From assembly GCA_001770285.1 (NCBI GenBank), contig MEQQ01000084.1, forward strand, positions 1-53,914: a stretch of 53,914 nt of DNA. The letters run 5' to 3'. The position numbers and the translations under genes are program-made. The first letter of the stretch is position 1. The number at the start of each line of letters is the position of its first letter. This DNA is from Betaproteobacteria bacterium RBG_16_66_20. Its GTDB lineage: Bacteria > Pseudomonadota > Gammaproteobacteria > Burkholderiales > SG8-39. The notes under the pieces are model-generated. The model was given only the letters and a program-made list of their open reading frames with translations. It searched no databases and was not told the origin of the DNA. This document shows positions 1-53,914 of this stretch, piece by piece.

Positions 1-1800
1 CCCGAGGATCAGGCCGACCAGCACCGGTATCGCCACCGGAAGGAGCGACGGAATCATCATTTCCTTGATCGCGGCCTTGGTGAGCATATCCACCGCGGTG
101 CCGTACTCGGGCTTGGCGGTGCCTTGCATGATGCCCGGGATTTCCTTGAACTGGCGCCGTACCTCGACCACCACTGCGCCTGCGGCGCGCCCCACCGCCT
201 CCATCGCCATCGAAGCGAAAAGGAACGGCACCATGCCGCCGATCAGGAGGCCGATCACGACCATGTGATTGGAGAGGTCGAAGGAGATCGATTTGCCGGC
301 GGCTTCCAGGGCGTGCGTGTAGTCGGCGAACAGCACCAGCGCGGCGAGACCCGCCGAGCCGATGGCGTAGCCCTTGGTGACCGCCTTGGTGGTGTTGCCG
401 ACCGCGTCCAGCGGGTCGGTGATGGCGCGCACCGAGTCGGGCAGGTCGGCCATTTCGGCGATGCCGCCGGCGTTGTCCGTGATCGGGCCGTAGGCGTCCA
501 GCGCGACGATGATGCCCGCCATCGAAAGCATCGAGGTGGCCGCGATCGCGATGCCGTACAGGCCTGCAAGGGCGTAGGACGCGAAGATCGCCACGCACAC
601 CGCCATCACCGGCCAGGCAGTGGATTTCATCGACACACCGAGGCCGGCGATGATGTTGGTGGCGTGGCCGGTGACGCTGGCCGCCGCAACGTGCTGCACC
701 GGCTTGTATTGGGTGCCGGTGTAGTACTCGGTGATCCAGACCAGGAACCCGGTCAGCGCCATGCCGACCACCGCGGTGCCGTAGAGGTGGGCGACGCTGA
801 TCATCTTCTTCTGCGCGCCGATTTCGAAGGGCACGTTGGCGACGATCTCGCCCATCATCCACTGCGTGATCGGCCAGAACGCGATCAGCGCGATGCCGCC
901 CGCCCAGGCAAGGCCCTTGTAGAGCGCCGGCATGACGTTCTTCTCGCCGGGACTGGCCTTGACGAACCAGGTACCGACGATCGAGGCGATGATCGCAAAA
1001 CCACCGATCGCGAGCGGATAGATCACCGCATTGGCGCTCGAGGTCTTCACCATCAGCGCGCCGAGCAGCATCGTCGCGATGATCGTGACCGCGTAGGTCT
1101 CGAACAGGTCGGCTGCCATGCCGGCGCAATCACCGACGTTGTCGCCGACATTGTCCGCTATGACTGCCGGGTTGCGCGGATCGTCCTCGGGAATTCCGGC
1201 TTCCACCTTGCCGACCAGGTCGGCGCCGACGTCGGCGCCCTTGGTGAAGATGCCGCCGCCCAGCCGCGCGAAGATCGAAATCAGGGAGCCGCCGAAGCCC
1301 AGTCCGATGAGCGGGTGGATGATGTGCGCGAGGTCGGTCTTGTCGTGCGCATTGGCGTACAGGAAGGCGAAGTAGCCGGCGACGCCGAGCAGCGCGAGGC
1401 CCACCACCAGCATGCCGGTGATCGCGCCGCCGCGAAACGCGATGCTGAGCGCTTCATTCAGGCCGGTCCGCGCGGCCTCGGCGGTGCGCACGTTGGCCCG
1501 CACCGAGACGTTCATGCCGATGTAGCCGGTCGCCCCGGAGAGCAGCGCGCCGATCACGAACCCCGCGGCCGTGTAGCCGTCGAGGAAAAAGCCGATCAGC
1601 ACCGTCAGCACCAGACCGACCATGCCGATCGTCATGTACTGGCGATTGAGGTAAGCGCTGGCGCCTTCGCGCACCGCGGCGGCGATCTCGCGCATGCGCT
1701 CGTTGCCTTCGGGCTGCGCGAGGATCCACTGGATCGAAACAACGCCGTACAGGATTGCGATCGCGGCGCACGCGAGCGCGAAGATGACGCCTCCGGACAT
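1..1800 (-). CDS. hppA: Membrane-bound H+-translocating pyrophosphatase, 3'-truncated by the window edge
   Basis: The minus-strand frame is open from position 1 to the ATG at 1800-1798 (exactly 600 codons). My translation starts [20 protein letters not shown]. Positions 1260-1081 read [60 protein letters not shown], the hallmark of membrane pyrophosphatases. A GGGGGA Shine-Dalgarno lies just upstream. It is absent from the ORF track because it runs off the window. Confidence 0.9.
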
Positions 1801-1831
1801 GCTTATTCCCCCTAAAAGAGCGGGAATTTTA

Positions 1832-3233
<1,402 letters not shown>

Positions 3234-3265
3234 AACGTCTCCGCCCCCCTTCGGATCCCCCCGGC

Positions 3266-3448
3266 TCAGGCGACCTCCTCCTCAGGCGGCAGCTTGCGCG
3301 CGTCCTCCTCGAGCATCACCGGAATGCCGTCCTTGACCGGGAAGCCGAGGCGGTCGGCCTTGCAGACGAGTTCGGCGGCCTCCTGGCGGTGCCGCAGCGG
3401 GCCCTTGCAGATCGGGCAGACCAGGATTTCAAGCAGCTTTGGATCCAC
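3266..3448 (-). CDS. ycaR: Trm112/UPF0434 family small zinc-ribbon protein
   Basis: The 60-aa product [18 protein letters not shown]...[18 protein letters not shown] is a typical YcaR/Trm112 sequence. It sits in the conserved lpxK-ycaR-kdsB position. Confidence 0.85.
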
Positions 3449-4409
3449 TCAGTTTCTCCAGCAGCCAGCGGCCGAACGCGGGATCGAGCGAGGCGTTCAC
3501 CGGAAACACCCAGTGGTTCGCCTGAGCGAAGCGCTTGCATTTTACCGCGTCCTTTTCGGTCATCACGACCGGCGCTTCGTCGCCGAAATCGAGCTCGCCG
3601 GCGCGGAACGGGTGGTGGTCCGGAAACGGATGCGGAACGGGCTTGAGGCCGAAACGCGCGAGCTGCAGGAAGAAGCGCTTCGGGTCGCCGATTCCCGCCA
3701 CCGCGTGCACCTTCTGCCCGGCGAAGGACTTTGCCGGGCGAACATCGCGCGCATCCAGCATGCGAACGAAGCTGTCGCCCTCAAGCTTCATTTGATACCC
3801 GTTCAGGCCCGCGGCCCCGTGCGCCACCACGGCGTCGACGGAGCGCAGGCGCGAGGGCGGCTCGCGCAGCGGCCCGGCTGGCAGCAGAAAGCCGTTGCCG
3901 AAACCGCGCCCGTCGACCACGCAGATCTCGACATCGCGCGCAAGCGCGTAGTGCTGCAGGCCGTCGTCGGTCACGATCACGTCGCATTCCGGATGCTTCT
4001 CGCGCAGCGCCCGGCAGGCGGCGCTGCGCTCGGGCGCCACCCAGACCGGGCAGCCGCTGCGGCGCGCGAGCAGGATCGGCTCATCGCCGACCTCCGCCGG
4101 ATCGGATGCGATGTTCGCCTCGCGCGCCCCGCCGCCCTTTGCCGCCATCGCACCGCCGTACCCGCGCGAGACGATGCCGGGCTTCCAGCGGTGCTCCTTG
4201 AGCAGAGCGACGATCCAGAGCACCAGCGGCGTCTTGCCGCTGCCGCCGGCAATGAGGTTGCCGACCACGATTACCGGGATGCCGGCTTTATGGCTTTTGA
4301 ATAGATGGAATCTGAAAAACAGACGTCTGAATAAAACCGCAATTCCGAACAGCAGGCTCGCCGGCCACAGCAGCCAGGCGACGGCGCCGCGGCGGCTCCA
4401 GTGCTTCAC
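3429..4409 (-). CDS. lpxK: Tetraacyldisaccharide 4'-kinase
   Basis: The 326-aa product has an N-terminal TM segment followed by [18 protein letters not shown] (the LpxK P-loop). It starts with GTG at 4409 and overlaps the exbD stop by 1 nt. Confidence 0.9.
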
Positions 4410-4825
4410 TACTTGGCGGACTGCGTGGTGAAGGTGATTTGCGACAGGCCGGCGACGCGCGAGGCTTCCATCACCCGGATCACCGACTGGTGGGTGGCGG
4501 TGGCGTCGGCGCTGATGATCACGACCGGCTCGCGCAGGCCTGCGCCGGCGCGGCGCAGCTCGCCCGCGAGCTGCTCGATGCTCGCGAACTCGACCGGCAG
4601 CTTGTTGATCACGTACTGGCCCTTCGCGTTCACCAGCACGCTCACCTCGCCGGGGCGCTCGAGCTGCTTTTCGGCGTCCGCGGTGGGCAGGTTGATCTGC
4701 AGTTCGGTGTACTTCGAGTAGGTGGTGGTGATCATGAGGAAGATAAGAATCACCATCATGACGTCGATCAGGGGCACGAGGTTGATCTCGGGCTCCTCCT
4801 TGTAGCGGCCACGCTGGAAGTTCAT
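4409..4825 (-). CDS. exbD: Biopolymer transport protein, ExbD/TolR family
   Basis: The start is reassigned to the ATG at 4825 within track ORF 4409..5425. The product reads MNFQRGRYKEEPEINLVPLIDVMMVILIFLMITT..., the ExbD/TolR signature. The upstream part of the long ORF is an Arg/Gly-rich shadow overlapping exbB. Confidence 0.85.
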   Translation of the reverse strand: MNFQRGRYKEEPEINLVPLIDVMMVILIFLMITTTYSKYTELQINLPTADAEKQLERPGEVSVLVNAKGQYVINKLPVEFASIEQLAGELRRAGAGLREPVVIISADATATHQSVIRVMEASRVAGLSQITFTTQSAK

Positions 4826-4833
4826 TGCCGCAG

Positions 4834-5460
4834 CTATGGCTTCGAGGCCTGGTAGCCCTCGCGCTCGCCGTGCACGATGTCGATCAGTTTCGAGGCCGCC
4901 TGTTCCATTTGCACCACGAAGCCATCGACCTTGTTCTTGAAGTGGCGGTAGAAGATCAGCGAGGGAATCGAGATCGCGATGCCGGCCGCGGTGTTGTAGA
5001 GCGCGATCGAGATGCCGTGGGCGAGTTGCTGCGGGTTGGTGCCCCCCGGGGCCTGCGAGCCGAAAATCTCGATCATGCCCACCACGGTGCCGAACAGGCC
5101 CAGCAGCGGCGCGGCGGTGGCGATGGTGCCGAGCGTAGTGAGGAAGCGCTCCAGATTGTGCGCCGTGGCGCGCCCCGCCTCCTCGATCGCCTCCTTCATC
5201 ACGTGCCGCGGGCTTTTCTCGTTCCGCATGCCCGCCGCCAGCACTTCGCCCAGCGGCGAATCCTTGGCGAGCTTGTCGAGGATGTCGGCGGTCAAGCCCT
5301 GGCGCGCGTAGACCGAAGTCACCTGCTCCAGCAGGGTCGGGGGGACGATCTTCACTTCGCGCAAGGTAACCGAGCGCTCGATGATCAGGGCTACCGCGAT
5401 GATCGAGGTGAGCAGCAGCGGCCAAATCGGCCAGCCTGCGGCCTGGATGATGGCAAACAA
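4834..5460 (-). CDS. exbB: MotA/TolQ/ExbB proton-channel family protein
   Basis: Track ORF 4834..5574. The recognisable ExbB sequence starts at LFAIIQAAGWPIWPLLLTSIIAVALIIERS. A TTG at 5460 is preceded by AAGGA with a 7-nt spacer. The conserved TIATAAPLLGLFGTVVGMI motif is present. The alternative start at 5574 would run across the DnaA-box cluster. Confidence 0.8.
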   Translation of the reverse strand: MFAIIQAAGWPIWPLLLTSIIAVALIIERSVTLREVKIVPPTLLEQVTSVYARQGLTADILDKLAKDSPLGEVLAAGMRNEKSPRHVMKEAIEEAGRATAHNLERFLTTLGTIATAAPLLGLFGTVVGMIEIFGSQAPGGTNPQQLAHGISIALYNTAAGIAISIPSLIFYRHFKNKVDGFVVQMEQAASKLIDIVHGEREGYQASKP

Positions 5461-5564
5461 GTTGTTATCCTTTGAAACGCAGATACATTTTTGTGCGCGC
5501 ACTTTAGCCAAACCGCATCGCAGCGGCAACTTCAGAAGCGGCTTTGCCGATTGTCCCGCGCCCG

Positions 5565-5599
5565 ATATCCACAAAAGATGTGGATAAGTTTGTGGATTA
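5565..5599. promoter_or_regulatory. Cluster of three DnaA-box-like 9-mers (a fourth lies at 5756-5764)
   Basis: ATATCCACA (5565-5573) matches TTATCCACA at 8/9. TGTGGATAA (5579-5587) is a perfect reverse complement of the consensus. TGTGGATTA (5591-5599) matches at 8/9. An identical TGTGGATTA recurs at 5756-5764, 20 nt upstream of the xseA ATG. Confidence 0.5.
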
Positions 5600-5783
5600 T
5601 CCCTGAACAGCGATTCCCGTGAGCCTAGCGAAGCGCCCGAAGACGGTTGCGATTAAATTTTCAGCAGTCCTTTTCACCTTCGAAACAGTGCGTTACGCAT
5701 AAGAATCGGCCTCCGCAAGGCTTCCCTACGGCAGCGCGAGGCGGGCCGGCGCAGGTGTGGATTAGTGTAGTCTCGGCGCCGCC

Positions 5784-6992
5784 ATGGAACTTGACTTTTC
5801 CCCTGCCGGCGCGCCGGTCCTGAGCGTCTCCCAGCTGGTCCGGAGCGCCCGCGACATGCTCGAGCGGCGATTCCCGCTGCAATGGATCGCGGGCGAGATA
5901 TCGAACCTGCGCCCGGCTTCCTCGGGACACCTGTATTTCACGATCAAGGACGAAGCAGCGCAGGTCGACTGCGTCATGTTCAAGAGCCGCGCCGCGACGC
6001 TCGACTGGGAGCCGGCCGAGGGCCTTCGGGTCGAGGTCCGCGCCCTGGTGACGCTCTACGAGCCGCGCGGGCGCTTCCAGCTGAACGTGGAAACCATGCG
6101 CCGCGCCGGGCTCGGGCCACTTTATGAGCGCTTCCTCAAGCTCAAGGACAAGCTCGGGCGCGAGGGTCTGTTCGATCCGGACATCAAGCGCCGGATCCCG
6201 GAGCATCCCCGGCAGATTGGGGTCGTAACCTCGCTTGCCGCGGCTGCGCTGCGCGATGTCCTGACCACACTGCGGCGCCGCAATGCGTCGATCCCGGTCA
6301 TCGTCTATCCCGCTCCGGTGCAAGGCGAGGGCGCGGCGGCGAAGCTGGCGCAGGTCCTGGCAGCCGCCAATGCGCGCGCCGAATGCGACGTGCTGCTGCT
6401 CGTGCGCGGCGGCGGCTCGATCGAGGACCTGTGGCAGTTCAATGAGGAAGTGCTCGCTCGCGCGATCCGTGCCTCCAGGATCCCGGTGGTGGTAGGCGTC
6501 GGCCACGAAACCGACTTCACCATCGCCGATTTCGCCGCCGATGAGCGGGCCCCGACGCCCACGGCCGCCGCCGAGCTGGTCAGCCCTTCGCTGCAGGCCC
6601 TTGTGTCGCGGCTGGCAGACTTCGCGCTGCGCCTCGCGAGGGAAACCGGCAGGAAGATCGAGTACGCGATGCAGGCCGTGGACGCGCTCTCCCGCCGCCT
6701 GGTGCACCCGGCCGAGCGGCTGCGCACCTCGCGCCAGCACCTCGCGCACCTCGCCGCGCGGCTGGCGGCGGCAACCGCGCAGCAGTTCAATGAAATCCGC
6801 AGGCGACTGGACATCGTGCGCGCCAAGCTCGAGAGCCTGGGCCACGATGCAGTTCTCGCGCGCGGCTACAGCCTGACCCTGAACTCGCGCAGGGAAATCC
6901 TGCGTGACGCCACTGCGGTTGCCCTGGGAGAGCGCATCGTCACTACACTCGCCAAAGGGGAGATCGAAAGCGAAGTGAAAAAACGGGGCTAG
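5784..6992 (+). CDS. xseA: Exodeoxyribonuclease VII large subunit
   Basis: The 402-aa product has LSVSQLVRSARDMLERRFPLQWIAGEISNLRPASSGHLYFTIKDEAAQVDCVMF (OB-fold N-terminus) followed by IGVVTS...RGGGSIEDLW, typical of XseA. Confidence 0.9.
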   Translation: MELDFSPAGAPVLSVSQLVRSARDMLERRFPLQWIAGEISNLRPASSGHLYFTIKDEAAQVDCVMFKSRAATLDWEPAEGLRVEVRALVTLYEPRGRFQLNVETMRRAGLGPLYERFLKLKDKLGREGLFDPDIKRRIPEHPRQIGVVTSLAAAALRDVLTTLRRRNASIPVIVYPAPVQGEGAAAKLAQVLAAANARAECDVLLLVRGGGSIEDLWQFNEEVLARAIRASRIPVVVGVGHETDFTIADFAADERAPTPTAAAELVSPSLQALVSRLADFALRLARETGRKIEYAMQAVDALSRRLVHPAERLRTSRQHLAHLAARLAAATAQQFNEIRRRLDIVRAKLESLGHDAVLARGYSLTLNSRREILRDATAVALGERIVTTLAKGEIESEVKKRG

Positions 6993-6997
6993 GCGCG

Positions 6998-7528
6998 GTG
7001 GGTAAGGCACGCGTCCGCAGCTTCGCTCCGATCGCGGAGCGTAACGCCCGGGTGCTGATCCTCGGCAGCATGCCCGGACGCGCATCGCTCGAGGCCGGCC
7101 AGTACTACGCCCATCGGCACAACGCCTTCTGGCGCATCGCCGCGGACCTGCTGCAGTTCGACCGGGGCGCACCCTACCGCACAAGGGCGAAGGCGCTGCG
7201 CTCGGCACGCATCGCAGTCTGGGACGTGCTCCGCTCCTGCGTCAGACCGGGCAGCATGGATGCAATGATCGATCGCGACTCCGAAGTGGCGAACGATTTT
7301 CGGAAATTCTTTCGCACACATCGAGGCATCACGCATGTATTCTTCAACGGTGCGAAAGCGGAAGCGAGCTTCAGGCGGCATGTGCTGCCGGAAATCGACG
7401 CGACGCTCCGCTACCAGCGCCTGCCATCCACCAGTCCGGCGAACGCTTCCGTGCCCTTCGCAAGCAAGCGCCGCGCCTGGCGGGCGATACTGACAGCCGG
7501 CCGCCGCCACAGGAGAAGCCGCAAATGA
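6998..7528 (+). CDS. DNA-deoxyinosine (hypoxanthine) glycosylase-like protein, uracil-DNA-glycosylase superfamily
   Basis: The 176-aa product starts with GTG. ARVLILGSMPGRASLEAGQYYAHRHNAFWRI resembles the hypoxanthine-DNA glycosylase family as I recall it. It follows xseA by 5 nt and overlaps the next gene with ATGA. Confidence 0.65.
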   Translation: MGKARVRSFAPIAERNARVLILGSMPGRASLEAGQYYAHRHNAFWRIAADLLQFDRGAPYRTRAKALRSARIAVWDVLRSCVRPGSMDAMIDRDSEVANDFRKFFRTHRGITHVFFNGAKAEASFRRHVLPEIDATLRYQRLPSTSPANASVPFASKRRAWRAILTAGRRHRRSRK

Positions 7529-7881
7529 GCACTGCCGCAAACATCGCGATCGGATTCGTTGCCCTGCTGCACGCCTATTTTCTGGTCCTCGAGATGTTTC
7601 TTTGGGACAAGCGGTTCGGCATGCGCACCTTCAGGCTGACGCCGGAGTTCGCGGCGGCGTCGAAGGGGCTGGCGGCGAATCAGGGGCTGTACAACGGCTT
7701 TCTGGTCGCCGGGCTGGTGTGGGGCCTCGCCCTAGGTACCGCGGGAATCGACGTCAAGGTGTTCTTTCTCGCCTGCGTCATCATCGCGGGGCTGTTCGGC
7801 GGCGCCACGGTGAACCGCAATATCCTGTTCGTGCAGGCGGTCCCCGGCATCATCGCGCTCGCCCTGTTGCTGGCGACGTGA
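7525..7881 (+). CDS. DUF1304-family small membrane protein
   Basis: The 118-aa product has four hydrophobic helices. LLHAYFLVLEMFLWDK...AANQGLYNGFLVAGL is typical of DUF1304. Confidence 0.7.
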   Translation: MSTAANIAIGFVALLHAYFLVLEMFLWDKRFGMRTFRLTPEFAAASKGLAANQGLYNGFLVAGLVWGLALGTAGIDVKVFFLACVIIAGLFGGATVNRNILFVQAVPGIIALALLLAT

Positions 7882-7904
7882 CGCCGGCGGAGACCGTCTG
7901 ACGG

Positions 7905-8315
7905 CTAGCGCGCGCGCAACAGGCGCGAAGTGCGGCCGATATCCTTGGGCTTGACCCAGAAGATCATGCCGTAGCGGCCGTTGCCGGCGGTAATGGCGCT
8001 GAGCGCGACGAGGTTGATTTTCTTCGACGCGAGTTTGCCGAGGACGCCGGTGAGCGCGCCGACACGATCGCTGCCGCGGACCAGGAACACGGTCTTCCTC
8101 TTGGAAACGCGCAGCCCGGCCTTGTTCGCCGCCTGGCGGAACTTGGCGCTGTTCTGGGGAATGAAGTCCACCTGGGCGCCGCCACCGCTTGGAAATCCGG
8201 TAAAGGCAAGCAGGTTCACTCCCGCGGCCTTCATGGCGGCGAGCAGCTTGGCGCCGGCCCCCGGTCGCTGCGAGACTTTCATCGTGTAGTAATCGGCTCT
8301 GCTGATGCTTGCCAT
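7905..8315 (-). CDS. Hypothetical protein, possibly a tandem ACT-like fold
   Basis: The 136-aa ORF has two similar halves (...GAGAKLLAAMKAAGVNLLAF... and ...GALTGVLGKLASKKINLVAL...). I recognise no specific family. Confidence 0.5.
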   Translation of the reverse strand: MASISRADYYTMKVSQRPGAGAKLLAAMKAAGVNLLAFTGFPSGGGAQVDFIPQNSAKFRQAANKAGLRVSKRKTVFLVRGSDRVGALTGVLGKLASKKINLVALSAITAGNGRYGMIFWVKPKDIGRTSRLLRAR

Positions 8316-8386
8316 ATGGTTGCTCCTTGGGTAAGGCCTGCGAGCCTATAATTCTGCGCTTCTTGAGAGAGGATGGCACGCTCGTC

Positions 8387-8944
8387 ATGGGCAACCGGCT
8401 GTCGAAGATCGCGACCCGCACCGGCGACAAGGGGGATACCGGCCTTGGCGACGGCAGCCGCGTGGCGAAGGATTCCGCGCGCATCCGGGCGCTGGGCGAC
8501 ATCGACGAGCTCAATTCTTCGATCGGGGTCCTGCTCGCCGAGAAAGTTCCCGCCGGGCCGAGGGCGGCGCTGCTGCAGGTGCAGCACGACCTGTTCGATC
8601 TCGGCGGCGAGGTCTGCATTCCCGGCCACGCCATGATCAGCGAGGCCCAGGTGCTGCAGCTGGACGCGCTGCTCGAGACCTACAACAGGCGCTTGCCCCC
8701 GCTCAAGGAATTCATCCTGCCGGGCGGCACCCGGGCCGCCGCCCTCGCGCACCTCTCGCGCACCGTCTGCCGGCGCGCCGAGAGGAGCCTGGTTGCGCTC
8801 GGCCGCGCCGAGCCGGTCGGCGAGCGGGCGCGCCAGTACCTGAACCGGCTCTCCGACCTGCTGTTCGTCCTCGGACGCACGCTCAACCGCGCCGGCAAGC
8901 GCGGCGACGTGCTCTGGCGCCACGAGCGCAAGAAGAAGTCCTGA
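8387..8944 (+). CDS. ATP:cob(I)alamin adenosyltransferase, PduO type
   Basis: The start is moved to the ATG at 8387. The product reads MGNRLSKIATRTGDKGDTGL...GDIDELNS...LQHDLFDLG...LPGG, the classic PduO-type signature. Confidence 0.85.
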   Translation: MGNRLSKIATRTGDKGDTGLGDGSRVAKDSARIRALGDIDELNSSIGVLLAEKVPAGPRAALLQVQHDLFDLGGEVCIPGHAMISEAQVLQLDALLETYNRRLPPLKEFILPGGTRAAALAHLSRTVCRRAERSLVALGRAEPVGERARQYLNRLSDLLFVLGRTLNRAGKRGDVLWRHERKKKS

Positions 8945-8959
8945 GACTAGAATTCGATC

Positions 8960-9691
8960 ATGTCCTCTCGCCCGCGCGCGCAGCCTGCCTCGATCCGCGC
9001 GCTCATCTTCGATGTCTTCGGCACGGTCGTGGACTGGCGCGGCTCGATCATCCGCGAGTGCACAGCGCTCGGCCGCCGGAGAAGGCTCGCCGCTGACTGG
9101 CCGGCATTCACCGACGCCTGGCGCGCCGGGTACCGGCCGGCGATGGCGCGCGTGCGATCGGGCGAGCTGCCGTGGATGACGATCGACCAGCTGCACCGCA
9201 CGATCCTCGATGAGCTGCTGCCGCGCTTCGAAATCGAAGGGCTCACCGAGGACGAGATCGACCACCTCAACCGCGTCTGGCACCGGCTCGAACCATGGCC
9301 CGACGCGCGGCGCGGGCTGGCGCTGCTCAAGCGCCGCCGCGTCGTCGCGACGCTCTCGAACGGCAACATGGCGCTGCTGGTCAACATGGCCAAGCACGCG
9401 CGCCTGCCCTGGGATTGCGTGCTCTCGGCGGAGCTTTTCCACCACTACAAGCCGGATCCCGAAAGCTACCTCGGCGCCGCGGCGATGCTCGGATTCGAGC
9501 CGGCCGAGGTGATGATGGTCGCCGCGCACAAGGACGACCTGCGCGCGGCGCAGGCCTGCGGCCTTGCCACCGCCTTCGTGCGCCGAGCGCGCGAGAAAGG
9601 ACCGAAAGTGAAGCTCGACCTGACGCCCGATCCGGCCTTCGACTGCAACGCCAGGGATTTCGTCGACCTCGCCCGGAGGATGGCGCGATGA
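8960..9691 (+). CDS. HAD-superfamily hydrolase, haloacid dehalogenase type II-like
   Basis: IRALIFDVFGTVVDWRG is the DxFGT HAD motif I. TLSNGN and HKDDLRAAQACG match the later HAD motifs. Confidence 0.8.
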   Translation: MSSRPRAQPASIRALIFDVFGTVVDWRGSIIRECTALGRRRRLAADWPAFTDAWRAGYRPAMARVRSGELPWMTIDQLHRTILDELLPRFEIEGLTEDEIDHLNRVWHRLEPWPDARRGLALLKRRRVVATLSNGNMALLVNMAKHARLPWDCVLSAELFHHYKPDPESYLGAAAMLGFEPAEVMMVAAHKDDLRAAQACGLATAFVRRAREKGPKVKLDLTPDPAFDCNARDFVDLARRMAR

Positions 9692-9701
9692 ATTCACCAC
9701 C

Positions 9702-10133
9702 ATGACCGCGCGCGATTCCGCCCCGGACAAGACCACGCACCACCGCGTCCTGATCGTCGACGACGAAGAGTCGATGCGGCTATATCTCGCCCGGATCCTC
9801 GCCACCGTGCTCAAGGTCGAGGTGACGCTCGCCGGCACCTGCGAGCAGGCGCTGCGTCTGGCGCGCAATTACGCCTACGACGCGATCCTGCTCGACCTTT
9901 TGATGCCGGGCGTCGGCGGCTTCGAGGTGCTGAGGGAGATCCGCCGCGCCTCGCCCAACATCGCGACGCCGGTGATCATCGTCTCGGTGCTTTCGGACCA
10001 GGCGACGCGGGACCGCTGCATGCGATTGGGCGCCAACGCCTACGTGGTCAAGCCGATCGAGCGCAACTCGCTGGTCGCCACGGTGAAAGCGCAGATGGCC
10101 GGCCGCAGCAAACCGAAAACCCGGGGGAAATGA
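9702..10133 (+). CDS. Single-domain response regulator (receiver only)
   Basis: RVLIVDDEESMR...DAILLDLLMPGVGGFEVLREIR...VVKPI. The 143-aa product has no output domain. Confidence 0.85.
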   Translation: MTARDSAPDKTTHHRVLIVDDEESMRLYLARILATVLKVEVTLAGTCEQALRLARNYAYDAILLDLLMPGVGGFEVLREIRRASPNIATPVIIVSVLSDQATRDRCMRLGANAYVVKPIERNSLVATVKAQMAGRSKPKTRGK

Positions 10134-10522
10134 CCGTGGCGGAGATCAAGATCCAGAACGTCGAGGCGCTCGGCAAGCCCCTCGGTCAATACTCCCACAT
10201 GGCGCGCGTCGCGGGATCCAGGGAGACGCTCTACATCGCGGGGATGCTCGCCGCGGGGGACGATTTCGATGCGCAGTGCAGCGGCGTGTTCAGGCAGATC
10301 GAAAGCGCGCTCAAATCCGCGGGCGCGGGCTGGGACAATGTGGTGCAATTCACCACCTACCTGGTGCACTCGCAGGACATTCCCAGGTTCATGGCCTGGC
10401 GCCTGCGTGAATTCCCGAAGTTGTTTGCCGACGGCAAGTACCCGCCGAACACGCTGCTGATCATCGACCGGCTGGTCGGCGAGCAATACCTGATCGAGGT
10501 GCAGACCATCGCCGCCCTCTAG
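10130..10522 (+). CDS. RidA/YjgF/endoribonuclease L-PSP family protein
   Basis: The 130-aa product has GKPLGQYSHMARVAGSRETLYIAGMLA... and a C-terminal LIEVQTIAAL. It overlaps the response regulator gene with ATGA. Confidence 0.8.
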   Translation: MTVAEIKIQNVEALGKPLGQYSHMARVAGSRETLYIAGMLAAGDDFDAQCSGVFRQIESALKSAGAGWDNVVQFTTYLVHSQDIPRFMAWRLREFPKLFADGKYPPNTLLIIDRLVGEQYLIEVQTIAAL

Positions 10523-10542
10523 GCGCGGCAAAGGCCTTACGC

Positions 10543-12096
10543 CTACTTTTCCTCGACGAAGACCGCTTCGCGCTTCTTGCGTAGCGCGGGGGCGGCGATG
10601 ATTGCGAGCAGGATCGCCGCGGCGATGAGGAAGCCGAGGCTGATCGGCTTCGAGGGGCTGACGAACACGAACGGATCGCCGCGCGACAGCAGCATCGCAC
10701 GCCGCAGATTCTCCTCCATCAGCGGCCCGAGGATGAAGCCGAGGATCATCGGCGCCGGCTCGCAGCCGAGCTTGACGCAGACGTAGCCGAGCAGCCCGAA
10801 GATCGCCATCAGGAAGCAGTCGAAGGGCTGGTTGGAGATGCTGAACACGCCGATCGCCATGAACAGCAGGATCGAGGGATAGAGGTAGCGGTACGGCACC
10901 GTCAGCAGCTTGATCCACATGCCGATCAGCGGCAGGTTGAGGACCACCAGCATCAGGTTACCCACCCACATCGAGGCGATCATGCCCCAGAAGAGCTGCG
11001 GCCTCTCGGTCATCACCTGCGGCCCGGGCGCGATGCCCTGGATCATCATGGCGCCGATCATCAGCGCCATCACCGCGTTGGACGGGATGCCGAGCGTGAG
11101 CAGCGGAATGAAGGAGGTCTGCGCGCCGGCGTTGTTGGCCGATTCGGGCGCGGCGACGCCCTCGATCGCGCCCTTGCCGAACTCGTGCGAATACTTCGAG
11201 ACCTTTTTTTCCAGCGTATAGGCGCCGAAGGACGCGAGCAGCGCGCCGCCGCCGGGCAGGATGCCGAGCGCCGAACCGAGTGCCGTGCCGCGCAGGATCG
11301 GGGCGATCATGCGCTTGAAATCCTGCTTGCTGGGCATAAGTCTGCCGACCTTGCTCGTGAACACCTCGCGGTGCTCCTTTTGCTCGAGGTTGGCGATGAT
11401 CTCGCAGATGCCGAACATGCCCATCGCGACCGTGACGAAGCCGATGCCGTCGGCCATCTCCGAGATGCCGAAGGCGAAGCGCAGCACGCCCGAATTGACA
11501 TCCGTCCCAACCAGCCCGAGCAGGAGGCCCAGGATCACCATGCAGATCGCCTTGATGACCGAGCCATGCGCCAGCACGACCGCCGCTACGAGGCCCAGCA
11601 CCATCAGCGAAAAGTACTCCGCGGGGCCGAATTTCAGCGCCACCTCCGCAAGCGGCGGCGCAAACATCGCCACCACGAGGGTCGCGACGCAGCCGGCGAA
11701 GAACGAGCCGATCGCGGCGGTCGCTAGCGCGGGACCGGCGCGGCCCCGACGCGCCATCTGGTAGCCATCCAGGCAGGTCACCACCGACGAGGACTCGCCC
11801 GGCAGGTTGACCAGAATCGCGGTGGTCGAGCCGCCGTACTGCGCGCCGTAGTAAATGCCCGCGAGCATGATCAGCGCCGCAATCGGCGCCAGGTTGAAAG
11901 TGACCGGCAGCAGCATCGCGATGGTCGCCACCGGCCCGATGCCGGGCAGCACGCCGATCAGCGTGCCCAGGATCACTCCTATCAGGCACATGATGATATT
12001 GAACGGCAGGGTCATCGTCATCCCGCCCAGCGTGATCACCTGCAGCTTGAAGACCTCGATGAAGCCGAGCGCGAGATTGCCGAAAATGCCTTCCAT
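10543..12096 (-). CDS. tctA: Tripartite tricarboxylate transporter, large permease
   Basis: The 517-aa polytopic product has LIGVLPGIGPVATIAMLLPVTF and GILPGGGALLASF motifs, typical of TctA. Confidence 0.9.
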   Translation of the reverse strand: MEGIFGNLALGFIEVFKLQVITLGGMTMTLPFNIIMCLIGVILGTLIGVLPGIGPVATIAMLLPVTFNLAPIAALIMLAGIYYGAQYGGSTTAILVNLPGESSSVVTCLDGYQMARRGRAGPALATAAIGSFFAGCVATLVVAMFAPPLAEVALKFGPAEYFSLMVLGLVAAVVLAHGSVIKAICMVILGLLLGLVGTDVNSGVLRFAFGISEMADGIGFVTVAMGMFGICEIIANLEQKEHREVFTSKVGRLMPSKQDFKRMIAPILRGTALGSALGILPGGGALLASFGAYTLEKKVSKYSHEFGKGAIEGVAAPESANNAGAQTSFIPLLTLGIPSNAVMALMIGAMMIQGIAPGPQVMTERPQLFWGMIASMWVGNLMLVVLNLPLIGMWIKLLTVPYRYLYPSILLFMAIGVFSISNQPFDCFLMAIFGLLGYVCVKLGCEPAPMILGFILGPLMEENLRRAMLLSRGDPFVFVSPSKPISLGFLIAAAILLAIIAAPALRKKREAVFVEEK

Positions 12097-12104
12097 GGCG
12101 GCCC

Positions 12105-12626
12105 CTAGCGGATCGGACAGTTGTCGATGAAACCGGGGCAGATCGGGAAGGGCAGCGCCAGCGCCTTCACGAACACCAGCACCGAGAAGATGACCAGCAC
12201 GACCGACATGATCGCAACCTCTTTCAACTTGAACTCATGCCCGCCGAAGGCGCTGATGAAGACCAGCGCCACCGAAGCGAGCACCAGGCCGAGCGGCTTG
12301 AGCAGGTAGGCGAACGCGAGACTCGACACCGCGACGAAAAGCAGCGGCCGGAAGTGGAACTTGGCCACGTCCGGCCCTTCCTCTACGATGGAATCGAACA
12401 GCACCAGCAGGCCGAGGAAGGCGAGCAGGCCGCCAAGCACGACCGGGAAGTACGCCGGCCCCATGCGCACCGAGCTGCCCATCTGGTAGCCGGCGATCAG
12501 CTTCGTGCCGACGATCCTGTCGATGAATTCGGGCGTGCCAAGCGCAAATGTGATGAAGAACAGTCCGAAGCCGATGAACATCAGCCCGGCCCACCAATCC
12601 TGCTGACTCTTGATCTTGATCCCCAT
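12105..12626 (-). CDS. tctB: Tripartite tricarboxylate transporter, small membrane subunit
   Basis: The start is moved to the ATG at 12626 (MGIKIKSQQDWWAGLMFIGFGLFF...). The 173-aa product has four TM helices and lies immediately upstream of tctA. The longer track ORF crosses the divergent promoter region. Confidence 0.75.
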   Translation of the reverse strand: MGIKIKSQQDWWAGLMFIGFGLFFITFALGTPEFIDRIVGTKLIAGYQMGSSVRMGPAYFPVVLGGLLAFLGLLVLFDSIVEEGPDVAKFHFRPLLFVAVSSLAFAYLLKPLGLVLASVALVFISAFGGHEFKLKEVAIMSVVLVIFSVLVFVKALALPFPICPGFIDNCPIR

Positions 12627-12703
12627 CCGTCTCCTCCAACTCCCGTATTCGCCCCGGGCATTGCGTCGATCGGGCGAACCTACTCCTCGCAAGCGAGTGT
12701 AGC

Positions 12704-13348
12704 ATGGGCCTCGTGAGACAGCGTCTGCCTCCAGGGTCATTCGCGCCCCGCATCGGGGTCCTGCTCGCGGCTTTTCTGCTGCTGGTGTCAGGCTGCGGTC
12801 AGCAAGCAAAGCTGCCGCTGCTCGCGCCTGACGCGATCGTGGTCGCTTTCGGCGACAGCCTGACCTACGGCACCGGTGCGAACGAGGAAGAAAGCTATCC
12901 GGCGCAGCTGGCGCGCATCACCGGCCGGCGCGTGGTGCGCGAAGGGGTGCCCGGAGAAGTCAGCGCAACCGGCCTCGCCAGGCTGCCCGCCGCGCTGGAC
13001 GAACACCAACCGCGGCTGCTGATCCTGTGCCACGGCGGCAACGACTTCCTGCGCCGCTTGCCCAAGGAGCAGGCAGCCGAAAACGTGCGCGCCATGATCC
13101 GCCTCGCCAAGGACCGCGGGGTGGAGGTGCTGCTGATCGGAACGCCCGAGATCGGATTCACCCTGACGCCGCCCGAGTTCTATGCCGGGATCGCGAAACA
13201 GTTCGGCATTCCCTACGAAGGGGACGTGCTGACCAAGATCCTCAGGAACGGCGAACTGAAGTCCGACCAGATCCACCCGAACGCACAAGGCTACCGCCTG
13301 ATGGCCGAGCGCGTCGCCGAACTGCTCCGGAAGTCGGGCGCGATCTAG
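12704..13348 (+). CDS. SGNH/GDSL-family arylesterase-like lipoprotein
   Basis: A signal peptide with lipobox LLVSGC is followed by VVAFGDSLTYG (GDS block I), GVPGE and LILCHGGNDF (GxND block III). Confidence 0.8.
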   Translation: MGLVRQRLPPGSFAPRIGVLLAAFLLLVSGCGQQAKLPLLAPDAIVVAFGDSLTYGTGANEEESYPAQLARITGRRVVREGVPGEVSATGLARLPAALDEHQPRLLILCHGGNDFLRRLPKEQAAENVRAMIRLAKDRGVEVLLIGTPEIGFTLTPPEFYAGIAKQFGIPYEGDVLTKILRNGELKSDQIHPNAQGYRLMAERVAELLRKSGAI

Positions 13349-13991
13349 GCATCAGTAACCGCGATTTGCGCAGCCGCGCCACATCCTCGGGCCGGTCCAC
13401 GTCCCACAGGGTGCGCAGTTCCTGCCAGCGCCAGCCGAGCGCCTTGAGCCGGCGGCGGGTCCGCGCCAGCACCTGCGGATCGCCCCACGGGATGCCGTCG
13501 AACAGCCGCCGCGAAACCCGGCGCAGGCCGATCAGCGGATAGCCGCCGTCCTCGGCGGGTGCGAACACCGCGTCCGCGCCCTCGCGCAGCACCCGAGCGG
13601 CGGCGCGCAGGTCGGCGGGCCTGAGCGCCGGGCAGTCGCTGCCGATCAGCACCGCGTATGGATGGCCGCGCAGCACGCGCTTGAACGCGCGGTACATGCG
13701 GTCTCCAAGGTCACCTCCGCCCTGCAATCGCAGTCGAACGCCAAACCGCTTTTGACATCTGATGAAAAAAATCTCGTTGATTCGGGGACAGCAATACAGA
13801 TCAACAGGATCGAATCCAGCCGCCAGCGCCGTTGCCAGCGTCCTCTCCACCAGGCGCGCGTGCAGCCTTGCAGCCCCCATTTCGCCGAGCAGCGGCACGA
13901 GACGCGATTTCACGCGCCCGGGCTCGGGCGCCCGCGCAAACACGATGAGCGCCGGCTCAGGCCTTGTTCGCGTAGCGCCGCGCAAGCTCAT
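13242..13991 (-). CDS. DUF2064-family (TIGR04282-like, CofC/MobA-like fold) putative glycosyltransferase
   Basis: ALIVFARAPEPGRVKSRL...LIGSDCPAL...DGGYPLIGL...WDVDRPEDV is typical of DUF2064. The last ~36 codons (Arg/Ser/Gly-rich) overlap the convergent SGNH gene by 107 nt and may not be native. Confidence 0.7.
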   Translation of the reverse strand: MSLRGATRTRPEPALIVFARAPEPGRVKSRLVPLLGEMGAARLHARLVERTLATALAAGFDPVDLYCCPRINEIFFIRCQKRFGVRLRLQGGGDLGDRMYRAFKRVLRGHPYAVLIGSDCPALRPADLRAAARVLREGADAVFAPAEDGGYPLIGLRRVSRRLFDGIPWGDPQVLARTRRRLKALGWRWQELRTLWDVDRPEDVARLRKSRLLMPRSRPTSGAVRRRARPSGGSLVRSGGSGRTSVRRS

Positions 13992-14625
13992 CCGGGGAGG
14001 TACCGAGGAAATACGCGAGGCGCAGCTGCCACATGAGGAGCATCGTGCGCAGTACGCCGCGCCGTTCCCAGCGGCGGCCCGAAGTCACCGCCTTGTCGCG
14101 CAGGCAGGCGGGCGGTGATTGCCGCTTCATCGCCTTGCTGAAGGCGACATCCTCCATCAGCGCGATCTCCGGAAAGCCGGGAAACGACTCGCGGCGCGCG
14201 AAGATCGCCTGGTCGCCGGTCGCGATGCCGCTCCAGCGCGAGCGCAGATTCATGAAGAATGCGACCACCGCAAGCAGCGGCGAGCGACCGTCGATGCGCA
14301 CATCGAAGCGCCCCCAGGCGCGATCCCGCAACGCCTCGATCACTGCTTGGTCGGCGCGCGGCGGCAGTCGCGTATCGGCATGCAGGAACAGCAGCGCATC
14401 GCCTGCGGCGGCGGCGGCCCCGGCGTTCATCTGCCGCGCGCGCCCGCGCGCCGCGGCAATGACGCGGTCGGCGAGCGCGGCGGCGAGTTCGCGGGTGCCG
14501 TCCTCGCTGCCGCCGTCGGCGACGATCACCTCGTGCCCGTTCGCGCGCAGCGGCGCGAGCGCTTCGAGCGTACGCGCAATGCCGGCCGCCTCGTTGAGCG
14601 TGGGAATGACGATGGAGAGCTTCAC
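13957..14625 (-). CDS. Family-2 glycosyltransferase (TIGR04283-like)
   Basis: Only the C-terminal 222 codons of track ORF 13957..16620 look real. A GTG at 14625 overlaps the upstream stop as GTGA. The product reads VKLSIVIPTLNEA...IVADGGSEDGT...LLFLHADTRLP. Confidence 0.8.
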   Translation of the reverse strand: MKLSIVIPTLNEAAGIARTLEALAPLRANGHEVIVADGGSEDGTRELAAALADRVIAAARGRARQMNAGAAAAAGDALLFLHADTRLPPRADQAVIEALRDRAWGRFDVRIDGRSPLLAVVAFFMNLRSRWSGIATGDQAIFARRESFPGFPEIALMEDVAFSKAMKRQSPPACLRDKAVTSGRRWERRGVLRTMLLMWQLRLAYFLGTSPDELARRYANKA

Positions 14626-16763
14626 CGCCCCGCCCTCATCCAGGCATGATATTTCTCGGCCAGCCGCAGCACGCCCCGGGGCGCGTGCGCTTTCTTCCAC
14701 ACGCCGGCGGCGTACTTGTTGGCTTCGGCGAGCGTCGGGTAGATATGGATGGTGCCGAGGATCTTGTTCATGCCGAAACCGTGGCGCATCGCCGCCACAT
14801 ACTCTGCGAGCAGGTCGCCCGCGTGCTCGCCCACGATGGTGGCGCCGAGTATCCGGTCCTTGCCCGGCACGGTGAGCACTTTGACCATGCCGTGCGCCGC
14901 CCCGTCGGCGATCGCGCGGTCGAGCTCGTCGATGCCGTAAGTCGAGACCTCGCAGGGAATGTTGCGCTCCTTCGCTTCGGTTTCGCTCAGGCCCACGCGC
15001 GCGACCTCGGGGTCGGTGAAGGTGGCCCAGGGGATCACCGAATAGTCGGCGCGGAATTTCCGCAGCGCGCCGAACAACGCGTTCACCGACGCATACCAGG
15101 CCTGGTGCGCGGCGATGTGCGTGAACTGGTAGGGGCCGGCGACGTCGCCGCAGGCGTAGATGTTCGGGTACCGCGTCTGCAGGAACTCGTTGGTCTCGAC
15201 GGTGCGCGCGGGGCCGACCGGGATGCCGAGTTCTTCCAGCCCGTAGCCGCTGGTGTTGGCGACGCGCCCGACCGCGCACAGCAGCGCGTCGAACTCGATC
15301 CGCACTTCCCTGCCCTGGTGCTCGCACAGCAGCGTCTTGCTGCCGTTGTCGAGCAGGAATTCCTTTGCCTTGTGGCCGACCAGGACCCGCACGCCCTCCT
15401 CGACGAACTTCCGGCGCAGCATTTCGGAGACTTCCGGATCCTCGCGCGGCAGGAGTCTCGGCAGCATTTCGACCTGGGACACCCTGGAGCCGAGGCGCGC
15501 GAAGGCCTGCGCGAGCTCCGCGCCGATCGGCCCGCCGCCCAGCACCACCAAACGCGGCGGCAGCTTGCGCAATCCCCACACCGTGTCCGAAGTGAGGCAG
15601 TCCATCTTTTCGATTCCCGGGATCGGCGGCACGAACGGGCGGGCGCCCGCGGCGATCACGATCGAGCGGGTGGTGAGAGTCTGCTTGTTTCCGTCCGGAG
15701 CCGAGATTTCGACGGCCCACGGCGAAATCATCTTCGCCTCTCCGTGGATGCACTCCACGCCGAGGCCGGTGTAACGCGCGACCGAATCGTGGGGCTCGAT
15801 CGCCTTCACGACGCGCTGCACGCGCTCCATGATGTCGGCGAAGTCGAAATCGACGTTGGCCGCCCTTATGCCGAGTTCGCCTGCCTTGCGCGCCTGGGCG
15901 ACGAATTTCGCCGATCGGATCAGGGCCTTCGACGGGACACATCCGGTGTTGAGGCAATCGCCGCCCATCAGGTGCTTCTCGACCAGCGTAACCTTCGCCT
16001 TGACCGCCGCCGCGATGTAAGCCGAAACCAGGCCCGCCGAGCCGGCGCCGATGACGATCAGATTGCGGTCGAACGCCGCCGGCCGGGTCCATCCCGCATA
16101 GACGCGACGCGCTCTGGCGGCCTGCAGCATGCGCTTGGCGATCAGCGGAAAGAAGCCGATCAGCGCGAATGCGGCCAGCAGACCGACGGAGAACCTGAAC
16201 TCGCCGAGCCGGGTCCCCGCATAGACGAAGGCCACCGTCGCCGCGAACATGCCGACCTGGCTGACCCAGAAATACGTCCAGACCCGGATCGGGGTCAGGC
16301 CCATCAGCAGATTGACCGCGACGTAGGGGAACGCCGGCACCAGCCGCAGCGCGAACAGGTAGAACGCGCCCTCCCTCGCGATGCCTTCGTTGACCGGTCT
16401 CAGCCGATCGCCGTAGCGCGCCTGCACCCAGTCGCGCAGCACGAAGCGCGAGGCGAGGAAGGCCAGCGTCGCCCCGATGGTCGAGGCAAAGGAGACGATC
16501 AGCACGCCCCACAGCAGCCCGAAGATTGCGCCCGCGGCGAGCGTCATCACGGCCGCGCCCGGCAGCGACAGCCCCGTGACCGCGACGTAAAGGGCAAAGA
16601 AGGCGGCGCCCGCCTCCCAAGGATGCGCCTGGTAGTACGCCTGGATCGCCGCCTGCTGCGCCCTGAATTGCTCAACCGACAGATAGCGGTGGCCGCCGAA
16701 CGCAAAGAACGCCGCGGCCAGGGCCGCAATCGCAAGCACCAGGGCGAGACGCGACTTGTTCAT
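14622..16763 (-). CDS. Fusion protein: N-terminal TVP38/TMEM64 (DedA/SNARE-associated) membrane domain plus C-terminal FAD-dependent pyridine nucleotide-disulfide oxidoreductase
   Basis: The 713-aa product has a ~230-aa N-terminal multi-TM region (...LPGAAVMTLAAGAIFG...RLVPAFPYVAVNLLMG...). This is followed by LIVIGAGSAGLVSAY (FAD GxGxxG), the redox-active GGDCLNTGCVPSK, a second GxGxxG (VVLGGGPIGAE) and a dimerisation region. It has no MerA-type C-terminal Cys pair. Confidence 0.85.
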   Translation of the reverse strand: MNKSRLALVLAIAALAAAFFAFGGHRYLSVEQFRAQQAAIQAYYQAHPWEAGAAFFALYVAVTGLSLPGAAVMTLAAGAIFGLLWGVLIVSFASTIGATLAFLASRFVLRDWVQARYGDRLRPVNEGIAREGAFYLFALRLVPAFPYVAVNLLMGLTPIRVWTYFWVSQVGMFAATVAFVYAGTRLGEFRFSVGLLAAFALIGFFPLIAKRMLQAARARRVYAGWTRPAAFDRNLIVIGAGSAGLVSAYIAAAVKAKVTLVEKHLMGGDCLNTGCVPSKALIRSAKFVAQARKAGELGIRAANVDFDFADIMERVQRVVKAIEPHDSVARYTGLGVECIHGEAKMISPWAVEISAPDGNKQTLTTRSIVIAAGARPFVPPIPGIEKMDCLTSDTVWGLRKLPPRLVVLGGGPIGAELAQAFARLGSRVSQVEMLPRLLPREDPEVSEMLRRKFVEEGVRVLVGHKAKEFLLDNGSKTLLCEHQGREVRIEFDALLCAVGRVANTSGYGLEELGIPVGPARTVETNEFLQTRYPNIYACGDVAGPYQFTHIAAHQAWYASVNALFGALRKFRADYSVIPWATFTDPEVARVGLSETEAKERNIPCEVSTYGIDELDRAIADGAAHGMVKVLTVPGKDRILGATIVGEHAGDLLAEYVAAMRHGFGMNKILGTIHIYPTLAEANKYAAGVWKKAHAPRGVLRLAEKYHAWMRAGR

Positions 16764-16808
16764 GATTTTCTTCTCCCGGCAGCTCGGTCGCTGCTGCCGG
16801 CGCGGCGC

Positions 16809-17351
16809 TTACAGCAGGTTGGTCGCGCGGTGGGACTGGTCGTCCATCAGTTGCAGCAGGCGCGCGCTGGTCGAACGCAGCCGCTGCGACAGCATCAGCA
16901 CCAGTTCCATCAGGATCTTGGCGCCGAGCATCGGCTGCTCGACGATGATGCGCGCGAGATTCTCCCGGTCGAGCACCGCAAGCACCGTCGGTTCGGCCGC
17001 GAGGCAGGTCGCGAAGCGCGGCTCGCCGTCGATCATCGACATCTCCCCCAGCGTCTTGCCGGCCTCCACCACCGCGATCATCTGCGGCGTATTCCAGCGG
17101 TCGCGCTTGAGCACCTCGACTTTGCCCTCGATCAGCATCAGCATGAAATCGCCGCCCTCGCCTTCACGGATGATCTCGGTGCCGGCCGGGGCCTGGTAGA
17201 CATCCATGAAATGCGCGAGCAGCCGCACCTCGGCGGGAGAAAAATTCTCCAGCAGGTCGCACTTCGGGATCAGCGCGTGGATCTGCGGCGAGAACTTGGT
17301 CGCATCCCCGAGATGCTCGAGGTGGGCGAGGTGCGCGGGGCGTTCGGTCAT
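16809..17351 (-). CDS. Stand-alone cyclic-nucleotide-binding domain protein
   Basis: The 180-aa product has GTEIIREGEGGDFMLMLIEGKVEV...GKTLGEMSMIDGEPRFATCLA (a CAP-effector-domain pattern with the RxA-type phosphate-binding cassette). No HTH follows. Confidence 0.8.
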   Translation of the reverse strand: MTERPAHLAHLEHLGDATKFSPQIHALIPKCDLLENFSPAEVRLLAHFMDVYQAPAGTEIIREGEGGDFMLMLIEGKVEVLKRDRWNTPQMIAVVEAGKTLGEMSMIDGEPRFATCLAAEPTVLAVLDRENLARIIVEQPMLGAKILMELVLMLSQRLRSTSARLLQLMDDQSHRATNLL

Positions 17352-17382
17352 GGGGTCGTCGGTGGCGCTTTCGCAGGGGATT

Positions 17383-18255
17383 CTAGCCGATCAACCAAAG
17401 CACGGTCGCGCCCCAGCCGACGACCGCCGCCGCGAGCAAGGGATCGCGCAGCAGCTCCTCGGCCGGATCGCCCCCGCCGCCGCGAAAGCGCAGCCGGTAC
17501 AGATAGCGCAGGGTGCCGAGCAGCACCCAGGGCACGGTCAGTATCAGGCTCCCGGTGCCATGGAGCTGCGCGGTATCCGCGGCAAGCGTGTACCAGGCGT
17601 ACACCGCGACCATGGCCGCGGCGGACACCGCGATTGCCTTATCCAGAAATCCGACCGTGTAGTCCTCGAGCACCGCGCGGTGCTGGCCCGCGTCCCCGGC
17701 AAGGCGGCCGATTTCGGCGCGCCGCTTGGCGAAGCCGAGGAACAGCGTCAGCAGGAATCCGCAGGCGAGCAACCAGTTCGAAGGCTCGATGCCGATGCCG
17801 GCGGTACCGGCGAGCAGGCGCAGCATGAAGCCGGCGGCGATTACCACCACATCGAGCACCGGGATCCGCTTCAGGCCAAGCGTATACGCCGCGCTCATGA
17901 CGAGGTAAGCGACGACGATCGCCGCCACCTTCCAACCAGTCCAGGCAGCGAGCGCCACGGCGACCGCTGCCGTGAACGCCGCGAACCCCGCTGCCTCACC
18001 CGGGGTCACCGCACCGCGCGCGACCGGCCGGCTGCGCTTGTCCGGATGATCGCGGTCCTGCGCCGCATCGCGCGCATCGTTGAATGCATATACCGCGCCC
18101 GACGCAAGGCAGAACGCGCCCGTCGCGGCGAGCGCCGCCGTGATCATCGCGGATTCCCGGTAGGCGTGGCCGAATATCAGTCCCACCAGGACGAACGCGT
18201 TCTTGACCCACTGCTGCGGGCGCAGCAGATCGAGAAATGCACGCGCCCGGCTCAT
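17383..18255 (-). CDS. UbiA-family prenyltransferase, decaprenyl-phosphate phosphoribosyltransferase-like
   Basis: LLRPQQWVKNAFVLVGLIFG and YAFNDARDAAQDRDHPDKRSRPVARG (NDxxD plus a basic loop) resemble the polyprenyl-phosphate 5-phosphoribosyltransferase branch. The protein is polytopic. Confidence 0.8.
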   Translation of the reverse strand: MSRARAFLDLLRPQQWVKNAFVLVGLIFGHAYRESAMITAALAATGAFCLASGAVYAFNDARDAAQDRDHPDKRSRPVARGAVTPGEAAGFAAFTAAVAVALAAWTGWKVAAIVVAYLVMSAAYTLGLKRIPVLDVVVIAAGFMLRLLAGTAGIGIEPSNWLLACGFLLTLFLGFAKRRAEIGRLAGDAGQHRAVLEDYTVGFLDKAIAVSAAAMVAVYAWYTLAADTAQLHGTGSLILTVPWVLLGTLRYLYRLRFRGGGGDPAEELLRDPLLAAAVVGWGATVLWLIG

Positions 18256-19751
18256 CTCGGGAAGTAACGCTCGAAGAAATAGCAGCGCCCGATCGGTAGC
18301 TGCGCCGGAATCCGGTAATAGCGCTCGCGGACGTCCACCAGCACGCGCGCGCGATAGGCCGCGTAATCAAAGCTGCGGCCGAGGACCGCGTAATAGACCC
18401 CGCCGCCGAGTGGTATCTTTTTTATCTCGATATCGCGGAAGTACGGCTGATAGTCCTGCGGCAGCGGCGGCTCGCGCTTGAGCACCAGAAGATCCCTGCC
18501 GGCGTAAGCGCGCCAGTCGGTGTCGATATCGTCCTGCCGCGCATGCGCGGTTCCGCTGCCGAAGACCGGCACCGGGCGCCGCGCGTGATAGGCGAGCAGC
18601 GCAGCCGACGCATAGCTGTCCGCAGCGAGCAGCCTGCCAGGGAGGTCCGGCGCAATCGCGCCGGTCAATTCCGCGATCCGGCCGGGAAACACGAGCCGCG
18701 GATAAAGGCGCGACGCTTTCCAGGTCTCCAGCGGAAGCACCATGACGACGGCGATCGCGATCATGTGCAGCGCGGCCAGCACGCCGAGAAAGCGCACGCT
18801 GAGCGCGAGCTGCCGGCGCTCGAGCGCGAGCGCCACGCTGAGTACCAGCGCCGGCAGGAACGAAAGCAGCCAGTGCAGGCCGATCCGCTTGACCGGGCTG
18901 AGCGCGGCGAACACGACAAGCGGCACCAGCCATGCGAGCAGCAGCGCGCGCTCGCCGGGCCGCCGCCAGGCCTCGCGCAACCGCGCCCGTCCACGCCACG
19001 CGAACCAGAGCAGCGGCGCGGCGAGATAGGCGAGCGAAGCGGCATACAGCGTGGGCGTCGCCGCCGACCAGCCGCTGGCGCCATCCTCGTGCCGATTGAT
19101 GGCGTTGAACATGACGTTGCACCAGCAGGCGTTTACGTTCCAGTACAGATTCAGCAGGCCGAACGGCAAGCCGCCGAGGAACACGAACAGAAACGCCTTC
19201 GGACGCCCCGAGACGATCGCCCAGGCGAGGTACGCCAGGCCGAGCAGGACGGCAAAATACTTGGAGAGGAATGCCAGGCCCAAAAGCACTCCGGATACGT
19301 AAAACCATCGATTGGAATCGCGTTCCGCCGCGCGCGCGAACACCAGCATGGAAGCTACGGAGAAAAAACCTAGCGGCGTGTCGGTGGTGACGAGCACGTT
19401 CCAGACATTCATCGGCACCAGCAGCACGGCGAGCGCCGCCAGACTGGCAGTGTCCTCGTCGCGACCGAACCAGCCGCGCAATGCAGCCCGGACCGCGAGC
19501 GCAGCGAGCGGCGGCACCAGCACCGCCGGCAGCCGCAGGAGCCACGGCGCATCCGAAAGCGCGGCAAGCGGCGCCAGCATCCAGCCCACCATCGGCGGAT
19601 GGTCGTAGAAGCCGAGCGCGGGCGCGCGGCCCCAGAGGATGAAGTAAGCCTCGTCGGCGGTCACCGGCGCGACCGCCGAGAGCCAGACACGGAACGCGAG
19701 CGTCGTGGCGAGCGCAACGAGCAGCCACTGCCTGGAGGAGAGCGCGATCAA
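18252..19751 (-). CDS. GT-C family glycosyltransferase (family 39, ArnT/PMT-like)
   Basis: The 499-aa polytopic product has ADEAYFILWGRAPALGFYDHPPMVGW near the N-terminus (the DE motif plus first periplasmic loop typical of ArnT/PMT_2). It starts with TTG at 19751, overlaps the upstream stop as TTGA, and overlaps the UbiA gene with ATGA. Confidence 0.8.
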   Translation of the reverse strand: MIALSSRQWLLVALATTLAFRVWLSAVAPVTADEAYFILWGRAPALGFYDHPPMVGWMLAPLAALSDAPWLLRLPAVLVPPLAALAVRAALRGWFGRDEDTASLAALAVLLVPMNVWNVLVTTDTPLGFFSVASMLVFARAAERDSNRWFYVSGVLLGLAFLSKYFAVLLGLAYLAWAIVSGRPKAFLFVFLGGLPFGLLNLYWNVNACWCNVMFNAINRHEDGASGWSAATPTLYAASLAYLAAPLLWFAWRGRARLREAWRRPGERALLLAWLVPLVVFAALSPVKRIGLHWLLSFLPALVLSVALALERRQLALSVRFLGVLAALHMIAIAVVMVLPLETWKASRLYPRLVFPGRIAELTGAIAPDLPGRLLAADSYASAALLAYHARRPVPVFGSGTAHARQDDIDTDWRAYAGRDLLVLKREPPLPQDYQPYFRDIEIKKIPLGGGVYYAVLGRSFDYAAYRARVLVDVRERYYRIPAQLPIGRCYFFERYFPR

Positions 19752-20455
19752 AGGGTCGGCAGGGAGCGGGCGAGGAGCAGCAGGCCGGCGAGCACCAATA
19801 CAGCGTACACCGCTTTGACGACCGCGATTGCCGGCACCGCGGCGTGCAGGCGGTTTCCGAGCCAGACCCCGCCGATGAGCGCCGGCAGCAGCACGAGCGC
19901 GGAAACCAACAGCCCCTCCTGCGCCAGCAGCCCTGCAGCACCGAACAGCAGCAACCGAACCATCGACGAGATCATGATCATCGCTGCATTGGTCGCGCGC
20001 AGAGCGTCCTTGTCGCGAACGCGGCCGGCGTTATAGATCGCGAACAGCACGCCGCCGGTGCCGAAGAGCGACGACAGCGCGCCCCCCGCGAGCCCGATCG
20101 GGGCGCACCAGACGCGGGACAGCGGGACCGCAACGCCGCGCCGCGTCAGGCCGTAGCCGGCGTAGAGCAACAGGAACACGCCCAGCACCACCAGCAGCTT
20201 TTGCTCGGCGACCCGGATCAGCAGCGTCAGGCCCGCGGCCATGCCCGCCAGCACGAACGGAATCAGCCAGGCGATCTCAGCGTAGTGGATCCGCTTGCGG
20301 AGGCGCGCACCGAAGATCACGAACGCGGTGAAATCCAGCAGCAGCAGCAGCGGGACCGCGAACTTGAGCGAAAAAAGGTGCGCCAGAACAGGCAGCGCGA
20401 TCACCGTGGAGCCGAAGCCGGTCAGCCCGAATACCGTGTAGGCGACGGCGACCAC
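19748..20455 (-). CDS. TauE/SafE (DUF81) family anion exporter-like membrane protein; start uncertain
   Basis: The C-terminal part of track ORF 19748..20791 reads ...TVFGLTGFGSTVIALPVL...GLAGGALSSLFGTGGVLF, the duplicated DUF81 motifs. The first ATG/GTG/TTG downstream of the aroG stop is the GTG at 20455. The upstream part of the ORF overlaps aroG. Confidence 0.7.
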   Translation of the reverse strand: MVAVAYTVFGLTGFGSTVIALPVLAHLFSLKFAVPLLLLLDFTAFVIFGARLRKRIHYAEIAWLIPFVLAGMAAGLTLLIRVAEQKLLVVLGVFLLLYAGYGLTRRGVAVPLSRVWCAPIGLAGGALSSLFGTGGVLFAIYNAGRVRDKDALRATNAAMIMISSMVRLLLFGAAGLLAQEGLLVSALVLLPALIGGVWLGNRLHAAVPAIAVVKAVYAVLVLAGLLLLARSLPTL

Positions 20456-20502
20456 CAGCGCCGCCAGAATCAGGACCTCCGGCGCGTACGGCAGGGAAAA
20501 GC

Positions 20503-21615
20503 TCAGTGCTTGCCTTTCTTTCGGCGCGCTTTGACCGCGGCGGCGAGCGTGTCGAGCAGCTCGACCGAGTCGTTCCAGCCAATGCAGGGGTCGGTGATGC
20601 TCTGGCCGAAGGTCAGCGGCTTGCCCGCAACGAGATCCTGCTTGCCCTCCACCAGGTGCGATTCCACCATCGCGCCGACGATGCAGCGCGAGCCGCCGGC
20701 GATCTGGCCGCCGACGTCGCGCGCCACATCCATCTGGCGCTTGTACTGCTTGGCGCAATTGGCGTGCGAGAAGTCGATCATCAGGCGGCAATCGAGCTTC
20801 GCTTTCGCCAGCTCACCGCAGGCCGCCCTGACGCTGGCCGCATCGTAATTCGGAGTCCTGCCGCCGCGCAGGATGATGTGGCAGTCCTCGTTGCCGCGCG
20901 TTTCGACGATCGAGACCTGGCCGCTCTTGTGCACCGAGAGGAAGTGGTGCTTCTGGCGCGCGGCGAGGATCGCGTCCACGGCGATGCGCACGTTGCCGTC
21001 GGTGCCGTTCTTGAACCCGACCGGCGCCGACAGGCCCGAAGACAGCTCGCGGTGCACCTGCGACTCGGTAGTGCGTGCGCCGATCGCCCCCCAGGACACC
21101 AGGTCGCCGATGTACTGCGGCGAGATCACGTCGAGAAACTCGCAGCCGGCAGGCACGCCGGCCTTGTTGATGCGCAGCAGCAGATCGCGCGCGATGCGCA
21201 GGCCTTCATTGATGCGGAAGCTGCCGTTCAGATAGGGATCGTTGATCAGGCCCTTCCAGCCCACCGTGGTGCGCGGTTTCTCGAAATACACGCGCATCAC
21301 CACTTCGAGTTCGCTTTCATGTTTTTTTCGTTCCAGCGACAGCTTTTCCGCATACGCGACCGCGGCAGCCGGGTCGTGGATCGAGCAGGGTCCGATGATC
21401 ACCAGCAGCCGGTCTGACTTGCCGTGCACGATCTCGCGCAGGCGGCGGCGCGTGTGCGCGATCAACTTCTCCACCGGCGTGCCCTGAATCGGGAAAAAAC
21501 GGATCAGGTGCTCCGGCGGCGGCAGCGGGACGATGTTCTCGATGCGCTCGTCGTCGGTGAGCGAGGTCTTGTCGGCGGGTACGGGGCCAAGGAAGGAGTC
21601 GGTGGGCGTGGTCAT
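20503..21615 (-). CDS. aroG: 3-deoxy-7-phosphoheptulonate (DAHP) synthase, class I
   Basis: The 370-aa product has LLVIIGPCSIHD, KPRTTVGWKGLINDP, GCEFLD and IGARTTESQVHRE, the class I alpha DAHP synthase signatures. The isozyme specificity is not determinable from sequence alone. Confidence 0.92.
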   Translation of the reverse strand: MTTPTDSFLGPVPADKTSLTDDERIENIVPLPPPEHLIRFFPIQGTPVEKLIAHTRRRLREIVHGKSDRLLVIIGPCSIHDPAAAVAYAEKLSLERKKHESELEVVMRVYFEKPRTTVGWKGLINDPYLNGSFRINEGLRIARDLLLRINKAGVPAGCEFLDVISPQYIGDLVSWGAIGARTTESQVHRELSSGLSAPVGFKNGTDGNVRIAVDAILAARQKHHFLSVHKSGQVSIVETRGNEDCHIILRGGRTPNYDAASVRAACGELAKAKLDCRLMIDFSHANCAKQYKRQMDVARDVGGQIAGGSRCIVGAMVESHLVEGKQDLVAGKPLTFGQSITDPCIGWNDSVELLDTLAAAVKARRKKGKH

Positions 21616-21631
21616 GATGTGGCCTCAGGTC

Positions 21632-21668
21632 AAAAAAAAACCGCCAGGCATTTCTGCTCTGGCGGTTT
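21632..21668 (-). terminator. Rho-independent terminator/attenuator in the DAHP synthase 5' leader
   Basis: The minus-strand RNA reads AAACCGCCAG-AGCAGAAAUGC-CUGGCGGUUUUUUUUU, an 8-10 bp stem with an 11-nt loop and a U9 tract. It ends 16 nt before the aroG ATG, just upstream of its GAGG Shine-Dalgarno. Confidence 0.7.
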
Positions 21669-21690
21669 GTCGGTTGCGCTGGTTGCGCGG

Positions 21691-21756
21691 CTAGCCGTTC
21701 CCCTCCGCCAGAGGGCGCGGAAAGTAGAAAAAATAGCCGAAGAACCGGCGGCTCAT
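21691..21756 (-). CDS. Phe/Tyr-rich leader peptide (21 aa) of the DAHP synthase attenuator
   Basis: My own translation: ATG AGC CGC CGG TTC TTC GGC TAT TTT TTC TAC TTT CCG CGC CCT CTG GCG GAG GGG AAC GGC TAG = MSRRFFGYFFYFPRPLAEGNG*. It is not in the ORF track because it is too short. The coding region contains CUCUGGCGG, which is complementary to the 5' arm of the downstream terminator. Confidence 0.65.
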   Translation of the reverse strand: MSRRFFGYFFYFPRPLAEGNG

Positions 21757-21942
21757 GCCGCCATTCAATCACGAACCCCCGGGGCAGGGCAAATTGCCCT
21801 CAATTTGGCGCTCATGGTCCGTCGAATCTGCACCATTGGCACTCGGGCAGGCGCACTGCCAAGTCCCAAATTTGCTAGAGGCAGAGGGTCATGCTACGGT
21901 TTTCCCACAGTCGGCCGATTAGAAGAACATAAGGAGGTCGAA

Positions 21943-22932
21943 ATGGCGGCACGTGCATCGCTTCCTGTCCCCTCGGCATCGATCCCGGTCGCGGGGTTCA
22001 AAGATGTCTACGAAGTCACGGCGGTCGAAAAAGCCCTGCAGGAACTTCCGCAATCCGCCAGCGAGGCGTTGCGTTCGCTCTACGAAAAAATGCTGCGCGT
22101 CGGCGGCCAGCGCTTTGCGGTCAAGCCCTCCGGGCTGCCGCAGATGCAGGCGCTGTTCGAGGAGCTGCCCAATTTTGGCGAGGTCCTGGAGTACATCCGG
22201 CGGCAACTCGCGCTGTGCGTGGACTCGAACGATGACATCGAAATCCCGCCGATCCTGCTGCTGGGCGACCCCGGCATCGGCAAGACGCACTTCGCGCGCC
22301 GCGTCTCGCAGCTGCTCGGCACGGGCTACGGCTTCGTGCCGATGAGTTCGCTCACCGCCGGCTGGGTCCTGTCGGGCGCTTCGTCGCAATGGAAGAACGC
22401 CAAGCCCGGCAAGGTGTTCGAGACCTTCCTCAACGGCGAGTACGCCAATCCGGTGCTGGTGGTGGATGAGCTCGACAAGGCGAGCGCGGACGGCCAGTAC
22501 GATCCGCTGGGCGCGCTCTACGAGCTGCTCGAGACGCAGACCGCGATGCATTTCGTCGACGAGTTCGCGGAAATTCCGATCAATGCCTCGGGCGCGGTGT
22601 GGTTTGCGACCGCGAATGATGCCGCGCGCATCCCGGAGCCGCTGCTCAACCGGATGAACGTCTACGAAATCGAACCGCCCGACGCCGCGGGCTCGGCGCG
22701 CATCGCGCGATCGCTGTACCGGGAAATCCGCGAATCGCACGACTGGGGCAAGCACTTTCCGGAGGCCCCTTCGGGCAGTGTGGTGGAAAAGCTCGCCTTG
22801 CTCACGCCACGCGAGATGCGGCGCGCGGTACAGGCCGCATTCGGCAACGCCAAGGTGGCCGGACGCGAAGCGCTGCAGCCCGAGGACGTGGATGTCCAGC
22901 GGGGCGGCCGGAAATCCAGAATCGGCTTCTAG
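21943..22932 (+). CDS. Lon-like AAA+ ATPase module without a protease domain
   Basis: The start is moved to the ATG at 21943, preceded by AAGGAGG with a 5-nt spacer. Walker A is [12 protein letters not shown] and Walker B is VLVVDELDK. ...[24 protein letters not shown] parallels the Lon ATPase domain (IATAN...PLLDRMEVI). The product is 329 aa, with no Lon N-domain and no Ser-Lys protease domain. Confidence 0.8.
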
Positions 22933-25553
22933 AGGCGCTGCGCGACCCAGGCCTGCACTGAATCGAGCGCGGCCGGCAGATTTGCCGGTTCCGTGCCGCC
23001 CGCCTGCGCCATGTCGGGGCGCCCGCCGCCCTTGCCGCCGATCTGCTGCGCGACGTAATTCACCAGCTCGCCCGCCTTGACCCTGCCGGTAAGGTCCGCC
23101 GTGACGCCCGCGACCAGGGTCACCTTGCCGTCGCTCACGGTGCCGAGCACGATCGCCGCGCTCTTCAGCTTGTCCTTCAGCTTGTCCATGGTCTCGCGCA
23201 ACGTCTTCGCGTCCGCGCCTTCGAGCGCGACCGCGAGCACCTTGGCGCCTTTCACGTCGACGGCCTGTTCCGCCAGGTCCTCGCCCTGGCTGGAGGCGAT
23301 TTTCGACTTCAGCCTCGAAAGTTCCCGCTCCAGAGACTTGTTCATTTCCTGCAGCGATGAAAACTTCTTCTTCAGGTTCGCGACATCGACGCCCTGGAGT
23401 CCGGCATCAAAGGCGAGTTCGGAAACGTCCTCCTCCAGCCGCTGAACCCAGGCCAGTGCGCCCTCGCCGGTCACCGCCTCGACGCGCCGCACGCCGGCCG
23501 CGACGCCGGACTCGGAGACGATCTTGAAGAAACCGACGTCGCCGGTCCGCCGCACGTGCGTACCGCCGCAAAGTTCCGTGGAGAAATCGCCCATGCTCAG
23601 AACTCTGACCTCGTCGCCATACTTGTCGCCGAAGAATGCAAGCGCGCCCGCCTTGATGGCGTCGTCGTATTTCATGATGCGCGCGCGCACTTCCTCGTTG
23701 CGCTGGATTTCGTCGTTAACCAGCGCCTCGATACGGCGGAGCTCGTCCGCGGCCAGCGGTTTGTTGTGGGAGAAATCGAAGCGCGTCCGATGCTCGTCGA
23801 CGAGCGAGCCCTTCTGCTGCACGTGAGGGCCCAGCACCTTGCGCAGCGCCGCATGCATCAGGTGCGTGGCGGAGTGGTTCCACATCGCGCGTCGGCGCAT
23901 TGCCGTGTCCACCTGTGCGCCGACTTCTTCGCCGACTTTCAGCCGCCCGGTCGATTGCCTGCCATGATGGCCGAAGACCTCGGCCTGGATTTTTTGGGTG
24001 TCCTCGACGGTGAACGTGCCGGCGGGGCCGATCATCTCGCCGCGGTCGCCGACCTGGCCGCCGGATTCCGCGTAAAACGGTGTCCTGTCGAGCACCACGA
24101 CGCCGCTTTCCCCCGCATTCAGTTCCGAGGTTTGCGCGCCTTCGCGATAGATCGCGACCACGCGACCCCGCTCCGACAACGTTTCATAGCCACGGAACTC
24201 GGTCTTGGCGCCCGAGTAGTGGAGCCCGGCGCTCGAGGTGAACCGGCTCGCGGCGCGCGCGCGCTCGCGCTGCTGCGCCATTGCGGCCTCGAAGCCGGCC
24301 AGATCCAGGCTCACGCCGCGCTCTCGGCAGATGTCGGCGGTGAGATCGACCGGGAAACCGAACGTGTCATAGAGCTTGAATACCGTCTCGCCGTCGAGCA
24401 GCTTCTCGCCCGAGGCAAGCGCCCCCTCGAGCACGCCCATGCCGTGATCCAGGGTCTCGGCAAAGCGCTCCTCTTCCTGCATCAGGACCCCGGCAATCCT
24501 GTCCGCGGCCGCCCTTAGCTCCGGATACGCGTCGCCCATGGCCTGGTCCAGATCGGCGACCAGGCGGTGGAAGAAAGGCTGCTTCTGGCCGAGCTTGTAG
24601 CCATGGCGGATGGCACGGCGCACGACGCGGCGCAGCACGTAGCCGCGGCCTTCGTTGCCCGGAATCACTCCGTCGACAATCAGAAAGCTGCACGCCCGGA
24701 TGTGGTCGGCGATCACGTTGAGCGAAGGATTCTTCGATACCTTCTGGCGCGTTTCGCGCGCAGCCGCCCTGATCAGGTACTGGAACAGATCGATCTCGTA
24801 GTTGGAGTGCTCGTGCTGCAGCACCGCGGCGATGCGCTCGAGGCCCATGCCCGTGTCCACGCAGGGCTTGGGCAAAGGCGTCATCACGCCCTTGTCATCC
24901 CGGTTGTATTGCATGAAGACGAGGTTCCAGATCTCGATGTAGCGGTCGCCGTCCGCGTCCGGCGATCCGGGCGGCCCGCCGGCTATCCCCGCTCCATGGT
25001 CGTAAAAAATCTCGCTGCAGGGGCCACAGGGTCCGGTGTCGGCCATCTGCCAGAAGTTGTCCGACTGGAATTTCGCGCCGCCGGGCTTGTCGCCGACGCG
25101 GATGCAGCGCTCCTTGGGCACGCCGATGGTCTTGGTCCACAGGTCGTAGGCCTCGTCGTCGGTCTCGTACACCGTGGTCCAGAGCCGCTCAGGCGGCAGC
25201 TTGTAGACCTTGGTGAGCAGTTCCCAGGCGAACCGGATCGCGTCCTTCTTGAAGTAGTCGCCGAAGCTGAAATTGCCCAGCATTTCGAAGAAGGTATGGT
25301 GGCGCGCGGTGTAGCCGACGTTCTCCAGGTCGTTGTGCTTGCCGCCCGCGCGCACGCAACGCTGCGAGGTCGTGGCGCGCACGTAGGCGCGCTTCTCCTT
25401 GCCGAGAAAAGTGTCCTTGAACTGCACCATCCCCGAATTGACGAACAGCAGCGTCGGGTCGTTCGCCGGCACCAGCGAACTGGAGGCGACGATGGTGTGG
25501 CCCTTGGACCTGAAATACTCGAGGAAGCTGGAGCGGATCTCTGCGGATTTCAT
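22929..25553 (-). CDS. alaS: Alanine--tRNA ligase
   Basis: The 874-aa product reads [29 protein letters not shown]...FTNSGM-type motifs, with [10 protein letters not shown] (editing-domain HxxxH) and a C-terminal [13 protein letters not shown]. Confidence 0.97.
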
Positions 25554-25567
25554 CGTGACGACATTCT

Positions 25568-25583
25568 AAGGCACGCGTGCCTT
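25568..25583. promoter_or_regulatory. Perfect 16-bp palindrome AAGGCACGCGTGCCTT between the TPR gene stop and the alaS start
   Basis: Read directly from the sequence. It lies 15 nt upstream of the alaS ATG (25553) and 4 nt after the upstream gene's stop (25588). No U tract follows on the minus strand. Confidence 0.3.
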
Positions 25584-25587
25584 CCTT

Positions 25588-27393
25588 CTAATGCACGCCT
25601 GCCGCCTTGCAGGCGGACTGAACGCCCGCCGCGCAAGCCGCGGCGAAATGCGGCCGCGCCTCCGCAATCCTTCCCAGACCTCTGAGCAGCACCCCGTACT
25701 GGTAATGGGCGTCGCCGTCCTTCGCCTCCAGCTGCAGCGCGCGCCGGTATTGCAGTTCGGCCTCGAGCGTTTCCCCGCGCAGCGCCCGGACCATGCCGAG
25801 ACTGGTGTAGCTGTCGACATTGTCCGGGCTCAGATCGGCGGCCGCTAGGCAGTCCGCGAGCGCTGCGTCCAGGCGCTTCAGTCGCATGAGGACGACGCAG
25901 CGCCGCGCCAGCGCCTCGGCCTGGCGCGGATCGAGCTCCAGCGCGCGGTCGAAGTCGGCCCGCGCCTCCTCGCTGCGCGCGGCGCGCATGTAAAGCGTTC
26001 CGCGCGTCATCCAGCCGAGCGCGCTGCGCGCATCGATCTTGAGGGCCTGGTTGAAGTCCGCCAGCGCCTCCGGGTACCGGCCGGCTTTGTACTGCGCGAC
26101 GCCGCGGTTGCGCCAGGCACGGTCGCTGAATGGCGCCCTGGCATCCGTATTCTTCAGCACGGCGTCATTCCATACCTTGAATTCGCTGGAGAAGCTGCCG
26201 AGCCGGTCGAAAAACGGCGGCAACAGTGCAAGTCCCGCTGCGGCGAGCAGTGCAAGTCCCCAACCCGGGCGCAGGCGCGCCACTGCGGCCGGAATTGCGG
26301 CCGGCAGCAAGCTCATCCACAGATAGCTGCGATACAGAACGAACGGCTCCTGTACGCGCACCGTGGCGACCTCGGTGATCGCGAGCAGCCAGGGCGCGAG
26401 CATCGCCAAACCGACCAGTCCCACGCGTCCGCGGCGCAGGAGCAGCACCGTCCCGGCTACGGGCCAGGCAAGCCAGGCGGCTAAACCAACCGCCTGCGGC
26501 CAACTCATCAAGTGCGACGGAAACACCGGGCGCACATCGATCGACATCCAGCCCGGCCAGGGCAGCAGCCAGGTCGCGAGATAGCGGAAAAAGAGAAGCC
26601 CCTGGTTGAGCACGCTGAGCGGATAGGCATCGAACTGGTCGGCGCTGTGGTCCGACTCCGCGAGTTGGCGCACCGCGGCTTCCGCGAAGGGCTCGTAGCG
26701 CGTGCCGAGCAGCCCTTTTGCCTTGAGCGTGACCAGGAGGGCGATCGCGGCATACAGCGCGAATGGAAGCGCGAGCTGGCGCAAATTCAGAAACGACCAG
26801 CCGCGCACCAGCAGCACCAGCGTCGCTGCGACCGCGGGCAGCATCACGCAGTGTTCCTTGGAAAACACCGCGACGAAATATGCCGCCGCAGAGGCGATGA
26901 ACCAGTGCCATTTGTTGCGGAGCAGGCCTTCCAGAAAAAGCCGCAATGAGAGCAGTGCGAACAACGCCGCCATCAGGACGCTACGCTGCATCAGGTAGGC
27001 GACCCCGTAGACCGCGGCCGGATGCGCCAGGAACAGCAGCGCGCCAAAGAAGGCATGCCAGGCGGGGGCCGTCTGATCCTGCGGCAGCAGCGCAGCGAAA
27101 AGGCGTTTCAGAAAGAGGAACAGGGTCGTTGCGACCGCCGCGTGCAGCAGCACATTGAGCAGCCGTTGCCAGATCCAGTCCCTGCCGAGAGCTTCATAGA
27201 CCCAGCCGAATGTGGCGTAGGAGAACCAGCGCAAGTCGAAGCGGAACAGCGTTGAAGCATATGAGCGCAGGAAGCGCTCGGTCAGCTGCCCGTCGTCGAA
27301 CACGGGCGGATAGCGCAGCGATCCCCAATACAGGATCAGCGCAGCAGTGAAGAACGCTGCGATCGCCCACGAGGTCCGCTGCTGCCAGGACAT
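25588..27393 (-). CDS. Polytopic membrane protein with C-terminal TPR repeats (TMTC/DUF1736-like putative GT-C glycosyltransferase)
   Basis: The 601-aa product has YPPVFDDGQL, LLNVLLHAAVA, LFLAHPAAVYGVAYLMQRS and FSKEHCVMLP motifs in a ~400-aa multi-TM N-terminal half. These are followed by TPR repeats (...AQYKAGRYPEALADFNQALKIDARSALGW..., ...EARADFDRALELDPRQAEA...). Confidence 0.8.
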   Translation of the reverse strand: MSWQQRTSWAIAAFFTAALILYWGSLRYPPVFDDGQLTERFLRSYASTLFRFDLRWFSYATFGWVYEALGRDWIWQRLLNVLLHAAVATTLFLFLKRLFAALLPQDQTAPAWHAFFGALLFLAHPAAVYGVAYLMQRSVLMAALFALLSLRLFLEGLLRNKWHWFIASAAAYFVAVFSKEHCVMLPAVAATLVLLVRGWSFLNLRQLALPFALYAAIALLVTLKAKGLLGTRYEPFAEAAVRQLAESDHSADQFDAYPLSVLNQGLLFFRYLATWLLPWPGWMSIDVRPVFPSHLMSWPQAVGLAAWLAWPVAGTVLLLRRGRVGLVGLAMLAPWLLAITEVATVRVQEPFVLYRSYLWMSLLPAAIPAAVARLRPGWGLALLAAAGLALLPPFFDRLGSFSSEFKVWNDAVLKNTDARAPFSDRAWRNRGVAQYKAGRYPEALADFNQALKIDARSALGWMTRGTLYMRAARSEEARADFDRALELDPRQAEALARRCVVLMRLKRLDAALADCLAAADLSPDNVDSYTSLGMVRALRGETLEAELQYRRALQLEAKDGDAHYQYGVLLRGLGRIAEARPHFAAACAAGVQSACKAAGVH

Positions 27394-27474
27394 CGGCGAA
27401 GTATCGCATCGCGGCGCGCGGATTCCCCGGGACGCCGGCGCCCCGGGGGCCCCGCAACTTATCGACCCGTCCGC

Positions 27475-27813
27475 TCAGGCGGCGAGCCGGCCGTACTTCA
27501 CGAGCCGGGCGCGCACCCCGGTCTGGGTGCGCTGGTGCGCGGCCGCGAGATCCGGCAGGCCCCGCCCGGCGTCGAAGCCGGCAAGAAGCCTGCGGTCCTC
27601 GTCCTCCGTCCACGGCTCGCCGGTCTTGGCGGGGAGCTGCTGCTTGCGCCGCTCGAAGCGCTCGGCTTTTTCCAGCGCCTCGGCCGCCGCATACAACGCG
27701 CGCACGGTCTGCGCGCGCTGGTAGACGCTGTCGGCCGGGAATACTTCGCCGCTGTCCGGATCGACGCCGTTGGCGAGCGAGCGCACCACGCTCAATGCTT
27801 CGGATTGATTCAT
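27475..27813 (-). CDS. Hypothetical protein with a Myb/SANT-like C-terminal helix-turn-helix
   Basis: The start is moved to the ATG at 27813, preceded by GGGAGGGGG. The 112-aa product has a C-terminal GEPWTEDEDRRLLAGFDAGRGLPDLAAAHQRTQTGVRARL, matching the W-x2-E-E/D-D-x2-L Myb/SANT-type pattern. Its GC is host-like and high. Confidence 0.6.
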   Translation of the reverse strand: MNQSEALSVVRSLANGVDPDSGEVFPADSVYQRAQTVRALYAAAEALEKAERFERRKQQLPAKTGEPWTEDEDRRLLAGFDAGRGLPDLAAAHQRTQTGVRARLVKYGRLAA

Positions 27814-27845
27814 TCCGTTCACCCCCTCCCTACAGACAAGTCCTG

Positions 27846-27880
27846 TAGAGGATGAACGTATGTACAGCACTAGAGGATGA
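27846..27880. repeat. 10-bp direct repeat TAGAGGATGA x2 (27846-27855 and 27871-27880) at the islet edge, next to the inverted repeat CTACAG-N7-CTGTAG (27830-27848)
   Basis: Read directly from the sequence. The repeats lie in the 72-nt spacer between the DUF5131 stop (27886) and the start of the 112-aa gene (27813). Confidence 0.6.
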
Positions 27881-27885
27881 CAGCT

Positions 27886-28626
27886 TTACGCGGCAATTTG
27901 ATTCCAGGCGCGGCCGACTGGGTACTGACGGACACGCAGGCGAGGAGGAATTACATTCAGGTCGCCGCCTTTGCTTTGCTTTCCGCCCATCTGCTTCATA
28001 AAGAACGCGACACCGGCGGATTTGCATTGGCGCAGTACTGAGCCAGCCCACAACGGATTCATTGGCCGCGCTCGAGGTCCGGACTCACCCCCTACGATTA
28101 CCCAGTCAATCCCCCGCAAGACGAGCTTGTCCAGCGGGCCAATTAAAGGCTCACAAGACAGGAATCTCACCCTTGCTGGCGTCGCTTGAAGATCCTCAAT
28201 CCGCCGCAGGACCCGCCCATCCTCAACGCTTACGCCCATCCATATGTTTTCCGGCCATGGGAGCTCCATAGCCAGTGCGCGCAGTCTTTCGCTTCGCTTT
28301 GTGAGAATTTGGAATATGTGCTGAGGACAGTCCAACATGGTCTGAAATACGCTTTTCAGGAACCCGTCTGGAACATCTTCATGAAAAAGGTCGCTCATCG
28401 AATTCACAAAAACCATACGGCCACGCTTCCAAGTCCTCGGCAATGAGACTAAATCCCCATGCATCATTACCTGAAATCCATTTCGATAACGCTCACTGCC
28501 CATGGCCTTCAACCGGCCCGCCATCCGCTCGGCGTAGCAGTTCTTGCAACCCTGGCTCACCTTGGTGCAGCCGGTAACCGGGTTCCAAGTCATTTCTGTC
28601 CACTCAATCCTTGAGTTCGTTGCCAT
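27886..28626 (-). CDS. DUF5131 (phage Gp37/Gp68 family) three-Cys-motif protein
   Basis: The 246-aa product begins IEWTEMTWNPVTGCTKVSQGCKNCYAERM (C-x7-C-x2-C), followed by FVNSMSDLFHE, ILTKR, FLSCEPLIGPL and WVIVGGESGP. This is the pattern I associate with PF07505/DUF5131. Its GC is markedly lower than the flanks. Confidence 0.85.
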   Translation of the reverse strand: MATNSRIEWTEMTWNPVTGCTKVSQGCKNCYAERMAGRLKAMGSERYRNGFQVMMHGDLVSLPRTWKRGRMVFVNSMSDLFHEDVPDGFLKSVFQTMLDCPQHIFQILTKRSERLRALAMELPWPENIWMGVSVEDGRVLRRIEDLQATPARVRFLSCEPLIGPLDKLVLRGIDWVIVGGESGPRARPMNPLWAGSVLRQCKSAGVAFFMKQMGGKQSKGGDLNVIPPRLRVRQYPVGRAWNQIAA

Positions 28627-28640
28627 TCGGTGGCGCGCGC

Positions 28641-29462
28641 CTAAAAAAGATTGCCTTGCTTTACAAGTCTACAGGCATCCTTCCATAGCTTGATTGCCAA
28701 CTGTGCGCGTGAGAAGAAGGCGAGGCGATACAAACTCTGCTTACGGTTATTTGTTATCGATGGTAAGTCTGGGGCGCAAATCAAACCCAAACGCTCCACA
28801 CAAGAAATCCAATATGTCATGAAATCAAACCGCGTGGATTCACTGGACTGCCGTATGTCAATTGCCGTTTCCCATCCGGGCGCAAATTTTTCGAGGCGCG
28901 GATCCTTGTTACGTAAATAGGTGACCAGATTTCTAGTCAAATCATGTGTGCTGAAGTGAACTATAAGATCCATGTGTTCAAGCTTCGCCAATGTCTTGAT
29001 CGCCGCAAACGTCAGCGCGCCAATGTTGTAAGGATCCAAGAATGCTAGATGGAGACCGCGGCGGTCCAGCTGACCGGCGACACGCGCGGCTGTTGCCTCT
29101 GCCTCTCCGAATATTGCGGTTACAGGAGCATCCAACGCGCGAAGCCGTCGTTCGCACGTGTTCGCCCGCGACTCATCCGCATCGGCGACGAATACCGAGG
29201 TAAACGGCACCCCTTTGTCGCGCGATATTTTCCATGCGGCGACTGGACTTCCGTCCATAAATTCCTTCGTTTTTCTGAGCTGCACACGTCCGGCCCCACA
29301 GAACAAGTCAATGTAGGTGCGGATTGGAAACTTTCGACGTGCCTCTCGGGCACAATCGATGTACCGCTCCAAACGATGGAGTTTTTCCGGTGCCCAGTCA
29401 CCGACAACAAGAGTGGGAAGTCCGTCCGCCACATCTGTCACTAGGTCAGCTTTGGCGCTCAT
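28641..29462 (-). CDS. tcmP: Three-Cys-motif partner protein TcmP-like (SAM-methyltransferase-like motifs)
   Basis: The 273-aa product has GDWAPEKLHRLERYI...TYIDLFCGAG (an MTase motif I-like G-loop) and LAFLDPYNIG (a DPPY-like motif IV). It lies 14 nt upstream of the DUF5131 gene, the conserved pairing I recall for TIGR04474. Its GC is low. Confidence 0.8.
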   Translation of the reverse strand: MSAKADLVTDVADGLPTLVVGDWAPEKLHRLERYIDCAREARRKFPIRTYIDLFCGAGRVQLRKTKEFMDGSPVAAWKISRDKGVPFTSVFVADADESRANTCERRLRALDAPVTAIFGEAEATAARVAGQLDRRGLHLAFLDPYNIGALTFAAIKTLAKLEHMDLIVHFSTHDLTRNLVTYLRNKDPRLEKFAPGWETAIDIRQSSESTRFDFMTYWISCVERLGLICAPDLPSITNNRKQSLYRLAFFSRAQLAIKLWKDACRLVKQGNLF

Positions 29463-29480
29463 ACTGGTCGCACGTCAATG

Positions 29481-29926
29481 CTAGTCGTCTTTCAACGTCT
29501 CCAAGGCTTGTCGGATGACATCGTAGGAAAAGCCACGGCCCTGAAGAAATCGAGCCCGCTTCGCACGCTCTTCGCGCGTCGCCGCCGGCGCGCGGTATTT
29601 CCGGCTCAGAATGCCGCTGGCGCGCTCCAGCTCGCCTTCGGAGGAAATGCGTTCGATGGTTTCCCGATCGACCCCCTTGGCCTTCAGGTCCTGGCGGATC
29701 CTCGCCGCGCCGTATTTGCGCGACAGCGAGCGGACCCGCTCCTCGGCGTAGCGCTGGTCTGAAAGCTGCTTCTTCTGTACGAGCGCGTCGAGAATCGCGG
29801 CAACAACTTCCGAAGATCCTGCATGCGGCCCCAGCTTGCGTGCGAGCTCGGCCCGGGAGTGCTCCCGGCGCGCGAGCAGCCGCAACGCCCGCGCCCGGAG
29901 CTCTACCGGGGTGTCAGGTCCGTCTT

Positions 29927-29930
<4 letters not shown>
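29481..29930 (-). CDS. recX: RecA regulator RecX
   Basis: The 149-aa product has [23 protein letters not shown] and repeated three-helix modules. It overlaps the recA stop by 4 nt. Confidence 0.9.
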
Positions 29931-30988
<1,058 letters not shown>

Positions 30989-31071
30989 TATGTACCTCTT
31001 CTTCTGGTTGTCGGCATCATTCGGCAGGCTCACCCCCTGCGGGGACCGAGTTCCTGGGCCGGCACCGGATA

Positions 31072-31087
31072 CTGTATAAATGCACAT
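31072..31087. promoter_or_regulatory. Putative LexA (SOS) box upstream of recA
   Basis: TACTGTATAAATGCACATGTA contains CTGT-N8-ACAT, one mismatch from the CTGT-N8-ACAG consensus. It lies 84-99 nt upstream of the recA GTG. Confidence 0.5.
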
Positions 31088-31162
31088 GTATTGTGGTCGG
31101 TTGACAGGCCGCTGTCAAACGGCCTGCGGTAAAATCGGAAAAACTTCTTTGGAGACAAGACG

Positions 31163-32035
31163 ATGGCGAAAATTTCCTTCCTCGGCCTCGGCGTCATGGG
31201 CTACCCGATGGCGGGCCATCTGCTGAAAAAGGGCGGCCACGAAGTGACCGTCTACAACCGCAGCCCGGCCAAGGCCGCCCAGTGGGTCAAGGAGCACGGC
31301 GGCAAGTCCGCCCCCAGCCCGCGCGAGGCGGCACAGGGTGCCGACGTCGTCATGATGTGCGTCGGCAACGACGATGACGTGCGCTCGGTCGCCTACGGGG
31401 ACAACGGGGTGCTCGCCGGGCTGAAGAAGGGCGCGGTCCTGGTCGACCACACCACGGCATCGGCCGTCGTTGCCCGGGAACTGCATACGAAGTGCAAGGA
31501 AAAAGGCGTCGGTTTCGTCGACGCACCGGTCTCCGGGGGCCAGGCGGGCGCAGTGAACGGGCAGCTCGGCATCATGTGCGGCGGCGACCAGGCCGATTAC
31601 GACAGGGCGCTGCCGGTGCTCAACGTCTACGCCAAGATGTGCGCGCGGATCGGCGGCGCGGGCGCCGGCCAGCTCACCAAGATGGTCAATCAGGTCGCCA
31701 TCGTCGGACTGCTGCAGGGCCTGGCGGAAGCGCTCAACTTCGGCAAGCAGGCCGGCCTCGACATGGACAAGGTGATCTCGGTGATTTCCAAGGGCGCGGC
31801 CCAGTCCTGGCAGATGGACAACCGCTGGAAGACCATGGTCGAAGGCAAGTTCGAGGGCTTCGGCTTCGCCAGCGACTGGATGCGCAAGGACCTCAACATC
31901 GCGCTCGCGGAAGCGAAGAAGAACGGCGCCCACATGCCCGGCACCGCGCTGATCGAGCAGTATTACGGCCGCATCAGCGCGGCAGGCCACGGCCGCTGGG
32001 ACAACACCGCGCTGATGGGGCTGCTGGCGAAATAA
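31163..32035 (+). CDS. NAD(P)-dependent oxidoreductase, 3-hydroxyisobutyrate/6-phosphogluconate dehydrogenase-like family
   Basis: MAKISFLGLGVMGYPMAGHLLKKGGHEVTVYNRS is the Rossmann GxGxMG motif. ...DAPVSGG...GAGQLTKMVNQ is the family signature. Confidence 0.85.
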   Translation: MAKISFLGLGVMGYPMAGHLLKKGGHEVTVYNRSPAKAAQWVKEHGGKSAPSPREAAQGADVVMMCVGNDDDVRSVAYGDNGVLAGLKKGAVLVDHTTASAVVARELHTKCKEKGVGFVDAPVSGGQAGAVNGQLGIMCGGDQADYDRALPVLNVYAKMCARIGGAGAGQLTKMVNQVAIVGLLQGLAEALNFGKQAGLDMDKVISVISKGAAQSWQMDNRWKTMVEGKFEGFGFASDWMRKDLNIALAEAKKNGAHMPGTALIEQYYGRISAAGHGRWDNTALMGLLAK

Positions 32036-32048
32036 CAGCGCAGGCGCG

Positions 32049-34259
32049 TCAGGATAGTTCCAGCAGGAGCAGCTCGGAGTTCGCGAAGCGCAGGCGGATC
32101 GCGAGCATCCGCGCCAGTCCTTCGAACAGGTTGATCGCCAGCCGCTTGTGCTCGCTCGCCATGGCGTCGAAGCGCTTGCGCGAAAGCGCGTAGAGATCCG
32201 TGTCGGAAAAAGCGACCGCGTCGGCCGAGCGCGCGGCGCCGTCCAGAAACGACATCTCGCCGATGAAATCGCCGCGTCCGAACGTCGCCAGGTGGTGGCT
32301 CTGCTTGTCGTCCAGCGGCAGCATGATGCGGACCGACCCGCGCCGGATCAGCAGCAGCTCGTCACCGCTTTCGCCGCGCGCGAAAATCTTCTCGCCCCGC
32401 TTGAAGGAGCGCTTGTCCATGCAAGCTTCCAATGCGGCGAGGGTCTCCGCCTTGCGGTTCCTGAACAGCTCGATTTCCCCGAGCTCGAGCGGCTTTTCCG
32501 CGGCGCGCTCCAGGCGCGCCTCCTCGAGGATCCGGTTCTCGACCCATTCCAGCGCGTCATCGAGCTCGCCGAACGCGCGCACCTGGTGCTCCTTCCTCAC
32601 CAGGCCAACCTCGTCGAAGTACTGGCGCATGTCCCGGCCGCTGGCCACGTTCTGCGGCAGCTGGCTGAAGATCAGGAACGCTTTGCGCTCCGTGAGCAGG
32701 TCCTCGATCAGTTCGAGCACGTGCGCCGCGGTTACGTCCACCGACTGCACGCGACGCAAGTCGAGGATGATGTAGGTCCGCGTTTTCAGGTCGGGCTCGA
32801 GCGCCGTGTAGAGCTGGTCGGTGGTGCCGAAGAAAAGGCTTCCCTGGAGCTCGAAAATCGCCGTCTGGTCGCCGCGCTGCTCGAGGATCGCCATCTCTGC
32901 CGGCAGGCGCACCTGCTTCGAGAACGTCTGGTTGCCCATCGACTTGCGCCGCACCACGGCACCGCCGATCTGCTCGCGGATGAACAGCAGGATGGCAAGG
33001 CCGATGCCAACGCCGGAGGCCGCGATCAGGCTGACCGTCTCGGCGACCGCGATCACCGCGACGATCACCATGAAGTCGAGCATTGTCGAGCGCTGGCGCA
33101 GCAGCTGCAGGCTGTGCAGGTCGAACATCCGCACCCCGATCACGATCAGGATGCCTGCCAGGGCCGCGATCGGTATCCACTGGATCACGTTCTGGAGGAC
33201 GAGAAACGCGGCGAGCGTCAGCAATCCGGCGGTGAGGCCCGACAGCCGCGTCAGGCCGCCGCTCGACATGTTGACCAGCGTCGCGCCCATGGTCCCCGCG
33301 CCCGGCACCCCGCCAACGGCCGCTGCAGCGAGGTTGCCGAGGCCCTGCCCGATCAGCACGCGGTTCGAGTCATGGCGGGTCCGCGTCAGCGCGTCCGTCA
33401 CCACGCAGGTCTTCAGGGTGTCGATCGAGAGCAGTACGGCGAGCGTCAAGGCGGGGATGATCACGCTGACCAGCTCCTTCCGGCCCAGGCCGCCGAACGC
33501 CTGCCAACGCCCGACGATCGCGTCGGTGAAGCCGACATCCGAGACGCTCAGACTTCCCACCACGAGCGCGTTTCCGGCCAACTCCAGCAGCGAGCGGTCT
33601 GCGAGTCCCAGCGCGAAGTACGACAGCACGCCTGCCGCGAGACCGAGAATCGCCGCCGGCACCGCTTTGGTCAGCCTGGGCGCCGCCAGCATCACGCCCA
33701 CCGTGATCGCGCCGACCAGTATCCCCTGCCATTGCCAGGCCGACGGCGACCGCAGCACCTCCCAGAGGGGTGCGCCTTGTGGTGCGCCAAGAAACTTCGG
33801 CACCTGGCTGAGGATGATGATGAGGCCGACACCGCTCAGGTAGCCGCTCACCACCGGGTAGGGCATGTACTTGATCAGGCGCCCGATCCTGATCGCCCCG
33901 AAAAGCACCTGGAGCAAACCGCACATCAGACCCATGAGGATCAGCATCAGAAGCACGGATTGCGGAGCCACGCCATGCTGCGAGACCTGAATTGCGAACG
34001 CCGACAGCACCGCCGCCGCCGGCGCGCAGGGCGCGCTTATCAGCCGCTCGGCGCCGCCAAGGGCTGCGGCAACAAGGCCGATCGCGGTCGCGCCGAGAAT
34101 CCCCGCCACCGCTCCCTGCGCGGCGTACTCGTGGCCGAGAGGCGACAGGATCGTGACGCCAAAGGCGATCGCGGACGGCAACGCCACGAGCATGGCGGCG
34201 AGCCCGCCCCACGCGTCCCCCCGCCAGTTATCCCATCGCCATTCGCCCAAGATATTCAT
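32049..34259 (-). CDS. SulP-family anion transporter fused to STAS and a C-terminal cyclic-nucleotide-binding domain
   Basis: The 736-aa product has an N-terminal GGLAAMLVALPSAIAFG... SulP core, a central STAS-like region (IFELQGSLFFGT...ILDLRRVQSVDVTA), and a C-terminal FARGESGDELLLIRRGSVRI...GDFIGEMSFLDGAARSADAVA. Confidence 0.9.
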   Translation of the reverse strand: MNILGEWRWDNWRGDAWGGLAAMLVALPSAIAFGVTILSPLGHEYAAQGAVAGILGATAIGLVAAALGGAERLISAPCAPAAAVLSAFAIQVSQHGVAPQSVLLMLILMGLMCGLLQVLFGAIRIGRLIKYMPYPVVSGYLSGVGLIIILSQVPKFLGAPQGAPLWEVLRSPSAWQWQGILVGAITVGVMLAAPRLTKAVPAAILGLAAGVLSYFALGLADRSLLELAGNALVVGSLSVSDVGFTDAIVGRWQAFGGLGRKELVSVIIPALTLAVLLSIDTLKTCVVTDALTRTRHDSNRVLIGQGLGNLAAAAVGGVPGAGTMGATLVNMSSGGLTRLSGLTAGLLTLAAFLVLQNVIQWIPIAALAGILIVIGVRMFDLHSLQLLRQRSTMLDFMVIVAVIAVAETVSLIAASGVGIGLAILLFIREQIGGAVVRRKSMGNQTFSKQVRLPAEMAILEQRGDQTAIFELQGSLFFGTTDQLYTALEPDLKTRTYIILDLRRVQSVDVTAAHVLELIEDLLTERKAFLIFSQLPQNVASGRDMRQYFDEVGLVRKEHQVRAFGELDDALEWVENRILEEARLERAAEKPLELGEIELFRNRKAETLAALEACMDKRSFKRGEKIFARGESGDELLLIRRGSVRIMLPLDDKQSHHLATFGRGDFIGEMSFLDGAARSADAVAFSDTDLYALSRKRFDAMASEHKRLAINLFEGLARMLAIRLRFANSELLLLELS

Positions 34260-34339
34260 GCCAGCGACACATGCTAGCCGCCCGCCGACCGGGCCTATTG
34301 ATGTGCCTCAAGTCATTCCGTGCGAGGGGAGGCGGTTTT

Positions 34340-35569
34340 TCAGGGTTTGCGCAGCGCTCGTTGCAGCTTCCAGGTCGCGACCGGCCCGAGCAAGCCGCCC
34401 AGGCCCAGTGTCGCCCAGGCCACGCCCCACGCAAAGGCGTCCCCCGAAGTCCTCCCGCCTCCCGCCAGGTCGAGCGCCCAGCCGAACACCACGGGGCTGA
34501 TCACGCCGGTGCCGAAGCCGACCACGGAGCGTACTGCGTAGGCCGCGCCGAGGATATGCGGCGGCACGCTCTCGGCGATCACCGTCGAATGCACCGACGA
34601 GTCGGCGATCGCGGAGAAATTGTGCAGGCAGGCGATGGCGACCAGGAGCGCCACGGGCAGTGCGATCAGCCAGCCGATGGAAAAGGACAGCGCCAGGCTC
34701 ACGCAGGACCAAAGCAGGATCGCCTGCGTGCGGCCCCAGCGGTCGGCCATGCTGCCCCCGATGATCGAGCCGGCGATGTTGGCGATATAGGTGAGCGCTG
34801 TAAACAGAAGAGCATATTCGGGAGAACTTCCATTCAGGAGCAGCGCCGCCGTCAGGAACGCGGGTAACCAGGCCCAGAGCCCGAGCAGTTCCCAACTGTG
34901 GAAGGTGTACCCCCACACCGATAGCATCCCCTTGCGGTTGGCGAGCACTGCCGGAATCGAAGCCAGCACGGTATGGCCTTCGGGCCGCGGATGCACGGTG
35001 TTCGGGGTCGCGCGCATCGCCCCGAGCGCAATGAGCCAGGACAGTGCCGGCATCACCGCCACAACGGCGAGCGCCGTGCGCCAGCCGGCGGACGTGAGGA
35101 CCAGCCCGGCGACGCCGAGCGCCAGGGCGTAGCCGGCGCTCGACGCGGCGATCATCAGGCCCATGGCGCGCCCGCGCCGCCGGCGCTCGACGTGCTCGTT
35201 CACCATGGCGAGCACCGGCGTGTAGTACCCGCCCTGCGTGAGGCCGGTCAGCGCGTGCAACCAGAGCGCCGACCAGAACCCGTCCACCAGCAGCACGAAG
35301 GCAATCGGGCTGAGAAAGCCGGCGACGCCGGTAACGAGGAACGCGCGCTTCGCGCCGAAGTGGTCGGCGAGGAAACCGACCATGAAGAGGGAAGCGAGAT
35401 AGCCGAGGTGGAACGCGCCCTGGACCATGCCGGCATCGCGCGCCGACATGCCCCAGTCCTCGCGCACCAACGGCAGCACCGCCGAATAGGCGACGAACCA
35501 GGTCGCGGAGAGCACGCGGCTCGAGCACAGCGCCGCGAGCCAGGCGCCGGATCCCGGTGCAAAACTCAC
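34340..35569 (-). CDS. MFS transporter
   Basis: The start is moved to the GTG at 35569, which overlaps the upstream stop as GTGA. The 409-aa product has ~12 TM helices and G.LADHFGAKRAF (an MFS motif A-like loop). Confidence 0.8.
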   Translation of the reverse strand: MSFAPGSGAWLAALCSSRVLSATWFVAYSAVLPLVREDWGMSARDAGMVQGAFHLGYLASLFMVGFLADHFGAKRAFLVTGVAGFLSPIAFVLLVDGFWSALWLHALTGLTQGGYYTPVLAMVNEHVERRRRGRAMGLMIAASSAGYALALGVAGLVLTSAGWRTALAVVAVMPALSWLIALGAMRATPNTVHPRPEGHTVLASIPAVLANRKGMLSVWGYTFHSWELLGLWAWLPAFLTAALLLNGSSPEYALLFTALTYIANIAGSIIGGSMADRWGRTQAILLWSCVSLALSFSIGWLIALPVALLVAIACLHNFSAIADSSVHSTVIAESVPPHILGAAYAVRSVVGFGTGVISPVVFGWALDLAGGGRTSGDAFAWGVAWATLGLGGLLGPVATWKLQRALRKP

Positions 35570-36651
35570 GCCGCCGCGCTCAGCCGGACCGGGATGCGCC
35601 TGGAACCGAAGGGCTTGCCGAACTTCTGGTAGCGGCCCGCGAGCCGCGCGCCGCAATGCATGCAGGCACCGGCGTCGCTCAGGCGGTAGCTGTGGATCTC
35701 ATACCAGTCGCGCACGATCACCGCGTTCTCGCAGGAAGCGCAGTAGGTCGAGCCGCCCTCCTCGTCGTGCACGTTGCCGGTGTACACGTAGCGCAATCCC
35801 GCGCGCCGCGCGATTCTGCGCGCCCGGGTGAGCGTCTGCGGCGGCGTCGGCGGGATGTCGCGCATCTTCCAGTCCGGGTGGAAGGCGCTGAAATGCAGCG
35901 GCACGTCCGGCCCGAGATGCTGCATGATCCACTTGCACTCGGCCTCGATTTCGGCGTCGGAGTCGTTCTTGCCCGGGATCAGCAGCGTGGTGATCTCGGT
36001 CCAGACCCCGGTTTCCCTGACCAGGTACTCGAGCGTGTCGAGCACCGGCTGCAGGTGCGCGCCGGTGAGCCTGAAGTAGAAATCCTCGGTGAACGCCTTG
36101 AGATCGACGTTCGCCGCGTCCATTTTCGCGTAGAACTCGCGCCGCGGCGCGGCGTGCATGTAGCCCGCGGTCACTGCGACCGTCTTGAGGTCGCGCGCGT
36201 GGCAGGCGTCCGCGATGTCCATCGCATATTCGGCGAAGATCACCGGATCGTTGTAGGTGAAGGCGACCGACCTGCAGCCGAGTTCCACCGCGGCCGCCGC
36301 GATCATGTCGGGCGTCGCCGCGTCCATCAGCCGGTCCATCTCCTTCGACTTCGAGATGTCCCAGTTCTGGCAGAACTTGCAGGCGAGATTGCAGCCGGCG
36401 GTGCCGAACGAAAGAATGCTGGTCCCGGGATAGAAGTGGTTGAGCGGCTTTTTTTCCACCGGGTCGACGCAGAAACCCGACGAGCGGCCGTAGGTGGTGA
36501 GCAGCATGCGGCCGCCTTCCATCTTGCGCACGAAGCACAGGCCGCGCTGGCCCTCGTGCAGCCTGCAGTCGCGCGGGCAAAGGTCGCACTGGATGCGGCC
36601 GTCGGGCAGCGCATGCCACCAGCGTCCGGGGTAGCTGGTTTCCGCGATCAC
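35566..36651 (-). CDS. amrS: AmmeMemoRadiSam system radical SAM enzyme
   Basis: The 361-aa product starts with GTG. It has an N-terminal Cys cluster (CDLCPRDCRL...GLCFVR) and then FGTAGCNLACKFCQNWDIS (CxxxCxxC). Its overall pattern is PFL-activase-like and it sits next to a Memo/AMMECR1 gene. Confidence 0.9.
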   Translation of the reverse strand: MIAETSYPGRWWHALPDGRIQCDLCPRDCRLHEGQRGLCFVRKMEGGRMLLTTYGRSSGFCVDPVEKKPLNHFYPGTSILSFGTAGCNLACKFCQNWDISKSKEMDRLMDAATPDMIAAAAVELGCRSVAFTYNDPVIFAEYAMDIADACHARDLKTVAVTAGYMHAAPRREFYAKMDAANVDLKAFTEDFYFRLTGAHLQPVLDTLEYLVRETGVWTEITTLLIPGKNDSDAEIEAECKWIMQHLGPDVPLHFSAFHPDWKMRDIPPTPPQTLTRARRIARRAGLRYVYTGNVHDEEGGSTYCASCENAVIVRDWYEIHSYRLSDAGACMHCGARLAGRYQKFGKPFGSRRIPVRLSAAA

Positions 36652-36652
36652 G

Positions 36653-38038
36653 TCAGCGCGCCGCGAAGTCGGCCTGTTTCCACTTCTTCACCCGGTAGCG
36701 CAATATCCTGCACCGGGCGATGCGGGTGTCGGCCGCGAGGCCCGCCTTTTTCTTCAATTCATCGAGAAACTGGCGCTTGTCGGAAATCATCTCCCAGACC
36801 TGCGGCAGATAGGTCGCGCGCCTGCCGTCGCATTCCAGGATCAGGCCGTCCTCGCCGACGCGGATCTCGGCCAGCAGCTGCGCCTCGTCGGCGAAGCGGA
36901 TCGGCTTCGGCGCCGAAAGCAGCGACACCTCGATGGCGCAGCGCGGCCACTCCTCGCGCGTCAGCTTCGGGAAGCGCGGGTCCTCGAACGCCGCCGCGCG
37001 CGCGTTCGAGGCGACGTCCTGGCCGAGCGGCCGAGCCGCCTGCAGGCTGCCCATGCATCCGCGCAGCTGCCCGTCCTTGGTCAGGGTGGCGAAGGTGGCG
37101 CCGGGTTGCAGCAGCCAGGGAAGATGGTTTCGTCTCACCGGCACCGAGCTCATGCCCAGGCCGTTAAGGATCGAACCCCTGGCAATCTCGATCAGCGTCC
37201 GGCCGGCTTCCTCTGCCGATACCCCGCTGCCCTGGTAGAGCGCAAATGCCGAATAGCCCACGACGCGCGCCTTGCCGCCCGCGGTATCGCCCGAGTTGCA
37301 GGCCGCGAGCAGCCGCAGCGACAGGTTCTTCGCCGCGGCCACGCGCAGGAAGCCGTTCAGTCCGGTCGCGCCGCAGGCCGCGTCGTGATCGATATCCGTG
37401 GCAAAGGCGAGGATGCGCTCGAGCGTCGCGCCATCGATGCGCTTCGCCTCGTCGTAGGCGTGGTAGTGCGACAGGTCGGTACTGATGACGATCAGCGTTT
37501 CCGGCCCGCCCCAGAGGCGTTCCAGCACCTGCGCCACCTCCTCGGTCGTGGCCGCCCCCGCCGCCAGCGGCACCAGGGCGAAATCGCCCAGCACCTTCTG
37601 CAGGAACGGCAGCTGCACTTCAAGGGAGTGTTCCTGCGCGTGCGCCGGGTCGCTACGCACCACCTGCGGCAGGTCCGCGAGCGAGCCCACCGCCTGCAGA
37701 TCGAGCGGGATGCTGCCGAGCGGCGTCTCGAAGAAATCCGCCGACGGCAAGGCCAGGCCCCGGCCCGCGACGTAGTGCGCCGGCCCAAGCAGCACCACGC
37801 GCTTGACGATGCCGCGCGCGCCCGCAAGCTCGTGGTAGGCGCGCGCCGCGACCGGCCCGGAATAGACATAACCGGCATGCGGAACGATCAGCGCCTTCGG
37901 AAAGCCGAATTTCGGCTCCAGGCTCTCTACGTCATCGAGCAGTTCGGCGACTTCCGCAGCGAGCTGGGCCGGGTTGCGGGGGTAGAACGCACCGGCGACC
38001 GCGGCAGGACGGACGTTTGCAGTCGGACTCACAGCCAC
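36653..38038 (-). CDS. Fused AmmeMemoRadiSam system protein B (Memo-like) and protein A (AMMECR1)
   Basis: The 461-aa product has an N-terminal half with PAAVAGAFYP...ALIVPHAGYVYSG...ISTDLSHY (Memo). The C-terminal half has GATFATLTKDGQLRGCMGS...AFEDPRFPKL...IEVSLL (AMMECR1). Confidence 0.9.
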   Translation of the reverse strand: MAVSPTANVRPAAVAGAFYPRNPAQLAAEVAELLDDVESLEPKFGFPKALIVPHAGYVYSGPVAARAYHELAGARGIVKRVVLLGPAHYVAGRGLALPSADFFETPLGSIPLDLQAVGSLADLPQVVRSDPAHAQEHSLEVQLPFLQKVLGDFALVPLAAGAATTEEVAQVLERLWGGPETLIVISTDLSHYHAYDEAKRIDGATLERILAFATDIDHDAACGATGLNGFLRVAAAKNLSLRLLAACNSGDTAGGKARVVGYSAFALYQGSGVSAEEAGRTLIEIARGSILNGLGMSSVPVRRNHLPWLLQPGATFATLTKDGQLRGCMGSLQAARPLGQDVASNARAAAFEDPRFPKLTREEWPRCAIEVSLLSAPKPIRFADEAQLLAEIRVGEDGLILECDGRRATYLPQVWEMISDKRQFLDELKKKAGLAADTRIARCRILRYRVKKWKQADFAAR

Positions 38039-38502
38039 TTCAGTATCCCCCGCAGTGCGTGGATCACGGATCGACGACGAACCCTGTTTCGACCACCCGC
38101 GAAGCGCTTGGTTTCACTTGCGATCTTACGCCCCTGCGCCCAGGCGAAGCACACCGTGCCGACCGGCTTCTCCGGCGAGCCGCCGCCCGGGCCGGCGATA
38201 CCGGTTACGGAAACCGCAATCGTGCCTCTGCCGCGCTTCAGTGCGCCGCGCGCCATCGCGCGCGCGGCCTGCTCGCTGACCGCGCCGTGGCGCTCCAGCG
38301 TGCGCCGGCTGACGCCGAGCTGTTGGCGCTTGGCGGCGTTCGAGTAGCTGACATAGCCGCGGTCGAACCAGTCCGAGGAGCCCGCCACCGAGGTGACTGC
38401 CTGCGCCACCCAGCCGCCGGTGCAGGATTCGGCGGTGACGAGCATCTGGCGTTTTTTCTTCAGCGCCTTTCCCGCTTTCCGGGAAAGAACTTGCAGATTC
38501 AT
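38029..38502 (-). CDS. pncC: Nicotinamide-nucleotide amidohydrolase (CinA C-terminal domain family)
   Basis: The start is moved to the ATG at 38502. The product reads ...MLVTAESCTGGWVAQAVTSVAGSSDWFDRGYVSYSNAAK...VSVTGIAGPGGG and is 157 aa. Confidence 0.85.
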   Translation of the reverse strand: MNLQVLSRKAGKALKKKRQMLVTAESCTGGWVAQAVTSVAGSSDWFDRGYVSYSNAAKRQQLGVSRRTLERHGAVSEQAARAMARGALKRGRGTIAVSVTGIAGPGGGSPEKPVGTVCFAWAQGRKIASETKRFAGGRNRVRRRSVIHALRGILKWL

Positions 38503-38987
38503 AGAAAAACCCGCTTCACGACCGCAAGAACCAATAGCGTATACCCGGCGGCAAGAATGTCGTCGGACATCACGCCGAAGCCGCCCTTGAAGCGCATCTC
38601 GAACTGCCGGATCGGCGGCGGCTTCACGACGTCGAAGGCGCGGAACAGGAAGAACGCCGCGGCCTGCCACCACGGGCCTTCGGGCGCGATCGCGAGCACC
38701 AGCAGAAAGGCGACGATCTCGTCCCAGCACATCGCGCCGTGGTCGGATACGCCGAGGTGCCGCCCGGTGAGTTCGCAGGCCCATACGCCGGCCGCGAACA
38801 GCAGCGCGAGCAAGCCGAACAGCACCACCGGTTCGTAGGCTGCGCCGATCAGCCACCAGATCGGGAACGCCGCCAGCGTGCCCGCGGTGCCGGGCGCGAA
38901 ACGCGACAAGCCGGCGCCGAAACCGAGCGCGATGAAATGCGCCGGGTGGCCGAAGGTGAACTTTGCCGTCGGCTGCGCGATTCTCAC
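38499..38987 (-). CDS. pgpA: Phosphatidylglycerophosphatase A
   Basis: HPAHFIALGFGAGLSRFAPGTAGTLAA...FRAFDVVKPPPI...GFGVMSDDILAG is the PgpA signature. Confidence 0.9.
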   Translation of the reverse strand: MRIAQPTAKFTFGHPAHFIALGFGAGLSRFAPGTAGTLAAFPIWWLIGAAYEPVVLFGLLALLFAAGVWACELTGRHLGVSDHGAMCWDEIVAFLLVLAIAPEGPWWQAAAFFLFRAFDVVKPPPIRQFEMRFKGGFGVMSDDILAAGYTLLVLAVVKRVFL

Positions 38988-39946
38988 GGCTGGAAATGAT
39001 CGAAGCCGTGAGCGACGGCCATCGGCCTGCCTTGCGAATCGAGCACCAGGAGCCTGGGTTCGCCGACCTGAATGCTGCCGACTCGGGACAGCGCAAGTTT
39101 CAGCTCGGACGACAACGCCGTCACCTCTGCGCGGGCTGCCTGCGGCGCGGTGAATACCAGTTCGTAGTCGTCGCCACCGGACAGCACAAGCCGGGATTGA
39201 AGCGCCTTATCCTGGATCCTTTTTACGTCGGCAGGCTGAGGAAGCCGTTCGTATTCAACGATTGCTCCGACAGCGGACCGTTCCAGAATATGGCCGAGGT
39301 CCTGCGCGAAGCCGTCGGAGACGTCGATGGCCGCACTGGCAATCCCCCTGAGCCGTTCGCCCAGCTCGACCCGCGGCTCGGGTTCATCCAGTCGTTTCAC
39401 CGCCGCGGCGAACTCCGGCTTCGCAAGGCCGAGCGCCGCGCCGCCGAGCTCCCCCGACACCCAGATGTCGTCGCCGGGCCCCGCGCCGGCGCGAAACAGC
39501 GCGAGCCCCGCGGGCACTTCGCCCAGGATGGTGACGCAGAGCGAGAGCGGCCCGCGGGTGGTGTCGCCGCCGACGAGCTCGACGCCGAAGCGCTCCGCGA
39601 GCGCGAAAAATCCCTTGGAGAACTGGTCGAGCCACGCCTCGTCCGCCGCCGGCAGGGAGATCGCGAGCGTCGCCCAGCGCGGCGCAGCGCCCATCGCCGC
39701 CATGTCGGAAAGATTGACCGCGAGCACCTTGTGGCCCAGCTTGCGTGGATCGGCGCCGGCGCGGAAATGCCGGCCCTCGAGCAGCAGGTCGGTGGATACG
39801 GCGAGCTCCATGCCCGCGCTCGGCCGCAGCAGCGCGGCATCGTCGCCGATGCCGAGCGCGACGCCGCGCGCGGAACGCTCGCCGGGCCGCGCCTGGCGCG
39901 GCGCGCGCTCGAAATATTTCCTGATCAACTCGAATTCGGAAAGCAC
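38984..39946 (-). CDS. thiL: Thiamine-monophosphate kinase
   Basis: MLSEFELIRKYF...GIGDDAALL...AVNLSDMAAMGA...GGDTT is typical of ThiL. Confidence 0.9.
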   Translation of the reverse strand: MLSEFELIRKYFERAPRQARPGERSARGVALGIGDDAALLRPSAGMELAVSTDLLLEGRHFRAGADPRKLGHKVLAVNLSDMAAMGAAPRWATLAISLPAADEAWLDQFSKGFFALAERFGVELVGGDTTRGPLSLCVTILGEVPAGLALFRAGAGPGDDIWVSGELGGAALGLAKPEFAAAVKRLDEPEPRVELGERLRGIASAAIDVSDGFAQDLGHILERSAVGAIVEYERLPQPADVKRIQDKALQSRLVLSGGDDYELVFTAPQAARAEVTALSSELKLALSRVGSIQVGEPRLLVLDSQGRPMAVAHGFDHFQP

Positions 39947-39950
39947 GCGG

Positions 39951-40412
39951 CTAGACCGCCTGCCGGACCCGGGCGATTTCCTCGGCGCGCAGCTCGCGCG
40001 CCAGCTTCTCCAGCACGCCGTTGACGAACTTGTGGCCGTCCGTGCCGCCGAAGCTCTTGCCGAGTTCGATCGCCTCGTTCAGCACCACCTTGAACGGCGT
40101 TTCCGGCCGCGCTGCGAGTTCGTAGGTGCCGATCAGCAGGATCACGCGCTCGACCGGCGACAGCGAGGCGAGGCTGCGGTCCAGGTGCGGCGTGATGCTT
40201 TTTTCAAGAAAGTCATTTGTCCTGACAACTTCTGCAATAAGTTCGGCCGCGAATTTCTGATCGCAGCGCGCGTAGCCTTCGAGCGTCTGCGCGTGCGCGA
40301 GCGCATCGCCGCCCGCGAGCTTCCAGGCGTAGAGCGCCTGCAGCGCGATCTCCCGCGCGCGGCGCCTGGCCGAGGTCCGGGCGGGCTTCGGCGCCTGCCC
40401 TTTCATCGCCAT
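39951..40412 (-). CDS. nusB: Transcription antitermination factor NusB
   Basis: [16 protein letters not shown]...[13 protein letters not shown]...[14 protein letters not shown]. Confidence 0.9.
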
Positions 40413-40837
40413 CGGTCCGCCAGCTCCCGGCGCAGGCGCGCCATCTCGAGCGCGACGCGCACCGCTTCGGCGCCTTTTTCGCTGCGCTCGAGCGCCTGCT
40501 CTTCGGTATCGGTGGTGAGGATGCCGTTGGCCACCGGCAGGCCGGTTTCGAGCGCGACGTCCATGATGCCGCGCGCCGACTCGTTGGCGACCACTTCGAA
40601 ATGGTAGCTATCGCCGCGGATCACGGCGCCGATCGCGGCGAACGCGTCGAAGCGCCCCGACTGCGCCATCCACTGCAGCGCGAGCGGGATCTCGAGCGCG
40701 CCGGCGACCGACACGAACTCCGCCTCGGCGCCGGCCCGCGCCAGTTCCGCGCGCGCCGAGGCGAGCAGCTCCTGGCAGATCGCTTCGTTGAAGCGGGAAT
40801 GAACCACGCCGATACGCAATACACGTGACGGGTTCAT
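40403..40837 (-). CDS. ribH: 6,7-dimethyl-8-ribityllumazine synthase
   Basis: [18 protein letters not shown]...[10 protein letters not shown]...[19 protein letters not shown]...[14 protein letters not shown]. At 144 aa it is slightly shorter than typical. Confidence 0.85.
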
Positions 40838-40861
40838 TGCCGCTGGTTCATCGCCGACAAC

Positions 40862-41974
40862 TCACTTCACATCTCGTTCGGCGTAACCGGTGACCTCGAG
40901 GCCGAAGCCGGCCATGCTCGGCATCTTGCGCGGCGTCGCCATCAGCCGCATCTTGCCGACGCCCAGGTCGCGCAGGATCTGCGCGCCGATGCCGTAGGTG
41001 CGCAGGTCCATGCTGCGCCCCTGGCGCGCCGGGCGGCCGCCGGCAAGCTGCGCCTGCAGCGCCTCGTCGCTCTGCGAGCAGTTGAGGAACACCATCACGC
41101 CGGCGCCGGTGCGCCGAATTTCGGCGAGCGTCTCGCCCACGCCCCAGGAATGGCTGCCCCTGCCGGCGTCGAGCAGGTCGAGGACCGAAAGCGGCTCGTG
41201 GACGCGCACCAGCGTTTCATCCTTGGAATTCAAGTTCCCGAGAACCAGGGCAAGATGCGTCGAGCCGAGCGGCCGGTCGCGATAGGCGACCAGGCGGAAG
41301 CGGCCCCAGGCGGTCTCGATGTCGCGCTCGGAACTGCGCTGGACCATCGATTCGTTGCGGCTGCGGTATTCGATCAGGTCGGCGATGGTGCCGATCTTGA
41401 GCTTGTGCCCGGCCGCAAACTCTATCAGGTCGGGCAGGCGCGCCATGGTGCCGTCCTCGCGCATGATCTCGCAAAGCACCGCCGCGGGAGTGAGGCCCGC
41501 AAGGCGCGCGAGATCGCAGCAGGCTTCGGTATGCCCGGCGCGCACCAGCACGCCACCGTCCTGGGCGACCAGCGGGAAAACGTGCCCCGGCTGGACAATG
41601 TCAGACGCGGTGGCACCGGCTGCCGACGCCACGCGGATGGTAAGCGCGCGGTCATGGGCCGAAATTCCGGTCGCGATGCCCTCGGCGGCCTCGATCGAGG
41701 CCGTGAAATTGGTGCCGTGGCGCGAGCGGTTCTCGCTCACCATCGGCCTGAGGCCCAGCCGCTCCGCCTGCGCGCCGGTGAGCGGCATGCAGATCAGGCC
41801 GCGGCCGTGGGTGGCGAGGAAATTGACCTTTTCGGGGGTGACGAAGTCGGCCGCGAACACGAGGTCGCCTTCGTTCTCGCGGTCCTCGTCGTCGACCAGC
41901 ACCACGATCCGGCCGGCGCGGATCTCGTCGATGATTTCGGCGGTCGGGCTGATGGCGGTGTGTTCGCGGCGCAT
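40862..41974 (-). CDS. ribBA: Bifunctional 3,4-dihydroxy-2-butanone-4-phosphate synthase / GTP cyclohydrolase II-like protein
   Basis: VVLVDDEDRENEGDLVFAA...GRGLICMPL...RAGHTEA is the DHBP synthase half. A C-terminal GCH-II-like half follows. Confidence 0.9.
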   Translation of the reverse strand: MRREHTAISPTAEIIDEIRAGRIVVLVDDEDRENEGDLVFAADFVTPEKVNFLATHGRGLICMPLTGAQAERLGLRPMVSENRSRHGTNFTASIEAAEGIATGISAHDRALTIRVASAAGATASDIVQPGHVFPLVAQDGGVLVRAGHTEACCDLARLAGLTPAAVLCEIMREDGTMARLPDLIEFAAGHKLKIGTIADLIEYRSRNESMVQRSSERDIETAWGRFRLVAYRDRPLGSTHLALVLGNLNSKDETLVRVHEPLSVLDLLDAGRGSHSWGVGETLAEIRRTGAGVMVFLNCSQSDEALQAQLAGGRPARQGRSMDLRTYGIGAQILRDLGVGKMRLMATPRKMPSMAGFGLEVTGYAERDVK

Positions 41975-42004
41975 GGACGGATTATATGCCCGCGCCGCCG
42001 GGAC

Positions 42005-42394
42005 TTACTCCTTGGCTTCGGCCTCGACCGCCTCGACGCGCTCGCCGATTTTCTCGCGGATGCGCGCGCCCTTGCCCGAGCGCCCGCGCAGGTAGTAGAG
42101 CTTGGAGCGGCGCACTTCGCCCTTGCGCTTGACCTCGATCCCCGCGATCAGCGGCGAGTAGGTCTGGAAGGTGCGCTCGACGCCCTCGCCCGAGGAGATC
42201 TTGCGCACGATGAACGCGGAGCGCAGGCCCCGGTTGCGCTTCGCGATCACCACGCCTTCGAACGCCTGCTCGCGTTTCTTGTCGCCCTCGACCACGTTCA
42301 CGCGCACCACGACGGTGTCGCCCGGCGAGAACTCGGGGATGCTCTTCTTCATGCGCAGGATTTCTTCCTGCTCGAGTTTCTGGATCAGGTTCAT
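42005..42394 (-). CDS. rplS: 50S ribosomal protein L19
   Basis: [11 protein letters not shown]...[36 protein letters not shown]... Confidence 0.95.
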
Positions 42395-43137
42395 TTTCCG
42401 CTATCTCCACTTTCGCGCCGGAATTCTTCCAGCAACTTTCTTTCGTCTTCGCTCAGCTTCCTCGCCGCCAGGAGGTCGGGCCTCCTCAGCCACGTTCGTG
42501 CCAGCGCCTGCTTCAACCGCCAGCGCCGTATGTTCTCGTGATGCCCGGACAACAGCACTTCGGGCACCTTCGCGCCCTCATACACTTCCGGGCGCGTGTA
42601 CTGCGGACAGTCGAGCAGCCCGTCCACGAAAGACTCCTCGGCCGCCGACTGACCGCCGCCGAGCGCGCCCGGAATCTGGCGCACCACCGCGTCGATCACC
42701 GTCATCGCGGCGAGCTCTCCGCCCGAGAGCACGTAGTCCCCGATCGAGAGCTCCTCGTCCACCCGCCGCTCGATCAGGCGCTCGTCGATGCCCTCGTACC
42801 GCCCGCACAGAAGCGTCGCCGCCTTCCCGCCCGCCAGCTCGATCACCTTTTCGTGATCGAGCTTCCTGCCCTGCGGCGAGAGGTAAATTACCTTGCCGCC
42901 CCCCGCTTCCCTCACGGCATCCAGCGCCTTCTCCAGCGGCTCGGCCAGCATCACCATGCCGGGCCCGCCGCCGTACGGCCGGTCATCGACCGTCCGGTAG
43001 TTGTCGCTGGTGAAATCGCGCGGGTTCCACAACCCGATCGACCATAAACCCGCCCCCAGCGCCCGCCCGCTGATGCCGCTGTGCGTCACCGCCGCGAACA
43101 TCTCCGGGAACAGGGTCACCACGTCGAAGCGGATCAC
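42391..43137 (-). CDS. trmD: tRNA (guanine37-N1)-methyltransferase
   Basis: [14 protein letters not shown]...[13 protein letters not shown]...[11 protein letters not shown]...[11 protein letters not shown]. Confidence 0.95.
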
Positions 43138-43147
43138 GGGTTTCCCC

Positions 43148-43669
43148 TCACCAGTCCGCTCCCCAGTCCACCTCGATCCGCCTTTCGGGCAGGTCGACCT
43201 TCTTCACCACCACCGGGACCCAGGGAAGCAGCCTGGGCTTCTCGCCCGAGAGCTCCATCACGTCGTGCGCGCCGTTGGAGAACATCCCCTTCACGACGCC
43301 GAGCACCATGCCCTGCGAATTCACCACTTCCAGGCCGACCAGGTCGTCCCAGTAGTACCGTCCTTCCCCCGCGTCAGGCCGCGGTATCGAAACCGCCTTG
43401 CCCTTGTACTTGCGCGCCAGCTCCGGGGTATCGATGCCGCCCAGCTTCGCCAGCAGCGTTCCTGAGTGGACCTTGGCTTCCTCGACCTTGCGTGCCTCGC
43501 CGCTGATCCACCAGACCGGCTGCGCGGCGAGCACTTCGGGCTCATCCACCACCACCTTCAGCCAGCCGCGCACCCCGTACGCACCGGCGACGCGGCCGAA
43601 CTCGATCAGTCCCTGAGGAAGGCTTCTGCCTTCCGCATCCTTGCTATGCTGCTTTTTTGATCTTGCCAA
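43148..43669 (-). CDS. rimM: Ribosome maturation factor RimM; start uncertain
   Basis: [19 protein letters not shown]...[11 protein letters not shown]... is typical of RimM. No ATG follows the rpsP stop. A TTG at 43669 overlaps the rpsP end by 26 nt and gives an N-terminus of normal length. Confidence 0.85.
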
Positions 43670-43901
43670 ACTGCTTGACCAGCCGCAGCACGGTCGAGGA
43701 GAGCTGTGCGCCCTTGCCTTTCCAGTGCTTGATGCGCTCGACATCGACGCGCAGCGACTCGCGCCCCGCGGGCGCCTTCGGATCGTAAAAGCCCACGCTC
43801 TCGATGAAGCGGCCGGTGGCCGCACGGCGCGAATCGGCCACTACCAGGTGGTAGAAAGGCCGCTTGTTGGCGCCGCCTCGCGCCAGTCGAATGACTACCA
43901 T
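43644..43901 (-). CDS. rpsP: 30S ribosomal protein S16
   Basis: [41 protein letters not shown]... Confidence 0.95.
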
Positions 43902-43982
43902 TTAGAGAACCTCTGCACCACGAAAGGGAGCGGATTATACGCATGAAATCCGGCTTGCGGGGACCTTAAAGCAAAGTGAACA

Positions 43983-44480
43983 ATGTTACAATATTACATG
44001 CCGACCATTCGCGTGGATCAGGACGTCTTTGAAGGCCTGCAGCAACTAGCCAAACCCTTTGTCGATTCGCCGAGCATGGTGATCCGCCGCCTGCTCGAAG
44101 ACCGCGGCGTGCTGGCGAAGGGAATGCAACCAGCGCGGCAGAAATCCCGCGCCGAAAGTTCAGCGACTACGCTGACGCCGCAACCGGTCTATGAGAAATA
44201 TCTTCTGTACGTCCTTGCACGGGAATTCAACGGCCAGGGCCACAAGCGCGACGTGACCCACGCCATCGTAAAGCGAATGATGAAGGACGGTTTTATCGGC
44301 GCAGCGGACCAGGAACTGGTCAGCACGGGCGAAACCAAAGCGGAGAACACCATCACCTGGGCGCGCAACGCGCTCAAGCAGCGCGGCTACATCAACCGGG
44401 CTGCCCGCCGGGGAATTTGGGAATTGACTCCAGAGGGAAAGAGCGCGGCAAGCAAGGTCGTACTTCCAAAATCAGACTAG
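43983..44480 (+). CDS. Stand-alone winged-helix protein resembling the Mrr N-terminal DNA-binding domain
   Basis: The 165-aa product has a C-terminal half TKAENTITWARNALKQRGYINRAARRGIWELTPEG, matching the Mrr_N-type pattern (...W.N.VRWA...L...GL......RG.W.LT..G). No nuclease domain follows. By eye its GC is lower than the flanks (~55%). The alternative ATG at 43998 is possible. Confidence 0.6.
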   Translation: MLQYYMPTIRVDQDVFEGLQQLAKPFVDSPSMVIRRLLEDRGVLAKGMQPARQKSRAESSATTLTPQPVYEKYLLYVLAREFNGQGHKRDVTHAIVKRMMKDGFIGAADQELVSTGETKAENTITWARNALKQRGYINRAARRGIWELTPEGKSAASKVVLPKSD

Positions 44481-44668
44481 CCCGGATTCCAATACAGGCC
44501 GCCAGCGCGCAACCGAAGGGGCGCGCCGGGGTCGCTTGAGAGAACCTCCAAGTGGTGCATCGTCTGGCAATGCTGGCACAGGACCGTCGAATTTCTTGCC
44601 TGAATTTGTGCCAACGAATAATCGGAGTCCTTGCAGCAATTGGGATTCTGGCAACGGAAGGTTTCCAT
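44477..44668 (-). CDS. Hypothetical small zinc-ribbon-like protein
   Basis: The internal ATG at 44668 gives METFRCQNPNCCKDS...VLCQHCQTMHHL... (63 aa), with CxxxxC(C) and CxxC pairs. There is no family recognition, and its stop overlaps the convergent gene's stop within CTAG. Confidence 0.4.
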   Translation of the reverse strand: METFRCQNPNCCKDSDYSLAQIQARNSTVLCQHCQTMHHLEVLSSDPGAPLRLRAGGLYWNPG

Positions 44669-44742
44669 GGAATCTCCGCGAAACGCACCAGCATTCTGCG
44701 CCGCCTGCTGCAGCAGATCAAGACGAGGCACTACCACCAGGT

Positions 44743-45078
44743 CTACGACCTGGCTCGGACCGCCTTCTCGTATGCATCGTTGATCCGCCGCGTCAGGCGG
44801 ACGGCGGTGTCGCGGAACTCCGGGCCCATGCCGGCGACGCGGTCGGGGTGGTACTGGGCGCTCTTTTCCCCGTAGGCCTTGCGGATCTGCTCGAGGGTGG
44901 CGTCGGGCGCGACGCCGAGGACTTCGTGCCAGGGCGCAGTGTCGTTGATTGCGGAGGGCCCGGGTAACGTTGCGGCCGGGGGCACAGCGTCGCCTTTCTT
45001 TTTCGGCCAGAAGAAGTCCACGACCCAGTAGCCGATCAGGAAAAACACCACCACCGCGAGCAGTTCAAGTCCCTCCAT
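44743..45078 (-). CDS. Membrane-anchored J-domain (DnaJ-like) protein
   Basis: An N-terminal TM helix (LLAVVVFFLIGYWVVDFFW) is followed by WHEVLGVAPDATLEQIRKAYGEKSAQYHPDRV, a J-domain with the HPD motif. Confidence 0.75.
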   Translation of the reverse strand: MEGLELLAVVVFFLIGYWVVDFFWPKKKGDAVPPAATLPGPSAINDTAPWHEVLGVAPDATLEQIRKAYGEKSAQYHPDRVAGMGPEFRDTAVRLTRRINDAYEKAVRARS

Positions 45079-45793
45079 GGCCCGTCTCCAGCGTCAGTTG
45101 CCGCCTGAGCTCGGCGAGGCGGCGGTGACGCTCGTCGCCCTCGTCCGTTTCGTCCAGCGCTTCGGTGATCTGCGCCGCGAGGTCGTTGCGCGCACGCGGC
45201 TTTTCGCCTGCCGGCAGCAGCCGGATCGCCTGCGGTGCGTCCATTGCAATATTGAAGGCGAGCCCGGCCTTGCGCAGACAGTTCACCGACAGCGGCAGGC
45301 ACACGAGCCACGCGAATCCGAGTCCGATGAGCGGGCGCGTCGCAATGCCTGCGCCGCGAAGGCGCCACCAGATGAGGCCGAGCATCGCGATCGCGTTCAG
45401 GTAGGCAAGCGCGAGTGAAACAACAAACGGCCAGCCGGGGGCGCGGTAGAGGCAGTACGGAAGCACGACGAAGATGAGCAGAAATTGAAGCAGGACCGGT
45501 GCTGATGCGGGCGCCACGGCGCGCGCGGCTTTGGAAATTCGCGCATTCGAGGCACCAGGACCGGAGAACAACGGCAACGTCCGGAACACCGGGATGAACG
45601 GCGTGAATGGATTGAGCAGCGCGACCGCCCTGCCGCCGATCTGGTAGTGCGTCGAGCCGAAGGCGAGCGCCATGCGGGGGAAAATCGGCGGCCACGGCGC
45701 CTCGAGCAGCGCCTGCCCGCGCCCGAGGAGCACCATGCAATCCACGAGATGCAGCGCTGCGGCAACCGCGATCACGGTTGCCTCGGAGATCAC
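45065..45793 (-). CDS. Hypothetical polytopic membrane protein
   Basis: The 242-aa product has several hydrophobic helices and an acidic/basic C-terminal tail. It overlaps both neighbours (4 nt and 14 nt), which suggests a single operon. Confidence 0.6.
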   Translation of the reverse strand: MISEATVIAVAAALHLVDCMVLLGRGQALLEAPWPPIFPRMALAFGSTHYQIGGRAVALLNPFTPFIPVFRTLPLFSGPGASNARISKAARAVAPASAPVLLQFLLIFVVLPYCLYRAPGWPFVVSLALAYLNAIAMLGLIWWRLRGAGIATRPLIGLGFAWLVCLPLSVNCLRKAGLAFNIAMDAPQAIRLLPAGEKPRARNDLAAQITEALDETDEGDERHRRLAELRRQLTLETGHGGT

Positions 45794-46665
45794 TGCTGCC
45801 CGGGGCCAGGCGGTGGCCCGGGTGTCCCCTCACGCCTGCGGCCAAAGAACCTCTTCAACAGCGCCCACCCGCCCATCAGTGCGCCGCCGATGATGACCCA
45901 GAGGAACTTGCCGAGCGACTTGAACAGGCCGGCCTTCGCCGCGGCCGCGGCGGCGCCGCCCACGACCAGTGCGGCCAGGCCGTACTCGGCGATCTTGTCG
46001 CCCGATTTGAATTCGGCGTATTTCTCTCCCGCGATGAATTGGTAACCGCCCAGAGCGCTGTTGAATGCTTGCATATCTTGATTGAGCGTCTGGGGCGATG
46101 AGACCAGCACCGCGCTCATGACGCCGCTCCTGCCCAAGAGGCGGCTGGTGTAGTTGACGTGCCTTGCGCCGCTGTCGTCGCGCAGCCGCATGCCCCATTC
46201 CAGCCGTTTCGTTCCCGAGTCGTAGTGCGGCGGCACGTGCCAGCCGTCGGTATAGATCGGCGCCATGCCGAGGCGCTTGCGCTCCTCGTTGCCGGGCCCG
46301 TCGCCCTTCTTGAGCGATTCGAGCAGCTCATCGGCGTCGATCTTCTCGTCGTCCTTGACGTAGCCGACCGGGTCGAACGAGAACACCGCGAACCAGTCGA
46401 GCGTGGCAGGCGCGATCAGGTAATGGCCGTCGCGCGGCGGATTGCCCATCAGCTCGAGGAAGCGCCGCGTATTGCGCTCGTCGAGGAAGGCGTGGCCGTC
46501 CGGGATCCGGATTTTCGCCTTGGCTCCGATCGCGCCCTCGCCCGGAGCGCGCTGCCAGGCGAGCTTCTGCAGCTCCTGGATGATCTGCTCGGGATCGCGC
46601 TGTGCCTGTGCCGTGAAGGCAAGAACCAAGAGAAAGATCCCCAACAAGAAACGCGCTATCGGCAA
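45790..46665 (-). CDS. DUF2167-family membrane-anchored protein
   Basis: It has a signal peptide (LLVLAFTAQAQ) and a C-terminal Ala/Gly-rich TM pair (LAALVVGGAAAAAAKAGLFK...WVIIGGALMGGWALL). The central region is as I recall for DUF2167. Confidence 0.7.
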   Translation of the reverse strand: MPIARFLLGIFLLVLAFTAQAQRDPEQIIQELQKLAWQRAPGEGAIGAKAKIRIPDGHAFLDERNTRRFLELMGNPPRDGHYLIAPATLDWFAVFSFDPVGYVKDDEKIDADELLESLKKGDGPGNEERKRLGMAPIYTDGWHVPPHYDSGTKRLEWGMRLRDDSGARHVNYTSRLLGRSGVMSAVLVSSPQTLNQDMQAFNSALGGYQFIAGEKYAEFKSGDKIAEYGLAALVVGGAAAAAAKAGLFKSLGKFLWVIIGGALMGGWALLKRFFGRRREGTPGPPPGPGQQ

Positions 46666-46676
46666 GGCCCTGGTCC

Positions 46677-48026
46677 TCAGCGCATGCCCGGAAGCATGCC
46701 CTTCATGTTGCGCATCATGCGCTGGAGATTGCCGCCCTTCATCATTTTCATCATCTGCTGCATCTGCTCGAACTGCTTCAACAGGCGATTCACTTCCTGC
46801 ACCGGCACGCCCGCGCCGGCGGCGATGCGGCGCTTGCGCGACGCCTTGATGAGGTCGGGGTCGGCGCGCTCCCTGCGGGTCATCGAATTGATGATGCCTT
46901 CGATGCGCGCGAACTTGTTCGCGTCCTGCAGCTGCGCCGGGTTGATCTGGCTTGCGAGCTGCGCCGGCAGCTTGTCCATGAGCGATGCGATGCCGCCCAT
47001 CTTGCTCATCTGCTGCAGCTGCTGCTTGAAATCCTCCAGGTCGAAGCCCTTGCCCTTGCGCACCTTGTCCGCGAGCTTCTGCGCCTGCTCGACATCGACC
47101 TGCTTGTGCGCCTCCTCGACCAGCGACAGGATGTCGCCCATGCCGAGGATGCGCGAAGCCATGCGCTCGGGATGGAACGGCTCCAGGCCCGCGAGCTTCT
47201 CGCCGGTGCCGGCGAACTTGATCGGCTTGCCGGTGACGTGCCGCACGGAAAGGGCGGCGCCGCCGCGTGAATCGCCGTCGAGTTTGGTGAGCACGACGCC
47301 GGTGAGCGGCAGCCTCTCGCCGAACGCACGCGCGACATTCACCGCGTCCTGGCCCTGCATTGCGTCCACCACGAACAGCGTTTCCACCGGATCGAGCCCC
47401 GCGTGCAGTGCGGCGATCTCCTGCATCATCGGCTCGTCGATCGCGAGCCGGCCGGCACTGTCGACGATCACCACGTCGCAGTAATGGGTGCGGGCGTATT
47501 CGAGCGCCCCTTTGCCTATCTGCAGGGGCTTTTCGTCCGGATGCGAGGGAAAGAATTCCACGCCCGCCTGCGCGGCAACCGTCTTCAGCTGCTCGATCGC
47601 GGCCGGGCGGTAAATGTCGCAGGAAACGACGAGCACTTTCTTTTTCTGGCCCTTGAGAAACAGCGCGAGCTTGCCCACCGTGGTGGTCTTGCCCGAGCCC
47701 TGCAGGCCGGCCATCAGGATCACCGCGGGCGGCGCCACCGCGAGGTCGAGACCCACGTTCGCCTCGCCCATGAGCTGCGCCAGCTCGCGGTGCACCACGC
47801 CCACCAGCGCCTGCCCCGGCGTCAGGCTGCCGATCACCTCCTGGCCGAGCGCCTTGGCGCGCACCGCATCGATGAAATGTTTCACCACCGGCAGCGCGAC
47901 GTCGGCCTCGAGCAATGCGATGCGCACTTCGCGCAGCGCGTCCTGCACGTTGGCTTCGGTGAGGCGCGCCTCGCCGCGGATCGTCTTGACGATCCTGGCG
48001 AGGCGCGAAGTCAGGCTATCGAGCAT
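46677..48026 (-). CDS. ffh: Signal recognition particle protein
   Basis: The start is moved to the ATG at 48026. The product reads MLDSLTSRLARIVKTIRGEARLTEANV...MAGLQGSGKTTTVGKLA...DTAGRL-type...M-rich C-terminal domain (FEQMQQMMKMMKGG) and is 449 aa. Confidence 0.95.
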   Translation of the reverse strand: MLDSLTSRLARIVKTIRGEARLTEANVQDALREVRIALLEADVALPVVKHFIDAVRAKALGQEVIGSLTPGQALVGVVHRELAQLMGEANVGLDLAVAPPAVILMAGLQGSGKTTTVGKLALFLKGQKKKVLVVSCDIYRPAAIEQLKTVAAQAGVEFFPSHPDEKPLQIGKGALEYARTHYCDVVIVDSAGRLAIDEPMMQEIAALHAGLDPVETLFVVDAMQGQDAVNVARAFGERLPLTGVVLTKLDGDSRGGAALSVRHVTGKPIKFAGTGEKLAGLEPFHPERMASRILGMGDILSLVEEAHKQVDVEQAQKLADKVRKGKGFDLEDFKQQLQQMSKMGGIASLMDKLPAQLASQINPAQLQDANKFARIEGIINSMTRRERADPDLIKASRKRRIAAGAGVPVQEVNRLLKQFEQMQQMMKMMKGGNLQRMMRNMKGMLPGMR

Positions 48027-48071
48027 GGATATGCGGCATGGAAGGCTTGGCGCGGGTGATAAACTGAATCT

Positions 48072-48917
48072 GTGCCCGACATTGTAATTCACGTCGTCGC
48101 GAGCGCCCTGTACGCCGTACTCGCATTGCACTTCTGGAACACGCGCTGGCGCGCGCGACCCGCCGCGTCCGCAGCCGCCTCTTCGGCTCCCGCCGCGGCC
48201 GGCCTGCAGGCCTGGGAGCGGGCCGCGATCCTCGTGCCGCTCGCCGCGCACGGCGCGCTGCTCTACTCGGAAATGTTCGCCAAGAGCGAACTTCGCTTCG
48301 GCTTCGCCTACGCGCTCTCGGCGATGCTGTGGCTGACGGTGCTGTTCTACTGGCTGGAGAGCTTCCTCTACGACCTGGATGCGATGCAGCCGCCGGCGCT
48401 CGCCCTCGCCGCCTTCGCCGTGCCTCTGCCGGTGCTGTTTCCAGGCCGCCTGGGCGCCGCTTACGCCGGCTCGTTCGAGTTCCGGCTGCACCTGCTGCTC
48501 GCGATGCTCGCCTACAGCCTTTTCACCATTGCGCTGCTGCATGCGCTCCTGATGGCGGCGGTCGAACGTCGGCTGCACCGCAAGGAGGGCGCCGCGCTCG
48601 GCGCGCTGCCGCCGCTGCTGACTCTGGAGCGCCTGCTGTTCCGCCTCATCGGTGCCGCCTTCGTGCTGCTGACGGTGACACTCGCCACCGGCTTCGCGTT
48701 CTCCGAGACCCTGTTCGGCCGCGCCATGCGCTTCGACCACAAGACGGTGTTCGGGGTGCTGTCCTGGCTCACCTTCGGGCTCCTGCTCGCCGGGCGCCAG
48801 CTCTACGGCTGGCGCGGCCGCACCGCATTGCGCTGGACCCTGAGCGGCTTCGTGCTGCTGTTCCTGGCGTACATCGGCAGCCGCTTCGTGCTCGAAGTCG
48901 TCCTCGGCCGCGGCTGA
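48072..48917 (+). CDS. ypjD: Cytochrome c assembly (CcsA/YpjD) family inner membrane protein
   Basis: The 281-aa polytopic product starts with GTG. It is divergent from ffh, which is the conserved arrangement. Confidence 0.8.
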   Translation: MPDIVIHVVASALYAVLALHFWNTRWRARPAASAAASSAPAAAGLQAWERAAILVPLAAHGALLYSEMFAKSELRFGFAYALSAMLWLTVLFYWLESFLYDLDAMQPPALALAAFAVPLPVLFPGRLGAAYAGSFEFRLHLLLAMLAYSLFTIALLHALLMAAVERRLHRKEGAALGALPPLLTLERLLFRLIGAAFVLLTVTLATGFAFSETLFGRAMRFDHKTVFGVLSWLTFGLLLAGRQLYGWRGRTALRWTLSGFVLLFLAYIGSRFVLEVVLGRG

Positions 48918-48959
48918 GCCGCGCCCTCAAGTCTCTGCCGGAAAAGGCAAGGTGAGTCC

Positions 48960-50273
48960 ATGGAAATCCTACTGCTGTTCTGCCTGATCCTGATCAACGG
49001 CATGTTTGCCATGTCCGAGGTCGCGCTGCTCACCGTGCGCCGGCCCCGGCTGGCGGCGCTCGCCAAGCACGGCGACCGCCTCGCCGCCGCCGCGGTCAGG
49101 CTGGCCGAGGAACCGACGCGGTTTCTGTCCACGGTGCAGATCGGCATTACCTCGATCGGCCTGCTCTCGGGCATCGTCGGCGAAGCCGTGTTCGCGGCGC
49201 CCCTCGCCGCCTGGCTGCAGACGCTCGGCCTCGAGTACAAGACCAGCGGCATCGTGGCGACCGCGGTCGTCGTGATCGTCGTGACCTACTTCTCGATCAT
49301 TCTCGGCGAGCTGGTTCCCAAGCGCCTCGGCCAGCACAACGCGGAAGGCATCGCGCGGCTGGTGGCATGGCCGATGCGGGTGCTCGCGATCGCGTCCGCG
49401 CCGTTCGTCCACCTGCTGTCCGCATCCACCGACGCGTTGCTGAAGCCCCTGCTCAAGCTGCTCGGAATCGGCGGCGGCGATGCGGGCCAGGAACCGCTCT
49501 CGCCCGAGGAACTGCGCACCATCGTGCTGGAGTCCTCCAAGGTCCTGCCGAAAAAGCACGTTTCGATCCTGCTCAACCTGTTCGACCTGGGCGAACTGAC
49601 GGTTCGGGACGTCATGCTGCCGCGCACGCGCATCGAATCGATCATGCTGGAGGTGCCGCCCGAGGATCTGGTGCGCCAGATTTCGACCGCCTACCACATG
49701 CGGCTGCCGGTCTTCAGCAACCACGAGGGCGAGCTGCTCGGCGTGCTGCACCTGCGCAAGGCCCTGGGCCTGCTCGCCGCCGGCGCGCTCGACCGGCAGG
49801 GGATCGAGGAACTGGTCACCGAGGCCTACTTCATCCCCGCTTCGACGCCGGCGCTCGCACAGCTGCAGTTCTTCCAGGAGCGCAAGGAGCACATCGCGCT
49901 GGTCGTGGACGAGTACGGGGAATTGATGGGCCTGGTCACGCTCGAGGACATCATCGAGGAGATCATCGGCAAGTTCACCACCTCGCTACCCTCGGCCGCC
50001 CCCGCGCTGTCCTGGGACGAGGACGGCGCCGCAACGACCGACGGCGCGACCGCGGTACGCGAGGTGAATCGGGCCCTCGGCCTCGCGCTGCCGACCGACG
50101 GGCCGAAAACCCTCAACGGCCTGATTCTCGAGCACCTGCAGGACATCCCGGAGGCGAACGTCTCGCTCAAGATCGCCGGGGTGCCGGTCGAAATCGTCAG
50201 CGCCCAGGGCCGGGCGGTGAAGACGGTACGCCTGTTCAAGCCGCCCGCGCCGCCCCCGGAAAATCCGGACTGA
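48960..50273 (+). CDS. HlyC/CorC family transporter (DUF21-CBS pair-CorC_HlyC)
   Basis: LINGMFAMSEVALLT...TVQIGITSIG is the DUF21 part. CBS-pair and a C-terminal transporter-associated domain patterns follow. Confidence 0.85.
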   Translation: MEILLLFCLILINGMFAMSEVALLTVRRPRLAALAKHGDRLAAAAVRLAEEPTRFLSTVQIGITSIGLLSGIVGEAVFAAPLAAWLQTLGLEYKTSGIVATAVVVIVVTYFSIILGELVPKRLGQHNAEGIARLVAWPMRVLAIASAPFVHLLSASTDALLKPLLKLLGIGGGDAGQEPLSPEELRTIVLESSKVLPKKHVSILLNLFDLGELTVRDVMLPRTRIESIMLEVPPEDLVRQISTAYHMRLPVFSNHEGELLGVLHLRKALGLLAAGALDRQGIEELVTEAYFIPASTPALAQLQFFQERKEHIALVVDEYGELMGLVTLEDIIEEIIGKFTTSLPSAAPALSWDEDGAATTDGATAVREVNRALGLALPTDGPKTLNGLILEHLQDIPEANVSLKIAGVPVEIVSAQGRAVKTVRLFKPPAPPPENPD

Positions 50274-50305
50274 CCGTTCCATCTTAATGTGACTTTTCTT
50301 CCTAT

Positions 50306-50347
50306 TTGGCCAAGGCCTTGACTCGGCGCTAGAATCTTGCATAGAAG
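50306..50347 (+). promoter_or_regulatory. Candidate sigma70 promoter upstream of pilC
   Basis: One reading is TTGGCC (50306-50311), an 18-nt spacer, then TAGAAT (50330-50335). An alternative is TTGACT (50318-50323), an 18-nt spacer, then TAGAAG. This is a pattern match only. Confidence 0.25.
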
Positions 50348-50393
50348 GAACATGCGCGGCAGATCGCGCGGAACATCCGACGGGGAATAGGTC

Positions 50394-51617
50394 ATGGCGA
50401 CTGCAGCGGCTGCAAAGGGCGGACCCAAGGAATTCACCTTTTCCTGGGAAGGCAAGGACAAGGCCGGCAAGACCGTGCGCGGCGAGATGCGCGCCGCGGG
50501 CGAGAACATGGTCCAGGCCACGCTGCGCCGCCAGGGCGTCATCGTCTCCAAGGTCAAGAAGCAGAAGATGGGCGGCGGCGGCTCGGTCACCGAGAAGGAT
50601 GTCGCCCTGTTCACGCGCCAGATGGCGACCATGATGAAGGCCGGCGTACCGCTGCTGCAGGCCTTCGACATCGTCAGCAAGGGGGCCAGCAACCCCGCGG
50701 TGGGAAGGCTGCTGATCGAGATCAAGACCGAGGTCGAGACCGGCTCGTCCCTCGCGCAGGCATTCCGCAAGTACCCGCTGCATTTCGACGCGCTTTACTG
50801 CAACCTGGTGGGCGCGGGCGAGGCCGCCGGTATTCTGGAAGCCTTGCTCGACCGGCTCGCGATCTACAAGGAAAAGACGCTCGCCATCAAATCGAAGATC
50901 AAGTCGGCGCTGTTCTACCCGGTTTCGATCGTGGTGGTGGCAATCATCATCACCGCGGTGATCATGATTTTCGTGATCCCTGCGTTCAAGAGCGTGTTCG
51001 CGAGCTTCGGCGCCGACCTGCCGACGCCCACGCTCGTCATCATGGGCATATCGGACTGGACCGTCGCCAACTGGTACATCCTGTTTCCAGCCATGGCCGG
51101 CGCGGTATACGGCTTCATGGAAGCCTGGAAGCGTTCGCTCGCGGTCCAGATCTTCATGGACCGGTTGAGCCTCAAGATGCCGGTCTTCGGCGCCCTGCTC
51201 ACCAAGGCCGCGATCGCGCGCTGGACGCGGACGCTCTCCACGATGTTCGCCGCGGGCGTGCCGCTGGTCGAGGCGCTTGACTCGGTGGGCGGCGCCTCGG
51301 GCAATTATGTCTACCTGCAGGCGACGCTCAAGATCAAGCAGGAGGTCTCGACCGGGACCTCGCTCACCGTGGCGATGCAGAACGCGAACGTGTTTCCGTC
51401 AATGGTGCTCCAGATGTGCATGATCGGCGAGGAAACCGGCGCGCTCGACGCGATGCTCGGCAAGGTCGCGGACTTCTACGAGGCCGAAGTGGACGACGCG
51501 GTCGAGGCCCTGTCCTCGCTGATGGAGCCGATCATCATGGTGGTGCTCGGCACGTTGATCGGCGGCATGGTGGTCGCGATGTACCTGCCGATCTTCAAGC
51601 TCGGCGGCGCCGTCTAG
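50394..51617 (+). CDS. pilC: Type IV pilus assembly platform protein PilC (GspF family)
   Basis: The 407-aa product has the duplicated GspF domain (...FTRQMATMMKAGVPLLQAF... and ...WTRTLSTMFAAGVPLVEAL...). Confidence 0.9.
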   Translation: MATAAAAKGGPKEFTFSWEGKDKAGKTVRGEMRAAGENMVQATLRRQGVIVSKVKKQKMGGGGSVTEKDVALFTRQMATMMKAGVPLLQAFDIVSKGASNPAVGRLLIEIKTEVETGSSLAQAFRKYPLHFDALYCNLVGAGEAAGILEALLDRLAIYKEKTLAIKSKIKSALFYPVSIVVVAIIITAVIMIFVIPAFKSVFASFGADLPTPTLVIMGISDWTVANWYILFPAMAGAVYGFMEAWKRSLAVQIFMDRLSLKMPVFGALLTKAAIARWTRTLSTMFAAGVPLVEALDSVGGASGNYVYLQATLKIKQEVSTGTSLTVAMQNANVFPSMVLQMCMIGEETGALDAMLGKVADFYEAEVDDAVEALSSLMEPIIMVVLGTLIGGMVVAMYLPIFKLGGAV

Positions 51618-51626
51618 GGACCGCTG

Positions 51627-52487
51627 ATGGCGGAACTGGGCTGGCTCATCCAGCCCGCAGTCTTTCCCTGGGCCGCCCTGGCCGCGGGCCTTTGCATCGG
51701 CTCGTTCCTGAACGTGGTGATCCATCGCCTGCCGAAGATGATGGAGCGCGCGTGGCGTGCCGATTGCGCCGAACTCGCCGGGCAGCCGCCGCCAAAGGAA
51801 CAGCCCTACAACCTGGTCGTGCCGCGCTCCAGCTGCCCGGGCTGCGGGCGACGCATCGCCGCGATCGAGAACGTGCCGATAGCCAGCTGGCTCGCGCTGC
51901 GCGGCAAGTGCGCCGGCTGCGGCGCCCGCATCAGCTTGCGCTACCCGATGGTCGAACTGCTCGCAGGCTGCGGCGCCGCCTGGTCGGCGTGGCATTTCGG
52001 CTTCAGTGCCGCGGCGTTCGGCGGGATGCTCTTCATCTGGTGCACGATCGCGCTCGCCTTCATCGATCATGCGACCGGCTACCTGCCCGACGACATCACG
52101 CTGCCGCTGCTGTGGGCGGGGCTGCTGCTGAATGCATTCGGCACCTTCGTGCCGCTGTCCGACGCCGTCATCGGCGCCGCCGGCGGCTATCTTTCGCTCT
52201 GGCTCATCTACTGGGCCTACCGGCTGGCCACCGGCAAGGAGGGCATGGGCTTCGGCGATTTCAAGATGAACGCGGCGATCGGCGCTTTTTTCGGCTGGAA
52301 GCTGCTGCCGCTGGTGATCCTGGTCTCCTCCGTCGTCGGCCTCGCGTTCGGGGTAATGCAGATGATCGCCGCCCGGCGCGGCTGGGACGCCGCGTTCCGA
52401 TTCCATTTCGGCCCCTACCTCGCGATCGCCGCCATCGTGGCGATGTTCTGGGGCGACCGGATCCTGCACTGGTACCTCGCCAGGTGA
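51627..52487 (+). CDS. pilD: Prepilin peptidase / N-methyltransferase (A24 family)
   Basis: GSFLNVVIHRLP...SSCPGCGRRI...GKCAGCGARISLRYP...GMGFGDFKM. Confidence 0.9.
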   Translation: MAELGWLIQPAVFPWAALAAGLCIGSFLNVVIHRLPKMMERAWRADCAELAGQPPPKEQPYNLVVPRSSCPGCGRRIAAIENVPIASWLALRGKCAGCGARISLRYPMVELLAGCGAAWSAWHFGFSAAAFGGMLFIWCTIALAFIDHATGYLPDDITLPLLWAGLLLNAFGTFVPLSDAVIGAAGGYLSLWLIYWAYRLATGKEGMGFGDFKMNAAIGAFFGWKLLPLVILVSSVVGLAFGVMQMIAARRGWDAAFRFHFGPYLAIAAIVAMFWGDRILHWYLAR

Positions 52488-52497
52488 GCGCTGCAGG

Positions 52498-53100
52498 ATG
52501 AGCCTGGTTGTCGGCCTGACCGGAGGTATCGGCAGCGGCAAGAGCGCGGCCGCCGAAGAATTCGCGCGTCTCGGCGCGACGGTGGTGGACACCGACGCCA
52601 TCGCACACGAACTGACCGGCGCGGGCGGCGCCGCGATTCGGGAGGTACAGCGGCTTTTCGGCAGCGCATTCGTGGATTCGTCGGGCGCGATGGACCGCGA
52701 ACGCATGCGCGGCCTGGTGTTCTGCGATGCGGAGCAAAAGGCGCGCCTGGAATCGCTGCTGCACCCGATGATCCGCGCCGAATCGGAGCGGCGCATAGCG
52801 TCGGCCAGCGGGCCGTACGTGGTGCTCGTAGTGCCGCTGCTGGTCGAATCGTCCGACTACCGCGCCCGGCTCGGCCGCGTTCTGGTGGTGGACTGCCCGG
52901 AGGCGCTCCAGATAAGCCGGGTGCGGCAGCGCAGCGGGCTGCCTGAAGGGGAGATCCGGCGCATCATAGCTTCCCAGATACAGAGGGAAACAAGGCTCGC
53001 GGCGGCAGACGATGTGATCGACAATTCAGCCTCCATTGCGGCACTGCAGCAACAGGTACGGAAACTCCACGAAATTTACCTGCGGCTCGCCAATGCCTAG
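52498..53100 (+). CDS. coaE: Dephospho-CoA kinase
   Basis: VVGLTGGIGSGKSAAA...VDTDAIAHEL...VVPLLVES. Confidence 0.9.
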   Translation: MSLVVGLTGGIGSGKSAAAEEFARLGATVVDTDAIAHELTGAGGAAIREVQRLFGSAFVDSSGAMDRERMRGLVFCDAEQKARLESLLHPMIRAESERRIASASGPYVVLVVPLLVESSDYRARLGRVLVVDCPEALQISRVRQRSGLPEGEIRRIIASQIQRETRLAAADDVIDNSASIAALQQQVRKLHEIYLRLANA

Positions 53101-53174
53101 AAGTCAATTTGTGTTGAGCGGCTAAATCACTCAGAATTCTGGCATTTTCGCCCTTCGGCGAGGCTCGCCTGGCC

Positions 53175-53914
53175 GTGATCACGTATGAGTACCCGCTCAA
53201 CGAGCGCATCCGGACCTTGCTGCGCTTGGAGGACCTGTTCGAGCGCTCGCGGCATTTCATCGCGCGCACGGATCCGCTCGATCATCATGTCGCGCTGCTG
53301 ACGCTGTTCGAAATCCTCGAGGTGGCCGGGCGCGCCGATCTGAAATCCGACCTGCTGCAGGAACTCGAGCGCCAGAAGCAGGTGCTGATTTCCTTCCGCA
53401 ACAACCCCGACATATCCGAGGAAGCGCTTTCCGGCGTGCTGCGCGACATCGAGCAGGCCGCCGCCGCGCTGTTTTCCATGACCGGCCGGATCGGGCAGTA
53501 CCTGCGCGAGAACGAGTGGCTGATGTCGATCAAGCAGCGCACCGGGATTCCCGGCGGCGCCTGCGAGTTCGACCTGCCTTCCTACCACTACTGGCTGCAC
53601 CGGCCGGCCGAGGAGCGGATCGGCCAGCTCGCGGCCTGGACCAGCCCGCTGTACCCGCTGCGCGACGGCACCGCGATCATCCTGCGCATCCTGCGCGAGT
53701 CCGGCAAGCCGCAGAGCCTCACCGCGCCGCTCGGCACGTTCCAGCAGATGCTCGGCGGCAAGACCGCGCAGATGCTGCGCGTGCGCCTGGAACCGGGGCT
53801 GCCCTGCGTGCCCGAAATCAGCGCCAACAAATACGTCCTCAACATCCGCTTCCTGGCGCAGAACGGCGAGGAAACCCGCGCCAAGACCGCCGACTGGGAC
53901 GTCGGCTTCGAACT
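53175..53914 (+). CDS. zapD: Cell division protein ZapD, 3'-truncated by the window edge
   Basis: It is not in the ORF track because it runs off the window. My translation from the GTG at 53175 reads VITYEYPLNERIRTLLRLEDLFER...LLTLFEILEVAGRADLKSDLLQELERQKQ...WLMSIKQRTGIPGG, which parallels the E. coli ZapD N-terminus (..LFEHPLNEKMRTWLRIE..). Confidence 0.85.
   Translation, partial: MITYEYPLNERIRTLLRLEDLFERSRHFIARTDPLDHHVALLTLFEILEVAGRADLKSDLLQELERQKQVLISFRNNPDISEEALSGVLRDIEQAAAALFSMTGRIGQYLRENEWLMSIKQRTGIPGGACEFDLPSYHYWLHRPAEERIGQLAAWTSPLYPLRDGTAIILRILRESGKPQSLTAPLGTFQQMLGGKTAQMLRVRLEPGLPCVPEISANKYVLNIRFLAQNGEETRAKTADWDVGFE

Follow-up and report, generated by a model that had tools for sequence, protein, structure and literature searches.

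On the minus strand of the window (the whole 53,914-nucleotide stretch that was analysed, a contig of Betaproteobacteria bacterium RBG_16_66_20), a short open reading frame (ORF) rich in phenylalanine and tyrosine codons, an intrinsic terminator and a competing antiterminator precede an AroG-like 3-deoxy-7-phosphoheptulonate (DAHP) synthase gene. Judged from its sequence, this element is very likely a ribosome-mediated leader-peptide transcription attenuator of the gene. It is widely conserved, not contained in the databases searched and mechanistically unsurprising, its mechanism being that of the classical trp/pheA-type attenuator. What distinguishes it is a mixed run of Phe and Tyr (and, in most relatives, Trp) codons, control exerted on the entry enzyme, and a start that is probably leaderless. 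The element would thus place leader-peptide control at the entry to aromatic amino-acid synthesis in a large order of environmental and clinical importance.

We re-read the minus strand from 21800 to 21613 and found each coordinate given in a first-pass annotation of this DNA exact to the base. The element and its gene comprise the following features:

21787..21792, minus strand: putative -35-like hexamer TTGCCC, separated by an 18-nt spacer from the -10-like hexamer
21763..21771, minus strand: putative extended -10-like box TGaTTGAAT, ending 6 nt before the A of the leader ATG
21756->21691, minus strand: leader peptide ORF MSRRFFGYFFYFPRPLAEGNG*, 21 codons plus stop, with F/Y/W-rich homologues in 63 genome and 39 metagenome loci
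21721..21744, minus strand: regulatory codon run FFGYFFYF (UUC UUC GGC UAU UUU UUC UAC UUU), codons 5-12
21717..21724, minus strand: segment 1, CUUUCCGC, 5' side of the predicted 1:2 (anti-antiterminator) hairpin (-11.6 kcal/mol); overlaps the last Phe codon
21701..21713, minus strand: segment 2, CUCUGGCGGAGGG; 21713-21705 pairs with segment 3 (antiterminator), 21708-21701 with segment 1
21657..21668, minus strand: segment 3, AAACCGCCAGAG; terminator 5' arm 21668-21659, antiterminator 3' arm 21665-21657
21638..21647, minus strand: segment 4, CUGGCGGUUU, terminator 3' arm (from fold and conservation)
21632..21640, minus strand: U9 tract of the intrinsic terminator (from the sequence)
21668-21632, minus strand: whole intrinsic terminator, hairpin and U9
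21623..21626, minus strand: GAGG, the Shine-Dalgarno sequence for DAHP synthase, past the terminator and not overlapping it
20503..21615, minus strand: class I-alpha (AroG-like) DAHP synthase gene, 370 aa (TIGR00034, PF00793)

Codons 5-12 of the leader contain five Phe and two Tyr codons, so that seven of eight consecutive codons are aromatic; the window leader has no Trp codon. The leader stop codon is separated by 25 nt from CCGCCAG (21665-21659), which forms the core of the terminator with CUGGCGG (21647-21641). The U9 tract (21640-21632) follows, and ends 16 nt before the DAHP synthase ATG at 21615. A strong terminator had been annotated at these positions and is present there, but its stem had been understated: the hairpin extends further, to AAACCGCCAG-A-GCA-GAAA-UGC-CUGGCGGUUU, with a folding energy of -20.7 kcal/mol. 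No other gene ends in this terminator, since the upstream neighbour, which encodes an AAA+ ATPase, is divergently transcribed, on the plus strand from 21943. Upstream of the terminator, CUCUGGCGG (21713-21705) is a perfect 9-nt complement of CCGCCAGAG (21665-21657). The mutually exclusive antiterminator that the first-pass annotation had read from this match is upheld: the 9-bp helix shares CCGCCAG with the terminator, and it is conserved and co-varies. Computed energies are -11.6 kcal/mol for helix 1:2, -23.6 kcal/mol for 2:3 (-17.0 kcal/mol for the 9-bp duplex) and -20.7 kcal/mol for 3:4, which is the same order as in the trp attenuator.

The gene product is a class-I DAHP synthase (TIGR00034, 521 bits; PF00793). 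Among solved structures, the nearest is the Phe-sensitive AroG of E. coli (463 bits), with the Tyr-sensitive AroF at 348 bits. By sequence the enzyme thus appears AroG-like.

Phe codons turn up in several frames of T-rich sequence, and an open T-rich stretch might lie beside an ordinary terminator by chance. We counted ATG mini-ORFs of 8-45 codons with at least five F/Y/W residues per nine codons on both strands of the 53.9-kb window (108 kb), and the leader was the only one; shuffling the intergenic region produced such a mini-ORF in 8 of 3000 cases. Folding the region had been proposed as a check in the first-pass annotation, and the 185-nt region proved more stable than 200 of 200 shuffles (z = -3.97). 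The chance reading is refuted by conservation, as described below, and we assign it a negligible probability.

A scan with the DAHP synthase protein, using one genome per GTDB species, gave 80 loci with 60-83% identity, nearly all of them from Burkholderiales. Leader, terminator and antiterminator segment occur together in 64 of 81 loci including the window. The conserved F/Y-rich mini-ORFs that had been suggested as a comparison upstream of orthologous genes are therefore present, with the terminator, in 63 of 80 loci besides the window. Each carrier locus has an ATG ORF (GTG once), 18-30 codons long, in which nine codons include 5-8 aromatic residues, and the conserved terminator AAACCGCC(A/G)G...C(U/C)GGCGGU(5-10) lies 16-150 nt ahead of the gene. 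In a further locus, L079, this leader and terminator are found 458 nt upstream of the gene. A GGCGG-bearing segment is found at leader codons 15-20 in nearly all 64 loci. The carriers range from the Comamonadaceae through relatives of Rubrivivax, Roseateles and Rhizobacter, and Burkholderia, Paraburkholderia and Caballeronia, to relatives of Janthinobacterium and Massilia; all these genera are represented, as are Variovorax, Acidovorax, Comamonas, Polaromonas, Hydrogenophaga, Ramlibacter, Limnohabitans, Aquabacterium and Rugamonas. The sampled orthologues from Polynucleobacter, Cupriavidus and Rhodocyclales have neither ORF nor terminator and provide an internal negative control. Joint conservation in 64 loci, together with the absence of the aromatic ORF from 15 orthologous loci that have no terminator, is what excludes a chance origin. 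In annotated plasmid and chromid records, a protein search returned distant or enteric aroG only, and a DNA search with a Caballeronia leader gave no match.

An independent scan of metagenomes was performed with the pattern of segments 2, 3 and 4 alone as the query, and gave 120 matches. An aromatic leader is present in 39 of these, and a class-I DAHP synthase gene follows 12-153 nt downstream in 38 of the 39. Among the ~77 pattern matches without a leader, class-I DAHP synthase was found in none. A case linked to trpS (L136) is a candidate target other than DAHP synthase.

The helices were compared across the 64 sequences. The terminator helix (3:4) is 96% paired, and its variable pair is G-C in 40 sequences, A-U in 23 and G-U in one. 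RNAalifold recovered the terminator from the alignment, but not the alternative helices, and the alignment held no conserved structured domain besides the competing helices. Since RNAalifold returned the terminator alone, the alternative helices were tested explicitly. The antiterminator (2:3) is 80% paired, compared with 19-56% when its partner is slid by 1-3 columns; the 80% is a deflated value, because MAFFT moved GGCGG by one column in 7-10 sequences. For triplet and helix-extension counts, anchor-based registration was used in place of MAFFT columns. The triplet takes one flanking base from each core, on the 5' side in segments 2 and 4 and on the 3' side in segment 3, and is distributed as follows:

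C/G/C (segment 2 / segment 3 / segment 4): 30 loci
U/A/U: 16 loci
U/G/C: 4 loci

The variable position fits both helices in 50 of 64 loci. It reflects about three independent events rather than 64, because the A/G switch in segment 3 occurs only ~3 times on the DAHP synthase tree. Cognate 2:3 helices reach 2.36 nt past the core, against 1.74+-0.10 nt in permuted combinations (maximum 2.08 in 2000 permutations).

In the clade of the window (12 sequences including metagenome relatives), the 9-bp 2:3 helix is 89.7% paired, as opposed to 23-53% in slid registers, and the pair three positions outside the core is G-C in four sequences, U-A in two, A-U in one and C-G in one. This segment 3 base is constrained by the antiterminator alone, since it is bulged in the terminator. 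An inner helix forms between the conserved purine block that follows segment 2 (GAnGAGAGG) and a block of CUCC type immediately 5' of segment 3. Cognate blocks reach -7.18 kcal/mol and permuted ones -6.10+-0.23 kcal/mol, with none of 300 permutations as low. The stretch GGCGGAnGAGAGG is retained even in leaders whose stop codon falls inside it (...PGG*), which indicates a constraint at the RNA level; the inner-helix pairing accounts for the conservation of the purine block past early stops. Each of the 64 loci has a predicted 1:2-type hairpin, whose mean z of -0.9 is barely better than shuffles. In the register of the window, helix 1:2 shows no covariation and does not outperform slid registers. 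The 1:2 anti-antiterminator hairpin is thus a thermodynamic prediction, plausible but unproven.

The position of the switch segments relative to the codons follows the logic of an attenuator. Segment 2 starts 8-18 nt past the last codon of the aromatic run, which places it just out of reach of a ribosome stalled there, as estimated from the sequence. We simulated such stalling by folding transcripts that end before segment 4 with the ribosome footprint masked. For the window, the results were:

free RNA: 1:2 forms, no 2:3
ribosome at any of the seven aromatic codons: the full 2:3 antiterminator forms (7/7)
ribosome at the stop codon: no 2:3

With the ribosome stalled, 63 of 64 loci fold into 2:3. 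The free shortened transcript already has 2:3 as its equilibrium fold in 31 of the 64, so that default termination in these must rest on kinetics or on occlusion by the ribosome. Some loci have their stop codon 16-31 nt past segment 2, where occlusion at the stop would not apply. When the full-length leader was folded at equilibrium with the ribosome masked, the terminator was kept in every case, as expected for a kinetically controlled switch, on which this result is uninformative. Ribosome-mediated attenuation, as proposed in the first-pass annotation, therefore has the support of the leader, terminator and antiterminator in 64 of 81 loci, of the co-variation of the antiterminator and of a fold that switches on simulated stalling.

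We propose that the element works as follows. From the extended -10 promoter, transcription would probably start on the leader AUG or no more than ~2 nt away from it, and a ribosome would translate the 21-codon leader as RNA polymerase advances. With ample charged Phe-tRNA and Tyr-tRNA, the ribosome would cross segment 2 and reach the stop codon, which in the window lies 11 nt beyond it. Segment 2 would then be occluded, or re-pair with segment 1 behind the ribosome, and segments 3 and 4 would form the terminator, ending transcription 16 nt before the gene and releasing a leader RNA with a predicted length of ~125 nt. Were charged Phe-tRNA or Tyr-tRNA scarce, the ribosome would stall in the FFGYFFYF run, cover segment 1 and leave segment 2 free. 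Segment 2 could then pair with the emerging segment 3, so that no terminator forms and the polymerase reads into the DAHP synthase gene. The element of the window would sense Phe and Tyr only; most relatives have one Trp codon too, and would integrate all three aromatic amino acids.

The codon content of the leaders fits this scheme. Tyr is present in 64 of 64 leaders, at least three Phe in 63 and Trp in 52, and F, Y and W interchange freely among lineages in the run. The leaders are also biased towards rare codons when compared with the adjacent DAHP synthase genes:

UUU share of Phe codons: leaders 63%, adjacent DAHP synthase genes 17%
UAU share of Tyr codons: leaders 46%, adjacent DAHP synthase genes 20%

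The residue right after the aromatic run varies (S in 34 of 64 leaders, H in 9, P in 7, L in 5). An F-P ending that had been likened to pheL is therefore not a conserved trait, and we rejected this likeness. These data also bear on a TnaC-like mechanism, in which the nascent peptide would arrest the ribosome upon free aromatic amino acids, instead of stalling at uncharged tRNA. The FYFPRP sequence of the window, with its aromatic residues and prolines, could conceivably contact the exit tunnel. Against this, the residues after the run are not conserved, the conservation of the C-terminal part is at the nucleotide level and continues past early stop codons, and the interchange of F, Y and W fits the counting of codons and reveals no specific arrest motif. 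We consider peptide-mediated arrest highly improbable.

A terminator/antiterminator switch might instead respond to an RNA-binding protein, to a small molecule (as a riboswitch) or to a tRNA contacted as in a T-box, with the ORF being incidental. The missing Shine-Dalgarno sequence before the ORF and the RNA-level conservation of the purine block after segment 2 would be in keeping with such a sensor. However, neither the window nor 20 related loci match an Rfam family, and apart from the competing helices there is no conserved domain that such a sensor could use. The in-frame F/Y/W run, with its ATG at a fixed distance from the -10 box, is kept across families despite differing nucleotides, and both the enrichment of rare codons and the spacing of 8-18 nt between run and segment 2 make sense for a ribosome sensor only. 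A sensor other than the ribosome is accordingly very unlikely.

Database searches gave no precedent for the ribosome-mediated attenuator by sequence. In Rfam, there was no relevant match at E<=10 within 20000-23500, and at the gathering score none in the whole window and none in the 20 related loci; the weak matches (E 1-10) to mir-607, BcKCsr7, hvt-mir-H16 and mir-602 were treated as noise. Five representative leaders had no NCBIfam match at E<=10, the window leader had no Pfam match at E<=0.01, and ten leaders were all absent from an exact-peptide look-up in ~15 billion proteins. The element adds a leader family that neither Rfam, NCBIfam nor gene calls contain, and that is usable for annotating hundreds of genomes. 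Full-text literature searches returned no description of such a leader in Betaproteobacteria, although it may be mentioned elsewhere, and no published account of how this DAHP synthase gene is regulated in Burkholderiales.

The attenuators of E. coli (pheL-pheA, pheM-pheST and trpL-trpEDCBA) share with the window element the short ORF in which regulatory codons form a run, the intrinsic terminator ahead of the structural gene and the 5' arm of the antiterminator in or just after the ORF, such that the position of the ribosome decides the outcome. The rare-codon bias is likewise common to both. They differ in several respects. There is no similarity in sequence or by covariance model (no Rfam match at E<=10), and the window element precedes the gene of the common-pathway entry enzyme, not one of a terminal branch. 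Its single run combines codons of two amino acids (three in most relatives), its leader lacks a Shine-Dalgarno sequence and is probably leaderless, and covariation does not support the 1:2 pause/anti-antiterminator hairpin. The mixed run amounts to a natural multivalent attenuation, with Phe, Tyr and Trp in one leader in most relatives, acting on the common-pathway enzyme.

Contrary to the novelty implied in the first-pass annotation, leader-peptide control of a DAHP synthase has a precedent. As described in a review (PMC11802643), the aroR-aroF attenuator of Corynebacterium glutamicum has a leader with Phe/Tyr codons (F-Y-F) ahead of an operon that contains a DAHP synthase gene, and a stalled ribosome raises read-through (Neshat et al. 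2014, cited in PMC11802643). According to the same account, this leader has only three regulatory codons and responds to Phe, not to Tyr. It is the closest functional precedent, alike in function only as far as the description in the review goes. C. glutamicum belongs to another phylum, and in the window run seven of eight codons are aromatic, with Trp added in relatives. An independent origin seems likely, because the ACCGCC/GGCGG switch is specific to Burkholderiales. Putative attenuators from Merino's attenuator database have also been reported ahead of aroF-tyrA in Vibrio (PMC1173090), likewise with a predicted terminator and antiterminator before a DAHP synthase gene of a proteobacterium. 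In the relevant passages of that source, these are structure-only predictions in Gammaproteobacteria and no leader peptide is described.

How translation of the leader would begin was examined in the 64 loci. A Shine-Dalgarno sequence (at least 4 nt of complementarity) was found before none of the 64 leaders, but before 51 of 58 DAHP synthase genes in the same test. The GGCGGC that had been taken for a weak Shine-Dalgarno sequence of the window leader is accordingly rejected, in favour of no Shine-Dalgarno sequence and a conserved extended -10 box. Defining the box as TGnT....T with at least four of six matches to TATAAT, we found it in 44 of 64 loci, with its end 6-9 nt ahead of the leader start codon in 43 of these. 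In the window, TTGCCC, an 18-nt spacer and TGaTTGAAT put the expected start at the A of AUG, while the -10-like hexamer TTGAAT is without the canonical A at position 2 and a strict promoter scan called no promoter at the leader. Because the extended -10 box lies 6-9 nt upstream and the Shine-Dalgarno sequence is absent, the leader mRNA is probably leaderless, with its start at or within ~2 nt of the AUG. Translation of the leader would depend on this leaderless start, as no Shine-Dalgarno sequence precedes it. A 3-codon mini-ORF (ATG GCG GCA TGA) overlapping the leader start had been suggested as a source of translational coupling. It occurs only in the window and in locus L001 among the 64 loci, for which reason we rejected such coupling, and if the mRNA starts at the leader AUG, most of the mini-ORF would go untranscribed.

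Leaderless leader peptides have been described before. In Sinorhizobium meliloti trpL-trpE(G), the leader is translated from a 5'-AUG transcript without a Shine-Dalgarno sequence, and its 5' end was mapped experimentally (PMC7298713). The same holds for leader peptides of Deinococcus deserti, in which the start codon is the mapped 5' end of the transcript (PMC4007540). In contrast to these mapped starts, the start in the window is deduced from the -10 box and the missing Shine-Dalgarno sequence; it would probably add a further leaderless leader peptide in Proteobacteria.

The leaderless attenuator RNA rnTrpL and peptide peTrpL of S. meliloti have functions in trans (PMC7298713), a precedent for a terminated transcript or peptide that acts mainly as a trans-acting sRNA or small protein, with control in cis being secondary. 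The leader RNA terminated by default would also be stable and carry a strong hairpin. We regard this reading as quite improbable, because the linkage to DAHP synthase genes is strict (38/39), the conserved features are exactly those that a cis switch needs and no further conserved single-stranded seed was seen. A role in trans would be an addition to cis attenuation and not an alternative to it.

More tentatively, and with somewhat less than an even chance of being right in full, these attenuators may constitute an order-wide class in Burkholderiales: leaderless, counting Phe, Tyr and Trp codons, forming the main gate of the shikimate pathway in place of the enteric TyrR/TrpR control, and perhaps trans-acting. 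If so, Trp would be counted besides Phe and Tyr in 52 of 64 relatives, and Phe and Tyr alone in the window, and the terminated leader RNA or peptide might also act in trans, like rnTrpL/peTrpL. For the engineering of aromatic compounds in Paraburkholderia, Comamonas and others, the 125-nt element is an obvious target for deletion or mutation.

The promoter-like sequences vary among the lineages. The commonest -10-like hexamer is TACATT (TGnTACATT), and the clade of the window has TGnTTGAAT. By eye, the -35-like hexamers of this clade are TTGCCC, TTGCCT, TTGCCA, TTGGAC or TAGACA at a constant spacing of 18 nt, and loci of the Burkholderia and Janthinobacterium types have TATAAA or TATAGT ~25-40 nt upstream instead.

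In the Acidovorax/Comamonas/Simplicispira/Curvibacter group, the loci L015, L024, L029, L035, L040 and L048 carry leaders of 18 codons. The UGA stop of these leaders is placed 1 nt past the GGCGG core of segment 2, the antiterminator 5' arm within the leader ORF, and falls inside a conserved GGCGGAUGAGAGG block. A ribosome terminating at this stop would sit directly over segment 2. The leader stop of other clades is found 9–31 nt further on.

From the terminator U tract to the DAHP synthase start, the Burkholderia and Paraburkholderia loci (L055–L059) span 125–145 nt, as against 16 nt in the window; an interval of this size could accommodate an additional promoter or some other regulatory element. 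The leader MKQVVFFFFFYFSYSRPKAVGRR and terminator of Undibacterium sp. TS12 (L079, positions 1893–2033) are separated from the DAHP synthase start downstream by 458 nt, far above the usual 16–150 nt. The intervening AT-rich stretch has no obvious coding content.

Among the 39 leader-bearing matches of the metagenome scan, a single one, L136, was not linked to DAHP synthase. On this AT-rich metagenome contig (Ga0193752_1117849, minus strand), a similar element occupies approximately positions 316–396 of the reoriented sequence and comprises the leader MQALRNFFGYWFSPRKLAVVPVRIKNR, with UUGGCGGUU ... ACACCGCC..GGCGGUUUUUU. Instead of DAHP synthase, an unknown ORF of 110 aa is located downstream, and the ORF after it, judged by its motif, is a putative tryptophanyl-tRNA synthetase.

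Two further structures were noted on the minus strand of the window. At 21736–21749, the terminator scan flagged the hairpin GCCGGUUCUUCGGC, with UAUUUUUUCU after it, which falls within leader codons 3–10. L001, the relative that shares the overlapping mini-ORF with the window, could form a comparable pairing, and no counterpart was seen in other clades. This hairpin might make the polymerase pause, or it might be a mere by-product of the U-rich codons. At 21786–21800, a perfect 6-3-6 palindrome, AGGGCAATTTGCCCT, overlaps the putative -35 hexamer of the promoter inferred for the leader and forms the first hairpin of the predicted leader-region fold; read by eye, L001 contains a partial counterpart, AGGCGCATTTGCCT. 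The palindrome could be a transcription-factor operator, serving either the leader promoter or the divergent one.

Elsewhere in the window, an AAA+ ATPase ORF on the plus strand, ending at 22932, converges with an 874-aa ORF on the minus strand, and the two share 4 nt where their stop codons meet (22929–22932). Judged by its translation, the minus-strand ORF is read as a putative alanyl-tRNA synthetase:

22929–25553, minus strand: 874-aa ORF, putative alanyl-tRNA synthetase

Within the AAA+ ATPase coding region, positions 22602–22772 of the plus strand gave a weak Rfam match to the Burkholderia sRNA BcKCsr7. This match scored 19 bits (E = 1), where the family's gathering score is 59, and is most likely noise due to GC-rich sequence.

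What the first reader, a model, noticed from the sequence alone, without database searches (positions are those of the whole stretch)
27830..29480. Low-GC DUF5131 (Gp37/Gp68 three-Cys) + TcmP cassette inserted 18 nt behind recA-recX: an uncharacterised two-gene system, possibly SOS-coupled
Seen directly: two genes 14 nt apart (tcmP 29462->28641, DUF5131 28626->27886) have clearly lower GC (about 40-55% by eye) than the ~65-70% flanks. They interrupt the widely conserved recA-recX-alaS neighbourhood. The tcmP ATG is only 18 nt after the recX stop, with no hairpin in between. The cassette is therefore probably read through from the recA-recX operon, which carries a near-consensus LexA box at 31072-31087. 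Family knowledge: the DUF5131/PF07505 family is named after phage proteins Gp37/Gp68. It has an N-terminal C-x7-C-x2-C motif (here GCTKVSQGCKNC) reminiscent of a non-canonical radical-SAM/Fe-S site. TcmP is defined only as its conserved partner. Inference: TcmP here shows SAM-methyltransferase-like motifs (IDLFCGAG, then ~85 aa later FLDPY, DPPY-like). This suggests a nucleic-acid modification activity or another SAM-using activity working with an Fe-S enzyme. The phage origin of the family, the horizontal-transfer signature and the possible DNA-damage induction fit a mobile DNA-modification, anti-phage or abortive-type module. To my knowledge no biochemical function has been assigned to this pair.
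Basis: partly seen in the sequence, partly recalled or inferred. Interest (0 to 1): 0.7.

Follow-up and report, generated by a model that had tools for sequence, protein, structure and literature searches.

The report
SOS-linked radical-SAM/TcmP gene pair behind recX
A foreign, low-GC pair of genes (a radical-SAM-type enzyme plus a methyltransferase-shaped partner) sits in the tail of the DNA-damage operon recA-recX; the same uncharacterised pair carries LexA operator-type motifs in many other bacteria and sits behind recX in M. tuberculosis, so it is probably a widespread, unstudied part of the DNA-damage response.

Summary
tcmP (29462-28641; TIGR04474, 141 bits) and a DUF5131/PF07505 gene (28626-27886; 309 bits) form a 1.6-kb segment of 53.6% GC (GC3 54-61%) in a 65.9% GC window. 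Relatives have recA-recX-small ORF-alaS with nothing in between. The segment entered the 3' end of recX itself; an 8-nt repeat and a remnant of the old recX end flank it. It lies at this junction in at least seven uncultured Burkholderiales lineages and is missing from at least seven others. It is under purifying selection but has not drifted towards host GC. TcmP models as a class-I methyltransferase fold (closest: RlmJ). DUF5131 models closest to spore photoproduct lyase. TcmP is always next to DUF5131 (105 of 105 loci). New here: 63% of same-strand pairs carry an exact LexA-box-type motif upstream (alpha, beta/gamma or Gram-positive type) against 4% of neighbouring genes. M. tuberculosis Rv2735c/Rv2734 is the same pair, 9 nt behind recX, and published work shows co-transcription with recA and mitomycin-C induction. 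The pair is already listed as the untested PADLOC candidates PDC-M41/M30. Its biochemical function is unknown. I favour a DNA-damage-response role, with phage defence as the main rival.

The parts
31090..31118 (-). sigma-70-like recA promoter (TTGACA-17-CACAAT)
   Evidence: It is the only promoter-like site in 27300-31300. The -35 block is conserved in relatives.
31072..31087 (-). LexA-type operator candidate ATGTGCATTTATACAG (one mismatch to CTGT-N8-ACAG)
   Evidence: The right half TTTATACAGTATCCGGTG is invariant in five relatives. LexA binding was not tested.
29927..30988 (-). recA (true start GTG 30988, 353 aa)
   Evidence: 88-94% identical to relatives' RecA. The start codon aligns with ATG in relatives.
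29481..29930 (-). recX; its start overlaps the recA stop, and its last ~10 codons (29512-29481, 50% GC) come from the inserted DNA
   Evidence: RecX HTH1-3 domains and NF001055 at 145 bits. The 3' end diverges from cassette-less relatives after GTCATCC.
29513..29520 (-). left copy of the 8-nt direct repeat TGTCATCC (insertion junction inside recX)
   Evidence: Read from the sequence. The homologous position in relatives is shown.
28641..29462 (-). tcmP: three-Cys-motif partner protein, class-I SAM-methyltransferase fold
   Evidence: TIGR04474 E 5.6e-41. PADLOC PDC-M41A E 1e-9. AF2 pLDDT 93.5. Foldseek top match RlmJ, E 4.6e-7, TM 0.5. Motifs YIDLFCGAG and FLDPY.
27886..28626 (-). DUF5131 / Gp37-Gp68 family protein, radical-SAM superfamily (C20-x6-C27-x2-C30; GGESG 179-183)
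   Evidence: PF07505 E 3e-92. PDC-M41B E 3.6e-106. phrog_2045. Invariant residues. AF2 pLDDT 83.9. Best PDB match is spore photoproduct lyase, E 2e-3, TM 0.49.
27875..27882 (-). right copy of the 8-nt direct repeat TGTCATCC
   Evidence: The same junction (stop codon + GCTGTCATC) occurs in all cassette-bearing loci that reach it.
27850..27882 (-). non-coding remnant of the ancestral recX 3' end plus conserved CGTTCATCC
   Evidence: It aligns with the last recX codons and the intergenic start of cassette-less relatives L002, L008 and L013.
27816..27858 (-). conserved hairpin that pairs with the Shine-Dalgarno sequence of the downstream 112-aa ORF; marks the end of the cassette region
   Evidence: Fold (z -0.96, not significant alone). 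The stem sequence differs between relatives while pairing is kept.
27475..27813 (-). host 112-aa ORF that directly follows recX in relatives (ancestral neighbour)
   Evidence: 71-97% identical in relatives, 71% GC. No Pfam or NCBIfam hit.

Best explanation
SHOWN. A 1.6-kb horizontally acquired two-gene module, tcmP + DUF5131, is integrated into the 3' end of recX. It supplies a new recX tail and leaves the old one as a remnant downstream. tcmP starts 18 nt after the recX stop, with no terminator, no promoter-like site and no LexA box of its own.

INFERRED. The pair is therefore transcribed as the distal part of the recA-recX operon, whose promoter carries a conserved LexA-type operator. That would make it inducible by DNA damage.

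SHOWN ELSEWHERE. The same family pair carries exact, lineage-appropriate LexA-box-type motifs in most same-strand operons. It was captured independently behind recX in M. tuberculosis (Rv2735c/Rv2734), where co-transcription with recA and mitomycin-C induction are published.

INFERRED MECHANISM. DUF5131 is a radical-SAM-superfamily enzyme whose closest solved structure and closest superfamily neighbour is spore photoproduct lyase. It would use a [4Fe-4S]/SAM-derived radical to act on DNA. TcmP has an RlmJ-like Rossmann methyltransferase fold with an intact-looking SAM site but a non-canonical motif IV. It would be the obligate partner that binds SAM and/or a flipped-out base and gives target selectivity. 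I read the pair as an accessory DNA-damage-response module, doing direct reversal, processing or marking of damaged DNA. It would spread between genomes much as imuA-imuB-dnaE2 or umuDC cassettes do.

Sub-confidences: identity and foreign origin about 0.95; SOS coupling in this window about 0.75; repair/lesion-processing chemistry about 0.35.
For: Identity.

Foreign origin and junctions.

Functional constraint: DUF5131 is 75-87% identical at protein level between lineages although 4-fold sites are saturated at 28-48% identity.

Tight recX-tcmP spacing is kept in other lineages: 18 nt in L054-L057, 13 nt in L184.

No terminator or promoter in between.

Obligate pairing: 105 of 105 loci with room.

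LexA-box-type motifs within 220 nt upstream of the leading gene:
- 30 of 48 same-strand loci; 41 of 65 non-convergent loci.
- 16 of 389 neighbouring genes as control. Fisher p 2e-28.
- 25 of 34 clusters after de-replication at 90% identity.

Box type matches host where the host is known:
- alpha-type GAAC-N7-GAAC in a Pseudorhodoplanes contig, L101.
- CTGT-N8-ACAG in a Burkholderiales MAG, L173.
- CTGT-N8-ACAG on an Acidovorax plasmid, L181.

M. tuberculosis: Rv2735c = TIGR04474 at E 2e-59, 9 nt after recX; convergent Rv2734 = PF07505. RT-PCR shows co-transcription (PMC3062782). The genes form a mitomycin-C-induced cluster (PMC5057432).

Folds. Radical-SAM megacluster 5-2, next to SPL (5-3): PMC9477430.

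Precedent: SOS-regulated radical-SAM repair genes (SplB/COG1533; the COG1573-COG4277 operon) are described in PMC8565304.

On a B. glumae plasmid the pair lies next to imuA-imuB-dnaE2.
Against: - No experiment exists on this organism. LexA binding and read-through are inferred only.
- The window's box has a mismatch, and the match is not significant as a bare pattern.
- Convergent, prophage-type pairs mostly lack LexA boxes: 10 of 41 loci, 2 of 29 clusters.
- None of 120 other loci has recA or recX nearby.
- The pair also occurs inside or next to defence loci: Hna-like helicase, type ISP R-M, DUF262, PIN, GIY-YIG. It is a PADLOC defence candidate found by embedding in such loci.
- The structural match of DUF5131 to SPL is weak: E 2e-3, and no PDB match at E<=1e-3. 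There is no Pfam Radical_SAM hit.
- TcmP motif IV is DPY here and DQQ in Rv2735c, so catalysis is uncertain.
- SOS control fits mobile-element and defence functions as well as repair.
Confidence: 0.5

Rival explanations
1. Anti-phage or anti-mobile-element defence system (PADLOC candidate PDC-M41). The pair senses or is switched on by infection or prophage induction, for which SOS is the signal. It then modifies or damages nucleic acid so that phage replication aborts.
For: - Both proteins hit PDC-M41 models, and DUF5131 also hits PDC-M30B. Those candidates were defined by embedding inside BREX, DISARM, type I R-M or Hma loci.
- Defence-type neighbours: next to Hna in S. meliloti; MTase-helicase-GIY-YIG...PIN on an Acidovorax plasmid; DUF262, helicase and type ISP R-M in R. 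rhizogenes; AbiE nearby in L195.
- In prophages it sits beside CI-type/HTH repressors, where accessory defence genes often lie.
- Low GC, patchy presence and two old TcmP allele classes that do not follow host clades.
Against: - All 145 PDC systems are untested.
- Direct LexA control, and placement in the recA operon in two phyla, is unusual for known defence systems.
- Many same-strand loci sit among housekeeping genes, not in defence islands.
- DUF5131 is about 65-70% identical between proteins whose source names place them in different phyla. That is unlike fast-evolving defence effectors.
- Isolated phages themselves carry DUF5131.
Confidence: 0.25
2. DNA or RNA hypermodification module of mobile-element origin. 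DUF5131 and TcmP together install a modified base, for example to protect phage or element DNA from restriction on induction, or to modify an RNA in the way RlmJ does. In this lineage it has been domesticated.
For: - TcmP is closest in fold to the rRNA m6A methyltransferase RlmJ and other RNA/small-molecule methyltransferases.
- DUF5131 lies next to a DNA methyltransferase in Gordonia phage Bakery, in the phage replication region.
- 181 phage genomes carry DUF5131.
- SOS or repressor control is natural for early prophage genes.
Against: - Phages carry DUF5131 without TcmP, so the two-enzyme modification pathway is not what phages use.
- TcmP lacks a canonical catalytic motif IV and matches no Pfam methyltransferase model.
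- Nothing in the window points to a restriction partner.
Confidence: 0.12
3. Selfish addiction module similar to restriction-modification or toxin-antitoxin. One protein harms nucleic acid and the other protects, which keeps the pair in genomes whether or not the host benefits.
For: - Strict pairing in all three gene orders, including convergent, as in type II R-M pairs.
- Small two-gene islets among core genes.
- Lower GC than the flanks in 87% of loci.
- A frameshifted Rv2735c is common in some M. tuberculosis lineage-4 isolates, which shows TcmP can be lost (PMC9846648).
Against: - Solitary DUF5131 is common in phages, and solitary TcmP loss is tolerated in M. tuberculosis. Neither fits a strict poison/antidote pair.
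- LexA control is not explained.
- No nuclease or toxin domain was detected.
Confidence: 0.08

Closest known systems
M. tuberculosis Rv2735c / Rv2734 (downstream of recA-recX)
   Same: It is the same two families: TIGR04474 at E 2e-59 and PF07505. tcmP directly follows recX, by 9 nt there and 18 nt here. It is absent from a related species (M. smegmatis), so it is also an insertion. Co-transcription with recA-recX and mitomycin-C induction are published.
   Different: It is in a different phylum. TcmP is only about 20% identical (330 aa, motif IV DQQ). DUF5131 is convergent rather than on the same strand. The two are therefore independent captures. The published papers treat both genes as conserved hypotheticals.
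PADLOC phage-defence candidates PDC-M41 and PDC-M30
   Same: The gene content is the same: DUF5131 = M41B/M30B (E 3.6e-106 and 7.7e-102) and short TcmP = M41A (E 1e-9).
   Different: These are untested predictions from 'guilt by embedding'. Here the pair is embedded in the recA operon, not in a defence system. The long-TcmP, three-gene plasmid form is not present here.
Spore photoproduct lyase (SPL) and SOS-regulated SplB-like radical-SAM 'DNA repair photolyases' (COG1533)
   Same: They belong to the same radical-SAM megacluster 5. SPL is the best structural match of the DUF5131 model. SplB-type genes are LexA-regulated in several phyla (PMC8565304).
   Different: There is no detectable sequence similarity to SPL chains. 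The Cys motif is CX6CX2C instead of CX3CX2C. DUF5131 is shorter (246 against 340 aa). It needs a TcmP partner in cells. The substrate is unknown.
LexA-regulated radical-SAM + UDG-like two-gene operon (COG4277-COG1573; TIGR03915/03916)
   Same: It is a two-gene operon with a radical-SAM enzyme and a DNA-handling partner. It is under SOS or DNA-damage control in many bacteria and is also biochemically uncharacterised.
   Different: The protein families differ. The partner there is a uracil-DNA-glycosylase-like protein, not a methyltransferase fold.
RlmJ (23S rRNA m6A2030 methyltransferase, DUF519 family)
   Same: It is the best structural match for TcmP: 4blu/6qdx at E 5e-7 to 7e-7, TM 0.5, plus 2oo3. 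The order of motifs I to IV on strands beta1 to beta4 is the same.
   Different: There is no sequence-level hit. Motif IV is DPY here and DQQ in Rv2735c, where I recall DPPY in RlmJ (from memory, not checked here). TcmP has its own conserved N-terminal VGxWxxEK segment and C-terminal segments.
Mobile SOS cassettes imuA-imuB-dnaE2 and umuDC
   Same: They are small LexA-controlled accessory modules that move between chromosomes, plasmids and prophages. On a B. glumae plasmid the pair lies beside imuA-imuB-dnaE2, which has its own CTGT-N8-ACAG box.
   Different: The proteins and chemistry are unrelated (translesion polymerases).

Membership tests
DUF5131 / PF07505 (Gp37/Gp68) | Match to the Pfam model above the gathering score | tested here: met
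   E 3e-92, 309 bits against 28.9, covering residues 4-219. phrog_2045 at E 1.4e-92.
DUF5131 / PF07505 (Gp37/Gp68) | N-terminal three-Cys motif | tested here: met
   C20, C27 and C30 are invariant in 46 homologues. The spacing is CX6CX2C.
Radical SAM superfamily | Sequence membership (PF04055 or a curated rSAM model above cut-off) | tested here: not met
   There is no PF04055 hit at E<=0.01. TIGR04471 'radical SAM mobile pair protein A' scores E 1e-20, but 74 bits is below the 355-bit cut-off. Membership rests on the SFLD/RadicalSAM.org curation of DUF5131 as megacluster 5-2.
Radical SAM superfamily | Partial TIM-barrel fold with a Cys triad and a GGE-type SAM motif | tested here: inconclusive
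   The model has alternating beta/alpha elements at pLDDT 83.9. The best PDB matches are SPL, then NifB, LipA/LIAS and MiaB, but at E 2e-3 to 5e-2 and TM about 0.5. G179-G180-E181 is invariant.
Radical SAM superfamily | [4Fe-4S] cluster and reductive SAM cleavage | not testable with these tools
   This needs UV-vis/EPR and 5'-deoxyadenosine assays.
TcmP / TIGR04474 | Match to the NCBIfam model above cut-off | tested here: met
   E 5.6e-41, 141 bits against 53, covering residues 23-265.
TcmP / TIGR04474 | Encoded next to a PF07505 gene | tested here: met
   The gap here is 14 nt. All 105 loci with room have the pair.
Class I SAM-dependent methyltransferase | Rossmann methyltransferase fold | tested here: met
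   AF2 pLDDT 93.5, pTM 0.91. There are 278 PDB matches at E<=1e-3, and all 50 listed are SAM-dependent methyltransferases or methyltransferase-fold proteins.
Class I SAM-dependent methyltransferase | SAM-binding motif I and an acidic residue after beta2 | tested here: met
   D52-L-F-C-G-A-G58 follows beta1 and D94 ends beta2. Both are at least 90% conserved.
Class I SAM-dependent methyltransferase | Catalytic motif IV [DNS]-P-P-[YFW] of amino-methyltransferases, or a Pfam methyltransferase hit | tested here: not met
   Motif IV is D143-P144-Y145 here and D-Q-Q in Rv2735c. There is no Pfam family at E<=0.01 and no PDB sequence hit. TcmP is therefore not filed as a proven methyltransferase.
PADLOC PDC-M41 (candidate defence system) | Both component models present and adjacent | tested here: met
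   M41B E 3.6e-106 and M41A E 1e-9.
PADLOC PDC-M41 (candidate defence system) | Protection against phage | not testable with these tools
   The candidates are explicitly untested.
LexA/SOS regulon | LexA operator at the promoter that drives the genes | tested here: inconclusive
   In the window, a one-mismatch box abuts the -10 of the recA promoter and is conserved in relatives. Elsewhere in the family, exact boxes occur in 41 of 65 non-convergent loci against 16 of 389 controls. Binding was not tested.
LexA/SOS regulon | Induction by DNA damage | not testable with these tools
   This is published only for the M. tuberculosis homologues.
Self-mobile element (transposon, integrative element) | Own recombinase plus terminal repeats or target-site duplication | tested here: not met
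   The 1.6-kb insert holds only the two genes. An 8-nt direct repeat TGTCATCC flanks it. No inverted terminal repeats stand out.

The most novel reading that the evidence does not exclude
TcmP-DUF5131 is a previously unrecognised, widely distributed LexA-controlled DNA-repair or lesion-processing system. It would be based on radical-SAM chemistry distinct from that of spore photoproduct lyase. It would be present from Alpha- and Betaproteobacteria to M. tuberculosis (Rv2734/Rv2735c), and phages would borrow it in stand-alone form.
Probability: 0.3. Interest if true: 0.85.

Novelty: new member of a known kind. Interest (0 to 1): 0.68.

Why it matters
The gene pair is abundant. This window, together with the comparative data, turns a vague 'mobile pair' into a testable hypothesis. 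The pair appears to be wired to the DNA-damage response in two ways: through its own LexA boxes, or by fusion to recA-recX, which happened independently in Burkholderiales and in M. tuberculosis. If it repairs or marks damaged DNA by radical chemistry, that would add a new arm to the SOS response and would give a function to two conserved hypothetical genes of a major pathogen. If it is instead an SOS-triggered defence system, it would link DNA-damage signalling to immunity. Both readings can be tested directly in tractable organisms.

Tried and rejected
- Sequence searches of both proteins against PDB chains found nothing meaningful.
- TcmP against 50,697 isolated phage genomes gave no match. 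'Phage origin' of the pair as a whole is therefore rejected.
- I looked for recA, recX or alaS near 120 other TcmP loci and found none. recX linkage is thus lineage-specific, not general.
- Recent transfer between the Burkholderiales lineages is rejected, because 4-fold sites are saturated.
- A localised 'specificity domain' to explain the two TcmP allele classes is rejected, because divergence is even along the protein.
- I looked for the cassette's own LexA box. Only a one-mismatch match lies inside the tcmP 3' end (28674-28659), at the chance rate.
- I looked for a Cheo box upstream of Rv2734 and found none; the only exact box in that locus is at the recA promoter.
- Terminal inverted repeats around the insert: nothing convincing.
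- The plasmid three-gene variants in Burkholderia show no LexA box in the divergent promoter region.
- Literature searches for DUF5131, TcmP, PF07505, Gp37/Gp68, COG4422 and TIGR04474 found no functional study.
- A decaying, non-functional passenger is rejected. Protein identity is 75-87% despite saturated synonymous sites, and reading frames are intact in all lineages.
Full report
**What is in the window**

On the minus strand the order is as follows:
- a promoter-like site, TTGACA-17-CACAAT (31118-31090);
- a LexA-type box (31087-31072);
- recA (30988-29927);
- recX (29930-29481, overlapping the recA stop);
- 18 nt;
- tcmP (29462-28641);
- 14 nt;
- DUF5131 (28626-27886);
- a hairpin;
- a 112-aa ORF (27813-27475);
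- a 601-aa TPR membrane protein (27393-25588);
- alaS (25553-22929).

The family calls are firm. PF07505 scores E 3e-92, and TIGR04474 scores E 5.6e-41, well above its curated cut-off. The cassette is 53.6% GC, against 65.9% (sd 2.5) for windows of equal size. It is the lowest stretch in the window. GC3 is 54-61%, against 76-92% in the neighbouring genes. The simple scan finds no terminator-like or promoter-like site from recX to the end of DUF5131. The Cys motif is C20-x6-C27-x2-C30. The GC is 52-55%, not as low as 40%.

**How it got there**

The organism is an uncultured member of the Burkholderiales; the closest RecX sequences are 63-73% identical. Seven related genomes have recA-recX followed directly by the 112-aa ORF, and four of these contigs continue directly into alaS. 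None has tcmP or DUF5131.

Alignments show that the window's recX departs from the cassette-less relatives after the sequence GTCATCC, about ten codons before its stop. The last recX codons of the relatives, and the intergenic CGTTCATCC that follows them, reappear immediately after the DUF5131 stop. An 8-nt direct repeat, TGTCATCC, marks both junctions (29520-29513 and 27882-27875). The insert therefore entered the recX 3' end and brought a new, 50% GC tail for RecX. RecX still has all three HTH domains. The insert encodes no recombinase, and no terminal inverted repeats stand out.

**Distribution in the lineage**

The same cassette lies at the same junction in at least seven distinct lineages: the window/L055, L054, L056, L057, L058/L059, L182 and L183-L187. 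The right junction is the same in the four loci where it could be read.

By the 112-aa ORF the hosts fall into two clades, and each clade holds both cassette-bearing and cassette-less members. TcmP comes in two classes that are only about 51% identical, and these do not follow the host clades. DUF5131 stays at 75-87% identity. The divergence between the two TcmP classes is even along the protein.

Between cassette copies, 4-fold degenerate sites are saturated (28-48% identity), while the proteins remain conserved. The genes are therefore old and under purifying selection. Even so, GC3 stays near 55% right next to host genes with GC3 of 75-95%. I cannot explain this lack of amelioration. Selection on composition, or repeated replacement from a lower-GC pool by recombination in the conserved flanks, are both possible.

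The recX-alaS interval is a variable spot in general. Other relatives carry an R-M-like insert, a PPK2-like gene with a partial duplicate of the 112-aa ORF, or other genes there.

**What the proteins look like**

*TcmP.* TcmP gives a confident model (pLDDT 93.5). It has 278 PDB matches at E<=1e-3, and all 50 listed are SAM-dependent methyltransferases or methyltransferase-fold proteins. The best are the 23S rRNA m6A methyltransferase RlmJ and a DUF519 protein, at TM about 0.5. The conserved YIDLFCG.G follows strand 1, an Asp ends strand 2, and FLDPY follows strand 4. This is the order of methyltransferase motifs I, II and IV. However, motif IV is DPY here and DQQ in the M. tuberculosis member. 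No Pfam methyltransferase model and no PDB sequence matches TcmP. I therefore call it a methyltransferase fold with a probable SAM site, not a proven methyltransferase.

*DUF5131.* RadicalSAM.org curates DUF5131 as radical-SAM megacluster 5-2, beside spore photoproduct lyase at 5-3. It has an invariant Cys triad and a GGE motif. It scores E 1e-20 against 'radical SAM mobile pair protein A', below that model's cut-off. Its model (pLDDT 83.9) is closest to spore photoproduct lyase, followed by other radical-SAM enzymes. These scores are weak: E 2e-3, TM 0.49. The family is very large and conserved; proteins named from Acidobacteria, Anaerolineae and Gammaproteobacteria MAGs are about 65-70% identical to the window's.

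**The pair elsewhere**

In 105 of 105 loci with enough sequence, TcmP lies next to DUF5131. Of these, 51 are on the same strand with tcmP first, 50 are convergent, and 4 have DUF5131 first.

The convergent form is mainly in prophage-like contigs, beside HTH and CI/S24 repressors, RecT, integrase and lysozyme genes. Isolated phages carry DUF5131 in 181 genomes, from hosts ranging from Actinobacteria to cyanobacteria and archaea, but they never carry TcmP.

Plasmids carry a three-gene form with an extra long TcmP. This form sits next to defence-type genes, or next to imuA-imuB-dnaE2.

Both proteins match the PADLOC candidates PDC-M41/M30. These come from a 'guilt by embedding' screen and are explicitly untested. 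I found no functional study.

**The link to the DNA-damage response**

This is the main new result. I scanned all fetched loci for three published LexA-box types: CTGT-N8-ACAG, GAAC-N7-GAAC/GTTC-N7-GTTC and GAAC-N4-GTTC.
- 7 of the 13 CTGT-type matches, and 44 of the 69 alpha-type matches, in 942 kb fall within the 280 nt upstream of tcmP or DUF5131.
- An exact box lies within 220 nt upstream of the leading gene in 30 of 48 same-strand loci and in 41 of 65 non-convergent loci.
- The control rate is 16 of 389 neighbouring genes, and several of those 16 are the same intergenic boxes. Fisher p is 2e-28.
- After de-replication at 90% TcmP identity, 25 of 34 same-strand clusters keep a box. Only 2 of 29 convergent clusters do.

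Where the host could be named, the box type fits the host:
- an alpha-type box in a contig whose flanking gene product is identical to a Pseudorhodoplanes protein;
- a CTGT-type box in a contig matching a Burkholderiales MAG;
- TACTGTGCAAATAAACAGTG, 47 nt upstream of DUF5131, on an Acidovorax plasmid.

A GenBank note on phage phiE125 gp37 pointed to M. tuberculosis Rv2734. I fetched the M. tuberculosis-complex locus through its intein-containing RecA. Rv2735c is a TcmP (TIGR04474, E 2e-59) that starts 9 nt after recX. Rv2734 is a convergent DUF5131. Published RT-PCR shows that Rv2735c is co-transcribed with recA-recX, and M. smegmatis lacks the gene (PMC3062782). Rv2734, Rv2735c, recX and recA form a mitomycin-C-responsive cluster (PMC5057432). 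TcmP has thus been placed directly behind recX twice, in two phyla, by proteins only about 20% identical.

**Reading for this window**

The cassette has no box of its own. It sits 18 nt behind recX with no terminator in between, and this spacing is kept in other lineages. The recA promoter has a box with one mismatch. That match is not significant as a bare pattern, but it abuts the -10 and is conserved in relatives. Read-through from a LexA-controlled recA-recX operon is therefore likely, though not shown. Neither gene has an obvious Shine-Dalgarno sequence, so translation may be low.

**Function**

I favour an accessory DNA-damage-response module. In this reading a radical-SAM enzyme related to spore photoproduct lyase acts on DNA, and a SAM-binding or base-binding partner with a methyltransferase fold assists it.

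The grounds are:
- the LexA control;
- the two recA-operon captures;
- the adjacency to imuA-imuB-dnaE2 on one plasmid;
- the superfamily neighbourhood and closest structural match of DUF5131;
- the precedent of other SOS-regulated radical-SAM repair genes.

The main rival is SOS-triggered phage defence, supported by the PADLOC embedding evidence and by defence-type neighbours. A nucleic-acid hypermodification role and an addiction-module role are less likely, but they are not excluded. No chemistry has been shown for either protein.

**Verdict**

The cassette is a new member of a known but uncharacterised gene-pair family. The family-wide SOS link, and the identification of Rv2735c/Rv2734 as the same pair, make it worth experimental follow-up.

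Noticed in passing
window 27816-27858 (minus strand): A hairpin upstream of the 112-aa ORF pairs CGTTCATCC... with the ORF's Shine-Dalgarno region (GGAGGGGGTGAACG). Relatives keep the pairing with different stem sequences (L001 CTACAGG/CTGTAG; L002 GCCGCC/GGCGG). It has no U-tract. It may be a translational control element or a processing site.
   Followed up: partly
window 27475-27813: A 112-aa ORF with a strong Shine-Dalgarno sequence is conserved (71-97%) directly after recX in this Burkholderiales group. It has no Pfam or NCBIfam match, only a weak PHROG hit. Its function is unknown.
   Followed up: partly
window 25588-27393: A 601-aa membrane protein with C-terminal TPR repeats lies between the 112-aa ORF and alaS. 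tblastn finds no match to it in the relatives' loci, and in most relatives the small ORF runs almost directly into alaS. Its GC is host-like (66%).
   Followed up: partly
L008 5607-9727: A relative has a 4.1-kb insert of 48% GC between the 112-aa ORF and alaS. It holds two DNA-methyltransferase-like ORFs and a third 439-aa ORF, and so looks like a restriction-modification system. This adds to the picture of the recX-alaS interval as an insertion hotspot.
   Followed up: no
L010 1909-3937: A partial duplicate of the 112-aa ORF flanks a polyphosphate-kinase-2-like ORF inserted after recX in another relative.
   Followed up: no
L183 2679-3590; L184 2343-3299: In one cassette-bearing lineage an extra 303-318-aa ORF lies on the opposite strand between DUF5131 and the 112-aa ORF. 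It has no NCBIfam match.
   Followed up: partly
L180 7849-8001; L193 3783-3983: Burkholderia plasmids carry a three-gene form: a short tcmP divergent from DUF5131 plus a long TcmP. The divergent promoter region shares the sequence GGTACGATATTGTACG, holding a GTAC-N6-GTAC repeat, and has no LexA box. A different regulator may act there.
   Followed up: no
L114, L122, L139, L149 (about 40-70 nt upstream of tcmP): Several same-strand loci without a canonical LexA box share a conserved upstream block, GTTAACCCACAAGTTGTAGCGATGTGGT. It could be another operator type or a promoter.
   Followed up: no
window 30988 vs 31087: The mechanical ORF list starts recA at ATG 31087, inside the operator. Alignment with relatives puts the true start at GTG 30988, where most relatives have ATG.
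   Followed up: yes
window 27886-29462 compared with L054, L058, L182, L183: Cassette copies are saturated at synonymous sites, yet all keep GC3 near 55% beside host genes at 75-95%. There is no amelioration towards host composition, and I have no explanation.
   Followed up: partly
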